Shown here: piece by piece, positions 1 to 64,000 of the stretch
Numbering within the stretch: the stretch's first letter is position 1
How the letters are laid out: every line of letters starts with the position of its first letter
Source of the DNA: Octopus vulgaris
Taxonomy: Eukaryota
DNA: 64,000 bases
Direction of reading: 5' to 3'
Assembly: GCA_951406725.2 (NCBI GenBank)
Contig: OX597823.1
Coordinates: 52,948,001 to 53,012,000, forward strand
Program-made: the position numbers and the translations under genes
The notes under the pieces: generated by a model
Databases searched by the model: none
What the model saw: only the letters and a program-made list of their open reading frames with translations
Told to the model about the DNA's origin: nothing

Positions 1-1540
1 CGGACGAAAGCCCACCGCCTTGAAGATACGAAAACAATAACATAAATACTAGGATATCTAGACAATGTAGTAACCAAACTAGAAGAACCCAAAGCCTCCC
101 TTCCTCAAGACAGAAAATCTCACAGAACCTAGGACCCCAACAGACACAAATAAACAAGAATTATCAAGAATTATGAGTCAAAGAACAATCTCAAGCAGAA
201 CGAACCACAGTCTCAGGACCTAAGAACGAACACAACTACTACAGAAAATATGATAAAAACTAAGAAATTTTGAACGACTACACAAACATTAACAGAATGA
301 GAATGTTGAAAGATGTAGCTCGCTTCTACAGAATTCTTGACAGAAAGCAATACAAACCTATGCGAGTATTTGGAGATAATCACCTTCATGAAAAAAAAAA
401 CTTTCAACTCAATAAAATTTAAGCCCACTCGAAATTCGCTCCAGTATAACAATAATAGTTTAATTCAGGTATATGAATCACGTGGCCCTCGGGCCGCATG
501 CAGCCCTTTTTCAAACACAAGTGCGACCCTCGAATGGCGTGGCTAGAGGTTTAAAAATAGAGAAGCCCCAAAATTTTTAATAATTAAAATGATAATATTT
601 TAATTAATAAAAATAGGATTATTCATGAGCAAATAAAATATTTTTAAAACGTGTTTACTTGATAATAATGGATTGATTTGACGGAAATCTTTGCCGTAAA
701 TATATGTTTACAAATATGCAGTCCCTATGGCCACATACATGCGAATAATGCGGCCCGTATTGAATCTGCAGTTTGATATGACAGCTTTAGCCTCAATGAA
801 AAGCAGAAGAATATCTGTAGTGAATTACATCTAACAGGAGAATTATTTGTCAGGGAAGACAATGAAGAATCAGTTGTAAGAAATAAAAGCGACAATTCAA
901 CCAATGTTAAGAACAAAACATCAGACTAATTTTTTGATTTTATATCCAACTTCCCATATCGTGAACACCCATATTATATAACTAACTCTACCACTCATCG
1001 AAAGGTACTTGAAATAATCGGCGAACTCAAAGGCCATATTGTAATTAAAGAAACAGATAAGAAAAGTGCAGTAGTTACTATGGATAATGAACACAACCAA
1101 AGGATATCACCAAATATGAAATGATAAACAATTACCGAATATCAGAAGCAATGAAGAAATTTAGCGTCTCTACTCACCGACACTGAAAGCATTCGACAAA
1201 AAAAAAGAAAGAGAGAGAGATGCGACTGCTTGACGAACTTTGAATGCAAAACACTTCACATATTTATCAGAAAATATAACTTATGCTATTAAATATAATG
1301 GTTGTAATGAAAATTTCATAGAACAATCCAAACATAAGAAACAGACTTAGCATTCATAAGTAATAAATAAGAGGTCCTAATACCAGGCAGATTTCACTTA
1401 GTGAACATTTTGACATTTAGACAAACAAATCAGCGACATTCCAAGTCTTTCTATTTTACTTTTGCTTTAACGAAACTACAGATTAAATACTGACAAAAAT
1501 AAAGAAAATTATGTTTATTATAAAACCAAGACTAAATAGT
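1..1540 (+). mobile_element. Penelope-like element (PLE) relic, RT core deleted, GIY-YIG endonuclease remnant retained
   Basis: Manual translation gives PLE-order motifs: IKFKPTR (~412-432, cf. GLKFxPTP), EDNEESVVRNKS (~855-890), IVIKETDKKSAVVTMD (1038-1085, cf. the DKG motif IVIKxADKGxAVVIMD), CLTNFECKT (~1227-1253). GIY-YIG-like SENITYAIKYNGCNENFIEQS, RNRLSIH, RQISLSEHF and KPRLN follow (~1267-1537). Multiple stops and frameshifts; probably extends past the window start. Confidence 0.75.
466..784. mobile_element. Non-autonomous hAT-type MITE inserted in the PLE relic
   Basis: Left end caggtatatgaatcacgtggccctcgggccgcatgcagccc and right end tgcggcccg...gtttgatatgacag resemble hAT termini with GCGGCCC subterminal motifs. 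The segment separates two adjacent PLE protein motifs. TSD not preserved. Confidence 0.5.
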
Positions 1541-2280
1541 CTATAACGGGATACTGGATAGAGGTATACTATCTCAGTTCACATTTTCACATAGAAACGC
1601 ATAAACACATACACGAAAAAGTAAGCTATTTCTTTATATTTGACAACCTGGTGTTCATAGTATACATTCACTGGATTAGTAAAAACTTAGATTTTAGTGC
1701 AAATTATCGCACACACTGTCACGTGACCCATTACGCGGACACAACGCGCAAATATTTGTAAATATTTCCAGTAATGAATCTTTACGTCATCTGCAAAGAA
1801 ACTATGAGTTACGTCGACTCCCTCGCATATAAATACCGGAATTTTATTAAAGATATGACGAAAGAGTTGCTGCCAAAATAGACAGACTCACATGCTGTCT
1901 TTTTGCAACTTTCTTTAAAAAAAAGTTATAACATAACAGAGGCAATTGTTCTGCTTTCAGCTATAAGTGTCATTGTTATTGGACGGGTTTGCATGAGCTT
2001 TACTTTGCTAGCAATTAGAGCATCAGATACTTTCACTAAGTGTAATGACTCCTGGAAACATGAGTAAGGATTGTGTAAAAGTTTTTTTTATAATCCTAAA
2101 TCAAGCAATGAGCCAACACTTTTCTGCCAATGCTATGTTTCGATGCTGGTTATGAAATCAGTTCATATTGTGATAAAAATTTAGCATGCCAAGATATATT
2201 TTCAAAGTTCTTTTAAAGGTATATATCAGCGACTTAATGGAGAACATCAATAGCTTAAGAATGTATGTATATAAGTATAT

Positions 2281-2523
<243 letters not shown>

Positions 2524-2729
2524 AGTAGTTGAATGAATTATCTTGTTATGGATAATTCGGTTAACCGATACCTGGGTAGCAAATTCACATCAGAATTTTG
2601 TTAATTCGTCGTTCAACTCCATTCTTTCATATATTTATATATATATATATATATATATATACTCGCCTACATACACACACATACACATACGTATACACAC
2701 TCACACACATATATGTAAGTATATGCATG

Positions 2730-2997
2730 TATATAAAACGAACACAGAAATTTCCAACATGTTTCGGTAGAATCTTCTGATATATTCAGATTACAACATC
2801 GCATAAATCAATCCATATCCTTCATGCTGGTTGTTGGATAGGTCATTATTAAGGTTTAAGCTTGCCTGTTTATATATGTTTAAAACTTTACCTGAGGATG
2901 GTGGATTTATGCTATGATGTAATCTATGAATACATCAATAAAATTCTATCGAAACAGATGTAGAAAATTTTTAATATTATTTATGTTCTTTTTATAC
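2730..2997. mobile_element. Head-to-head inverted pair of PLE-type terminal-repeat fragments
   Basis: 2730-2826 is a diverged reverse complement of ~2890-2997 (e.g. tgtttcggtagaat vs attctatcgaaaca; gattacaacatcgcataaatc vs gatttatgctatgatgtaatc). It lies between TA/CA microsatellites. Confidence 0.6.
2880..2974 (+). ncRNA. Type I hammerhead ribozyme motif with extended helix II
   Basis: Helix I ttaaaactttac/gaaaatttttaa (10/12 pairs); core CTGAGGA 2892-2898; ~50-nt hairpin helix II (ggtggattt/aaattctatc, gatgta/tacatc); GAAAC-agat-GTA with NUH at 2960-2962. Confidence 0.6.
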
Positions 2998-3068
2998 CTA
3001 CGCTACGTCTGGCACTAATCCTCTGTTGGAACTACGGTTTATATGGAATATTTGTGCCCCTGTGTATT

Positions 3069-3112
<44 letters not shown>

Positions 3113-3447
3113 CGTGTGCGTGAACGTGTCTGTGTGTGACTGTGTGTGTGTATGTATGCATGTATGTATATATATATATGTGTGTGTGTGTGTGTATAGA
3201 AATATGTATATATGTATATATGTGCATATATGTTTTTCTATATATATATATACATATACATATGTATATTTGTGCATCTGTGTATAACTATATGTGCGTA
3301 TACATATACATGTATATAACTGTATATACTTACATAACTGTACACATACATGCACATACATATATACATGCACACACACATATACATGCTTACATACACG
3401 CATACATATCCGGGATGTTGACGATCTTAAAAAGTTACCGTTATATA

Positions 3448-3958
3448 CAGGGTTGGCCAAAAGTCATCTGACAGTAAATCAAAACCCATTTAATTCCAAG
3501 ATTTATTTATGTTTAACAAGTGAAAGACTTTAATAAAAACATCTAAATATGACACACTCACCGGTAAAATTTCCACTTATTTCTTATTTTTATTTTCCTA
3601 AAATTTTCGTTACGTCTTGCAACCTTTTCAATAGTCTTGACTCTGAGACGCAACGAAAATTTTAGGAAAATAAAAAAAAGAAATAAGTGAAAATTTTACC
3701 GGTGAGTGTGTTACATTATAAGGCACAAAAAGAAAATGACTCTCCCCAGACACAACAGAATATGCTTCAACACACGAACTCAAATAAAGAATCTTGCAAA
3801 CCAAATCCCAAAACGAAATCTAAATATGAAATATCATGAAAATTGTTCAAACTGAAGTCCTTCTTGAACAACACATTTTCACATTCGAGTCAGTACAGAA
3901 TTACAGATAGTATTTATGGAATTTTGATTTACTTTTGGGTGACTTTTGACCAGACGGT
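3448..3958. mobile_element. Tc1/mariner-type MITE
   Basis: TA followed by cagggttggccaaaagtcatctgacagtaaatcaaaa, matched by the imperfect inverted copy ttttgatttacttttgggtgacttttgaccagacgg at ~3922-3957; no ORF. Confidence 0.65.
3552..3711. repeat. Internal ~65-bp-arm palindrome (foldback)
   Basis: acacactcaccggtaaaatttccacttatttc...aaattttcgttacgtct is mirrored by agacgcaacgaaaattttagg...aaattttaccggtgagtgtgt. Confidence 0.9.
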
Positions 3959-4240
3959 CATGTGAAAGCTAGATTGATTTATGAAGTTATCACATTTCTT
4001 TTATTCTTGAACATCTTTCATTCAATTACCTGAAGAGGTTTCGTAACATCGCCACCAAAAGATTTTGTCGATAATATTGACCCTAGTACTTATTTCAGTT
4101 TGACATTATTTTTATTATCGATCAGTATTTAACGAATTGTTAGTTTATACTTTAACATAAAGGTACAAAAACTAACGCACTCGTTTGCCCATATAAAAAC
4201 ACGTGTGTGGACGCATACGCGTTCCTACACATAGATACAT

Positions 4241-4643
4241 ATTGATTTCATGTTTTGATACAACGCCAGCAAGTTTGTGGGAGGTATAAGTCGATTAGAT
4301 CTACCCCCAGTGCTCAACTGGTACTTATTTTATCGACCCCCAAAAGGATGAAAAGCAAAGTCGACCTTGGCGGAATTTGAACTCAGAATGTAAAGACGGA
4401 CAGAATACCTATTTCTTTACTACCCACAAGGGGATAAACACAGAGAGGACAAGCAAGGACAGACAAACGGATTAAGACGATTACATTGACCCCAGCGAAT
4501 AACTGGTACTTATCTAATCGACCCCTAAAGGATGAAAGACAAAGTCGACCTCGGCGGAATTTGAACTGAGAACATAGCGGCAGACGAAATACGGCTAAGC
4601 ATTTCGCCCGGCGTGCTAACGATTCTGCCAGCTCACCGCTTTA
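4241..4643 (-). mobile_element. SINE family B dimer (young-tail copy joined into an old-tail copy)
   Basis: Head ggcggtgagctggcagaatcgttagcacg, B-box gagttcaaattcc, central gcctttcatcctttcggggtcgataaa-type block (resembles the Meta/MESC SINE domain); internal junction ~4409. Confidence 0.85.
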
Positions 4644-6189
4644 CAACACACGGATACATATTGACAGTTGTTAAAATATTCGATAAAATGAGTTAATCAA
4701 TCAACCTTCTCATACGTCAAAAAGAATAAACAACCTTCAGTTAAACGTCCATTAATTTTATATCGCTTGAAGAGATGAATCCATGAAGATGATCTACCCG
4801 ATGCCCACGAATACTACGGACTACACTGTAACCACCCCAGGAATACGAACTGAGATCTTAAGAGGCATGTGATTTGTGGAAATGCATGTAAAGATGCATT
4901 AAAATGTTTATAAATTGCATCCAAGAATTATTGTATAATTCGACGTAACCCTCCAAAATTGGTCACCAGTCAGCATCATTAGACTGTGGCCGGCATAATA
5001 GAATAGGAGCTTTATTTACATTTTCAAATGGTTTCCCGTAAACAATGTGTGTGTATGTGTGTATGTGTGTATGTATGTATGTATGTGTGTATGTATGTAT
5101 GTATGTATGTAAACTTCTTACCACACAGCTATGCCAGCGCCAATGTATATATTGTTAAAAAAATTCAACCGACTAAGTTTATTGGAATTATATCTCTCCT
5201 TTGTTTTAAACACGTTTACAAGCAGTTTTTTTCCTACCAAATGCTTAAGGAATCGATGGTGAAGTTTCTTAACACGCTATATTATGCATGTGCAACACTA
5301 TCAAAAGTACTGGCTAGACTTCGAAAAATTTTTGTTCACGTTTGCTAAATAACTACCAAACTAGATATGAAAAAGTATATGTTAGCAGGCAGACTATTGC
5401 AATGTTTTTATCGTTTTCCTTCCTACTTACTGACTAGTATTGTGAGGTGAGAAAGAATAAAGATGTGTCAGTTCTGCTGTTTACAGCTGACAGAACAGTC
5501 ACCTTTGACTCTTATATAGAAGCACGAGAAAACAAACAAAATGTTAGCTTAACCAACATTTATGTTTGCTGGTGTGGAGAGATGAAGGAAGAGGGTCACA
5601 GAACATGGCATGTATAACCGAACGATGCTGATTCGGATAATGCTCATTGAATACTGTAGAAATAGGAGAACATGGTTTGCGGTAAAGTGCAAAATGTAGA
5701 GTATTTTAGGATGAAAGAGACAAAGCAACTGTTGTAAAAACTGGAATGAGAGGTGGCTGTAAGACGTATAAATATGCGTAATTATATATGTGTGTGTGTG
5801 TGTGTGTGTATGTGTGTGCTTATGTATATATATGTATATATGTGTGTATATATATATATGTGTGTGTCTTTATGTGTATATGTGTGCGTGCACTTATTTT
5901 GTATATATATATGTGTATATATTTGAATAAACATACGTATATGTGCATATATATTATATATAATATATATGTGTATATATTTGAATAAACATACGTATAT
6001 GTGCATATATATTATATATATTAACTATATATATATATTGAACATGTATATGTTTATATACGTATATATAAACATATATACGTATATGTTTATATATGTG
6101 CATACACGTACCTATGTGTAGATATTACTTCAAGAATAGTTTAGCAGTTGCAGCAGTTTTTTTTTTTTTGTAAAAATTTGAAACCAATA

Positions 6190-6963
6190 TATTCATATTC
6201 CCCTTCACTGTTCACAACTTCTTGCCAAAGTTTCACTAGCTTTTCAAAGTCTTGACTCGAAGAATTCAGCGCGCCATGTTTTCAATTCCAAGTTGCTGGT
6301 GAACAGGACGCCTCGCAAACCGGTGGAAAGCGACTTGTAAAACGTGATAATCTGAAGTTGATGTATCAAGAAAATTCGTTGAGTGCAGTAGAGCTTCCCG
6401 ACTGAACTCTTGAATAACAATTTTTTTATCGAATTAGCGAGGTTGGGTGTACGTTGTCGTGTTGAAGAAGCCCGCCCTGTCGCCGGCGGCCAGCCGGCTC
6501 GTTTGGACCTTTACCATCCAGTGAATGCGATGGATGACGGCACCATGAGAGCATCCTATCGCTGAATTAATTCTATAGTGGATTGATGAGGATTCTCGTG
6601 GATGAGCTCGTTCAGTTGATCCTCATTGAACTGAACAAGTCGGTCGGAACTCGTAGAGTCTTAGCGGTAGAATTTCCCCTCTCTGAAGCGTAAAGACCAT
6701 TTGAGTGCAGCTCTTTCAGTAATAGAGCATTCTCTTTTCACAACACAAACGTGTAGAGCGGATTTAGCAGCTTCTGAACCTTGATTGAAGAGATTTAAGT
6801 GTCGAAAATGCTCGCTATTTTTTTCTGTTTGACATTCCATTGTTATGTATTTGAAAACAGATAAAATTCATTCAAATTTCAAAATCGTAATGGCGATAAA
6901 AATATCGTTCGTGTTAATTCAAATAAGATTAGAATGTGAAAGAATTTATCTGACAAACCAATA
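6190..6963 (-). mobile_element. Mariner transposon relic with internally deleted, decayed transposase
   Basis: From ATG at 6840: MECQTEKNSEHFRH...ITERAALKWSLRFREGKF...FNEDQLNELIHENPHQST (HTH region), LQHDNVHP (cf. HDNARPH), SDYHV, and the C-terminal EKLVKLWQEVVNSEGEY. TIR-like tattggtttgtcagataaattc at 6942-6963. Confidence 0.85.
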
Positions 6964-7058
6964 TATATATATATATTCACACACAGGCACACACACACAC
7001 ACATATATATATATATTTATAATTATTATTATTATTATTATACGTAGTAGTAGTAGTT

Positions 7059-7110
<52 letters not shown>

Positions 7111-7461
7111 CAGCAGCAGTAGTATTTTTCAGAAATAACAGAGAGACCCACAGTCTACAGTTTCATGCTAAACATTAATAAAAATATACATATACTCACA
7201 TTTCGAGTTTTATTTTTCCTGTTAGCATCAACATACCTATTTATATATTTATTTTATTTTTTCTTTTACTGGTTTCAGTCATTTGACTCAGGCCATGCTG
7301 GAGCACCGCCTTTAGTCGAACAAATAGACCGTAGGACTTATTCTTTGCAAGCCTTGTAATATTCTATCCGAACCGCTAAGTTACGGGGAGGTAAACACAC
7401 CAGCATTGGTTGTCAATCGTTGGTGGGGGGTAAAACACACAAATACATACATATATACATA

Positions 7462-7614
7462 TTTGAAACTGACTTATTGGAAGTCCACCTGAAGATTGTC
7501 GATCAAGACAAGAAACAATTGTAGTGGCGGTTTTTTTGACTATTTATTAAAATTTTATGTATTGATTAAGTCTTTCCTTGTTTGTTTTGCAAAATAGTGG
7601 TTTTGTCTCTAATA

Positions 7615-7620
<6 letters not shown>
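7462..7620 (+). mobile_element. Short hammerhead-bearing element (PLE-derived/retrozyme-like), copy 1
   Basis: ~160 bp flanked by TA repeats; aligns by eye to 54583-54746 over the ribozyme and the downstream attaaaattttatgtattgattaagtctttccttgttt...aaatagtggttttgtctc block. Confidence 0.75.
7485..7527 (+). ncRNA. Minimal type I hammerhead ribozyme
   Basis: CCAC-CTGAAGA-TTGTC-gatcaa-GACAA-GAAAC-AATT-GTA-GTGG: perfect helix I and helix II, intact core, palindromic helix III (ACAATTGT), NUH = GTA at 7521-7523. Confidence 0.85.
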
Positions 7621-7656
<36 letters not shown>

Positions 7657-7965
7657 GATACGACGGGCTTCTTTCACTTTCCGTCTGCCAAGTCTACTCA
7701 CAAGGCTTTGGTCGGTCCGAGGGTACAGTAGTAGACACTTACCTAAGGTGCCTAGTAGAGGAACTTAGCCCCTGAACCCGGAACCATGTTGTTGGTAAGC
7801 AAGCTTCTTACCACACAGCTACTCCTGCCCCTATATATATATATACATATATATATGTATTTATATGTATGTATATATGGATGCATATGTATGTATGGAT
7901 GTATGTATGTACGTACGTACACATGTATGTATGCATATACATGCATATATATATATATATATACA

Positions 7966-8009
<44 letters not shown>

Positions 8010-8193
8010 TATACATACATACATGTGTAAGTACGTACGTACATACACACATCCATACATACATAGGCATATAAACGCACAAATATATATATGAATCTAG
8101 CAACTGTGTGCATATATACTTGTGCATGTGCATTTTTATAAGGCTGTATTTGCTATGCATTCATGTTTGTGTATACGTGCTTGTATGCGCTGT

Positions 8194-8279
<86 letters not shown>

Positions 8280-8789
8280 GTGCTTGTGTATTCTTGTGGC
8301 TGCATGCGTATATGTGTATTGTATATCTATGTATGTTCTGCATTTTGTGGGAAGGTGACGGTAGTGGAGTTGGTTGGGATGGCAGAACCCCGAATTTCAT
8401 ATTAAACAGTCAGTTCTACGGCACCTTTCTTGATCATCGTTACACATATCCTGCTAGGGGCTACTTAGTCTTTCATTTCTTTGAAATCAATAAAATAAGC
8501 ACTTATAAAGCACTGATGTTGATTCTCACAACTGTACCTCACCGCTGAATATATTGGTCATCTGTCTTGTCAAAAGAACGATCCTCCTTTCTTTCTCCTC
8601 TCACTGTCCCTGTCTTTCTCTCAATTGATGAGAGAAAGACAGATTTTGTATGCGTGTATGGCTGTGTCTGTATTTTTTTAATCATATTTCTATACAAACA
8701 TTTGTATTTATTTATTTATTCATTTATACACACACACACATATATATATATATAAGCGTATGTATGTATAGCTTAATCTACGAAGAATT

Positions 8790-9950
8790 TCAATATGAAG
8801 CAGAACAGAAATTGAGTGTAAAATTTCATTGTATTTGATAATATTGGCACTGAAGAAAGGGTGGGAATGTTAGTTTAAATCATAAACAATGAAACAAAAC
8901 CCATTGCAATAGTGTTAAATGATGACAAGTTTGGTTGAGATATCAGCTTTCCAAACACACAATACTGCTTCTGAAGCCAATTTCATAAACTTCTAGAAAC
9001 TTTTAATTCCTTACATCTTCTCAGACAAACAAAAGACAATGACAGTTTGTAGAATAAGTTATTCACTGTCTGTATCAAACTATGCATTTATATCATATGC
9101 AGTTACAGTGCAACTTGAAATAACACTATCTCTGTGGAGAGTACACATCTGACTTTTGTTACTGGCATTGTCATTGGGTTCAAAGAGCAGATCTTATTGC
9201 TTGCTTTTGTTAATAGTTGATTTCTTTGTGTAAGGAACGTATAAAGTAGCCTTCATAGTGAACAGTTTAACTGGAGACTTCCTTCTTTAAACTGTAAGAA
9301 GCTTTTGTGGCTGCAGAGACAATTGATGTCATGTGTGTATTGGCATCAATATTTGGACAACATACATGTAAAAATAAATTTTGGCAGTTTGCTCTGGATA
9401 TGTTAAAGGTTGTAGCCGACAGGTACCAAATTCATACGAGCCATTAAAAGAAGTGATTTTATAAATCAGTTCTCCAAATGCCGTAAATTTGCAATCATTA
9501 CTGAAACGAAATACCATCTTTAGTTTTATTTCAGAAGACATTACAGAATGTAACAATCGCTTTGCTATAAGTTCTTGTATAAACACGAACGGAAAGTGGA
9601 TTAAGATAACAGTATATGCAAATGAAGCCAAAGGCCATATGCTAATTATGAAGAGCTCCACGTCACTATAGAGGAATTAGCTGAAAATTGTTTTGCTTCT
9701 TTGATCCACTCAGATTTTATTGAAATTAATTTTGTGATAGCATTTTTTAAGGTGATACCTGATGCTGAATATCAGCTTCAGTATATTAAAGGGAAATAAG
9801 TATGATATTAAATTCAACCAGATTGGTGATGTAGGCGGGAGACTTGTTGGTCAGAAATTCGTACGATGCAAGAAATATCTGACAATTTCACTACAAGTAC
9901 CTTTTGTCTTTCTTCAATAAACTTGCAGTACACGAATTTCCGAGATTTTC
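8790..9950 (-). pseudogene. Probable decayed intronless class A (rhodopsin-like) GPCR pseudogene
   Basis: Ordered TM-like motifs across stops and frameshifts: (G)NCQIFLA (TM1-like), NKSPAYITNLVEFNIILISL (TM2-like), IISIWPLASFAYTVILIHFPF then VYTRTYSKAIVTFCNVF (TM3/ICL2/TM4-like), GTC...KIYFYMYVVQILMP (ECL2 Cys + TM5), LILQTVIVFCLSE (TM6-like), ISTKLVII...FIVY (TM7-like). Repeat-free ~1.2 kb. No intact DRY or NPxxY. Confidence 0.45.
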
Positions 9951-10325
9951 ATCTGCAATTTAGTTGGCTTACAAAACGTAGTGAACCAAAACGAATGCTT
10001 AAGCAACTGAAATTAAAACTGTGACAAGAAGAAAAAGCCTCACCAGCGTTAATATCAATTCTTATAAAAGAAGGTAAGGGTAAGGAGGAGACGCCACAAT
10101 TTGAATTCATTAAAAAAATTAATGAAGATTTGTAGTGGGGATAAGTCTGATCATTGGTAGATTGAGTGGCAACTCTAGATATGTTAATCTGTGTTAGGTG
10201 CGGTCATCTTTCTCTCCTAGGAATCTTAACTTTAAAATATGATCAATTACGGATTAGTTGGCAATACGATTTCTTGATAAATATGTTGCAGATATACTGC
10301 AGTGATTTTATTGTGATTAATTCAG

Positions 10326-10645
10326 ATGAAGGCGCGTAGCTTTGTGCTTAGGGTATTCGGCTTGCTATCGTAATGTCGTGAGCTTGATTCCCGGTGACGC
10401 GTTGGGTCCTTGAGCAACACATTTTATTTCTTGCTGCTCCAGTCCACTCAACTGGCAAAGGTGAGTAGTACCTGTGTTTCAAAGGACCAGCCTTATCACA
10501 TCCTATGTCACGCTGAATCACTCTGAAAACTATGTTAAGATGTCTGTGGAGTGTTCAGCCACTTGCATGTTCATTTCATAAGCGGGTTGTGTCCGTTGAT
10601 CGGATCAGCTGGAATCCTCGTCGTCGTAACTGAAGGTGTGCCAGG
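10326..10645 (+). mobile_element. SINE family D (tRNA head + CORE-like block + tail 1)
   Basis: gaaggcgcgtagctttgtgcttaggg head, gtccttgagcaacac CORE-like block, tail ending cctcgtcgtcgtaactgaaggtgtgcca; 9-bp TSD ttaattcag (10317-10325 / 10646-10654). Confidence 0.85.
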
Positions 10646-10800
10646 TTAATTCAGGTCCATGAGAAATGTTGATTGGATTAATGAGATCATCTGCTCTTTC
10701 TGAACTGAACCATGAGACTTTCTTTAATTATAGAGTCCTCTTGGAAAATGAACGAAAGAAATGTTCAAAAGCAGAATTTAATGTATTTCAGTATATAGTG

Positions 10801-11372
10801 CAGGGATCGGCGGACCAGGGTAAATTACCTCATGTGGGATAAAAATGAAATTCTTGTGGGTAATGAGGACTCATTAGACATACGTAAAATTATATAAAAT
10901 ACGTATTCCTTGTTACAACAGAACATTTCCTTCTGGTATGAGGAGGCAGTCAAAGAGTTGCTACCTTTGGCAACAACTTACCTTTGTAAAAAGATGATTT
11001 TCCACTCTAATGAACATAAAAACAAAGCAGTGAAGTCGATTGGATCCTGAAATTTGTATCCAAATTGCTCTGGCATCAAAATACCCCAATTCTGATGTAA
11101 CTGCAGCAAGAATTAAACAACATCATGTCTCCAAAACCTGATGTGAAAATTTTCTAGAAAAATCTTTTTGTTTCATAATGAGGATATAAATTTATTTTAT
11201 TGCATTTGCTTTATACTTTATATATTTATAATTGTATTCTCCATATAAATAGATTCAATAAACCTTTTGAATTCAAAGAATCTATGATTTTCTTCGTTTC
11301 AAACCAGGGGGATAATGTTGGCATAAATAAATATATTTGGGGATAATTGGTTAAAAAGTTCCCCAACCCCTC
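10801..11372 (+). mobile_element. Internally deleted hAT (Buster/Charlie-type) transposon retaining the C-terminal dimerisation domain
   Basis: EEAVKELLPLATTYLC..FSTLMNIKTKQ*SRLD (~10940-11046; cf. LLPFATTYLCExGFSxLxxIKTKxRNRL); TIRs cagggatcggcggacc / gttccccaacccctc; 8-bp TSD atatagtg (10793-10800) / atctagtg (11373-11380). Confidence 0.9.
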
Positions 11373-11484
11373 ATCTAGTGTTATCCTTCTGTACACATAC
11401 AACTAGTATTACATTTATCTTTTAATCTCGCCAAGTTGATAAAATATAAACTGCTTATGTTTAGCATTTGATCCAAATGTGTAT

Positions 11485-11752
11485 GCAGGCGTGACTGTTT
11501 AGTAAGAAGCTTGCTTCCCATCCATAGGTTATCGGGTTCACTCTCGCTACGTGGTGCCTTGGACAAATGTCCTGTACTATAGCCTCGGGCCAATTAAATT
11601 CCTGTGAGTGGATTTGAAAGATGGAAACTGAAAGAATCCCCTTCGTGTATTTAATTGAATAAGTCCTACAGTCTATGTGTTCGACTAAAGGCGGTGCTCC
11701 AGCATGGCCGAAGTCAAATGACTGAAACAAGTAAAATAAAAAATAAAATAAA
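11485..11752 (+). mobile_element. SINE family A, internally deleted
   Basis: Head gtaagaagcttgcttccc...gggttcact and tail ggcggtgctccagcatggccgaagtcaaatgactgaaacaagtaaaa. Confidence 0.85.
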
Positions 11753-12173
11753 TATATACATAGGTATATATTTACCTGCTAAGAGGTAAAATAGAACTCG
11801 AAATGTGAATATGTGTATATTTTTATTAATGATTTGCACGAAACTGTCGGACTGTGGGTCTCTGTTATTTCTGAACAATGCTGCTGCTGCTACTACTACT
11901 ACTACTACTACTACTTATTTCTCTACTGCCCACATACGGAAGAAGAAGGTATAAGTTTCGGGGCTTCAGTATTTTAATTAACCATGACATACAAATTATA
12001 ATCTGTCTCTAGGACAAAATAACTTTTGGGGAGAAGAAGTGTTGGACATAGTCTCTACACTTAAAAAAACAAAGAATTTTGGCCGCTGTTGGTGAAAAAT
12101 TGCCAAAATCGTCTGATATTCTTCTCCCAACAGCATATGACGTTAAGTTTACATTCTATCAATAAATACCAAA

Positions 12174-12240
12174 CACAAATATTCACCAATTTTTAGTTTC
12201 ATTTACACACACAGACACACATACTCACACACACTAGCAC

Positions 12241-12310
<70 letters not shown>

Positions 12311-12597
12311 GCGTAGATATCGAAAAATAAAACAACACATTGGTGCATGCAGATTCTTTATTCGCGTATTAGTTTCATATTAAAAGATATCTCAACAATT
12401 CTTCAACCCAATCACATAAAAATTGGTGTTTGTTCGTCTCCATTTTGGATTAAATGTTTTTGTCCAAAATGGAGATGAACACCAATTTTTGTATGTGATC
12501 GGCTTGAAGAATTGTTGAGATATTCTCTTACATGAAACCGATGGTAGCTTTCAAATATATGTAACTAAAAACTAGTGAATATTTTTGTATACCCTGA
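12174..12597. mobile_element. Foldback MITE (mariner-like end) with a microsatellite in the left arm
   Basis: Outer IR aaatattcaccaatttttagtt / aactaaaactagtgaatattt; inner ~75-bp IR gatatctcaacaattcttcaa...ctccattttgga / tccaaaatggag...ttgaagaattgttgagatat; right end tataccctg. Confidence 0.6.
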
Positions 12598-12973
12598 ACG
12601 TATATATACTCATACTTTGAATTCTATTTTTCCTGTTTGTATCACCAAATGTATATGTGTGTATGTGTGTGTATGTGTGTGTTTAAGTGTAAATATGTAT
12701 GGATATATATGAGTGTTTGTATATTATATGCATATATGTGTGTGTATACACACACACGTATATATTTTATCTTTTACTTACTGCTTACGGGGCACCGCCT
12801 TCGTTTTTCATCCGTAAAAACAAGAACATTTGTAACGTAGTATTGGGGAACACACACACAAATGCACACGCACACGCACGCACACATACACACACACGCA
12901 CATACACACACACATTGTAAAAGAATATTAAAAAGTGGAGTTAACATAATGCGTTTATTCCTCAGTTTACAAT

Positions 12974-13219
12974 TGTTTCATTAACTTCAATTAAGCCAAT
13001 CTTACATCATGCCATTGCTATGCCACAATTACTTATCACCATGTACTATGGAATACTTTCATGATGGCCGGCCTTACTGAACCCTGCTATAAAGCAGTAA
13101 ACCGAGTTGACTTCGGCATGGGTTGTCATGAAAAGATTCCACAGTACATGGAGATAAACCAGTGGCTGTTGACAGCGATGGTATGACGCAAGATTGGTTT
13201 AATTGAAATTAATGAAACA
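12974..13219. repeat. ~245-bp imperfect hairpin bounded by hammerhead-like flanks
   Basis: tgtttcattaacttcaattaagccaatctt...ccatgtactatggaatactttcatga pairs with tcatgaaaagattccacagtacatgg...aagattggtttaattgaaattaatgaaaca; the minus strand has GAAAC-AATT-GTA at 12979-12968. Confidence 0.8.
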
Positions 13220-13446
13220 GAAACTAATGAAACTAAGTAACACACATAGTTAGCTGACTCCATTCTTCGATATTCTTGTATTATATAAGAACTCATGATG
13301 CTTTGTGGATTTTCTGGTTACTGGTGCACTGATATCCTGTGAAACATTCCCACATTTCAACTTTCAGAGAATCACCATCCGTTTCAGAGCTTCATATGTT
13401 AAATGCATGGATTACACATCTCAATCCACCTCTTCTCTCTCATTTT

Positions 13447-13502
<56 letters not shown>

Positions 13503-14216
13503 AACTGTTAGGAGTAGATACTACATGTTGATCTTAGCCATAAGACATGTATATATATATATATATATATATACGTGTATGCACATGTGTGAGTATTGTG
13601 TATTTCATTTGTGTAACTAATTCCCATAGTATCAAGATTTCAATAAATATATCAAATAAGCCTATTTCCTTACTTTTTGTTCTTATTGTAGTGTTTTTAA
13701 CGTGTTTGTGCGTCTGCGTGTGTGTGCATGTACATACGTATGTATATATGTATGCATGCATTCGTGTAAGTATGTATGTAAGTAAACGGAAGAAACACGC
13801 ACACGCACATATACACACACATTCCAGTAGAGACCCAGAGAAACAGAAAGCCAAACGGAGAGAGAAACAGAGAGAGTTGACTTAGAGAGTGGTTAAGGAA
13901 AAGGAAACGATTGAGCAGGGTAACAGACCGACACACAAGAGAAACCATCAGACACATAGACAGACAGACAAACAAAACTATGACATGGAATATTATTAGG
14001 TTCAACTCTTAAGAATTAACATAACAGCAGGCATAAATCATCTGTATATTGCTTTTTCGTTCTCCACCGCCCTTTTTCACTCCCTTTCTTCCCTCGTCAC
14101 ACCCCCACTATTCCCCACTTTGACACCTTTTTTTCCCTATTTTTATCTTTATTAGATCCAACATTCTCCCGACTTACGTCACTCTACTTTGTTCATAGCT
14201 TTATCTTTTTTTTTTG

Positions 14217-14219
14217 TTA

Positions 14220-14269
<50 letters not shown>

Positions 14270-14310
14270 GCATTATGGGAAAAATAAAGTAAAACATTAA
14301 ATTACTATTA

Positions 14311-14341
<31 letters not shown>

Positions 14342-14357
14342 CATCATCATCATCATC

Positions 14358-14410
<53 letters not shown>
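14217..14410. repeat. (TTA)n/(TCA)n microsatellites
   Basis: Direct inspection. Confidence 0.95.
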
Positions 14411-14411
14411 T

Positions 14412-14865
14412 ATGGCGGCAGCGATCTGGCAGAATCGTTAGAAACAACGGACAAAATGCTCAGCAGCTTTTCGTCCGTCTTCATCTTCTGATTTCATTCA
14501 TATTATCCGCCGAAGTCGACTTAGCCTTTCATCCTTTCGGAGTTCGACGAAATAAGTACCAGTTATGTATTGGGTTCGACATAATCAACTAGCCTCTCAC
14601 CCCACCTCCACCCCATCCCCATGAAAATTTCAGGCCTTGTGCTTTTCGGTGGTTTCGATGGCAGGATCGTTAGCCCACCGACAAAATTCTGAGCAGTATT
14701 TCGTCGTCCATCTTTTATCTTCTGAGTTCAAATTCTACCGAGGTTGTCTTTGCCTTTAATCCTTTCGGATTGGGTAAAATAAGTACCAGTTAAACAATGG
14801 GGTCGATGCAATCAACAAAACCCTTCCACCGAACTAGCTGGCCTTGTGACAAAGTTCGAAACCAT
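14412..14865 (+). mobile_element. Two head-to-tail old SINE B copies
   Basis: ggcggcagcgatctggcagaatcgttag and gatggcaggatcgttagc heads, each with the gcctttcatcctttcgg block and a ggccttgtg tail. Confidence 0.8.
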
Positions 14866-14884
14866 TATCATTATTATTATTATC

Positions 14885-14927
<43 letters not shown>

Positions 14928-15177
14928 GTAGTAGTAGTAGTAGTAGTAGTAGTAGCAGTAGTAGTAGTAGTAGTATCAACGCTAGCATCGTCATTATTGT
15001 TGTTGTTGGTTTTTTTTCTCTTTTGCAAAATGCACTTTGTGGTAAAAGCGAAAACAAAATAACACGAGATAAAAAAAAAAGACGTTAATATTTGGCCAAA
15101 TAAAACATTATCATTTTATCTTCAACTCATATAATAACATCAATTAATAAGACGTGTGTTTGTGTGTGAGCGTATAC

Positions 15178-15250
<73 letters not shown>

Positions 15251-15267
15251 CAGACACGCAAGGATGT

Positions 15268-15308
<41 letters not shown>

Positions 15309-15932
15309 TAAGGGAGAGAGTGGTGAGAGAGAGAGAGAGAGCAAGAGATTGTCACACCTCTGATTTTCCAACCCTTCTACTCTGATATCAATACCAGTTT
15401 TAGTTTAGAAAGAAAATACGCCATTATTTCAATTTAGGTTCATTTGAGGATTTTTGCATGCCTTTTTTATAAGTTAATATTTATTATCATTGTTATTATT
15501 GTTCCGGTCTTTCCCCTCGCCTACCCTCGTCTTGCTTTCTTTATTTATCATTTTTTTCTTTTTTGTATGTTCATCTTTTCATTTTTTTAAATTTTTTTCT
15601 TCTCTGCTTACCTCTGTTTTATCTATTTATATATTATCGTTTTTGGCGTGACGTTTCTTTTTCTACCCGTTTTCTTTCCTTCTTTAAAATGAAAAGATAA
15701 CGAGGTTACGGGTCAGTGATTACCGAACTTTAAAAATAGCGCTGCAATAACAAATAACAACAATATTATGCTGAACTAATCAGCTTAATTAAGCACAAAC
15801 AGATATCTGGTAATATCAACACGGATGCTATCGCCATCGCCATCGCCATCGTCATCACCCAACACCGACAACGACAGCAACATCAACAACGACGGCGACC
15901 ACAACAGCAGCAACAGCAGCAACAACGACAAC

Positions 15933-15963
<31 letters not shown>

Positions 15964-16032
15964 ATGATATTTTTATAATAAAAGAAACATGAATATCACA
16001 AGAAACATCCTTTATATATTTTGTATGTACAT

Positions 16033-16400
16033 ATAGGCGTAGGAGTGGTTGTGTGGTAAGTAGCTTGCTAATCAACCACATGGTTCCGGGTTCAGTCCCA
16101 CTGCGTGGCACCTTGGTTAAGTGTCTTCTACTATAGCCTCGGGCCGACCAAAGCCTTGTGAGTGGATTTGGTAGACGGAAACTGAAAGAAGTACGTCGTA
16201 TATATGTATATATACATATATATGTGTGTTTGTGTATCTGTGTTTGTCCCTCCAACATCGCTTGACAAAAAAAGAGACCGATAAAATAAGTACTAGGCTT
16301 ACAAAGAATAAGTCCTGGGATCGATTTGATCGACTAAAGGCGGTGCTCCAGCATGGCCACAGTCACATGACTAAAACAAGTAAAAGAGTAAAAAAGAGTA
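16033..16400 (+). mobile_element. SINE family A, well preserved
   Basis: ggcgtaggagtggttgtgtggtaag...gggttcagtcccactgcgtggcaccttgg...; tail aacaagtaaaagagtaaaa. Confidence 0.9.
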
Positions 16401-16402
16401 TA

Positions 16403-17165
16403 TAGGCGCAGGCGTAGGTGCGAAGAAGTTTGCATCCCAACCACATAGTGCCGGGTTAAGTTCCACGACGTGGCACCTTGGGCAAGTATGCCAAGCAGAC
16501 CAAAGCCTTGTGAGTAAATTTAGTAGACTGAAACTGAAAGAAGTTCATCGTATGTGCGTTTGTGTGTGTGTGTGTGTGAGTGTGTGTGTGTGTGTGTGTG
16601 AAGGTGCATGGCTTAGTGGTTAGGGGCATTTGGCTCATTATCGTGAGGTCGTGAGTTCAATTCCCGGCGGCGCATTGTATCCTTGAGCAAGACACTTTAT
16701 TTCACGTTGCTCCAGTCCACTCAGCTGACAAAAGTGAGTTGTACCTGTAGTTCAAAGGGCCAGCCTTGTCACGCACTGTGTCACGCTGAATCTCTCCGAG
16801 AACTACGTTAAAGGTACACGTGTTTGTGGAATGCCCAGCCACTTGCACGTTAATTTCACGAGCAAGCTGTTCCGTTGATCGTATCAGCTAGGACCTTCGT
16901 CATCGCAACCGAGGGAGTGCTCCTTAAAAAAATGTGTGTGTCTGTGCGTGCGTCTGTGCGCCTGTGTCTGTGTTTGCCCCAACCATCACTTGACAACCGG
17001 TGTTGGTATCTTTACGTCCTCATTATTGAGAGGTTCGGTAAATAGACGGATAAAATAAGTATCAGGCTTTAAAAAAATAATTACTGGAGTCGATTCTTTC
17101 TACTAAACCTATTTAGATGATGCCCTTGCATGGCCTCAGTCAAATGAGTGAATCAAGCAAAAGAT
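16403..17165 (+). mobile_element. SINE family A with a SINE D copy (16600-16925) nested in its internal (TG)n
   Basis: A head at 16403-16550, (TG)n, D element gaaggtgcatggcttagtggttaggg...accgagggagtgc, then the A 3' half resumes (cttgacaaccggtgttgg). Confidence 0.85.
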
Positions 17166-17589
17166 ATAAGATATCTCGACGCCTGTACGTATGCATACAT
17201 GTACTTCCAAACATATATATTTCGGGGGGATTCAGCGTGACACAAGGCTGGCCCTTTGAAATACAGGTACTACTCATTTTTGCCAGCTGAGTGGACGTAT
17301 GTGTATTTGTGAATATATATATAAACTATAAAAGGTTTGGAGATATGAGACGTGTATATTCACTTCTCATACCTCCTAAATTTATTATCGTTTCTAAATC
17401 ATGAAATAATTTCATTGAGTGGATGTCCTGGATTTCAGCTGGATGGAACTCTGCATTAATCTCCAACGTATTGGATTATTTGTGGTATGATAGCTGGATC
17501 CACTAGAAGAGCTTTCTGTGATAGTCAGAAAATTCTATGAATCCACGTATTACGCTATATACATATACATACATATATGTTTGTTGTTT

Positions 17590-17889
17590 GTTCCTTCTCA
17601 AGCCACGACTAGCTCATAAGAGCCGGTTTCCCGGTTTCCTTGGCGTATAGGTTCCCCACCTAGGCGAAACGCCGGTCCGTCGCAGGTGAGCTGCAAGATG
17701 CAAGAAGAAGGAGTGAGAGAAAGTTGTGGCGAAAAAGTCAGCAGAAGTTTGCCATTACCTTCCACCGGAGCCGCGTGGCGCTTAAGTGTTTCGCTCATGA
17801 ACACACACATCGACCAGTCTGAGATTCGAACCCGCGATCCCTCGACCACGAGTCCGCTGCTCTAACCACTAGGCTATGTGCCTCCACAC
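17590..17889 (-). mobile_element. SINE family E (C-type tRNA head + tail 2)
   Basis: Minus strand tgtggaggcacatagcctagtggttagagcagcggactcg...gggttcgaatctc; 3' part ggaaaccgggaaaccggctcttatgag...gagaaggaacaaac. Confidence 0.85.
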
Positions 17890-17962
17890 ATACATATATA
17901 TATGTGTGTGTGTGTGTATGTGTGTGTGTACATTATATATACACTCACCCACATATATATTA

Positions 17963-17996
<34 letters not shown>

Positions 17997-18769
17997 CGTG
18001 CATATATAAATATAAAAATATATATACACACACGCACATATATATACACGCACACCCACTCATATACACACTAACAGACATAGACAGATACACAGCTACT
18101 GGTACAAACGCACACATATACATTATTTTATTGTAGTGGGTGAGTGTCCATATATACCCGTAACAATGTATATATGTAAGTTTCCATAAATAAACGCGTT
18201 GCCAGCTTTAGGCATTGACAAATCTGTTATGTCTGCATGTGCACGTAAGTTTAAATGTACACGTACTTAAGTAAATTACAGAATCACTATGAGTTTAAGC
18301 GTGTTTATGTGTATACATGCATACATACCCCCCCCCCCCGTGTGCACACACATATATTTGCACAATTGTCATTTATATTATGGTATAAATAGTATGTCTG
18401 TATGTATAGGCATGCTCTCACCTATGTGTAGTTATGTGATAAAAAAAAAAAATTGTGTATTCGTTTGTAAATATATGCGTTAATAAGAGGATAGCGTGTA
18501 TTTTAAGAAAGTATCGTGTATGTAAGTGTGTGTGTGTCACTGAAATGTATAGATTTGCATGTAGTTTTTATGTGGGGTTTTTTTTATCTTGGCGTATGTG
18601 TATGTAACTGGGTGCTTGTATGTGTGAATATATATCTCTTGTATGTACGTATCTTCAGAATCTTTCTTATGAAATGTGTACACGGAGTAAGGCTGTGCGC
18701 TGGTATTTAGTGTCTGGGCGTGCGCACATGAGCTTACATGTGTACGGTTTGCCTCTGTTTGAGTGCGTG

Positions 18770-18800
<31 letters not shown>

Positions 18801-19082
18801 TTCTGAGTTTTATTGAGTGCGTATGCATGTAGCTGTGACTGTGTGCATGTTTTGAAATATCTGTGCGTATACGGGTTTGTTTGCATGGACTATTTTATGC
18901 ATATGTATGTGACAGCGTGTATGCATATATTTGTGTGTGTGTGTGTGTATGACTATATGTGTGTGTATATTATTTCATATATATGTGTATATATATGTAT
19001 ATATATGTATTTCTATATATATAAATATACATATATATATATATATGCATATCTGTGTATGTAAACATATATATCTATATGT

Positions 19083-19135
<53 letters not shown>

Positions 19136-19554
19136 TATCTTTGTATGTAAACATATATATCTGCATATGTATGTGTGTGCATATATATATACACACACAT
19201 ATATATACATATACACACACACACACATATATATATACACACATATATATATATACACACATATATATATATACACACATATATATATACATATACATAT
19301 AAATATATATGTACATATATACTTTTATATATATATATATATATATGCAAGATTGAGATGGGTGTTAAGAAAACAAAGTTTAGTACTTCTGTGTTTGTTT
19401 CTTTTGATATAGAATTTTTGATTTACGCTTCGCGTTGAAAAAAAAGTCGTGTGTGTGTGCATGTGTATGAATTTGCATGTGTGCGAGTGTTTATATATTT
19501 TTACACGAATGTGTTTAGAAGATTTTTCATGTTTAAGTACGTCTGTATGTACGT

Positions 19555-19592
<38 letters not shown>

Positions 19593-19904
19593 CTACGTGT
19601 GTGTGTGTGTGTGTGTGAATGTATATTCAAGATATCCACCACCATATCTAATGGCATTATCACACATGCTCTATCCTCCATTACCCTACTCTCTTTTCTT
19701 TTCTTTTCTCTCTTACTCTTTCTTTCTTTCTCTCTTTCCCTACACCCCTCTCTCTCTCTCTCTGTTGCTATCTTTCTAACTACCCCTAACCTTGTGCTGG
19801 TATTAGCCAACCTGACATCTGGCAAAAGAATTTGTCAGTTGAGTAGTGTCATATAATTAAAGCATGGTTTTTCTGCTCTGCTTTGACAACCATATTATCA
19901 ATTA

Positions 19905-19972
<68 letters not shown>

Positions 19973-20077
19973 CCTATAGTTTTTTTTTTATTTCGTTGGA
20001 GTATCAGAATCTGTTGAATGTTGTACGTAATGCCTTGTAAGTAGTATTGCGCAAAGTCCTTCCAAACTTTCTTTTGT

Positions 20078-20115
<38 letters not shown>

Positions 20116-20236
20116 ATGTTTGCTTGTTAATTCCCTATGGCTCAACTTTAGGCTTTCCGCCTTCCGGTGTCGCTAAAATTAGTATGAGTCAAATATTAGT
20201 CTCAGCCTAATCGACTGTATCATGCCCCCTCCCCGT

Positions 20237-20295
<59 letters not shown>

Positions 20296-20389
20296 CTAAT
20301 TTTGGTGCCTATTTCCTAATACTAGAAACATTTATAGACATGTTTGAGAAATATATAGTTTCATTTTTTTTTCTAAGATAATTATTCTT

Positions 20390-20605
20390 ATATTCTTTTA
20401 CCTGCTTCACTCATTAGATTGCGACCATACTGGGGCACCACTCCTGAAGAATTTCGCTCGAATGGATCGACCCCAGTACTTATTTTTTTAAAGTTTAATG
20501 TTTATTCTACCTTTTGCCGAACCGCTAAGTTACGGGTACATAAACACACCAAGATCGGTTGTCAAGCGATGGTGGAGGGACAAGCACAGACACAAACACA
20601 TAAAT

Positions 20606-20662
<57 letters not shown>

Positions 20663-21155
20663 CGATAGGCTTCTTTCAGTTTCCGTCTACCAAATCCACT
20701 CACAAGGCTTTAGCCGGCCCGAGGTTATAGTAGAAGACCTGAACCCGGAACCATGTCGTTGGAATATTTTTTTATTGTTTTACTAGTTTCAGTCATTTGA
20801 CTCCGGCCATGCTGGAGCACTGCCTTAAGTCGAACAAATCGACCCCAGGACTTATTGTTTGTAAGCCTAGCACTTATTCTATCGGCCTTATTTGCCGAAC
20901 CGCTATATTACGGGGACATAAACACACCAGCATCGGTGTCAAGTGATGGTGGGAGGACTAACACTGACGCACAAATATATATATATAATATACGACGGTT
21001 TCTTCCAGTTTCCGCCTACCAAATCCACCCACAAGGCTTTGGTTGGCCCAAGGCTGTAGTAGACGACACTTCCCCAAAGTGCGACGCAGTGAGACTGAAC
21101 CCGGAACTATGTGGTTGGGAAGAAATCTCCTTACCACACAGCCACTCCTGTGCCA

Positions 21156-21235
<80 letters not shown>

Positions 21236-22052
21236 ATGTATGTATGTATGTATGTTCGTATGTTCAGTTGGATTGAACCACGCACCATGCGGTTGGGAAG
21301 CAAACGTCTTACTACAAGACCGCGCGAGCGCCTTATTAGGTACGTGTTGCAAAATCCATGCTTAAAAAATCCAAGGTCAACGAAATAATATATGAGAATG
21401 ATCTAACAATAGTTATATAACCTATTATTGCTGTTTTCTAGAACGTACCTATGTCTGTCCTTTGAGGTAAACAGACAATATTTATTGGTTATGTAACATT
21501 CCAGTGTTATTTCTTACTTTCTCTTTTCTTTTCTGCACAACTTTATAAGCATTTAGAATTGGTGTGTTTTATAACTGCTACGTTTCTGCTTTATTATTTT
21601 TTTTTCAGAAAAATGATGCTATACCTATTATATGGTATATGGTGATATATACTCTTTTACTCTTTTACTTGTTTCAGTCATTTGACTGCGGCCATGCTGG
21701 AGCACCGCCTTTAGTCGAGCAAATTGACCCCGGGACTTATTCTTTGTAAGCCCAGTACTTATTCTATCGGTCTCTTTTGCCGAACCGCTAAGTGACGGGG
21801 ACGTAAACACACCAGCATCGGTTGTCAAGCAATGCTAGGGGGACAAACACAGACACACAAACATATATACACACCCACTTATATATATATACATATATAC
21901 GATAGGCTTCTTACAGTTTCCGTCTACCAAATCCACTCACAAGGCATTGGTCGGCCCGGGGCTATAGCAGAAGACACTTGCCCAAGATGCCACGCAGTGG
22001 GACTGAACCCGGAACCATGTGGTTGGTTAGCAAGCTACTTACCACACAGCCA
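20390..22052 (-). mobile_element. Cluster of same-orientation SINE A copies (~20390-20763, 20775-21155, 21270-21332 partial, 21652-22052)
   Basis: Repeated gtttcagtcatttgactgcggccatgctggagcac and ccgtctaccaaatccactcacaagg blocks. Confidence 0.85.
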
Positions 22053-22695
22053 TCTTTTTTCTTCTACTTATTTCAATCCCGGACATAGATACTACCCAGT
22101 AGGAAAACTTGCCAGTGATATATTATAAAAGCGTGTTTCTTTTTTGGCTGATGAATTTGTTCAGGAACGAGCAAGAAGAAAAGGGATATATCTTTGCTTC
22201 ACGGAATGTGGCTGGTTTTAGACCGAGCTCCAAAAATTGCTGAAGTCCTTGACTGATGCGTACACCAGTGTACCTTCCATTGATCAGGTAACAAACAAAA
22301 CTGTCTGCAATTTGGGATCGCGATCAAGGACAGACAGCTGGCAATGAAAATACGACAGACGCCTGCTTATAGGCGTAATGTGGTGACTTCTGTAAGGCAA
22401 AGCTCTCAGAACTTCGAGATGTTTCTAAATGCCTGTGTCTTAACTCACTTTATCCTTTGATGCCAATGTTCACTTCCTCACTTCTAGTTTTCCAAGTATG
22501 CTTTGAAATTCTTGTGCCGATGCAGTTAACTTCCGAATAAGTGTTTTATAAGCTGAATATCGCATGCTGATGGGGGAGATATCAGTATGGTATCCGAGAC
22601 GTTTTCAAAGCATTTACCTATTACGTGTTAAGGTTCTATGAGATTCGATATCTGATCCCTTTACTTTACATTCGCTTATAATATTTTTACGCTTG

Positions 22696-22915
22696 AAGGC
22701 GGCGAGCTGGCAGAAACGTTAGCACGCCGGACGAAATATGTAGCGGTATTTCGTCTGTCTTTACGTTCTGAGTTCAAATTCCGCCGAAGTCGACTTTGCC
22801 TTTTATCCTTTCGAGGTTGATAAATTAAGTACCAGTTGCATACTGGGGTCGATCTAATCGAATTGCCCCTTCTTCAAAAATGTTGTGCCTTTGTGCCTAG
22901 AGTAGAAAAGAATAT
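22696..22915 (+). mobile_element. SINE family B, full length
   Basis: aaggcggcgagctggcagaaacgttagcacgccggacgaaatatgtagcggtatttcgtctg...; shows the uninterrupted head-body junction. Confidence 0.9.
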
Positions 22916-23049
22916 TTTTCTTGAATAGCTGACAGTACATGTGCGTTGTTTGAGAAATATTTTCTAATGAGAGAAAAATATTTAGTAACATCAGTTTATA
23001 CGCCAATGTCGTACGCTAGGTTATGTTGCACTTTATAACTATTACTTGT

Positions 23050-23345
23050 GAAGGTGCATGGCCTAGAGATTAGTGTATTGCACTCATGATCGCAACAACA
23101 TCATGGTTTCAATTCCTGAGCCGAGTGGTACATTGTATTCTTGAGCAAAATATTTCATTTCACCTTTTTTTGTGATCAGTTCGACACCACATGGTGTGGT
23201 ACACCATGCATTTGTTCAGGCAACCTCGATTTTTCTTTTTTAAATGTGCGAACTAATATATAGCACAAACATTTGATCACGATAAAAAAAATCATTTGTG
23301 CAGTTCGTTCAGTAAAAACTTCCAGAACCGCCTTTCTCAGACTAC
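23050..23345 (+). mobile_element. Old SINE with a D-type head and a third, different tail
   Basis: gaaggtgcatggcctagagattagtg head and ttcttgagcaaaatatttcatttcac CORE-like block, followed by sequence unlike tail 1 or tail 2. Confidence 0.6.
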
Positions 23346-23667
23346 GAAAAACTGCTATCTTAAATCATCATAATTGTTACATGTACTTCTGGACAAATAT
23401 TTATAAGAAGTTGCATTTTCTTATTATTGACTACGACATATATCGGCTGTCCACTTAACGGCAGATATCATTAGAGAACAGCAGACATCAATTGATGTTT
23501 CAAAAATTTTACATAGATACGGTCATCAATAAAGAAAAGTGAATTTTCAAGTCACTTCTCAATAATGAGATGGTCAAGTTTATTGTGCGAGAGACTAACA
23601 ATTATTGCAGTTTTTGTACTTATTTAAAGTTAAAAATAAGTCTAAAAATTACCCTTACGAAAAAGAT

Positions 23668-25096
<1,429 letters not shown>

Positions 25097-25556
25097 ATGA
25101 TATATATTTTGCCTTTTCGTCTGTTTTGCACACACATCTATTCAACCCTTTCTCGCAGCACGGGCCCTCGGAAATTCTGTGTTGGTATCCGGTGTGCTGG
25201 GAAACCACTGAGGGTAAGCTATCCCTTGGCTTTGTCAAAGCATGTTTCTAGATCCTACTTCAAGCCCAGGCTACACCTGCTCTTATAATCGGCAATTAGT
25301 GAATCTTCTGTGATGATCGGCAATAATTAGAAAGATGAGGTACTATGGATAATACTATCCCAGATTGTGTATGCTTGTAACCAGGGACCACATGTGAACT
25401 TGTATACTCACCGAAACTCCAAACAAGTTGGTCGGTGCCGGTTCAACCCACTCCAAGTGAATGTCGCCGCAAGTTCAAGTAGGTAAGTAACCCTCTCTCT
25501 CACCGTTTAAGGGTTAAATATGGATTTCTTGAGAGGTACATTGTACATATCCTCTC

Positions 25557-25936
25557 CACAATGGCCCAGTGGTTAGGGCAGCGGACTCGCGGTCGTAGGA
25601 TCGCGGTTTCGATTCCCAGATCGGGCGTTGTGAGTGTTTATTGAGCGAAAACACCTAAAGCTCCACGAGGCTCCGGCAGGGGATGGTGGTGATCCCTGCT
25701 GTACTCTTTCACCACAACTTTCTCTCACTCTTACTTCCTGTTTCTGTTGTACCTGTATTTCAAGGGGCCAGCCTTGTCACTCTCTGAGTCACGCTGAATA
25801 TCCCCGAGAACTACGTTAAGGGTACACGTGTCTGTGGAGTGCTCAGCCACTTACACGTTAATTTCACGAGCAGGCTGTTCCGTTGATCGGATCAACCGGA
25901 ACCCTCATTGTCGGAACCGACGGAGTGCTTCCATCC
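25557..25936 (+). mobile_element. SINE family C (tRNA head + tail 1), young copy
   Basis: A-box tggcccagtgg, B-box gtttcgattcc; 12-bp TSD acatatcctctc (25545-25556 / 25937-25948). Confidence 0.92.
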
Positions 25937-26037
25937 ACATATCCTCTCACCGAGGTTCATTGGTGCGTGTCTGACATTCGGTGAGTTGTTAGATTTGATT
26001 TAGATTTAGAGTAGTTAGCAATATTTTTGTCTTATAT

Positions 26038-26262
26038 TAAGGCGGCAAGCCGGCAAAATCAATAGCACACCGGTCAAAATGCTTAGCTGCATTTCGTCCG
26101 TCTATACGATACGTTGAGTTCAAATTCCGCCGAGCTTCACTTTACCTTCCCTAATTTTGAGGTCGATAAAATAATTTCAATGTGAACACTGGAGGTTGAT
26201 GTTATCGACTTATCCTCTCCCTCGAAATTGCTGGCCTTGTGCCAAAATTTGAAATCTATATT
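26038..26262 (+). mobile_element. SINE family B, old-tail type
   Basis: aaggcggcaagccggcaaaatc head; aaattgctggccttgtgccaaaatttgaaa tail. Confidence 0.8.
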
Positions 26263-26602
26263 TTTGTTGTATATGAATTCACTTTAGTTTCAGAGCGACA
26301 TCTCGGTCGTTTACCTTTTTACGATTTGTTTCTACAGTTACTGTCTGAAAGAATTTATTAAATGTTGAAATTATTGGTCTTCTGGCAGTGTTGGCTATGC
26401 ACCCATTCACATTGTCCAAAGTGTTGGTTATGCATCCATTCACATTGCTCAAATCGAAGCCTAGTACATATTCTATCGATCTTTTTTGTCAGACCGCTAA
26501 GTTGTGGGGAGGTAAACGCACTAATACAGGTTGTCAAGCGGTGATGGGGTGACAGACACAAAGTCACGAGTATATACATACATACATATCTATATATATA
26601 TA

Positions 26603-28286
26603 CTAGCATTAAAGACCCGTCGTTGCCGGGTCATAGTGCTAGTGCATGTATATATGTGTATATATATGTGTACATATTACATGTACATCTATATACATAC
26701 ATCTACACATAAAATACAAAATACAAAGTTATATCTTGATATCGCTAGTGATAACAATGCTCAAAATATATAACAGACTGGAATTGTTAGCCCGTCTCTT
26801 GTAATTTCGATCAATTGTATCTTGTCCTCCCTTCTTGTATAGAAGTGTGGCTACAATCCAGCCTACCTCTACTTCTGGGGGGGGGGGGATTTTAAACTTT
26901 TATCCGGGACGTCCTACGCCCCAGATATAAAGGTAAAAATAAAATATTTCCACTTTGCAAGGTTCGAGTCGAGTACTCCCTTGCATGCTCCGTTGACTCG
27001 AACCTTGCTTCTATTGTGGCGAATTTACCGCCTCTGATTAGATACTTGATATCTTTCATAGTCGCACCAAGACACTTTTCAATGGTACTTTCCTCCAGGT
27101 GTTCAAATGGTTTTTTTCTCTACATTGTATACTTTATAGACAATAGTCTTTTCTTTAATTTTATTTTTTATTTCTTTTGGTGGTGTTTTCCTAGATTCAC
27201 CGTCTTTGTCGGTGATCAATCCGAAATAGGTTTGTATTTCTTCCATTTTAATTTTAATGAGTTCGCCGCCCGCCGACGGCTGCAGCGAAATTCATTTTTG
27301 GACTTTCTTCTATTGAAGGCATTCTGACAAAAATGCTTCCGTGTAAACGGTGAAAATATTGTCAATTTCCCCAAAGAGGGACACAATTCAATTTTTAAAC
27401 AATAACCAAAGCTCCTTCTCCCAAAGGAGGAGGGTTACGGTTTACAATTATTTAACAAATGCAACACAATAATACTGCCCTTACGAGGAACCAACAAACG
27501 TGATAACAATAGTTAAACAGAAATAATAATAACAACAAACCTTACGGTAAACAAAAAGCAGTAGTCTGTTGAAGCTATAGGCCTTTATGGATCAGAAATA
27601 AACCAACAGCGGTACTCAGTAGAATCATTTTTCTTACAGCCAAACTTCATATAGATACTTAATGCTAGCTAATTAGCAAATAATCTAATGTAAAAGCAGT
27701 GCACACCTCCATCTGGACTATTCCATTTCTGCACTTAAATTTTATTTTTTCGTTTACTCCCATTCATGTGGAACCACTGAGTCAAGTTCAAGTCATTGAT
27801 GCAATGTTACGATTTAATTATTATATCATAATTTAGTTTGATTTTAATTATTACTTACTACATATAATTCAATTGTTATTATTATCTCTAATTTTTGTTG
27901 TTAAAGTGAAAGTATCTGACATAAAATAGAGAGATGTTTTTGTTTAACTTTTAACACGTAATACTGAAATAGTGGAGAAGATATGATATTGCTATGGGCT
28001 CACCCTAGGCAAGCAGTTGAACCTTTTTTTTTGCCCATGAAACTACATGGACCCTAAGTAAGGCATGTGTAAAATTTGAATGAAATTGGTTGTATAGTTC
28101 TCAAGTTTTAAGGAATTGTAGTGGAGAAGATATGATATTGCTGTGGGCTCGCCCAAGGCAAAAAGTTCAAAATTTTTTTTGCCGATGACACTCCCCGGAC
28201 CTAGGGCATGTGTAAAATTGGAATGAAATTGGTTGTGTATTTCTCAAGTTTTAGGGAAACACACAGACAGACAGACACACATTCTC

Positions 28287-28363
<77 letters not shown>
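26603..28363 (-). mobile_element. Non-autonomous Helitron-like element
   Basis: Minus-strand 3' end: hairpin GACCCG-gcaacga-CGGGTC (26632-26614), 7 nt, CTAG, then T. The 5' end reads tc(ta)n-aaaac...tgtgtgtctgtctgtctg. Internal ~125-bp tandem duplication (gtggagaagatatgatattgct at 27972 and ~28121). The interior may be composite. Confidence 0.65.
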
Positions 28364-28372
<9 letters not shown>

Positions 28373-28442
28373 GGAGTGAGAGACAAAGAGAGAGAGATAA
28401 TATTAGGGATTTAGTTCACTTGTGATCTAAACGAATAGGTAA

Positions 28443-28775
28443 CGAAGTCGACTTTGCCTTTCATCCTTTCGGGGTCGATAAATAAAGTACCAGTTACGCA
28501 CTGTGGTCGATGTAATCGACTTAATCCGTTTGTCTGTCCTTTTTTGTCTCTTCTATGTTTAGCCCCTTGTGGGCAATAAAGAAATAGGTATTTCGCCTGC
28601 TGCTACGTTCTGAGTTTAAATTCCGCCAAGGTCGACTTTGCCTTTCATCCTTTCGGGGTCGATTAAATAAGTACCAGTTACGCACTGGGGTCGATATAAT
28701 CGACTTAATCTGTTTGTTTGTCCTTGTTTGTCCCCTCTGTGTGTAGCCCATTGTGGGCAGTAAAGAAATAAGAAA
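28443..28775 (+). mobile_element. SINE B dimer, 5'-truncated
   Basis: Two body+tail units joined at aaagaaata|ggtatttcg (~28586). Confidence 0.88.
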
Positions 28776-29096
28776 TCTTATGTAGTTGCGAGTGGTGATG
28801 TCGATATTTAGTTTTGATCTAGCAGCTCTATAATCGAAAGCATTCCAGCCATGGAATGAGATTTAGGAGTTTGTAAGATTACATTATCTCGTATGCACAT
28901 TCCTTATACAAGATAGTACTGCGTAATCTGAAATAAATTAAACTACTATTTTTAGCAGTTCGTATAACTAGGAGCTCTTGCCATCACTTCAGCTCATACT
29001 AGTGTACGCTCTGCTCAAATCTTTATATATTAAGACCTTCAAAAATGCAGAAGAGGCCAACAACAAAAGGAAAAAATGTGGTCTACTAGTGATAAT

Positions 29097-29252
29097 GGCA
29101 GGCGCAGTCGTAGCTGCATGGTAAGAAGTTTGCCTTCCACCACTTAGCTCAAGGTTCAGTCGCACTGCGTGGCCTTGGGCAAGTATTTTCTACTACAGCC
29201 TCGGGCCAACCAAAGCCTTGTTAATGGATTTGGCAGATGGAACTGATGGAAA

Positions 29253-29299
<47 letters not shown>

Positions 29300-29633
29300 A
29301 TATATATAAGCGTAGGAGTGGCTGCGTGGTAAGGTGCTTGTTTACCAACCACATGGTTCCGGGTTCAGTCTCACTGCATGGCACCACCTTGGGCAAGTGT
29401 CTTCTACTATAGCCTCGGGCCGACCAAAACCTTGTGAGTGGATTTCGTAAACGGAAACTGAAAGAAACCCGTCGTATATATATATGTGTGTGTGCATATG
29501 TTTGTGTGTCTGTCCCCCTACATCGCTTGACAACCGATGCTGGTGTGTTTACGTCCCCGTAATATAGCGGTTCGGCACAAAGAGAGAGACAGACAGACAG
29601 ACAGACAGATTGAAAGGTGGATAGATAGATAGT

Positions 29634-29710
<77 letters not shown>

Positions 29711-29900
29711 GTGTGTGCCTGCGTCTTTCTGTATGTGTTTGTTTTCCTACGTCGCATCCCACCGCCTGACAATCTGTCTTGGTGAGTTTACATCACTGTA
29801 ACTTAGTGGTTCGGCTAAGAGAGCGATAGAATAAGTACCAGGGTTTAAAGAAAGAAGAGAAATACTAAAGACACTTCAAGGCAATTTCCCATCATGAATG
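29097..29900 (+). mobile_element. Tandem SINE A copies with (CT)n and (GATA)n
   Basis: Heads at ~29097 and ~29308; 3' segments at 29520-29585 and 29760-29890. Confidence 0.8.
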
Positions 29901-30539
29901 AAACATGTGTAGAGACATTCATTGTCTTTTTGTTTCGTTTCTTTCTCATTTTTGTTACTTTTTTTTATTTTTGAATAAATGCTACGATAAACTATGATGA
30001 ATGGGGAGGAAACAATCAGTTTAATTAAGTCCTAGCTCCATATACAGGATTTTCCTTTTAGTGTGTGGCATTTAATCAGCTGATAGTTGGTAAAACACTG
30101 AAAAAGACTTTTTGACGTTTAGTGATAACACGTTCAAAATGATAGCGAGAGAAAGAGTTGATTTTTTTTTTCCTAATTGCTTGACTAATTAGTATAATAA
30201 AAAAGAATATATAAAGTAACATTGTCATGTGGGTGAAGAAATGAATTCATAAACCAGTCTATACAAGCTTTCAAATAAGACAGTATCAGTTCTGAGTGTA
30301 ATTATTGTTGCTGTTGTTGCTGTCGTTGTCGTTGTTGTTGTTGTTGTTGTTTATCCAAGGTATATCTCTGATGGAGCAGAGAGACTCTATGGCATGTAAA
30401 GAGTTGGTGGAATCATTAGGCGTGATTCATAAATCCGTAGCGCCGAATATTCCACGCCACCGTTTAGCTGAGGACCACAATGCACATTCTCACCTGCAGT
30501 CGTTAATTGCACTTAATGCAAGTGCTGCAGTGTGGGTAT

Positions 30540-30950
30540 GATTACCCGGAATGTTACTGCATATCTGTAGATTCTTGTAGTTGTGTCATCGGAAGAGTGC
30601 AAGATGAACTCCGCTCGAACACGTCAGCTGCTTCGTCGGGTGCAGTCGTACTGCCACATGATGCGTCTTTGTTTTGCAGTGCTTCTCCGCCGATTTTTGC
30701 GATGGCTGAAACGATAAAGGTGTTCGGCGCTGAAGTGCTCCCTTGTCTCCTGTATGCCGCGGGATGCATGGCCCTCTACCGCAGGTGCATCAAGGCCCTA
30801 ATGCAAGTTCAACGCCGTCAACTGCTCTCCATCTTGCATGTCAGATGGCAAGATCACATTCTTCATATAGAGGATCTGCATCGCGCTGGCGCAGTGTTAG
30901 TATGTAGGACTTCACATGCGGGCCTGTTAGACTACGACGGACAGCCGAAA
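30540..30950 (+). mobile_element. RTE-clade LINE fragment (C-terminal of RT)
   Basis: TIKVFGAEVLPCLLYAAGCMALYRRCIKALMQVQRRQLLSILHVRWQDHI matches the RTE-type pattern TKIxVYxAxVLPxLLYGxETWxLYxxxxxxLxxFxxRCLRxILxIxWQD. Confidence 0.75.
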
Positions 30951-30964
30951 AAGAATATATACAT

Positions 30965-31029
<65 letters not shown>

Positions 31030-31037
<8 letters not shown>

Positions 31038-31478
31038 ATAAGGGTAAAAAATTTGATATTAATTTAATAATACCATCAATTTAACACCAAGTGGCTTAGC
31101 ACATAATAACCAAGGGAAAAATACAAATTTATACATAAATATTTGAGAGTGACCACTATGTGGTTTACTCTAGTACTAAAAATAGCTCCGCTAATGGTAT
31201 AGCCACTAAAAGTTGTTTCCAAGAAGAAATACCACTACATTTAACGTAAGCTTAGTGAAACACAACGAAAAAATAGATTAACCCTGAACAATTCTTTCAT
31301 TATTAATGTAATATGCAATTTTACTTACACAACATCCATAAATCTTCAGCAGAGGTTTGTCTTAAATACAATTTATTAAGTCGCAGCGAGCGTCAAATAC
31401 ACGTGCGCTTTAATCGATTGTATTCGTTGTTATGATTCAAATTTCCCCGCCAAAAGAGCGATAAGACTCTCTAATACT

Positions 31479-31480
<2 letters not shown>
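31030..31480 (-). mobile_element. PLE-type terminal-repeat fragment between (TA)n tracts with a degenerate hammerhead
   Basis: Minus strand aacctctg-CTGAAGA (31349-31343), 44-nt hairpin, GAAA-g-AATT-GTT-cagggtt (31298-31280); (TA)n on both sides. Confidence 0.55.
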
Positions 31481-31522
<42 letters not shown>

Positions 31523-31964
31523 AACTGTTTTACTTCCTCACATATCCCTTTGTTAGCATGAATGATAATCAATTCCTTGAACTTAGATCCAGCACATTAA
31601 TTTATATGAAACAAAACATGTTTATGATTTATATTTATTTTAACGGGCATACCAAGCTAATTTCATCTAGTATTGGTCTTCCGTACATTCTTTATATAAA
31701 GAGTAAATTTTGTTGGTATACTTAAAGCTCAAAGACTGAGGCACCCATGATTTCCTAGTTTTCTATATCCACGCTGATCTGTGAATATATAATTGTACAA
31801 TGCGTACCATACATATTGGTGCATATATGCATAATAATCTACTATACATTGAAATCATTATTGTATGATGAAGGGTGCGAAACGGCCGTAATACTAAAAT
31901 ATATAGTTACCACCCATACATCTTAACATTCTGTTTATATATGTATATATACCTACATACACAG

Positions 31965-32023
<59 letters not shown>

Positions 32024-32038
32024 CATATATAAATATAC

Positions 32039-32073
<35 letters not shown>

Positions 32074-32814
32074 CGTATATATATTATGTATAAATATATA
32101 TATATGTATACATTCATACATACATACGTATATAGACATCTCTGCCTCTATGTATCTACATGTGTGTGTGCGTGTGTGTGTGTGTGTGTGTGCATGTATT
32201 CCGTCGTAAAACCAATACGAAAGAAAACAAGTAAAATACGACTTTGTAACTAAAGAGGTTTAACTTCTAAAAATGAAAATATGGCGGCAAATTATCAAAT
32301 GTAATTGCCTGGAATATGTCACAGGGGAATTCAGAAATCCGAATTTATTCTCCCAGTAGTCTTCATCATAAAGATTTATGAAACAGGAACAAAGCCACAA
32401 CTTTTGAAAGTAAGAATAGTCAGTTAAGTGAATTGACCTCACTAATTGACTGCTGTTTATTTTTGTGACCTCGACAGGATGAAAGAGAAAGTTGATATCG
32501 GTTGGATTTGAACTCAAAAGATAGGTGGTCGTAACTAAACACAAGAAGATATTTAATACGACATTTACTGCTTTAATAATGGTAGGTACACTGTCTGAAA
32601 TTTGAAAGAGGAAGTTAATCGATGCCTTCAACACCCGTGTCTGAACTGTGCTTTACTCTATTGACCTCGAATGTATAAAGGGCAAAGTTAACTTCGACGT
32701 GATTTGAACTGGAAGAAATACTGCATAGCAACTCCCCGATGTTTCTGACGATTCTACCAACTTGTCACTGGCGTTTTGTTGTTTTACTAATGATTGTTTT
32801 AATGATTTTGATGG

Positions 32815-33362
32815 TGGATACTTGTCGATTACATCGACCTCAGTGTTTCGCTGGAAGTTAATTTATCGACTCAGAAAGGATGAAAGGAAAAGTCAACCTC
32901 AGCGGAAATTGAACTCAGGACCGTAACGCCAGACGAAATACCTATTTCTATTTCTTTACTACCCACAAGGGGCTAAGCACAGAGGGGACAAACAAGGACA
33001 GACAAACGGATTAAGTCGATTATATCGACCCCAGTGCGTAACTGGTACTTATTTAATCGACCCCGAAAGGATGAAAAGCAAAGTTGATCTCGGTGGAATT
33101 TGAACTCAGAACGTAGCGGCAGACGAAAAAACTATTTCTTTACTACCCACAAGGGGCTAAACACAGAGGGGACAAGTTAGGACAGAGAAACGGATTAAGT
33201 CAATTACATCGACCCCAGTAACTGGTACTTAATTTATCGATCCCGAAAGGATGAAAGGCAAAGTCGACCTCGGCGGAATTTGAACTCAGTACGTAACGGC
33301 AGACGAAATACCGCTAAGCATTTCGCCCGGCGTGCTAGCGATTCTGCCAGCTCGCTACCTTA
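32815..33362 (-). mobile_element. SINE B array: one head, three bodies
   Basis: Junctions at ~33132 and ~32942 join tail (gtaaagaaata) to body (g[gt]tatttcgtctg-like). Confidence 0.9.
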
Positions 33363-33419
33363 ATAACGATGCAGTAATAATAACATTATTAAAATAAAGA
33401 ACTACTGAAAAGCAGCAAT

Positions 33420-33830
33420 CGGCGAGCTGGTGGAATAGTAAGCATATCCGGTAAAATTTTTAATGACGTTTTGTCCTTCTTTTATGTTCTAAGCTCAAAC
33501 ACCACCGAGGTCTTTTGCTTTTTATCCTTTCGGGATTCATAAATTAAGTACCATTTGAACACTGGAATCAATGTAATCGAGTTTCCAATCACTCAAGGAT
33601 TATTATTAAGGGGCATGCTGGCATAATCGTTAGCACGCAGTAAAAATACTTAGCTGCATTTTTTTCGAACACTTTGCTTTCGGAGTTCAAATTCCGTCGA
33701 GGTCAACTTTGCCCTTTCATTCTTTCGGGGTTAACAAAATAATTACCAGTTGAGTACTGGGGTCGATGTAATCGACTTACCCTTCCCCGTTATTGCTGGC
33801 CTTGTGCCAAAATTAGAAAAAACATTATTA
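33420..33830 (+). mobile_element. Two old SINE B copies, divergent from the upstream array
   Basis: ggcgagctggtggaatagtaagca and catgctggcataatcgttagcacg heads. Confidence 0.75.
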
Positions 33831-34298
33831 TTCATTTTTGAACATCTGGAGCACTTAGATGTTAAACGGTTCTGGCATTTCCGCCAGGAATCTGTCAAAA
33901 CAAGTTGACATAGATTTGTAACTGCTTCTCCTCCTTCTCTTTACATAGACAAGACTTTCCTTAAAATCTTAGCTCTTCCAAAAAATATTGTCTTCTGCAT
34001 GATCTGTAACCTTGCAGGAATTCTGATATTATTGATAGAGTCCTCCAAACATTCCGATATTCATCCCAACGCTCCGATCACCACTAGAATCGCTAAAATC
34101 TTCTTCATTCCCCCACAACTTTCCAGCCACCTCCTTCAGTGGCTCATCCTTTTCCATCTTTTCATGCTTTTTATCTTCCACGCTACTATCTCTTGTGATA
34201 GTGATATCGATAATTTGGGCCTCTTTTTCTTTCTTTCTGACGACGATAACAGTTTTCTTGCTTCAATCATTTTATGACATTGAATGGTGATATTTAAG
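33830..34298 (-). mobile_element. 3' fragment of an R4/Dong-type non-LTR retrotransposon (restriction-like endonuclease domain)
   Basis: IQCHKMIEARK..KEAQIIDITITRDSSVEDKKHEKMEK..LWGMKKILAILVVIGALG..IMQKTIFFGRAKILRKVLSM*, the RLE C-terminal pattern; the 3' end runs into taataa. Confidence 0.8.
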
Positions 34299-34439
34299 CT
34301 TCGATTCTGCTAGCTCACCGCATTAGGGGTCATAGATAATGAAGCCCTATATAATAAAGTAGCTTCTTCGATAGAACACAGTATAGTTTAAAAAAAGGCA
34401 CTTTCTGTACCGAAAGAAAACTGTAGAAACTTCACATAC

Positions 34440-34670
34440 AATATTATATGAATATTACATAGAATATATGAATATTATATATTTAATATAATTATAACGT
34501 ATATATGTTATAATATATGAATATTATACATTAAATATGGTTATAATATATGAATATAATATATTGAATATATTATAATATATAAATATTATATATTAAA
34601 TATAACTACAATATGAATATTAAGTATGAATTATTATACATAGATAATCTTATATATGTAGAATATTATA
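34440..34670. repeat. AT-rich minisatellite (~30-35-bp degenerate unit with atatgaatattata)
   Basis: Recurrent aatatatgaatattatat blocks. Confidence 0.7.
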
Positions 34671-35568
34671 TACGATTGCTAAAAGAAGGAATAGCCATGA
34701 ACAGAATGCTTTTGATGATAGGTTTGCTGATCAACTCGTTCAATGTTAACCCGGTGCTAAGCCACAACTGGACAACAAAAGCGATAATATACAGCTAAAG
34801 AATTTTACTTTCGCCACAAATGAAATTACGAGTTTCGTAGTGCATGGCAAACGATCTCATCAAATTCTCCCATAATATTGATAAACTACGGCTTTGACAA
34901 ATAAGGGAAGCAGCTGAATCGATCTATAGAGCAGGAATCTTGAAGCTGTCAGATATTGTGTTCCTATGTGATGCTGCATAAAACGAATAAAACTGTCAAG
35001 ATCTTCCTAGATTATATTTTTATGTGTCGTCTTAGAAGTCGTTTTTGTGTTGTTTATAACTAATTATTATTCAGATATTTTCTAATATTTCCTGCTCTGT
35101 GCGTTCTCCATGGACACAAAGGTGTGTCTTCTACTAATTTCAAATTTGATTTGTCGTAATTTCCCTACTTGTACCAATGACCTTGTTCTTATTAGCAGCT
35201 AGAGTGGAAACAGAGCTTATACGGTTGGAAATGGAAATGGAGCTTTTATGTTATATGTTTACTCAAGAAGTAGTTTACTCAGTTTTGTAATTGATTGGCC
35301 CAAAGCGTAAACAATAGCGGCTACATTTTTGGCAATAACATTATATACGAAGGACTGACCACTTTTCTTCTAGGACCATAAGTGTCTCTTTAAATTAAGA
35401 CCATGACGATGTAATGGTTGTTTCTTTTAAGAACTTACGAAAGAAAAATCATGGCCACTCAACCTGCTAAAAATAGCTGCTAAATTTGTTTCAATATCAC
35501 CTAAACACCTTAAAACAGGAAATAAAAAAACACATTGGACAGCATAGTGCCTGATTTAGGTATGTATG

Positions 35569-35718
35569 TCATTATGTAGTTTATTGTCAATAGAGAAAGA
35601 ACCGGTTTCTAAACTATATCCAAGGCTCCTTCATTGGAATTTCAACATTAACAACAGGGTATTTTTGTTTGTATGTTTATATGTATGTATGTATGTAGTA
35701 TGTATGTATGTATGTATG

Positions 35719-35752
<34 letters not shown>

Positions 35753-36910
35753 TGCATGTATGCATGTATGTATGTATGTGCAGATTTGTGTTTTCTGTAT
35801 GCATTCTCATGCATATAGTTGCATATCTAGACATTCTCATATATATTTAAATGATAAACTTCTGGAAAGTTTTACAGATTTTTACAGTTCCAGTGATGGA
35901 TTGGATATGTGGTCTTCGAATTAGCTTTCTCCTTTCTGGTTTTGAGAAGCCTAATTTCTCAAGATTGTTATCTAGGCAGTGTATTACTTATCCCATGGCT
36001 CCAATAATTACAGGTATAATCTGGATAGAGTAGCTGCAGATTTCTCAATAGTTCAGCATAGGTGTTCTCTTTTTCACTGATCTTCAGCTTTATGTTAACA
36101 TCTGCTGGGCAGTTAATTTCCACAACTGTGCACAGTTTCTCTTCTCTATTACAAATTATTATATCAGGTCTGTTATGCTTACATTTTATTGAGGTCTTGA
36201 GTGGTACATTCCACCAGTATTCCTTTTCATTATGAGTGGCTATCGCTTCTACCATATTGTGGGGTTTTATTTCTTTTTCCTCGGGATTATCCTTTCGGCG
36301 GATTTCATTTAGAGTGCCCTAGCTACAACGTCATGTCTCATCGGCAGATAGAACCACGATGACATTTCGGACAACTGCTTATGATGTGGGTGATATCTTC
36401 AGTGTGAACTCCACAAAAATATGCATCGATTGTCACATTTTACTGCTTTTCCTGCATCTCTATCCCTTTTATGCATCAGGTATTTGGTTGATATTTCCTG
36501 TTCATGGATTGCAAATGCATACCCTTCAAAATGGGAGGTAGTAATCCGGCTATTGGTCCATGATAAACTATTTTGATGATCGATGTTACTATCACCACGG
36601 AGCATTCTACTGACATGTCTAAGCATAGTCTTCTGTTCATATACGGTCATCTTTTCAGCTGATGATACGTTGCGGTAGAGTCGTACAACTTCTTTGGGCA
36701 TGTATTCTAGGTTATCAGGCAAAGAGTGTTGCTCAAGGAGCTGCCTTCCAAGTCTTATGATGTTATCAGTCTCATGTATGGTTAAGGGATATCCTTCGAC
36801 ACTTGGCGGTTAGAAGATGTTGCCGAAGGGATATGACGCGACATTCAAAGGCATTTTGGATTGATTTTAAGCCTCTGCCGCCTTGTTTTTGTTTTAGGTA
36901 GAGGCAGTCT
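35569..36910 (-). mobile_element. 5'-truncated R4-type RLE LINE inserted in (TATG)n
   Basis: EGYAFAIHEQEISTKY, CCHC knuckle (C..CGVHTEDITHIISSC; RHD), HNRPDIII...VVEINCPADVNIKLKISEKENTYAEL, ending CKTFQKFII*; frameshifted; 3' UTR contains (CATA)n; TATG repeats on both flanks. Confidence 0.88.
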
Positions 36911-36929
36911 ATGTATGTATGTATGTATG

Positions 36930-36960
<31 letters not shown>

Positions 36961-37024
36961 CTATACATGTAGGTACGTGTTTATGTATTTATGTATAAAT
37001 GCCTATTTGAAAAACCTATTTTAT

Positions 37025-37420
37025 TATTCTTTTACTCTTTTATTTGTTTCAGCCATTTGACTGCGGCCATGCTGGAGTACTGCCTTTAGTCGAACAAATC
37101 GACCACAGGGCTTATTCTTTGTAAGCCTAGTACTTATTATGTCTTCCTCTATTGCCGAACTGCTAAGTTACGGAGACATAAACACACCACTATCGGTTGC
37201 CAAGCGAGTGGGGTGGGCAAACACAGAGACACAAATACAAACATACATATATATATATATACGACGTGCTTCTTTCGGTTTCCGTCTACCAAATTCACTC
37301 ATAAGGCTTTGGTCAGCCCGAGACTACAGTAGAAGACACTTGCCCAAGGTGCCACGCAGGGACTAAACCCGGAGCCATGCGGTTAGAAAGCAAGCGTCTT
37401 ACCTCACAACCACGCCTGCG
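37025..37420 (-). mobile_element. SINE family A
   Basis: Full set of family A blocks in reverse. Confidence 0.88.
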
Positions 37421-38007
37421 GAATAATATAAGTATATTCTATTTTATTATTTCTCAGTAACACCACACAACTCAGATGAGCGATATTCCTGCGAGAAGAT
37501 ACCACGAGGCATCTCTTTACTCACTGTCAAAGAATTCCAAATATTTAAGACCATAACGATGTGATGATTGTAAGAACGAAAGAAACTTCATGGTCACTCA
37601 ACCTGCTAAAAATAGCAGCTAAATCCGTTTCGGGAAGTATAGTGCCTGGTATAAGTATGTATGTATGTATGTATGTATGTGTGTGTGTATGTTACTATAC
37701 ATGTAGATACGTGTATATGTGTTTATGTATAAATGCGTGTATGTATATATATATGTATGTGTTCATATACATGTGTATATGTGTGTGTGTGTGTATTTAT
37801 ACATACATACATATACATACACATATATATATATATACATACATGCACATACATGCATATACATGCACACACACATACATACGCACACACAGTAGTGCCG
37901 AATGAAAGGCGCTCATTTTCATCCTTCGACATTTACGTATGTGTGTGAGTGTGTGTGTGTGTGTGTGCGTGAGTGCGTACGTCCGTGCGTGCGGTCGTGT
38001 GTACGTT

Positions 38008-38051
<44 letters not shown>

Positions 38052-38441
38052 GAGAATGATCATAGCTGGGACGCCTCTGATCATAGGTGAACTCAATCTG
38101 AAAAACATAAGGCCTCGACATCAACAACAACAACAATAAATCGAATGGATTTCATTACAGGGCTTATCAATTACATAAGAATCGTATCTAAACATAGCAT
38201 ATTGATTTCTAATATAGACACAACGCCACATGTTTTGGTAAAGAGTTGTAGTTGGTTTAATCGATCTGTGACACTTAAATGCTACTTATATTATCGAATC
38301 CTAAGGGCAAACTCATCTTCACAATTTTATCCGTCGCTTCCCCGGTTCTGTCACTCAGTGCTCTCTTCTTCACAATTTAATAATGAATATGTTTTATTGG
38401 AATTTCTAAGCTTATTAATTAACATTATTATAAACTGATAT

Positions 38442-39050
38442 TAAGGTGGCGAGCAAGGTTGCAAGCTGGCAGAATCGTTAACGTGCTGGACAAAATGCGT
38501 AGCAGATTTCGTCTGCTTTTTACGTTCGGAGTTCAAATTCCGCCAAGGCCTATTTCGTCTTTCATCCTTTATCGGTCGATAAAATAAGCACCCGTTGATG
38601 TAATCGGCTTGGCCTCTGTTCCGAATTTGCTGGCCTTGTGCCAAAATTTGAAGCCAACATTAAGGCAGCGAGCTGGCAGAATCTTTAGAACACCAGACAA
38701 AAAAATGCATAACGGAGTTTCGTGCGTCTTTACGCTCGGAGCTCAAATTCAGCTGAGGTTGACTTTGCTTTTCTTCTTTCAGAGTCGATAAATTAAGTAC
38801 CAAAATTTCAGGACTTGTGTCTATACTAGAAAGGATTATCATAAACTAATATTAAGGTGGTGGCTGACAGACTCTTTAGCACATCGGGAAAATATTTCAC
38901 AGCATTTCTTTCGATTCATTACGTTGTGAGTTCAAATTTTGCCGAAGCAAGCTTTTCCTTTCATTTTTTGGGGTCAGTAAACTGAAGTAGTAATCAAATA
39001 CTGAGATCGATGTAATCTGCTATAACCTTCCTGCCAAAATTTGAAAGGAA
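38442..39050 (+). mobile_element. Three head-to-tail old SINE B copies
   Basis: Heads preceded by attaagg at ~38440, 38659 and 38851. Confidence 0.8.
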
Positions 39051-39588
39051 TGTTATACATCCGGACTAACGTTTAGTTAGCTCAACGAGTCTAGTATAGA
39101 GATAAATACAATATGGGGGGGAAATGATTAGAAAAGAAAGAATAAAGTTTTTAATTGTCCCTCTATCACTTTCCCATAGGTTAACGCTTATATTCACTAG
39201 CCCATTGACCTACGGGGGAATAGTGAATTGATTGATTTAGTTTAATTGGTGGACGTGAGTTCAATCCCTGGGTCAGTCAATGTATTTATGTTTATACTCT
39301 GGCTCAAGAAGAATGAGCAAACAGCATCACATGTTGGAGAATCTATTTATTAATACGCTAATTCTGAAATACGTTACGCTACCACGGGATAAATTGAAGA
39401 GAAAAGCGAAAAGCGAGAGAGAGAACGAGGGAGAGAGAAAAAGTGAGGTAGAAGTGTTGACAAGAGGTAGGGGGAACATGATAGTTATTACATGGTTAAA
39501 AAGTTAGTTGAAGGGAGTGATATAGAGAAAGAGAGTTAGAAATACAATGTTTTGCAGAAGGGTTATGTTCTGGTGGTGAGATCAAATA

Positions 39589-39634
<46 letters not shown>

Positions 39635-39854
39635 TAACGTTGCTGCCAGCTGATGCTTTAAGCTGTAAGTTGGTTAGTGGAAGTGTGAGGTGAAGAGGAG
39701 AATGGCATGGTTAAAAAGTTTGTTGAAGTTAAAGACAGAGAGAAAAAGGGAGAGAAAAATACGATTTGATCTCAGACAAAAGGCTGAGGAGCGATAAATA
39801 AAGAAATATAAAAAGTTTAGATGAAAGGAATTTTTAGCATCATATAGTGAGCTC

Positions 39855-40460
39855 AAATTTTGGCACTAAGCCAGCAAATTCAGAGGAGGGATTAAGTCGA
39901 TTGTATCGACCCCAGTATTCAACTGGTACTTATTCCATCAAGTCCTAAAGGATGAAAGGCTAAGTCTACCTCGGTGGAATTTGAACTTAGAACGTAAAGT
40001 CAGAGGAGATGGCGCTAAGCATTTTGCCCGGCATGCTAACGATTCTGCCAGGTCCCCTACCTGTCAAATAGTTGCCAGCAGACAGCTACAAAGAATCGAA
40101 CCGCGTGATGAACTGTTACTTATTTTGTCGACACCGAAAGGAGGAGAGACGTTGACCTGTGCATCATTTGAACTCAGAACATAAAGAGCCGTAAGAAATG
40201 TTGCTAAGCGTTTTGCGCAAACGCGCTAACGCTTCTGCCAGGTTGCTGTGTTAATAATGATTCTTTCTACAAGACGCACGAGGCCTGAAATCTTTTGGTG
40301 GAGAGAGACGTAATCGATAACTGCTAATTTTGTCGACCTCAAAAAAGATGAAAAGCAAACTCGAACTCAGCAGCATTCGAACTCGCAACATAAAGAGCCG
40401 GAAGAAATGGCGCTTAGTTTTGTGGCCAACGAGCTAACGACTCTGTCAATCCAACCCACA
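39855..40460 (-). mobile_element. Three head-to-tail old SINE B copies
   Basis: Repeated tttgaactcagaac...gctaacg(a/c)ttctgcca blocks. Confidence 0.75.
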
Positions 40461-40604
40461 CCACGTGGTATTAAAATTGAGCTTTTTAAACTACGCAGCA
40501 ATATATATATGTGTGTATGTATGCATGCATGTACGTATATATGTGTATGCGTGTGTGTGTGTGTGTGTGTGTCTGTCTGTTTGTGTGTGTGTGTGTGTCT
40601 GTGT

Positions 40605-40667
<63 letters not shown>

Positions 40668-42465
40668 TACATTCGTGCATATATCAGATGTAAAGTTTAT
40701 GTCAAAAGTTTCCCAGTGTCTTTTCCGTCTTTCTATGTCTGCCTCACTTTGTTCAGACCCAACCTTTGTTTCATTCACATTCTCATACATCGCATGTATA
40801 TATAAGCTTGTATGAAAATACAAATGTGTAATGTTTATTTGCAAATGCGTATGTTAAAAGTCTATATCGATATACATACATAAGTACACATACCTGAATA
40901 TATCCATACATATACGTATGTACGTATGTATTTTGTATTTTGTTTGCTTCTTTACCGCAGTCGTGTAAATATTTGAATGTTATAAACATGGAACTCAACT
41001 AATAAAATAATACTTCTCCTATTTTGGGACTTTAATTTGGCCTCTTTGGCCCCGTGCACATCTTTTGTTTGTTATGGAAGAAACTTACGGCAAATATTTA
41101 CGTCTCTATAACTTTTCAGGTTTGCTCTGGCAAAGTAAATATGTTACACGCGTCATTTTCTATTTTTTTTTATATATATATATTGTTTGGTTCATGTAAG
41201 TGTCTATATTTATCCATCACTATCCACTTGTAGACAAAAGTATAGACTCTAGTTATAAAAGTGTATAATTCTGTATTAAATTGTTGTTGTATTCACGTGT
41301 GGATATATTTGCTTGCAGAAATTTCAACGAGTCTTTTTTATATTTTTATTGACCTTCGACATAGAAGGATTGGTTGGTGAATGAAAATGGCAGAAATCAA
41401 AAGTCATTTTGTGTAAATTCATTGATTTGTTGTTGGCCTGACTTTCAAGCAGCTTCAGTTTTCTTTTTGATGAAAAGCAGACAATATCTCGGCTCTATCC
41501 GTGACACACAAATGTGTCCTTTTTTATGCAATAAATGAGCAAATCGAGGAGATTATGAGAAAATATATGAGAAAAAGATTTCCCGTATTGCAATTTTCTC
41601 TTTTATTTCTTTGTTATACAGATATTTCTTCCTTTCTTCCGATAAGTCAAAGAAAATAAGAAAGAGAAAAAGTGTTAAAAAGGGCAGAAAAAAAGGGAAG
41701 GAGTTAAAGTTCAACCACAAATCATTTATAAGTTCTTGTTATCAGTAAAGATTTAAGGTTTTCCATTGGACCAGATAGTCTCATTTATCATATAATTTTG
41801 TGCCCCTTGAATGTTTCTACTTATAGAATCTTCTCTGTATAAATTATTCTTCCTTTATTTGAATATTTGCCACAAGATAAGGCTATGAGTTAGGCAAAAC
41901 GAAATGCCCTCGGACTAAATTCCTTACAGTATTTATCTTAGACATCCTCTGTTCTCAGTTTGAATCTCACTAAGGTCAGTATAGGTATAAAATTATCCGT
42001 TGCGGTTTCGTTCAGTGATTTACACTACCTCTATATAAGTTAGTGTTAAGATAGTGTTAGTATATTTAATATGATATGAATTAAGTAATCTAAGTAAAAT
42101 TACTAATGCGGTGAGGAAGTGACATAAGTGACTAATATTACTTTAACCATTTAAAACATTGAAAACAGATACATCCGCTCGAAATTTTATTATCATTAAC
42201 TGCTGAAAGCGGTTTTTAACCGTCCACTTTCAAACAAATTCCCTCCTTATGCTACAAGAAGAGGAGACACACCCAGTGACACTTTTATTAAGCGGCGGCC
42301 GCGTGGTAAGAAGCTTGCCTCCGAACCACATGGTTCTGGATTTAGTCTTACTGTGTGACACATGGGTAAGTGTCCTCTACTATAGCCCCAGGCCAACCAG
42401 AGACTTGTGAGTTGATTTGGTAGACGGAAACTGAAATAAGTCCGTCATAGATATATATATATATA

Positions 42466-43620
42466 TCATCATCTTAGTCAGGTGTCGCCCTATGCGATGC
42501 TGTGGTCTTGCCACCTTCTCCTGTCCTCTACCCAATGGACAGCTGAGAATAAAGACAATCCTGTGGCTGCGATGTCTTTCAGCCAAGAAGTGGGTGGTCT
42601 GCGTCTTTTACGTCTGCCATTCACCTTGCCAGTTATGATCGTTCGCTCAAGTCCATCCCGGCGCATGACGTGGCCAGAGAACCGTAGCTTCCGCATCATG
42701 ATGTTTTGCCGAAGCGTCATCTCGCAACCGAGCTTTTCTAGTACCCAGTTGTTCGTCCTTCTCTCCGTCCAAGTCACTCTAAGGATTCTGCGGTAACACC
42801 ACATTTCAAAAGCGCTCACTCTTTTCTCGTCTGCCTTCAACATTGTCCACGACTCACAGCTGTACGTCGCAATAGAGACAGCAGCAGCCCGAAGTAGCCT
42901 TATCAGCTGTCGAAGAGCGTAGACTCGAAACGTAAAAGACTTTTTCTATTCCTGAGCGCTATACTAATACATTTGTTTGTTTGTACTCCACCTGCCTTCG
43001 TCTTTTGTTTATTTTCGTAAACTTTCCCTTTATCTTCAGCAGCATTGACACGCCACGACTCTTCCAGATGTTCTCCATATCTTGCACCGCTTGCCTCGCT
43101 GTCGCGAGCCTCCTCTGTATCTCTGGTGTACTTGATCCACTGGTGTTGATTTTGGATCCCAAGTACACAAAATCATCTACTTACCTCGGTCTGTCCTGTA
43201 CTTATGCACCACCAAGACCTTTGACTTCTTTACATTCAGGAATAGGTCACTTTGTGCACTCATGTCTTTCACTTTGCGTATCATCTGCAGCAATTCGTCC
43301 TTGCTGTTACTTATGAAGGTTGTGTCATCGGCCTATCTCAGATTGCACAGCCTTTCTCCGCCAATCTGCACACCAACATTGTAGTTCTACACCATTCTTA
43401 TGATGTTTTCTGCATAGATGTTGTACAGATATGGAGACAGAACACATCCCTGTCGGATACCTCTCTCAATGTCAAACAACTCAGTGTCACCGACGGACAT
43501 CCTGACAGATGACTGTTGATCTTGATATAGTCGCACCAACAGTGCGACTAAGTGTTCAGAAAATCCCATGTCTTCATGACGTCCCAGAGCTTGCTGTATC
43601 TCACACAGTCGAACGCACGT
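42466..43620 (-). mobile_element. RTE-clade (BovB-like) LINE, 5'-truncated and decayed
   Basis: AFDCV (RT3), GIRQGCVLSPYLYNIY (RT4), NLR*ADDT (YADD mutated to stop), YLGS..EIQRRLA (RT7), AFEMWCYRRILRVTWT..GHVMRR..GKVNGRR; short (gat)n tail at ~42466. Confidence 0.93.
42905..43029 (+). mobile_element. Short element with a hammerhead-like motif, inserted in the RTE ORF
   Basis: Splits RTE codons LKI|RLL; ttatc duplicated at 42900-42904 / 43030-43034; CTGTCGA-A-GAG-cgtaga-CTC-GAAA-CGTA at 42907-42934; homologous to 56713-56915. Confidence 0.8.
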
Positions 43621-43733
43621 AAATAATATATATATGCATATATACATGCATACATGTACATACCTACATATATATGTATATACACATGCATATATGGGTA
43701 CAGGACGTCAAACGTGAACAACATGAAAAACGA

Positions 43734-43810
43734 GACCAAGAAAATACAAAAACATGGAAAACGAACATTTTTTCGTTGTTCGAAGAAAGTTCGTTTCCAT
43801 GTTTTTGTAT
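43734..43810. repeat. Short hairpin from an inverted junction inside TA repeats
   Basis: atacaaaaacatggaaaacgaac (from 43744) mirrored by gttcgtttccatgtttttgtat (to 43810). Confidence 0.8.
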
Positions 43811-43822
43811 GCATGTATACAT

Positions 43823-43881
<59 letters not shown>

Positions 43882-43909
43882 TACATATATATACATACAT
43901 ATATACAGT

Positions 43910-44600
43910 TAGTAAGAAGTTTGCTTCCAAACCACATGGTTCCGAGTTCAGTCCTACTGCGTATCACCTTGGGAAATTGTCTTGTACTATATCCACGGGC
44001 TGACCAGAGCCTTCTGAGTAGATTTGGTAGACGGAAAATGAAAGAAGACTGTCGTGTTTGTGTGTGCATGCGTGTGTGTGTGTGTGTGTCTGTGCACGTG
44101 TGTGTGCACGTGTGCACATGTGTGTGTGTGCATATGTGTGTGTGCACGTGTGTGTGAGTTTGTGTAAGCGATTGTTCCCCACTACCACTTCAAAACCGAT
44201 GCTGGCTTACGTCCCGTTACTTAGCGATTCAGCAAAAAGAGGCCGATAAAATATGTACCGGGCTTTTAAAAAGTAAGTACTGCGGTCGATTCATTCGACT
44301 AAACGTTCTTTAAGCCGGTACCCCAGAGTGGCCGCAGTCTAACGATTGCAACAAATAAAATATGTATTTGTATATACGTGAGTGAGTCGTCTAAGGGACC
44401 ACAAGTCAGCGAGATGATGCATATATATATACACACAACGAGCTGTTTCTTTCGGTTATCGTCAACCAGCTCCACTCACAAGGTTTTGGCCGACCCGGGA
44501 CTGCACAGTTTAAGACACTTATCTAAGATGCCCTGCGGAGAGACTGAACCCAAGATCACAAGTTCGGGAAGTAAGATTTCTACCACACAGCCACGCCTGC
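43910..44600. mobile_element. SINE A (+, 43910-44360) and an inverted partial SINE A (-, 44440-44600)
   Basis: Family A blocks on opposite strands. Confidence 0.78.
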
Positions 44601-45144
44601 TTCGTTAAAAAGAAGGAAAAAAATCATAAATTGGCCAACATTGAAAGAAGTCATGGTATGTGTTCGGTGCGGCAAGTACTTATTGCTGCTCTCGTTAACA
44701 CATTCAACAATATTTTCTTAATTAACAAAAGAAAGCAATAACATAGAAAACAAAAGAAACCAATTATAATTTCTTAATGATTATTGATTAAGGAGAAACA
44801 CATGAGTGGAATTATTGGAATTGGGAGGCCATGTTCCACTCAAGTATTGCATTCCTCAGCACAAGAAGGAATAAGATACAACTGGGATAATTAGTCATAC
44901 AGGTGAAGTTCTGAAGCTATATTCCACTAATTCTGGTTTGAGATTAAATGTTAAGAGAATAAAATATTGAAAGTATTCATCGTCTTCCAGTTTATGTGTG
45001 TGTGAGTTTGCGCCTATGTTTGTGTGCCTGCTTATTTGTCTGTGATTGTGTATAATGACACACAGACAAACATGCAGAATGAGAAATAAGTTGCCAATGA
45101 TTACATTACTTTTAAGTTTAAGAAAATAATTTCGTTATGACATA

Positions 45145-45570
45145 TTGATTTCAAAATTTTGCACACAAAATCTGTAATTTCTGGGGAGGGGTTAAGTTGA
45201 TTACATCGACCCCAGTACTCAACTGGCACTTATTTCATCGATCCCGAGAGGATGAAAGACAAAATCGACCTCGGCGCAATGTGAACTCAGAAACGTGGCA
45301 ACGATTCCACTAGCTCACCGCCCTAATTTCAATGACATATTAAAACGGCTGATTCGAAGAATCGCTAGAGTATTGGACACAATATCTTGAGATATTTAGT
45401 TACGTCTCTTTAAGTTCTGAGTTCAAACGCTATGGAAATCAACATTGCATTTCCTCCTTTCGAGATGCTTGAATATATAGTACTAGTCAAAAATTGGTGT
45501 TGCTCTTATCAGCTGTAGCAACGTCCTGACAAAAGTGGATGGCCTTGTATGTATCTTAGAAGTCAGTATA
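45145..45570. mobile_element. Divergent pair of old SINE B copies
   Basis: Minus copy 45145-45325; plus copy ~45340-45570. Confidence 0.65.
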
Positions 45571-46143
45571 ATCCACATGTGGCGAACGCCAAAGAAATGC
45601 AACAAGAAAGAGTTTACCTCATAATGCACGTGGACATACTACCAAAGCAACCAGGAGACAGATTGGTTGCATTGCCAGAGAGTCAGTGTATATTTTGGTT
45701 CTTCGAATTTTGAGTTACATTTTGAGTGTTTTTACTGTTCACTGTTGCAGAAATTTAGACTAGATCTTCATTTTGAGTATAACTTCTTCCCAACAATTTG
45801 TTAGGTTCTGAATAAAAATTGAGGTATACAAGCGATATCCTCTCTTTACGAAACAGTAAAAAGTAATTGGACAATTGTTTGTTTAATTTCTTAAAGATAT
45901 AATACATCGGAATCTTAAGAATATAACAGATGATTGATTTTTAGTGATTACAAAATTTATAGTCAACAGGACTTGATTGGTAGAAGACATCCTTGTACAA
46001 CAGCGATTTTAGAACCTAACAATCATTCGGTGTCTTTTATTTGATTATGTTAGGTTTTTTTAAAATACTAAACTACTAACGCTCTATGAAGAAAAAGGAG
46101 AAAGGAAATGAAAAGCACACATTCCATGAATGTCATCCAGGTT

Positions 46144-46290
46144 GAGGTCGACTTTGCCTTTCATCCTTTCGGGGTCGATAAATTAAGTACCAGTTACGCA
46201 CTGGGGTCGATGTAATCGACTTAATCCGTTTGTCTATCCTCGTTTGTACCCTCTGTGTTTAGCCCCTTGTGGGTAATAAAGAAATATATT
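46144..46290 (+). mobile_element. 5'-truncated young SINE B
   Basis: gaggtcgactttgcctttcatcctttcggggtcg...ccccttgtgggtaataaagaaata. Confidence 0.9.
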
Positions 46291-48008
46291 TTTTTTCAAT
46301 CTATAAAATATTTTGATATTTAATCTAATGCCAATGATTCCTAATAAGAACGAAGTAGTACTGTATATGATTACCTGTGACAAGGAATTTTTATGATCTA
46401 CATAATGGGAATCCAAAAATAAATGTGAATATGTATATTCTATGAAAATCTTCTTTCTTGTTCCTCAATTTCAAATTCAAATTACTAAACCCTCCAAATA
46501 TTATGTAGAAATGATTATTTTCCTTACCCTAACAGGTTATCAGGGAACACTACGAGTTTATTGAATATTATTTGCCTTGTTGGAAATAAATGAGAAATCA
46601 GCATTTAAATTATAAACTTGAACCAGTCACGAAATTCGTTTTCGCACAAGAGACATAACAGCTCTATGCATAATTGAATTTTACCAAGATTTTTTGAAGG
46701 AAAAATCAGCACATGACTTGCATTATGCAATAAGGACAATGCAGTATCTTCAAGCGCATTGTGAAATATTACATAGAAATAAATGCAACTTAAAAGCTTT
46801 ATTCATGATCTTTTAATCCTATGAAATCATTATTCCTACTGTTAACATAATCATTTTCGTCAGCATCAAGACTATTATTCCTTTTAAACCATAAATCATT
46901 CCTAACACATAAATTGCTCTCAAGGGTATTAATTATGCCACGTTTTTTTTAAACTACTCTACAACTAAATGTTATTTAATTGCTTAGCGTGGCATTTTAA
47001 ACCATTCACACACATATAAAATGGCAGTTTCCTTCCTTTCTCCTAAAGCCGTCTTTTCAAATTCTGTAACCTGCTCCTTCATGAAACGTTTACAGGACAT
47101 ATTAATAGAGACGTTGGAAGGTTGTATTTGATTAGTTAGTTTTTATGAGTAAAACAAAAGTTGCTCAACTTCCAGGGAGCTCAGAGATCAATAAAACAGC
47201 TCCTTTTACAGCTCGTCCATGGATCTGCGGTATTGTCGCATCTTTTATCGATTCAAGCCCTTTGAATTAATTTCAATATAAATTTAGCAAGTAATCTTCT
47301 ATAAATAAAAAAGAGGTGAAAGTATTGTTCCTGGTCACAAGTTTCATTTATAATTAATTTTGTGTCTATAGGATGTTAGTTTATTGTTTAATTAAGGATA
47401 TATTAAATGATATATTGATTACGTCATATATCCTTTCCGCTTGAGAATGTTCATAATAATATTGTTTCACTCGTTTACTTTCAATCATTTAAAACATTAA
47501 TAAATCTGATAATTGTGAGCTTCAGTTTCACTGTATGGACTGCGTTGAGTTTCTAGTAAAGACATCTAAGACTGTCGATGAATAAATAGATATAACATTC
47601 ATGCCTTAACTCAAGATATTTTTGTAGTGTCAGTGGTTTTTAATGTTGGCGCAAAGTTACAAATTTTGGGCGTGGATATAGTTGATTAAATCGATAACAG
47701 CTTAAAAGATGCTTTATTATGAAGGTTAAAAGGTAAAGTTCAACTGAATGCGACTTGAACTCAGAATTATAGGACCGTGTCTAAATACCGCAAGGCATTT
47801 CATTCGATGCTCTACAGATTCTGTGAACCCATTGACCTTTGGTTTGGCTTCTCATATTTATAATTCAAAATAGTTTTTATACTCCATTTCCCGAAATATG
47901 ACCGCTTTTCCCAGTGTCCACCACAATAAAAATATAGGAATCTACTAGTCATTTTAATACTATTAATTAAGTGAAGAAAAGCAATTATACAGATATATAA
48001 CTGTGCAA

Positions 48009-48218
48009 CCCCCTATTTTTTGGCATACAAGTCGAATTTTTCTGACCACAATTTACAACCAAAATTAGTGTGTCGACTCACACACCAAGACGTCTCTGGA
48101 GACCAAATATTCTGCGTGAAATGCAGCAAAATTTGAAAAGATAGTAACGATATATGAGTGTTTACACTACATGCTTACACAATTTATTACGTCGACTTTT
48201 GTGCTGGAAAATACAGTA
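48009..48218. mobile_element. pogo/Tigger-like MITE
   Basis: Left ctattttttggcatacaagtcga and right tcgacttttgtgctggaaaatacagta form degenerate TIRs of the tac(c/t)gtattt..gtcga type. Confidence 0.5.
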
Positions 48219-50299
48219 GTTTTGAACGGTGTGAAAAGAGGAAAAAATTATCTAAAGGAGAAATATGAGTAGGTGGAAACCAGGAAGAGGAGAAAATTCG
48301 AAATATTTTGGTTAATGTTTGAGATGGGAATTTTAATACAATAAAATTGGTTTGACCTCAAGCTGGTCTGTTCGAGAAAGCAGCAGTAGTAGATAGGTGA
48401 GATGATTAGTCAAGGATAACAGCTACTTTGAGACGTGTGTTCAAAGCTGCTCCTTCAGGTGCAGTAATAAGAAAAGTAAAGATTTTACTGTGATCTTTTA
48501 TCACTTTCTATAACATTTTAAATGCATTAATTAAGACCTAAATTATAACCTCAAGCATTTTAATTATTTGGAAATGAGTTAATGAATCAGTTGTGGATAT
48601 TAAATCTGCAATAAGTACACTTCAATGCAAGTTTGATTTTGACAACTGTCATATGCAACAAATCTTGAAGTTGTAGTGAATGCTATTCTAATCTCATTCT
48701 TGATTGATTACATTCTTCCAAGAAGATTTCATCCTCCCAGATACTTTGTTAGTAATTGAGAAATTGCATTCTCTTGATAAATTTATATGAATGTCTTTTA
48801 ATCTGGATTTTAGCTTTTAAATAACAACTTTGAACTACAAATGTTGTAAGAGACACAGCTAATGGCACATTGTCTGTGTCAATTCGTCTGTGACTGTGTC
48901 GGTGGCTCTTTGTCGTGTCCATGACCAAACACTTAATTTCTGCAGAACTAACTAGCTTTATCTAACTGCAAAATAGAAGACTGAAGACTGTGCATATAAA
49001 TCGTAAGAGCGTCGGACAAGATGTTTTTATCTTTGCCAACAGTTTGCCTTCTGGGTTCAAATTCTACTAAGATCAGCTTTGCCTTTCATTTTCCAAGTCG
49101 AATAAATAAAGCATCGGTTACATAATAAAGTTGATTTAATAGATACATTTCAACCCACAGACTGGTGAACTTTTGCCTGTATTAGAAATGGCAGTTTAAG
49201 GAGTGTTCCCTTAACTTACTGTGTTGCACTCAAAATTTTCTATAAAGATAACTTCTTTAGAAAAGAAAATGTTAAAAACACGAAAAAGAAAAAAGAATAG
49301 AGAGCTGAAGTGAAGGAAAAGAGAGGCGAAAGAAAAAGAATGAAGAAATGAAGGGAAGATGCATACAAAATTAATTGAGAAGGAAAAAGACAAAGAGAAA
49401 GATCTGAATAAAAAGGAACGGAAAGGTGAAGAAGAAATATAAAAAAAAGATGAGACAGCCAAAAAGAAAGAAAGAAACAAACAAACAAACAAACAAACAA
49501 AAAAGAAAGAAAGAAGATAAATAACCGCGAAAAATTTGGAGACGAAGGAGGAGGAGGAGGAGGAGGAGGGTGGAGGAGGTTAGATATTCTTCGAGAACTA
49601 AAAGCGAAAAATATTATGCAATAGAGAAAAGATTGTAATTCCCAGATATATTCTTTTTCAGTGTTCTTATGGCTCTATTGTTTTGAAAATTGCAGTAAAG
49701 ATGTCAGAGGTGCTTCCAATGCCCCCTTACTGATATAGTAGTAAGCGTCAGTTTAAGTTTAAGAAAGTGAGCGGAAGGTAAACAAAGATATCCAGTTGAA
49801 ATTGCTAGGGTTTCTATGATCTCTACTGTTGCTAATGTTTATTTTACACTTTGAATATTTGAGCAAACAACATTATTTACTGGTGCTCTTTTCCCCCTGA
49901 CGTTTCTCTGCGGTTTCGCTATTTGTCTTTATGCTCAATATCAAAAAGGGTATTTCCGCAGTTGAGATAAGTTAGCCATTTATTCGTGATTTCCACTCAT
50001 CTACCCAACCCCATTTTTTTTATTGTTTTTGCTTTTATCTTTTAGAAACCCTCCATGCTATCACTGGAAATATCGGAATTAGCTAATAATATCTGCAGTA
50101 CTTAATCACTGTATCATCTCTTGTGTCATTTGTCTGTTCCAAACAAAGGAAAATCTTACGAAGACACTCGTAAAATAAATAACATTTTGACAGATGCAGT
50201 CTTCTTGAAAACGATTCTTCAAACAGCAAATAGATAGTACGTAGGTCATTACACTCACGGACACTGATAAACACACACATGGACACACATGCACACATC

Positions 50300-50687
50300 G
50301 TGGCACTCCGTCGGTTACGACGACGAGGGTTCCCGTTGATCCGATCAACGGAACAGCCAGCTCGTGAAATTAACGTGCAAGTGACTGAGCACTCCACAGA
50401 CACGTGTACCTTTAAGGTAGTTCTCAGGGAGATTCAGCGTGACACAGAGTGTGACAAGGCTGGCCCTTTGAAACACAGGTACAACAGAAACAGGAAGAAA
50501 GAGTGAGAGAAAATTGTGGTGGTGAAATAATACAACAGGGTTCACCCCCACCTCCTGCTGGAACCGGGTGGAACTTTTTAGGTGGTTTTGTTCAATAAAC
50601 ACTCGCAACGCCCGGTCTGGGAATTGAAACCGCGATCATACGACCGCACGTCCACTACCTTAACCACTGGGCCATTGTGCCTCCACA
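50300..50687 (-). mobile_element. SINE family C
   Basis: Reverse complement of the 25557-25936 family. Confidence 0.9.
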
Positions 50688-51264
50688 CATACATGCTAAC
50701 ACTCATACACATAAAATAACGATTGTATTTAAGTGTCATGATTTTACGAATGTGTGTGCGTGTGTAACCTGCATGATTTATATTTCATAAAAGAATTAAC
50801 TTAATTTTAGATACAGAATCTTATAACACACTATCATTCTTTATTTTCTTAATTCAAATTTTCTTATAATTATTTAAATTCATTGATCTGATGGCTTCGC
50901 ACATTTAAATATTCCCAAAATTTAATACAGAATAATCACCCTAGCTCAAAACTGAATGAGCATTCCAGCACGAAAACTTGTCTTTGTGCTCGTCCTTCTC
51001 ATTAAGGCTTGACAACCACTCGAAAGGAATCTGATAGAATAAGTACCAGACTTTAAAAATCATCAGTATTGGGGTCGATTTGCTCGACTAAACCCTTGAA
51101 GATGGTACCCTAATATGGCCGCAGTTCAATGAACGAAACAAGTAAAAGATAAAACTCAAACGTTGGGGCATGTTGTTATGTAACCCAAGTTCTACCCAGA
51201 TCAAGCAATTAGGAGGTTGTTCCAAGGACTTAATGAAAATCACCAGATCTCTTCCTCCAAATAT

Positions 51265-51644
51265 GTGGAAGCACTCCGTCGGTTACGACGACGAGGGTTC
51301 CGGTTGATCCGAATCAACGGAACAGCCTGCTCATGAAATTAACGTGTAAGTGGCTGAGACACGTGTACCTTTAACGTAGTTCTCGGGGATATTCAGCGTG
51401 ACACAGAGAGTGACAAGGCCCGGCCCTTTGAAATACAGGTACAACAGAAACAGGAAGTAAGAGTGAGAGAAAGTTGTGGTGAAAGAGTACAGCAGGGATC
51501 ACCACCATCCCCTGCCGGAGCCTCGTGGAGCTTTTTAGGTGTTTTCGCTCAATAAACACTCACAACGGCCGGTCTGGGAATCGAAACCGCGATCCTATGA
51601 CCGCGAGTCGTCCGCTGCCCTAACCACTTAGCCATTGCGCCTCC
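51265..51644 (-). mobile_element. SINE family C
   Basis: 11-bp TSD cctccaaatat (51254-51264 / 51645-51655). Confidence 0.92.
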
Positions 51645-51699
51645 CCTCCAAATATAATAGAGGGATGAGGTTATGTGTGGCCTTGAAGCATCTTTTAGT

Positions 51700-52005
51700 G
51701 AAAGCGTGTGGCTTAGTGTATTCGGCTTAGGATCGTAAGGTCGTGAGTTAGATTCCCGGTGACGCGTTGTGTTCTTCAAGAAGACACCGTATTTCACGTT
51801 GCCCCAGTTCACTTAACTGGCAAAACTGAGCAGTACATGTATTTCTGCGTCGCATCCCGTGTCCCGCTGAATCTCCCTGAGAACTACTTTAAAGGTATGC
51901 GTGTCTGTGAAGTGCTCAGCCACTCTTACACGTTAATTACACGAGCAGGTTGTTCCGCTGACCGGATCAATTGGAACGCTCCTCGTCGTAACCGACGAAA
52001 TGCTA
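51700..52005 (+). mobile_element. SINE family D (tail 1)
   Basis: gaaagcgtgtggcttagtg head; ctcgtcgtaaccgacg tail. Confidence 0.8.
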
Positions 52006-52089
52006 GTAAGAATCTTTTTGAAAACATTTGAAAAGCAAGAGAAATAAATTAGCTCCAACCAGACATCAGCACTCCCCTGAAAGTGTTAC

Positions 52090-52350
52090 GGAGGTGCGTG
52101 GCTAAGTGATTAGGGTGTTGGGCTCATGATTGTAAGATTGTGGTTTCGATCCCTAGACCGTGTGACGCGTCGTGTTCTTGAGCAAAACGCTTCCTTTCAC
52201 ATTACTCCAGTCCACTCAGCAAGCAAAATTGAGTAATCTTGCAATGGACTGGCATCCCGTCCAGGGAGGAACATATACGCCATGGAATCAGGGAAAACCG
52301 GCCCTTATGAGTCGGCATGACACGAGAAAGTAACCTTTACTTTATCTTTA
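52090..52350 (+). mobile_element. SINE with D-type head and tail 2
   Basis: ggaggtgcgtggctaagtgattaggg, ttcttgagcaaaac, ctccagtccactcagc, then ggaaaaccggcccttatgagtcggcatg as in family E. Confidence 0.8.
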
Positions 52351-52989
52351 CTGTGAAAACGTAAGCACTGCCTCACGATCTGGTAGATATAGCAGACAAA
52401 TCTACTTCATATCACACCTTAACGTATTAAAGTAATTAGGGACAGATCGGAAATAGTCATAGCTATGCAAAATGACAGGAACATGTGTGATCATTGTTCC
52501 TATCGATCAGAGCTGGCTTCGGTTAAACAACAACTGATTTCGGAGCTGAAGCCTTTAGCATTTTTGTTCTGTATTAAAGTCTAAATAGTTTGTGGGTACA
52601 CATACAAATAGATACGAATACGCGTATGTAGGTATGTATGTATGCATGTATATACGTGTCTGTATAAGTGTATGAATATATGAATATACTGTGCTTGTAC
52701 CTTTATATACACACAAATATGTATATGTGCTTGTCCGGCCTTACATTTGTAACCTATATAAGCAGTAGCAACCCCAAGCAGTGATTGGGCATAAGCAAAC
52801 TTAACGTTTTGTGATATATTTCAACTTCTGAAGGCAAATTCACTGCATTTATCGAGGAGTAAAAATATTCTTCTGTATGGTAAAAATGCGTGAAAACGCT
52901 ATATCTACTCAGTTGTCCCTTTTCGGATTCCCAGACGCAGCGTTTCTAGCTCTTTAGCCATTATCAACAGGAAAAAACTGAAAAAAGTA

Positions 52990-53034
<45 letters not shown>

Positions 53035-53429
53035 CACACACACACACACATAATATATATATATATGTGTGTGTGTGTGTACATATATGTATGAGGAGAC
53101 GCTAGCCCATCAGCGTTACTCGGGCTCAAGTCATAAGCGCCACTCAGGCAGAGATTTCGCGTGCTTATTCGAAGAATTTCACGTTTTCTCTGCAATATTT
53201 CTAACCCCAAATGGCTTATCTTTTATATCTTGCACTATATCTTTCTCCGTTTCTATGTTAAGGGTAAAAATAAAGCAATCCTGCAAAACACAACTGATCT
53301 TTACACACAGACGTACAGAATAACAGCAATCAAATAACGACAGCGGAGTGCACAACATCAACGATCTGACTGTCGCCTGTACTCTTGACAAGAGATGCCA
53401 GTTTTTGCGCCTACAAGGCTCGTTTGCAT

Positions 53430-53975
53430 TAAAACTTAGATAAAACTTAGATATGTTTCGACCAAAGATTGGCCCAGGCCATGTCTAACTTAATAGCACC
53501 ACCTGATAGGATTATCTAAATCCTGTTTAAGTCAAGTTTTGTTTATGGTCCATTCAAGTAGTGAGTTTTTGTTGGGTGAGTTGTATCCAATTATGGGTGG
53601 CTTATCTGGTATTCCTTGAAGGAATCTATCCAGACTTCGTTTAAAGTTGATGGGATCCTTTTCCTCTTTGATCTCTTTCGGGACAATGTTAAATAGGGCA
53701 GGGCCTGTTGAAGAAAAGAAATTATGTTGCAGTGTACATGTATGCTGTGATCTTGAATTGGGCAGGGGACGTATGGCCCGTGGTCCCAGTCTTGGATGAA
53801 CCTTGAAGCTAATGTTCAGGTCGTTTGGGCAAAGTTGGCGGTATATTCTCCACATCGTACAAATGATGTACCGCTCACGGCGACGCTGGAGAGAGTAGAG
53901 TTTCAAGGCTTTAAGGCGGTCCCAATAATCGAGAGCCTTCAATTCGTTTAGTGATTCAATCCTCGAGATGTTTTG
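53430..53975 (-). mobile_element. 3' end of a CR1-group (CR1/L2/Crack-like) LINE
   Basis: LDYWDRLKALKLYSLQRRRERY..FFSSTGPALFNIVP..FKRSLDRFL (ORF 53532-54014), short 3' UTR with a stem-loop and a (tatctaagttt)x2 tail. Confidence 0.88.
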
Positions 53976-54489
53976 TCTTGTATGGGGAGAAGTATTCGAG
54001 GTGTGGCCGTACAAAGGAGACGTTGCTGGATAATTTTTCGTTCTCTTAAGAATATTGTAGAACGGAAACTTTTCATAGATTGAAATTTATTGTTTCAAGA
54101 AAACATTGAATTTGAATTACTTTTAATTTTTACGATTATAGATAACAACTCGGGCTTTAACTTCTGTGACCGAGTCAGGCGCGTGTGAACGATATCGAGA
54201 GAACGTCTGCTACAAACGATATTTTTTGACACAGGGCAACTTTAAGACGACCGCCGAACGAAAATAAATGAACTGCGACCAGGGTCAATAAAATGAGACC
54301 TAGTTATTGGCTGCAATACATACTTGAAGTCAGTGTTGGCAGAAATTAAAATTAAATTTATACTCGAGCTAAGCCCGGAACAGCCAGAGTGCCGGTGACG
54401 CCACTGTTATATATATATATATATAATAATAAATATTAGGGAATGAATCCAAAATTACAGGGAAAAAATCAGATTTAGGGTTACACACA

Positions 54490-54855
<366 letters not shown>

Positions 54856-55064
54856 TGTGTGTCTGTGTGTAAACGTAAACAAACGAACTTTGCTTTAGAA
54901 GCGTTGAGATGTCTTAGAAAGTTAAAGAAGTTATTTTAAGTTTTCAAACGCATGATAATGCTAATAATATAACCTGAACAGGATAAGCTACCCCTATTTT
55001 GTAGAAAAAAGTGTTGGCGGCCGGCTATGAGACACGAACACACACCTCCGTGATTACACGCCTC

Positions 55065-55098
<34 letters not shown>

Positions 55099-55209
55099 TA
55101 GTGGATACCGTGTTCGCCTTGTTCTCCTCATCTTTATGAACTTTATATATATATGTACATATATATTTAATACACCCCCACACATATATATCTAGGCTTA
55201 CATATTTCA

Positions 55210-55262
<53 letters not shown>

Positions 55263-56006
55263 TTATGTGTGTGTGTATATATATGTATATATGCAAGAAT
55301 CATACATATAATTTATATACGTATGTATACATCCATGTATGCGTATATATGTTTTTGTATAACTACACGAATATATTTATACATATTAATATTTATACAT
55401 TCACACATACATACACATACACGTACATGCACATGCACGCACATGCACATACACGCGCACCAAATATTATTGTATCCTATCGTAGATATATAGGTAAAAC
55501 AAACGGTGTTATTGTTCAATAGCGAACACAGAAAGCATAAAGAAACACTCGGACCATTCTTCACCACCACCACCACCGCCACCACCATTCCCACTCCCCT
55601 ACAGTCACGAGTAAAAATCGAAACACAAGCCACATAGAAAACACACATACACACACACACACACAAAACGACACTCACATTTCGATCTTAATGGAAGCAT
55701 AAAAGACTACAAAGAAACAATGTAGAACATGTCACCAGTTTGTCAACAAAACATAAAGAGACTCCTTATTAAAAGTAGTTGTATGCTAAAGAATCTTTAT
55801 GTAAGTGCGTTGACATAATATTTCGATCAATTACTAAGCCATGTTTTCTATGTATTTTCTTTTACCATAAAGACAAAGAAAGCAAACAAACAGCGCCTGT
55901 TCAAATAGACCTTTTAGCTGACAGTAAGAAACAAAACTGATTTTATTGTTCTACCGTCAGCAATTTCAATTTATTTATCTAGTTAGACGTTATATTTTTT
56001 TATTTG

Positions 56007-56067
<61 letters not shown>

Positions 56068-56712
56068 GTTATTATCATTATTATTATATTTTTTATTATT
56101 ATTATTATTATTATTTATGTATTTTCATTTCATGAGCGATGTGTGGAGGGGAAGGGAAGTTACCGTACTTGGGCACGGAGAGTAAAATACCAATTGAAAG
56201 ATTGCATTTGGTGGGAGTGATAGCTGCTGCTGCTGTTGTTGTTGTTATTGTTGTTGTGGTGGTTGTTGCCACACTGTTCGGCCTTGTTGAAATGTGTTCT
56301 AGCCGTGACCATTCCGTCTTCTTTCATATATATTAGACTCTACACTGAGCAATGATTCTTCCTTTATCTCGCATTCAAATGGTAGGGAGTGCATGTCGAG
56401 GGAGAATTTGTTGCTATTTCTTGCTAATCAGTTGATTTCATGCAGATGTTCTTGTTAGTTGACATTCGACCGAGGTTGCTATTGTTGTTGTTTTTCTCCG
56501 TGTTACAATGAGTGATTAAGTTTGACCTGCAGTTAAAATCATTTCGCTCTGTGTGCGTGTGTGTGTGTGTGTGTATGCGTGTGTGTATGCGTGTGCGTGT
56601 CAGCCTGTGTGTCTGTGTCAGTTTGTGCCCAGTATGGCTCTCTTTTTCTCTCTCTCACTCTCTATCTAGCGATTAATCTATATCTATTTAGCCATCAATC
56701 TATCTATTTAGA

Positions 56713-56915
56713 TAAAGGAAAATTTACGAAAATAACCAAAAGACGAAGGCAGGTGGTGTACAAACAAACAGATGTATTAGTATAGCGCTCAGAAATAGAA
56801 AAAGTCTTTTACGTTTCGAGCCTACGCTCTTCTACAGAAAGGTACACAGAAAAAACAAGGAGAGAAACAAAGAGAGAAAAAATGTGTGTAGTAGCTAACG
56901 ATCTATTATGGCGTC
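56713..56915 (-). mobile_element. Short element with a hammerhead-like motif next to (GATA)n
   Basis: Minus strand CTTT-CTGTAGA-A-GAG-cgtagg-CTC-GAAA-CGTA-AAAG (56841-56806); 3' end abuts tatcta; (GATA)n at 56916-57004. Confidence 0.78.
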
Positions 56916-57004
<89 letters not shown>

Positions 57005-57264
57005 GTCATAAGAATTTAGAAACACCAAGGAGGTAAAATAATACATTTGTTTTAGTGAATAGGGAACCTATAAGGGATAGCTTACAAATATTGGTTTATA
57101 AACCTAGTGCATAGAAAAAATCGAAGGCTCTTTACTGGAGGTCTGGGTTTGTGTTTCGGAGACAGTATTCTACTTTCCTATCCAAGACTCTTTAACTCAG
57201 TAGTTACACGCAATTATTTATAGCATTTTTGCTTCGATATTCACCATTCTTATATATAAGTATG

Positions 57265-57330
<66 letters not shown>

Positions 57331-57332
<2 letters not shown>

Positions 57333-57863
57333 CGAGCAAAGCGCCCCCCCCCCCGTCCAATGGACGGTGCTGAATCATATCTGCTGAATATAAAGCAATC
57401 AGTGTTTTCTTTTCATTAAAAAAATAATTAAGCAGGCCTTTATTTCAATAAAATTTTGGGATTTGTTTAACGAAGTTAAGGCAAAAACAAAAAAGCTTCT
57501 TGAGAAACCAAATAGTCTTTCTTTCCTTCAAGCCAAGTTTGAAGAAAATATCTCTTTTGCATCTTACTTTTTTGGTCACTTAGATATTCTGCATTTTGTG
57601 GCATTATTTCAAGCCAGCCGGCTTTTTTGCGCTAACTGCACGGGCACTTTTCTCGCGTAAGCGTTGTATCGATCGCAACAGCTGATGTACTTGCGCATAT
57701 AAATGCACGTTCCCACGGCTTTATCGATCATATTCTCATGTAATTTTTGCAAGACTTATACACGCTCTGATACCGTCGGTATCTACATATCAAATTTGAG
57801 CGCAATCGGATGGAGGATGCTCGAGATCCTAGAAGACACACAGACAGACAGAACGGATTTTAT

Positions 57864-57870
<7 letters not shown>
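57331..57870 (-). mobile_element. Degenerate Helitron-like element between (TA)n tracts
   Basis: Hairpin ccgtcc-aat-ggacgg near the minus-strand 3' end (CTAG degenerate); 5' end tataaaatccgttctgtctgtctgtgtg resembles that of the 26603-28363 element. Confidence 0.5.
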
Positions 57871-57908
<38 letters not shown>

Positions 57909-59373
57909 TTCGTGATTTTTTCGTTTTTGTAATTGGTCTGCAAGATTCGTGATGTGAATTCGTGTGTTGAAACAAATCACACGCAATCGCGTGACTTATT
58001 GTTATTAGTGCAATAACCCTCTTAAGACACAATAGGCTTTCATGATTTTACCATTATTATAACTGCTTATAACTCAAAACGTGAATTTTATTTTACTTGA
58101 GCAGAGCTGTTGCACATCAGTATATAGATTTTATGCTATCGGTATATACTTCACATACATATAGATTTTACGTTATTTGTATATAATTCAGATATATGCA
58201 GATTTTTTGCTATGTATATACCTCGAATTCGTTTCCTGGCTGAATCAAGAATATGGTACCGATGAGCGAAAATAACTGCAAAATATCGATATATTTCGTT
58301 CTCGTTAACCACCGAACCGATTCGTTTTACCTGGCTTTGAACACTCTACGTCTTTAAAGGAACTTTCCAGGGACGAAATACCTCAGCCTGAAAGCGTTTT
58401 ACAACAAATCTACATTTCTTATATGACGTTGATAATATTTCGTGATTAGTATGAATTAGGGTCTGCAGTTTATATTTGGCCTGAGCCTATTACTAGCTAT
58501 GCATGAGTATACTTACAACCATTTGGATTTAACTCTGAAGAGTTCATTGCTTTAGGGATAGACATTATGCATGTGCCGACATGATACGAACCTTCAAACT
58601 TTCGACCGGTAGTTATATAAATGAGAAAACAAATAAATTTCTTACTTGGAGGAGAGATAAATCTGACACTAGAATTAAATTTACGGACTTGTATTTCTTA
58701 TAACCGTCAACTACAGAAAGTATGATAGGTTTTTATATTGATTGGTACATACTTAGTGAAAATATAGTCTTTCTTTTTACAATTCCTTAGAGAATAACTT
58801 TCTTTAAAATAGTTGCTGTAGTCGTCGTCGTTGTTGTTATTGTTGTTGTTGTGTAACCCATATCGTCTCTGCTCAAGCATACTTATGATATGGATGTAAC
58901 CAATCAAATCCTGCCCTAAAATTGGTTTCTTACATTGGGACGAGGCTTCAAATTTATATGAGTTGCGAAATGAGTGTTGGCGACATTAATAACTTTTTCA
59001 ATATTATTTATTACCTAAGTGAAATGATACAGTTATAACTCAGAATTGAAATCAATTTATGGACTCGTCTATCGTGGAGTTTATTTCTAGCCTTACAGTT
59101 CTCGATTGTATTAGCCCTAACATTAATAACTACTTAACGTAATGGCAAACCGATTCGTTATCTGTAACACAGGGAGTTACCCGTGACTTGTAGCAGTGTC
59201 CTATCCCATTCAGCACGTACGTTTACTTATTAGTGATTATGTTGTTTGTATTCAGTGGTCACGTTGTTGAGTACTATCAAACATAAATGAAAGAGAAGGA
59301 GTAAAAAAAAACCAAAAACCTTCTCTTCCAAATTTTCTTTTCACAGTTTCTAACTTCTTTTGAGAATTGTTCA

Positions 59374-59539
59374 GAGGCGTGGATATGTGATAAGAACCTT
59401 GCTTCCCAACCACATGGTTCCGAGTTCAGTCCCACTGCCTAACACCTTTAGCAAGTGTCTGTTACTATAGCCTCGGGGGGCCGACCAAAGTCTTGGGACT
59501 GGATTTGTTAGACGGAAACTGAAGGAGGCCCGTCGTATA

Positions 59540-59633
<94 letters not shown>

Positions 59634-59939
59634 ATATGTATATATATATATATATAACATAAGGGACTAAAGCCATCTGAATATGCTAGGGACAGATCAC
59701 CATGTAGTGGGGGTGTTACTGTTGCATTTAGCCCCAGGCGAACATCGACGTCACCAGAAAGGCTCGACACCGTCACGGTGCCCTCGAGCCTTTCTGGTGA
59801 CGTCGATGTTCGCCTGGGGCTAAATGCAACAGTAACACCCCCACCACCCTGCCCTGTCCCTAGCCATATTCAGATGGCTTTAGTCCCTTATGTTATCGAG
59901 CAGTTACTGTCTATATCCCTTTTAGAGAATTATTATTGC

Positions 59940-59995
<56 letters not shown>

Positions 59996-60007
59996 TGTAT
60001 GTATGTA

Positions 60008-60043
<36 letters not shown>

Positions 60044-60320
60044 TGTATGTATGTATGTATGTAGGCATGTGTATATTTATGAGTGTGTGTCTTTGCGTCT
60101 GTGATTGTCCTCTCATCTTCGCTTGAAAACCGATGTAGGTGTGATGGTGTGATTGTACCCTGTAATTTAGCGCTTCGGCAAAAGAAATCGATAGAATAAG
60201 TACTAGGCTTACAAAGAATACGTCCTAGAGTCAAATTATTCGATTGAAACCCATTCCGATGGTGCTCCAGCATGGTTGCAGTCAAATGACTGTAGCGTGT
60301 AAAAGAATAAAAGACTAAAA
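59374..60320 (+). mobile_element. SINE family A with a palindrome inserted in its internal microsatellite
   Basis: Head at 59374-59536, 3' half at ~60085-60320. Confidence 0.85.
59654..59896. repeat. 243-bp palindrome with a perfect 61-bp inner stem
   Basis: 59707-59767 is the exact reverse complement of 59784-59844; 16-nt loop; outer ~42-bp arms with one indel. Confidence 0.95.
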
Positions 60321-60463
60321 GAATGTTAAAAGTCCGATGTCTGGTGTTCTTCAGATTAAATTTCTCCAATTTGGTTAATATTTTCTTGGTTTCTTGGTAT
60401 CCCTCTACTGTAATGATTTTTGAAACGGTGCAACAGGATACGCTAATAGAGTGAGAGTCTTAC

Positions 60464-60525
<62 letters not shown>

Positions 60526-60528
<3 letters not shown>

Positions 60529-60650
60529 TCCCGGGTTGAGTCGGGGTTAACCACAGTAAATAAGGTACTCAATACATAGCAGAGTAAATTAATTTATTTT
60601 ATACAAGGAGCTTCTACAGGACTAGAACTGTTTCATTCAAATGAAATCAT
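60526..60650 (-). mobile_element. 5'-truncated short element in (TA)n retaining the 3' half of a hammerhead-like fold
   Basis: Minus strand ga-tttcatttgaat-GAAACAG-ttctagtc-CTGTA-gaagct; the CTGA strand is lost at the truncation point. Confidence 0.4.
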
Positions 60651-61065
60651 ATATATATATATATATGCACTCACACAAACACACACACATACACACACAT
60701 ATTTAACATGCGTCTCATATGACGTGTATATGAATACGTATGTATGTATATATGGATGTATGCATATATATACATACATACATACATACATATTAACGTA
60801 TAATTCGTTGCTATTATTCAAAAGTATCGTAAGTCCAAAACGTTGCATTTTCAAAAAACGAAAAAAGTTTTACTAGTCCATAGCAAAACTGTTGTACTAC
60901 ACTTTGACAATTTTTGATATCTTGGCCTCTGAAGCAGCTGGAGATACGATAGTTTAACCGGTTATTGCAAGCAAAAATAAGTATTGGAAAAAGGTATTTG
61001 GCCTAATTTGGATATACGACAGTTTAACATAGGAGCAACGATATGTATATATGTATATATACGTG

Positions 61066-61130
<65 letters not shown>

Positions 61131-61185
61131 GTATAAATAGTATGTATGTATAAATACACACGCACGTGTATAGATAGATAGATAA

Positions 61186-61225
<40 letters not shown>

Positions 61226-62615
61226 TCCCTCGTGAAAACAGTTCTAATATTCGACCTCTATGTATATAGTAATTTTTCTTTAGTACTTTCAGTTAACTAT
61301 GAAATAAAACTCTACGGTGGATATAACCGGTAGATACAAACATATGAAACTAAATATTCTTATAATGTTGATATTTATTTACTGTACACTAGCTAAGCGA
61401 CATATACTAGGGACATAAATGAAAACGATTGTAGGAAAGAAATGACATCGTTTAAGTTGAAAATCTCTCCTAAAAACATGCAGACAAGATTATAACCACA
61501 AATAGCAAGTGATGATAAATTTCGTTCATCTTATACCAATACTCAAAAAATATGTAAACGAAATTGAACAGCAGGATATTTGAAATAATGCGGCATTTAA
61601 TTTCGCATTTATGATCAGTAATTATTTAGATTGGATGTTTTTATAAATATTTTCTGTAGACAAACGACATAATTTGAAGTTTTAAATGGCAAAAACCGAG
61701 TGGTATCACTAATTGCTTCAATTTAGTGTTGCTCATCGAGTCAGAACTTAAATCTTTGTTTACCAAATATTCTCCTGTAAATTTACCCTAAACGGGTGCG
61801 CCTTAAATCTCCTGTTGAAATGAGCATATTCGCAAACACATCAAAATATGATTGTCAACAGTGTCGCAAGTTTTGATTGGTTCACACACAAAAAAAAAAA
61901 TATTCTTCACAAAATGCGTCACATGTTCAAGCACATGCAGCATTTTTTTATTTTGACCTGCGGTATATGTGAGTAGCAGAATTCAATTTTTTTTAATGAA
62001 ATTTCAACGTCGATGTTTTGGAGTTATAAAAGAAGTTTCAACTTCTAACGAAATAAAAAGACGTTCATCAATCTATATATTGCTTCTCAATTTGTCAAGC
62101 ATTATCAACAAGAAAAGTTACAATCGATGAAAATGGAATGACGACATCTTTTCTGCTATCTCGTTTGAGAATTTCCGTCACAATTAAACGGAAAATATGC
62201 CCCCTCCCCAAGAGCGATCTAGAAAGCCTTTCTGGAGACACTCGATCTGCTAGAAACAGCAGTTAGATATTTCAGCTAAACCTCAAGAGTCTTAAAAACG
62301 GGAAGGACACACTGGATAATGCTCTCTTAAATAGTTCTGGCTACACAAAAACAAGCATAGACTAATATATGTTCGTTTATCTTAAAGTGAAATGAAAATT
62401 AATTTTGCTATTTCAGATGGGTTCTTGCTTCGAGGAAGTATTGTGAAATGTGAAGCCCACAGTGTAAAATGTGAAATATTTATCATATAATGTGAAGCAT
62501 GACGTATCGTTAAATATGAAGTACATATCTTAAATTATGAATATAACATGAAGATATGTGTTGTAAAAGGAAAGAAAAATACGAAGTGAAATATATATCG
62601 TGGAATAGGTGTGTG

Positions 62616-62750
<135 letters not shown>

Positions 62751-63389
62751 TGAAATGTGAAATATATATCGTGAAATATGAATATATATATAACGTGAAA
62801 TGTGAAGTCGATCGTCTGATACATCTAATCTATCTCTCTCATTCGCACCAGCACTATGCTTTGGGAAAGATTCTACAACCAGTTTGATTTGCATCCAAAG
62901 CAGTGTTATTTTATTTCTTGTGGTGCGCTGTTGTTTTTATTATTTTAGTTTAGCAGATAATGGGATTCGATCACGCAGATAACTCACTATCAAATGGAAT
63001 ATTTTAAAAGAATTAATGTCGGAATACGTAACAGATAAATCTCTAGAAATTGATGAAGCGTAACTGTACAGTATGGCCGTTCTATAATTTGAAGATAAAT
63101 TAGTTTATTTTGGCATCATCAATATAGAAAATTCTATAGAAATTCCCGAACCAACAAGTAAGAGTCTACGTGGTCTCTCTAACTGCTAAAAATAGCTGCC
63201 AGCTTTTCTTTAAACTGTACTCAACTAGCTTAAAAGAAGATATATTGAATAATGTAGCTTTCTTGTGGTAGTTGGGTGCTGTGAGATTTGGAAAATGTTG
63301 TGGAATTAAGAAGATTGTAAAAAATTTTTAATTTGTCGAACATTATAACGAAGAGAGCTGCATATGTTTGTCATTAATACATTTCAAAT

Positions 63390-63618
63390 CTTTTATCGTT
63401 TACTTGTTTCTATCATTAGGCTACGATCATGCTGGGGCATCGCTTTGAAGAATTTTGGTCGAACGAATCGACCCAGGTACTTATTAATTTTTTTAAAAAC
63501 CTGATCCTTATTCTATCTGTGTTTTTTGCTGAATCGGTAGGTTACGGGGGATGTAAGCACACCAACGGCGGTTGTCACGCCGTGGTGGGCAAGACACACA
63601 CACGCACACACAGACACA

Positions 63619-63660
<42 letters not shown>
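63390..63660 (-). mobile_element. 3' half of an old SINE A
   Basis: ttacttgtttc...catgctggggcatcgc...gtaagcacaccaacggcggttgtca. Confidence 0.7.
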
Positions 63661-63661
<1 letters not shown>

Positions 63662-63939
63662 TATATAACTATAAACAAACTAAAGTTTGTTTTTCTATAA
63701 GCGTCGAAATGCGTATTGTAAGATACAAATAAGATGATGATATATTGTCGAACGCAGAGACGCCGTTAGAACAGCAGAAATATTAGGTAATTTACCCTTA
63801 CAAAGCGGAAAAATTGGGTCCATTGCTGGTTGGTTGTTGACAAATTTTTCCGTTTTGTAAGGGATATTTACCCAATATTTCTTCTGATCTAACGTTTTCT
63901 CTGCATTCAAATATAAATTATCATTTTATTTGTATCTGA

Positions 63940-63976
<37 letters not shown>

Positions 63977-64000
63977 TCTTCTAAGTGTTTTGCATTCTTG

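What the first reader, a model, noticed from the sequence alone, without database searches (positions are those of the whole stretch)
7462..7620. Microsatellite-embedded mini-element family carrying an intact minimal hammerhead ribozyme (sister copy at 54583-54746)
Seen: two ~160-bp homologous inserts 47 kb apart, each flanked by TA repeats. Both contain CCAC-CTGAAGA-(T)TGTC-loop-GACA(A/T)-GAAAC-A(A/T)TT-GTA-GTGG. Helices I/II and the catalytic core are conserved while loop II differs (gatcaa vs ggtagca), as expected under selection on RNA structure. Copy 1 has a palindromic helix III (ACAATTGT). Established: Penelope-like elements and retrozymes carry minimal type I hammerheads whose short palindromic helix III supports dimeric cleavage. 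Inference: a non-coding, ribozyme-bearing retroelement family, or solo PLE terminal repeats, mobilised into (TA)n. If the region is intronic, these could cleave the host pre-mRNA.
Basis: partly seen in the sequence, partly recalled or inferred. Interest (0 to 1): 0.8.

Follow-up and report, generated by a model that had tools for sequence, protein, structure and literature searches.

The report
Hammerhead-bearing Penelope retroelement end fragments
The two 160-base inserts are real copies of a repeated element with a hammerhead self-cutting RNA motif, most likely clipped tail ends of a known kind of jumping gene (Penelope-like) dropped into TA repeats; cutting is untested, and the family's RNA shows signs of heavy editing.

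Summary
Confirmed. Two copies (7460-7620, 54583-54746; 87.7% identical over 146 columns) each hold a complete type I hammerhead with a predicted cut after A7523 / A54651. Copy 1 is a true insertion in the microsatellite of a SINE-like repeat; 4 of 4 paralogues aligned lack it. Public runs show a many-copy family (836, 458 and 762 contigs laid in three large runs) with Penelope-like (PLE) footprints: an optional 3' tail in three organisms, inverted 5' junctions, no head-to-tail joints. The core layout matches 14 of 26 published Hydra-clade hammerhead rows. Best reading: 3' (pLTR) ends of a Hydra-like PLE or its non-coding derivative, copied from uncut RNA; the ribozyme would act as a dimer in tandem precursors, and lone copies are likely inert. 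Not shown: a linked RT/GIY-YIG ORF, covariation (0 of 12 pairs), an Rfam match, cleavage, or an intronic position. Extra: RNA-type contigs carry A-to-I-like hyper-editing on both strands, including core A15.1. This scan noted the same kind of element before on other DNA of this genome (other families). Known kind; low to modest interest.

The parts
7460..7620 (+). Element copy 1 (non-coding, 29% GC; longest stop-free frame 34 codons)
   Evidence: absent from 4 of 4 paralogues of the host repeat
7460..7484 (+). 5' leader, variable between subfamilies; found inverted at 5' junctions in 2 RNA-type contigs
   Evidence: 18 of 30 columns; X9 loose ends before 7481 and 7530
7485..7527 (+). Type I hammerhead: helix I 7485-88/7524-27, C3-A9 7489-95, helix II 7496-7500/7507-11, G12-A15.1 7512-15, palindromic helix III 7515-22, predicted cut after A7523
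   Evidence: sequence
7528..7620 (+). AT-rich 3' region; 7545-7584 identical in both copies; conserved terminal motif near 7598-7609
7621..7660 (.). (TA)n tract at the 3' junction
7245..7459 (+). Left half of the abundant ~400-bp SINE-like host repeat interrupted by copy 1
   Evidence: 79-82% to four paralogues
7655..7840 (+). Right half of the same host repeat
54583..54746 (+). Element copy 2 (second subfamily: different leader and loop II)
54612..54655 (+). Type I hammerhead of copy 2: 4-bp helix II flanked by U and U (Hydra-clade layout), helix III with two central U-U mismatches in a dimer, predicted cut after A54651
54474..54582 (.). Left flank: (AC)n then (TA)n; inverted partner of the right flank
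54740..54879 (.). Right flank: (TA)n then (TG)n; arms 54474-54561 / 54792-54879 are 97% complementary

Best explanation
The two inserts are copies of a many-copy, non-coding repeat with a type I hammerhead motif sitting in TA microsatellites, and they are most likely the clipped 3' (pseudo-LTR) ends of a Hydra-like Penelope retroelement or of a non-coding derivative that borrows its enzyme. Shown: homology, hammerhead anatomy, insertion into a microsatellite (empty paralogues), many copies in several organisms, an optional 3' tail, inverted 5' junctions, edited contigs of both strands. Inferred: a PLE RT/GIY-YIG protein nicks (TA)n DNA and starts reverse transcription at one of two sites near the RNA's 3' end, giving copies with or without the tail. 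It stops or switches strand after about 160 nt, giving truncation and inversions. Both window copies span the cut site intact, so their template was uncut or re-ligated RNA. The ribozyme would cut after GUA only when two motifs pair through the helix III palindrome, as in tandem precursors, perhaps with protein help. Lone copies read through in host transcripts are likely inert and are handled as double-stranded repeat RNA by ADAR.
For: Empty paralogues, 4 of 4. Many copies: 836 (X3), 458 (X11) and 762 (X1) contigs laid; 20 of 24 listed runs hold at least half of 11 sampled words, organisms A-F, 10 studies, 5 rows flagged as possible source. Tail: the same non-TA extension behind 54741-54750 in X1 (10 contigs), X17 (1) and X18 (1), absent from the window. 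Inverted junctions: 2 X9 loose ends are the reverse complement of the leader (by eye). A tail, an inverted 5'-truncated copy and 5' truncation are the PLE footprints in PMC8557442 section 6; tail origin by internal RT start in PMC11167929. Summed depth rises 5' to 3' (X3 1.6e5 at 7468-78 to 1.2e6 at 7556-66). Hydra layout: an extra U after A9 plus a U before GAA in 14 of 26 Hydra rows of File S2 (counted by eye); 25 of 27 Hydra families listed with (TA)n preference. Hammerhead about 30-105 nt from the 3' end in six Hydra consensi (by eye) vs about 90 nt here. Copy-1 dimer MFE (-24.0) holds all double-hammerhead pairs (-23.0 evaluated). The common variant A7517G (26 contigs in X3, 7 in X11) leaves a G-U pair in the palindrome.
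Against: No PLE ORF could be linked: no whole genome is held, no PLE RT or GIY-YIG hit in 150 of 297 ORFs, and three short motifs of the element have 0 matches in the PMC8557442 supplement (a fourth, shorter one has 1 match in an unrelated GC-rich consensus). Hydra-1_Obim has different helices. Both copies start 25-29 nt before helix I, and no strong DNA loose end runs upstream among the rows shown (20 of 60; 10 of 45); this fits a fixed short element better than random truncation. Helix III is 8 nt here vs 9-10 nt in the Hydra rows. Whether the U/U layout is specific to Hydra was not tested. The depth slope is confounded by leader divergence, and the tool warns it is no copy number. The copy-1 dimer energy gain is not beyond shuffles (127 of 500), and copy 2 does not prefer the double-hammerhead fold (-16.5 vs -20.6).
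Confidence: 0.6

Rival explanations
1. Partial monomers of a non-LTR retrozyme: a tandem non-coding unit longer than the 160 bp seen here (leader + hammerhead + 3' part + tail + more) is cut to monomers, circularised and copied into (TA)n by PLE enzymes.
For: The tail runs at least 64 nt (X17) and X10 contigs extend 68-145 nt upstream of 7476-7479, so a longer unit exists. Animal retrozymes of 220-390 nt are known (PMC7229834 passages) and derive from PLE pLTRs (bioRxiv 2026.07.22.740005). Unchecked notes report 359- and 485-nt families in this genome.
Against: No tandem copy in the window. No joints at all (4 runs), and only AT-repeat joints. This excludes only short units, because TA ends were masked and at most 40 letters between joint sides are shown.
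Confidence: 0.25
2. A self-standing ~160-nt mini-element with fixed ends, its own transcript and a working ribozyme that cuts in trans between RNAs of different copies.
For: Both copies and both X9 inverted junctions start at about the same 5' point. X1 depth falls from 3179 to 505 across 54583/54584. Core and stems are more alike than loop II and the leader. All 6 listed X1 changes inside the hammerhead (1 substitution, 5 indels) fall in loop II.
Against: No tRNA head or other promoter sign (0 genes). The 3' part is as conserved as the core (p 0.5). The table is visibly incomplete: it omits the known differences at 54639 and 54646. The hammerhead fold lies 2.4-3.0 kcal/mol above the free fold of the whole element.
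Confidence: 0.1
3. A MITE-like DNA transposon with short terminal inverted repeats inserted at TA; the hammerhead is a passenger.
For: The ends of copy 2 pair better than shuffles (-9.2 kcal/mol; 5 of 2000; boundaries chosen after seeing the sequence).
Against: Copy 1's ends do not (790 of 2000). The optional tail, inverted internal junctions and 5'-3' slope are retro-element traits.
Confidence: 0.03
4. A host-exapted ribozyme that cuts an intron or UTR of a host gene at these loci.
For: Family sequence is present in RNA-type runs, with editing on both strands.
Against: No host exon found. The copies are young members of a large family inside another repeat. Monomer activity is unlikely.
Confidence: 0.02

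Closest known systems
Hydra clade of C-terminal EN+ Penelope-like elements, e.g. Penelope-5_HM, Hydra-1_Crog, Hydra-1_Obim (Craig et al. 2021, PMC8557442; passages, sections 6 and 11, supplement parts 1, 2, 52, 53 of 59)
   Same: Sense-strand type I hammerhead 30-105 nt from the 3' end; extra U after A9 and U before GAA around a short helix II (14 of 26 rows); A at position 7 in several rows; (TA)n targets; tail and inverted 5' copy as PLE traits.
   Different: No ORF linked here; sequence matches none of the published consensi; helix III 8 nt vs 9-10 nt; copy 1's subfamily has A, not U, before GAA.
[quoted passage not shown]
   Same: Helix I of 4 bp, a possible unpaired base after A9, palindromic helix III region, mostly dispersed as single motifs from truncated PLEs; dimer-dependent, weak cleavage.
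   Different: No G10.1-C11.1 pair; helix II 4-5 bp vs 7-8 bp in the Schistosoma families; a short helix III is present.
Animal non-LTR retrozymes (Cervera and de la Pena 2020, PMC7229834, passages; Li, Clavereau, Pollet 2026, bioRxiv 10.64898/2026.07.22.740005, parts 1 and 3 of 5)
   Same: Non-coding, AT-rich, type I hammerhead, derived from PLE ends; solo monomers occur; a U-U mismatch at the base of helix II is known in an axolotl family.
   Different: No tandem unit seen; 160 bp is shorter than the 220-390 nt units; circular RNA untested.
Poseidon element of the green anole (Frangieh et al. 2024, PMC11167929; parts 1-2 of 4)
   Same: Gives the mechanism assumed here: nicking of AT-rich DNA, two internal RT start sites that define the tail, uncut RNA as main template.
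   Different: There the hammerhead overlaps the ORF start; here about 90 nt of non-coding AT-rich sequence follow it.

Membership tests
Type I hammerhead ribozyme | Core CUGANGA, GAAA and UH in order, with three helices and helix I open | tested here: met
   (23 of 24 cells paired)
Type I hammerhead ribozyme | Match to an Rfam hammerhead model | tested here: not met
   0 of 6 matches at E<=10; none in 150 of 234 rows shown; copy 2 was not scanned on its own
Type I hammerhead ribozyme | Compensatory base changes in helices | tested here: inconclusive
   0 of 12 pairs, but only 2 sequences; read tables incomplete
Type I hammerhead ribozyme | Mg2+-dependent self-cleavage after H17 | not testable with these tools
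   One X1 loose-end consensus (6 contigs, median 18 letters) starts its element-like part at the base after the predicted cut; a single hint only
PLE minimal hammerhead (PMC4209133) | G10.1-C11.1 closing pair of helix II | tested here: not met
   U-A in copy 1, U-U in copy 2
PLE minimal hammerhead (PMC4209133) | Palindromic 15.2-16.2 / loop 3 allowing a dimer | tested here: met
   Perfect 8-nt palindrome in copy 1 and double-hammerhead MFE; two mismatches in copy 2
EN+ Penelope-like element (Hydra clade) | Single ORF with PLE RT and C-terminal GIY-YIG upstream of the hammerhead | not testable with these tools
   No genome held; none in the window (150 of 297 ORFs); loose ends shown only to 30 letters
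EN+ Penelope-like element (Hydra clade) | Insertion into (TA)n | tested here: met
   2 of 2 copies; (TA)>=4 makes up 5.1% of the window; empty paralogues
EN+ Penelope-like element (Hydra clade) | Optional 3' tail of 30-40 bp | tested here: met
   Shared extension in X1, X17, X18; 16-64 letters seen
EN+ Penelope-like element (Hydra clade) | Inverted 5'-truncated copy at the 5' end | tested here: met
   2 contigs of one RNA-type run (X9); not seen among the DNA rows shown
EN+ Penelope-like element (Hydra clade) | High degree of 5' truncation | tested here: inconclusive
   Depth slope fits, but both window copies start at nearly one point
Non-LTR retrozyme | Head-to-tail tandem units, each with a hammerhead | tested here: inconclusive
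   None in the window and no go-back joints; longer units would escape this test
Non-LTR retrozyme | Monomeric linear and circular RNA | not testable with these tools
   Only contigs were available
MITE | Terminal inverted repeats in all copies | tested here: not met
   1 of 2 copies

The most novel reading that the evidence does not exclude
A fixed-length, PLE-mobilised mini-element whose many scattered copies cut only when two transcripts from different loci pair through the helix III palindrome, with ADAR editing (seen at core A15.1 and across the element on both strands) acting as the host's off-switch: RNA editing as defence against a dispersed, dose-dependent ribozyme.
Probability: 0.1. 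Interest if true: 0.65.

Novelty: new member of a known kind. Interest (0 to 1): 0.27.

Why it matters
As a PLE end fragment it is ordinary: thousands of such solo hammerheads per genome are in print for other animals (PMC4209133), and an octopus Hydra element with a hammerhead is published. It adds a young, many-copy family that my searches did not find described (the repeat library behind PMC13282606 is on Zenodo, was not seen, and may hold it). It is a convenient test case: a 43-nt motif with natural variants (perfect, wobble and mismatched palindrome) for testing dimer cleavage, and with edited transcripts for asking whether A-to-I editing silences genomic ribozymes. If the novel case held, it would tie the very high editing of octopus repeats to control of catalytic RNA.

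Tried and rejected
Whole genome: not held, so no copy count, 5'-end survey or ORF linkage. Rfam: no hammerhead hit. Metagenome scan with an 18-mer: 20 loci, all with only 18-22-nt matches; rejected as chance. Monomer and whole-element folds are no more stable than shuffles (z 0.23 to 1.04, 4 of 4). Pairing of the hammerhead with the conserved 3' block looked like an inhibitory fold but is not beyond shuffles (147 and 169 of 1000). Dimer energy gain not beyond shuffles (127 of 500). One contig each of X9 and X10 begins at 7524, the base after the cut, but such ~60-nt contigs begin at many places; rejected as evidence of cleavage. No RNA holder is on record; X9 and X10 are guessed RNA. X13 gave 1 contig on copy 2 and added nothing. 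X11 loose ends look like a library linker (recalled, not from a call) and were ignored. Joints 54587-54591 to 54740 in X1 are AT-repeat artefacts in my reading. Earlier-findings look-ups by sequence, near and relatives returned nothing. Lunse et al. 2017 (PMC5785218) is not held; I know it only as cited in PMC6765202. The bacterial promoter scan does not apply to an animal. A protein search with a Hydra ORF was left out, because none lies in the window or in a fetched locus.

Full report
Observation. Both inserts are present as described. They align at 87.7% over 146 columns (E 1e-45) and have no third copy in the window. Each holds a complete type I hammerhead: helix I CCAC/GUGG, core CUGAAGA, a 4-5 bp helix II, GAAA, a short helix III and a GUA triplet, with the cut predicted after A7523 and A54651 by the standard rule (established knowledge). 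A descriptor finds only these 2 of 24 core words; shuffles give 0.11 hits on average and at least one hit in 21 of 200. Rfam does not recognise the motif.

Conservation. Core and stems are identical at 35 of 37 columns, loop II at 3 of 7, the 5' leader at 18 of 30 and the 3' region at 76 of 85, with a 40 of 40 block. The excess over loop and leader is significant (p 0.003 and 0.0007); that over the 3' region is not (p 0.5). No pair covaries (0 of 12). In run X1 all 6 listed changes inside the hammerhead lie in loop II, but that table omits known subfamily differences, so it is weak support. Selection on the ribozyme is plausible, not shown.

It is an insertion. The DNA on both sides of copy 1 is one abundant ~400-bp SINE-like repeat. 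Four of four paralogues aligned have only a short CA/TA tract where copy 1 sits; they are 79-82% identical to the host copy. Copy 2 lies between (AC)n(TA)n and (TA)n(TG)n. (TA) runs of four or more units make up 5.1% of the window. The window is repeat-rich animal DNA. I take it as octopus-like from recalled repeat sequence and from unchecked earlier notes; no call proves this.

The family outside the window. No genome is held. Of 24 runs listed, 20 hold at least half of 11 sampled words, across organisms A-F and 10 studies; 5 rows may be the source of this DNA. I laid 8 of the 24. On copy 1, 836 contigs of X3, 458 of X11, 30 of X9 and 29 of X10 were laid; on copy 2, 762 of X1, 5 of X17, 5 of X18 and 1 of X13. 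Many alignments are 99% or more alike (436 of 836 in X3), so the family is young and has many copies; the tool's depth is no copy number and I give none. Three footprints point to Penelope-type mobilisation. First, a shared non-TA tail follows the 3' end in X1 (10 contigs), X17 and X18, and is absent from the window. Second, two X9 contigs join an inverted copy of the leader to a plus-strand copy starting at 7481 or 7530 (by eye). Third, summed depth climbs from 5' to 3'. These traits are given for PLEs in PMC8557442 section 6. One search lists no joints, so no short head-to-tail arrays were seen. Six X10 contigs extend 68-145 letters upstream of 7476-7479, so longer relatives exist; only 30 letters are shown and I could not tell UTR from tandem unit.

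Which PLE. Earlier notes pointed me to the Hydra clade, which I checked in the supplement of PMC8557442. In File S2, 14 of 26 Hydra rows have an extra U after A9 and a U before GAA around a short helix II (by eye), exactly copy 2's layout; so its U-U is a family trait, not damage. 25 of 27 Hydra families are listed with (TA)n preference. The hammerhead lies about 30-105 nt from the 3' end in six consensi and about 90 nt here. Against: helix III is shorter here, the published octopus element Hydra-1_Obim has other helices, three motifs of our element do not occur in that supplement, and I did not test whether other clades share the layout. No PLE protein domain was found in 150 of 297 filtered ORFs; the hits were an RVT_1 fragment at 43390-43707, a Mos1 HTH at 6664-6867 and four weak ones. 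It works like a Hydra-type PLE end; membership is unproven.

How the ribozyme would act. As a monomer, copy 1's hammerhead fold (-5.9 kcal/mol) lies above the MFE (-7.5). Two copy-1 53-mers have an MFE (-24.0) that holds all double-hammerhead pairs (-23.0 evaluated); copy 2 prefers another fold (-16.5 vs -20.6). The gain on dimerising is not beyond shuffles (127 of 500). In the whole element the hammerhead helices have pair probability 0.05 or less. The common variant A7517G keeps a G-U pair. In print, single minimal PLE hammerheads did not cleave and dimers did so weakly (PMC4209133); the anole element's hammerhead needed its protein, was dispensable for insertion in vitro, and uncut RNA was the main template (PMC11167929); 8 of 9 Xenopus retrozyme dimers did not cleave. 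Both window copies span the cut site intact, which fits an uncut template. One X1 loose-end consensus starts its element-like part at the base after the cut, a single hint that cut RNA is sometimes copied. I infer that lone copies are mostly inert.

Editing. In X10 all 12 listed changes are A>G (6) or T>C (6); in X9, 4 of 10 are A>G. Nine places with such changes have zero depth in both DNA-type runs, among them A7515 (A15.1 of the core; 2 contigs in X9, 1 in X10). Three X10 loose ends are, by eye, the element itself heavily converted: behind 7554, 12 of 17 T read C and 0 of 13 other letters differ; behind 7590, 7 of 10 A read G, plus one change to the copy-2 letter; behind 7530, 9 T>C in the first 24 letters, with 2 other differences at the end. 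This is the signature of ADAR hyper-editing on both strands (PMC5625713 passages, which also name octopus as extreme). Caveats: the runs are guessed RNA, from other individuals, low-depth contigs, two studies, no silent control stretch laid; they speak for the family, not these loci. Hyper-editing of repeats is ordinary; editing of a genomic hammerhead core I did not find in print (3 papers listed, none on this by title or abstract start).

Verdict. A real hammerhead-bearing, PLE-mobilised repeat family: a new member of a known kind. Best reading PLE 3' end fragments (0.6), then partial retrozyme monomers (0.25), a fixed mini-element (0.1), MITE (0.03), host exaptation (0.02). Papers seen: PMC8557442 (passages, sections 6 and 11, supplement parts 1, 2, 52, 53 of 59 and two term searches); PMC4209133 (parts 1-2 of 4); PMC11167929 (parts 1-2 of 4); bioRxiv 10.64898/2026.07.22.740005 (parts 1 and 3 of 5, supplements not seen); PMC13282606 (parts 1-2 of 3; reports 31 recently active Penelope-like families in Octopus vulgaris; library not seen); PMC7229834, PMC6765202, PMC5625713 (passages). 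Interest 0.27.

Noticed in passing
window 59654-59896: A 243-bp, GC-rich, near-perfect foldback (arms of 32 nt at 100% and 64 nt at 98%; -208 kcal/mol, z -29) starting at the end of a (TA)n tract next to a half of the same SINE-like repeat. MITE or head-to-head retroelement end; a strong dsRNA source if transcribed.
   Followed up: partly
window 54474-54561 / 54792-54879: The microsatellite arms around copy 2 are 97% complementary over 88 nt, including non-repeat outer letters, so a transcript would put copy 2 in the loop of a long hairpin.
   Followed up: partly
window 12918-13280: An imperfect ~360-bp inverted-repeat element (arms 46 and 32 nt, 87-88%) that holds a GAAAC-palindrome-GUA word like helix III on the minus strand, without the first core half (11 bits).
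   Followed up: partly
window 7245-7840, 16030-16400, 20378-20738, 20765-21165, 21650-22055, 37020-37420 and more: An abundant ~400-bp SINE-like repeat with an internal CA/TA microsatellite that serves as a landing site for other insertions. A second abundant repeat family at 4287-4640, 28440-28780, 32824-33353 and elsewhere forms partial 180-bp tandems.
   Followed up: partly
window 35968-36809 (-): Broken ORF pieces that look like the C-terminal end of a restriction-like-endonuclease non-LTR element (R4/Dong type); motif reading recalled, no Pfam hit.
   Followed up: no
window 42440-43707 (-), 30507-31037 (+), 53532-54086 (-): LINE-like ORF remnants; RVT_1 hit at 43390-43707 (E 8.8e-05, below cut-off); the RTE and CR1/L2 labels for the others are recalled only.
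   Followed up: no
window 6664-6867 (-): Mariner transposase fragment (HTH_48, E 7.3e-05).
   Followed up: no
window 23901-24934: A (TA)n tract of about 517 units, 96% pure, between halves of the SINE-like repeat.
   Followed up: no
run X10, loose ends before window 7476-7479: Six contigs with a different, longer upstream sequence (68-145 letters) that differ among themselves partly by T/C: longer relatives, possibly the link to the parent element.
   Followed up: partly
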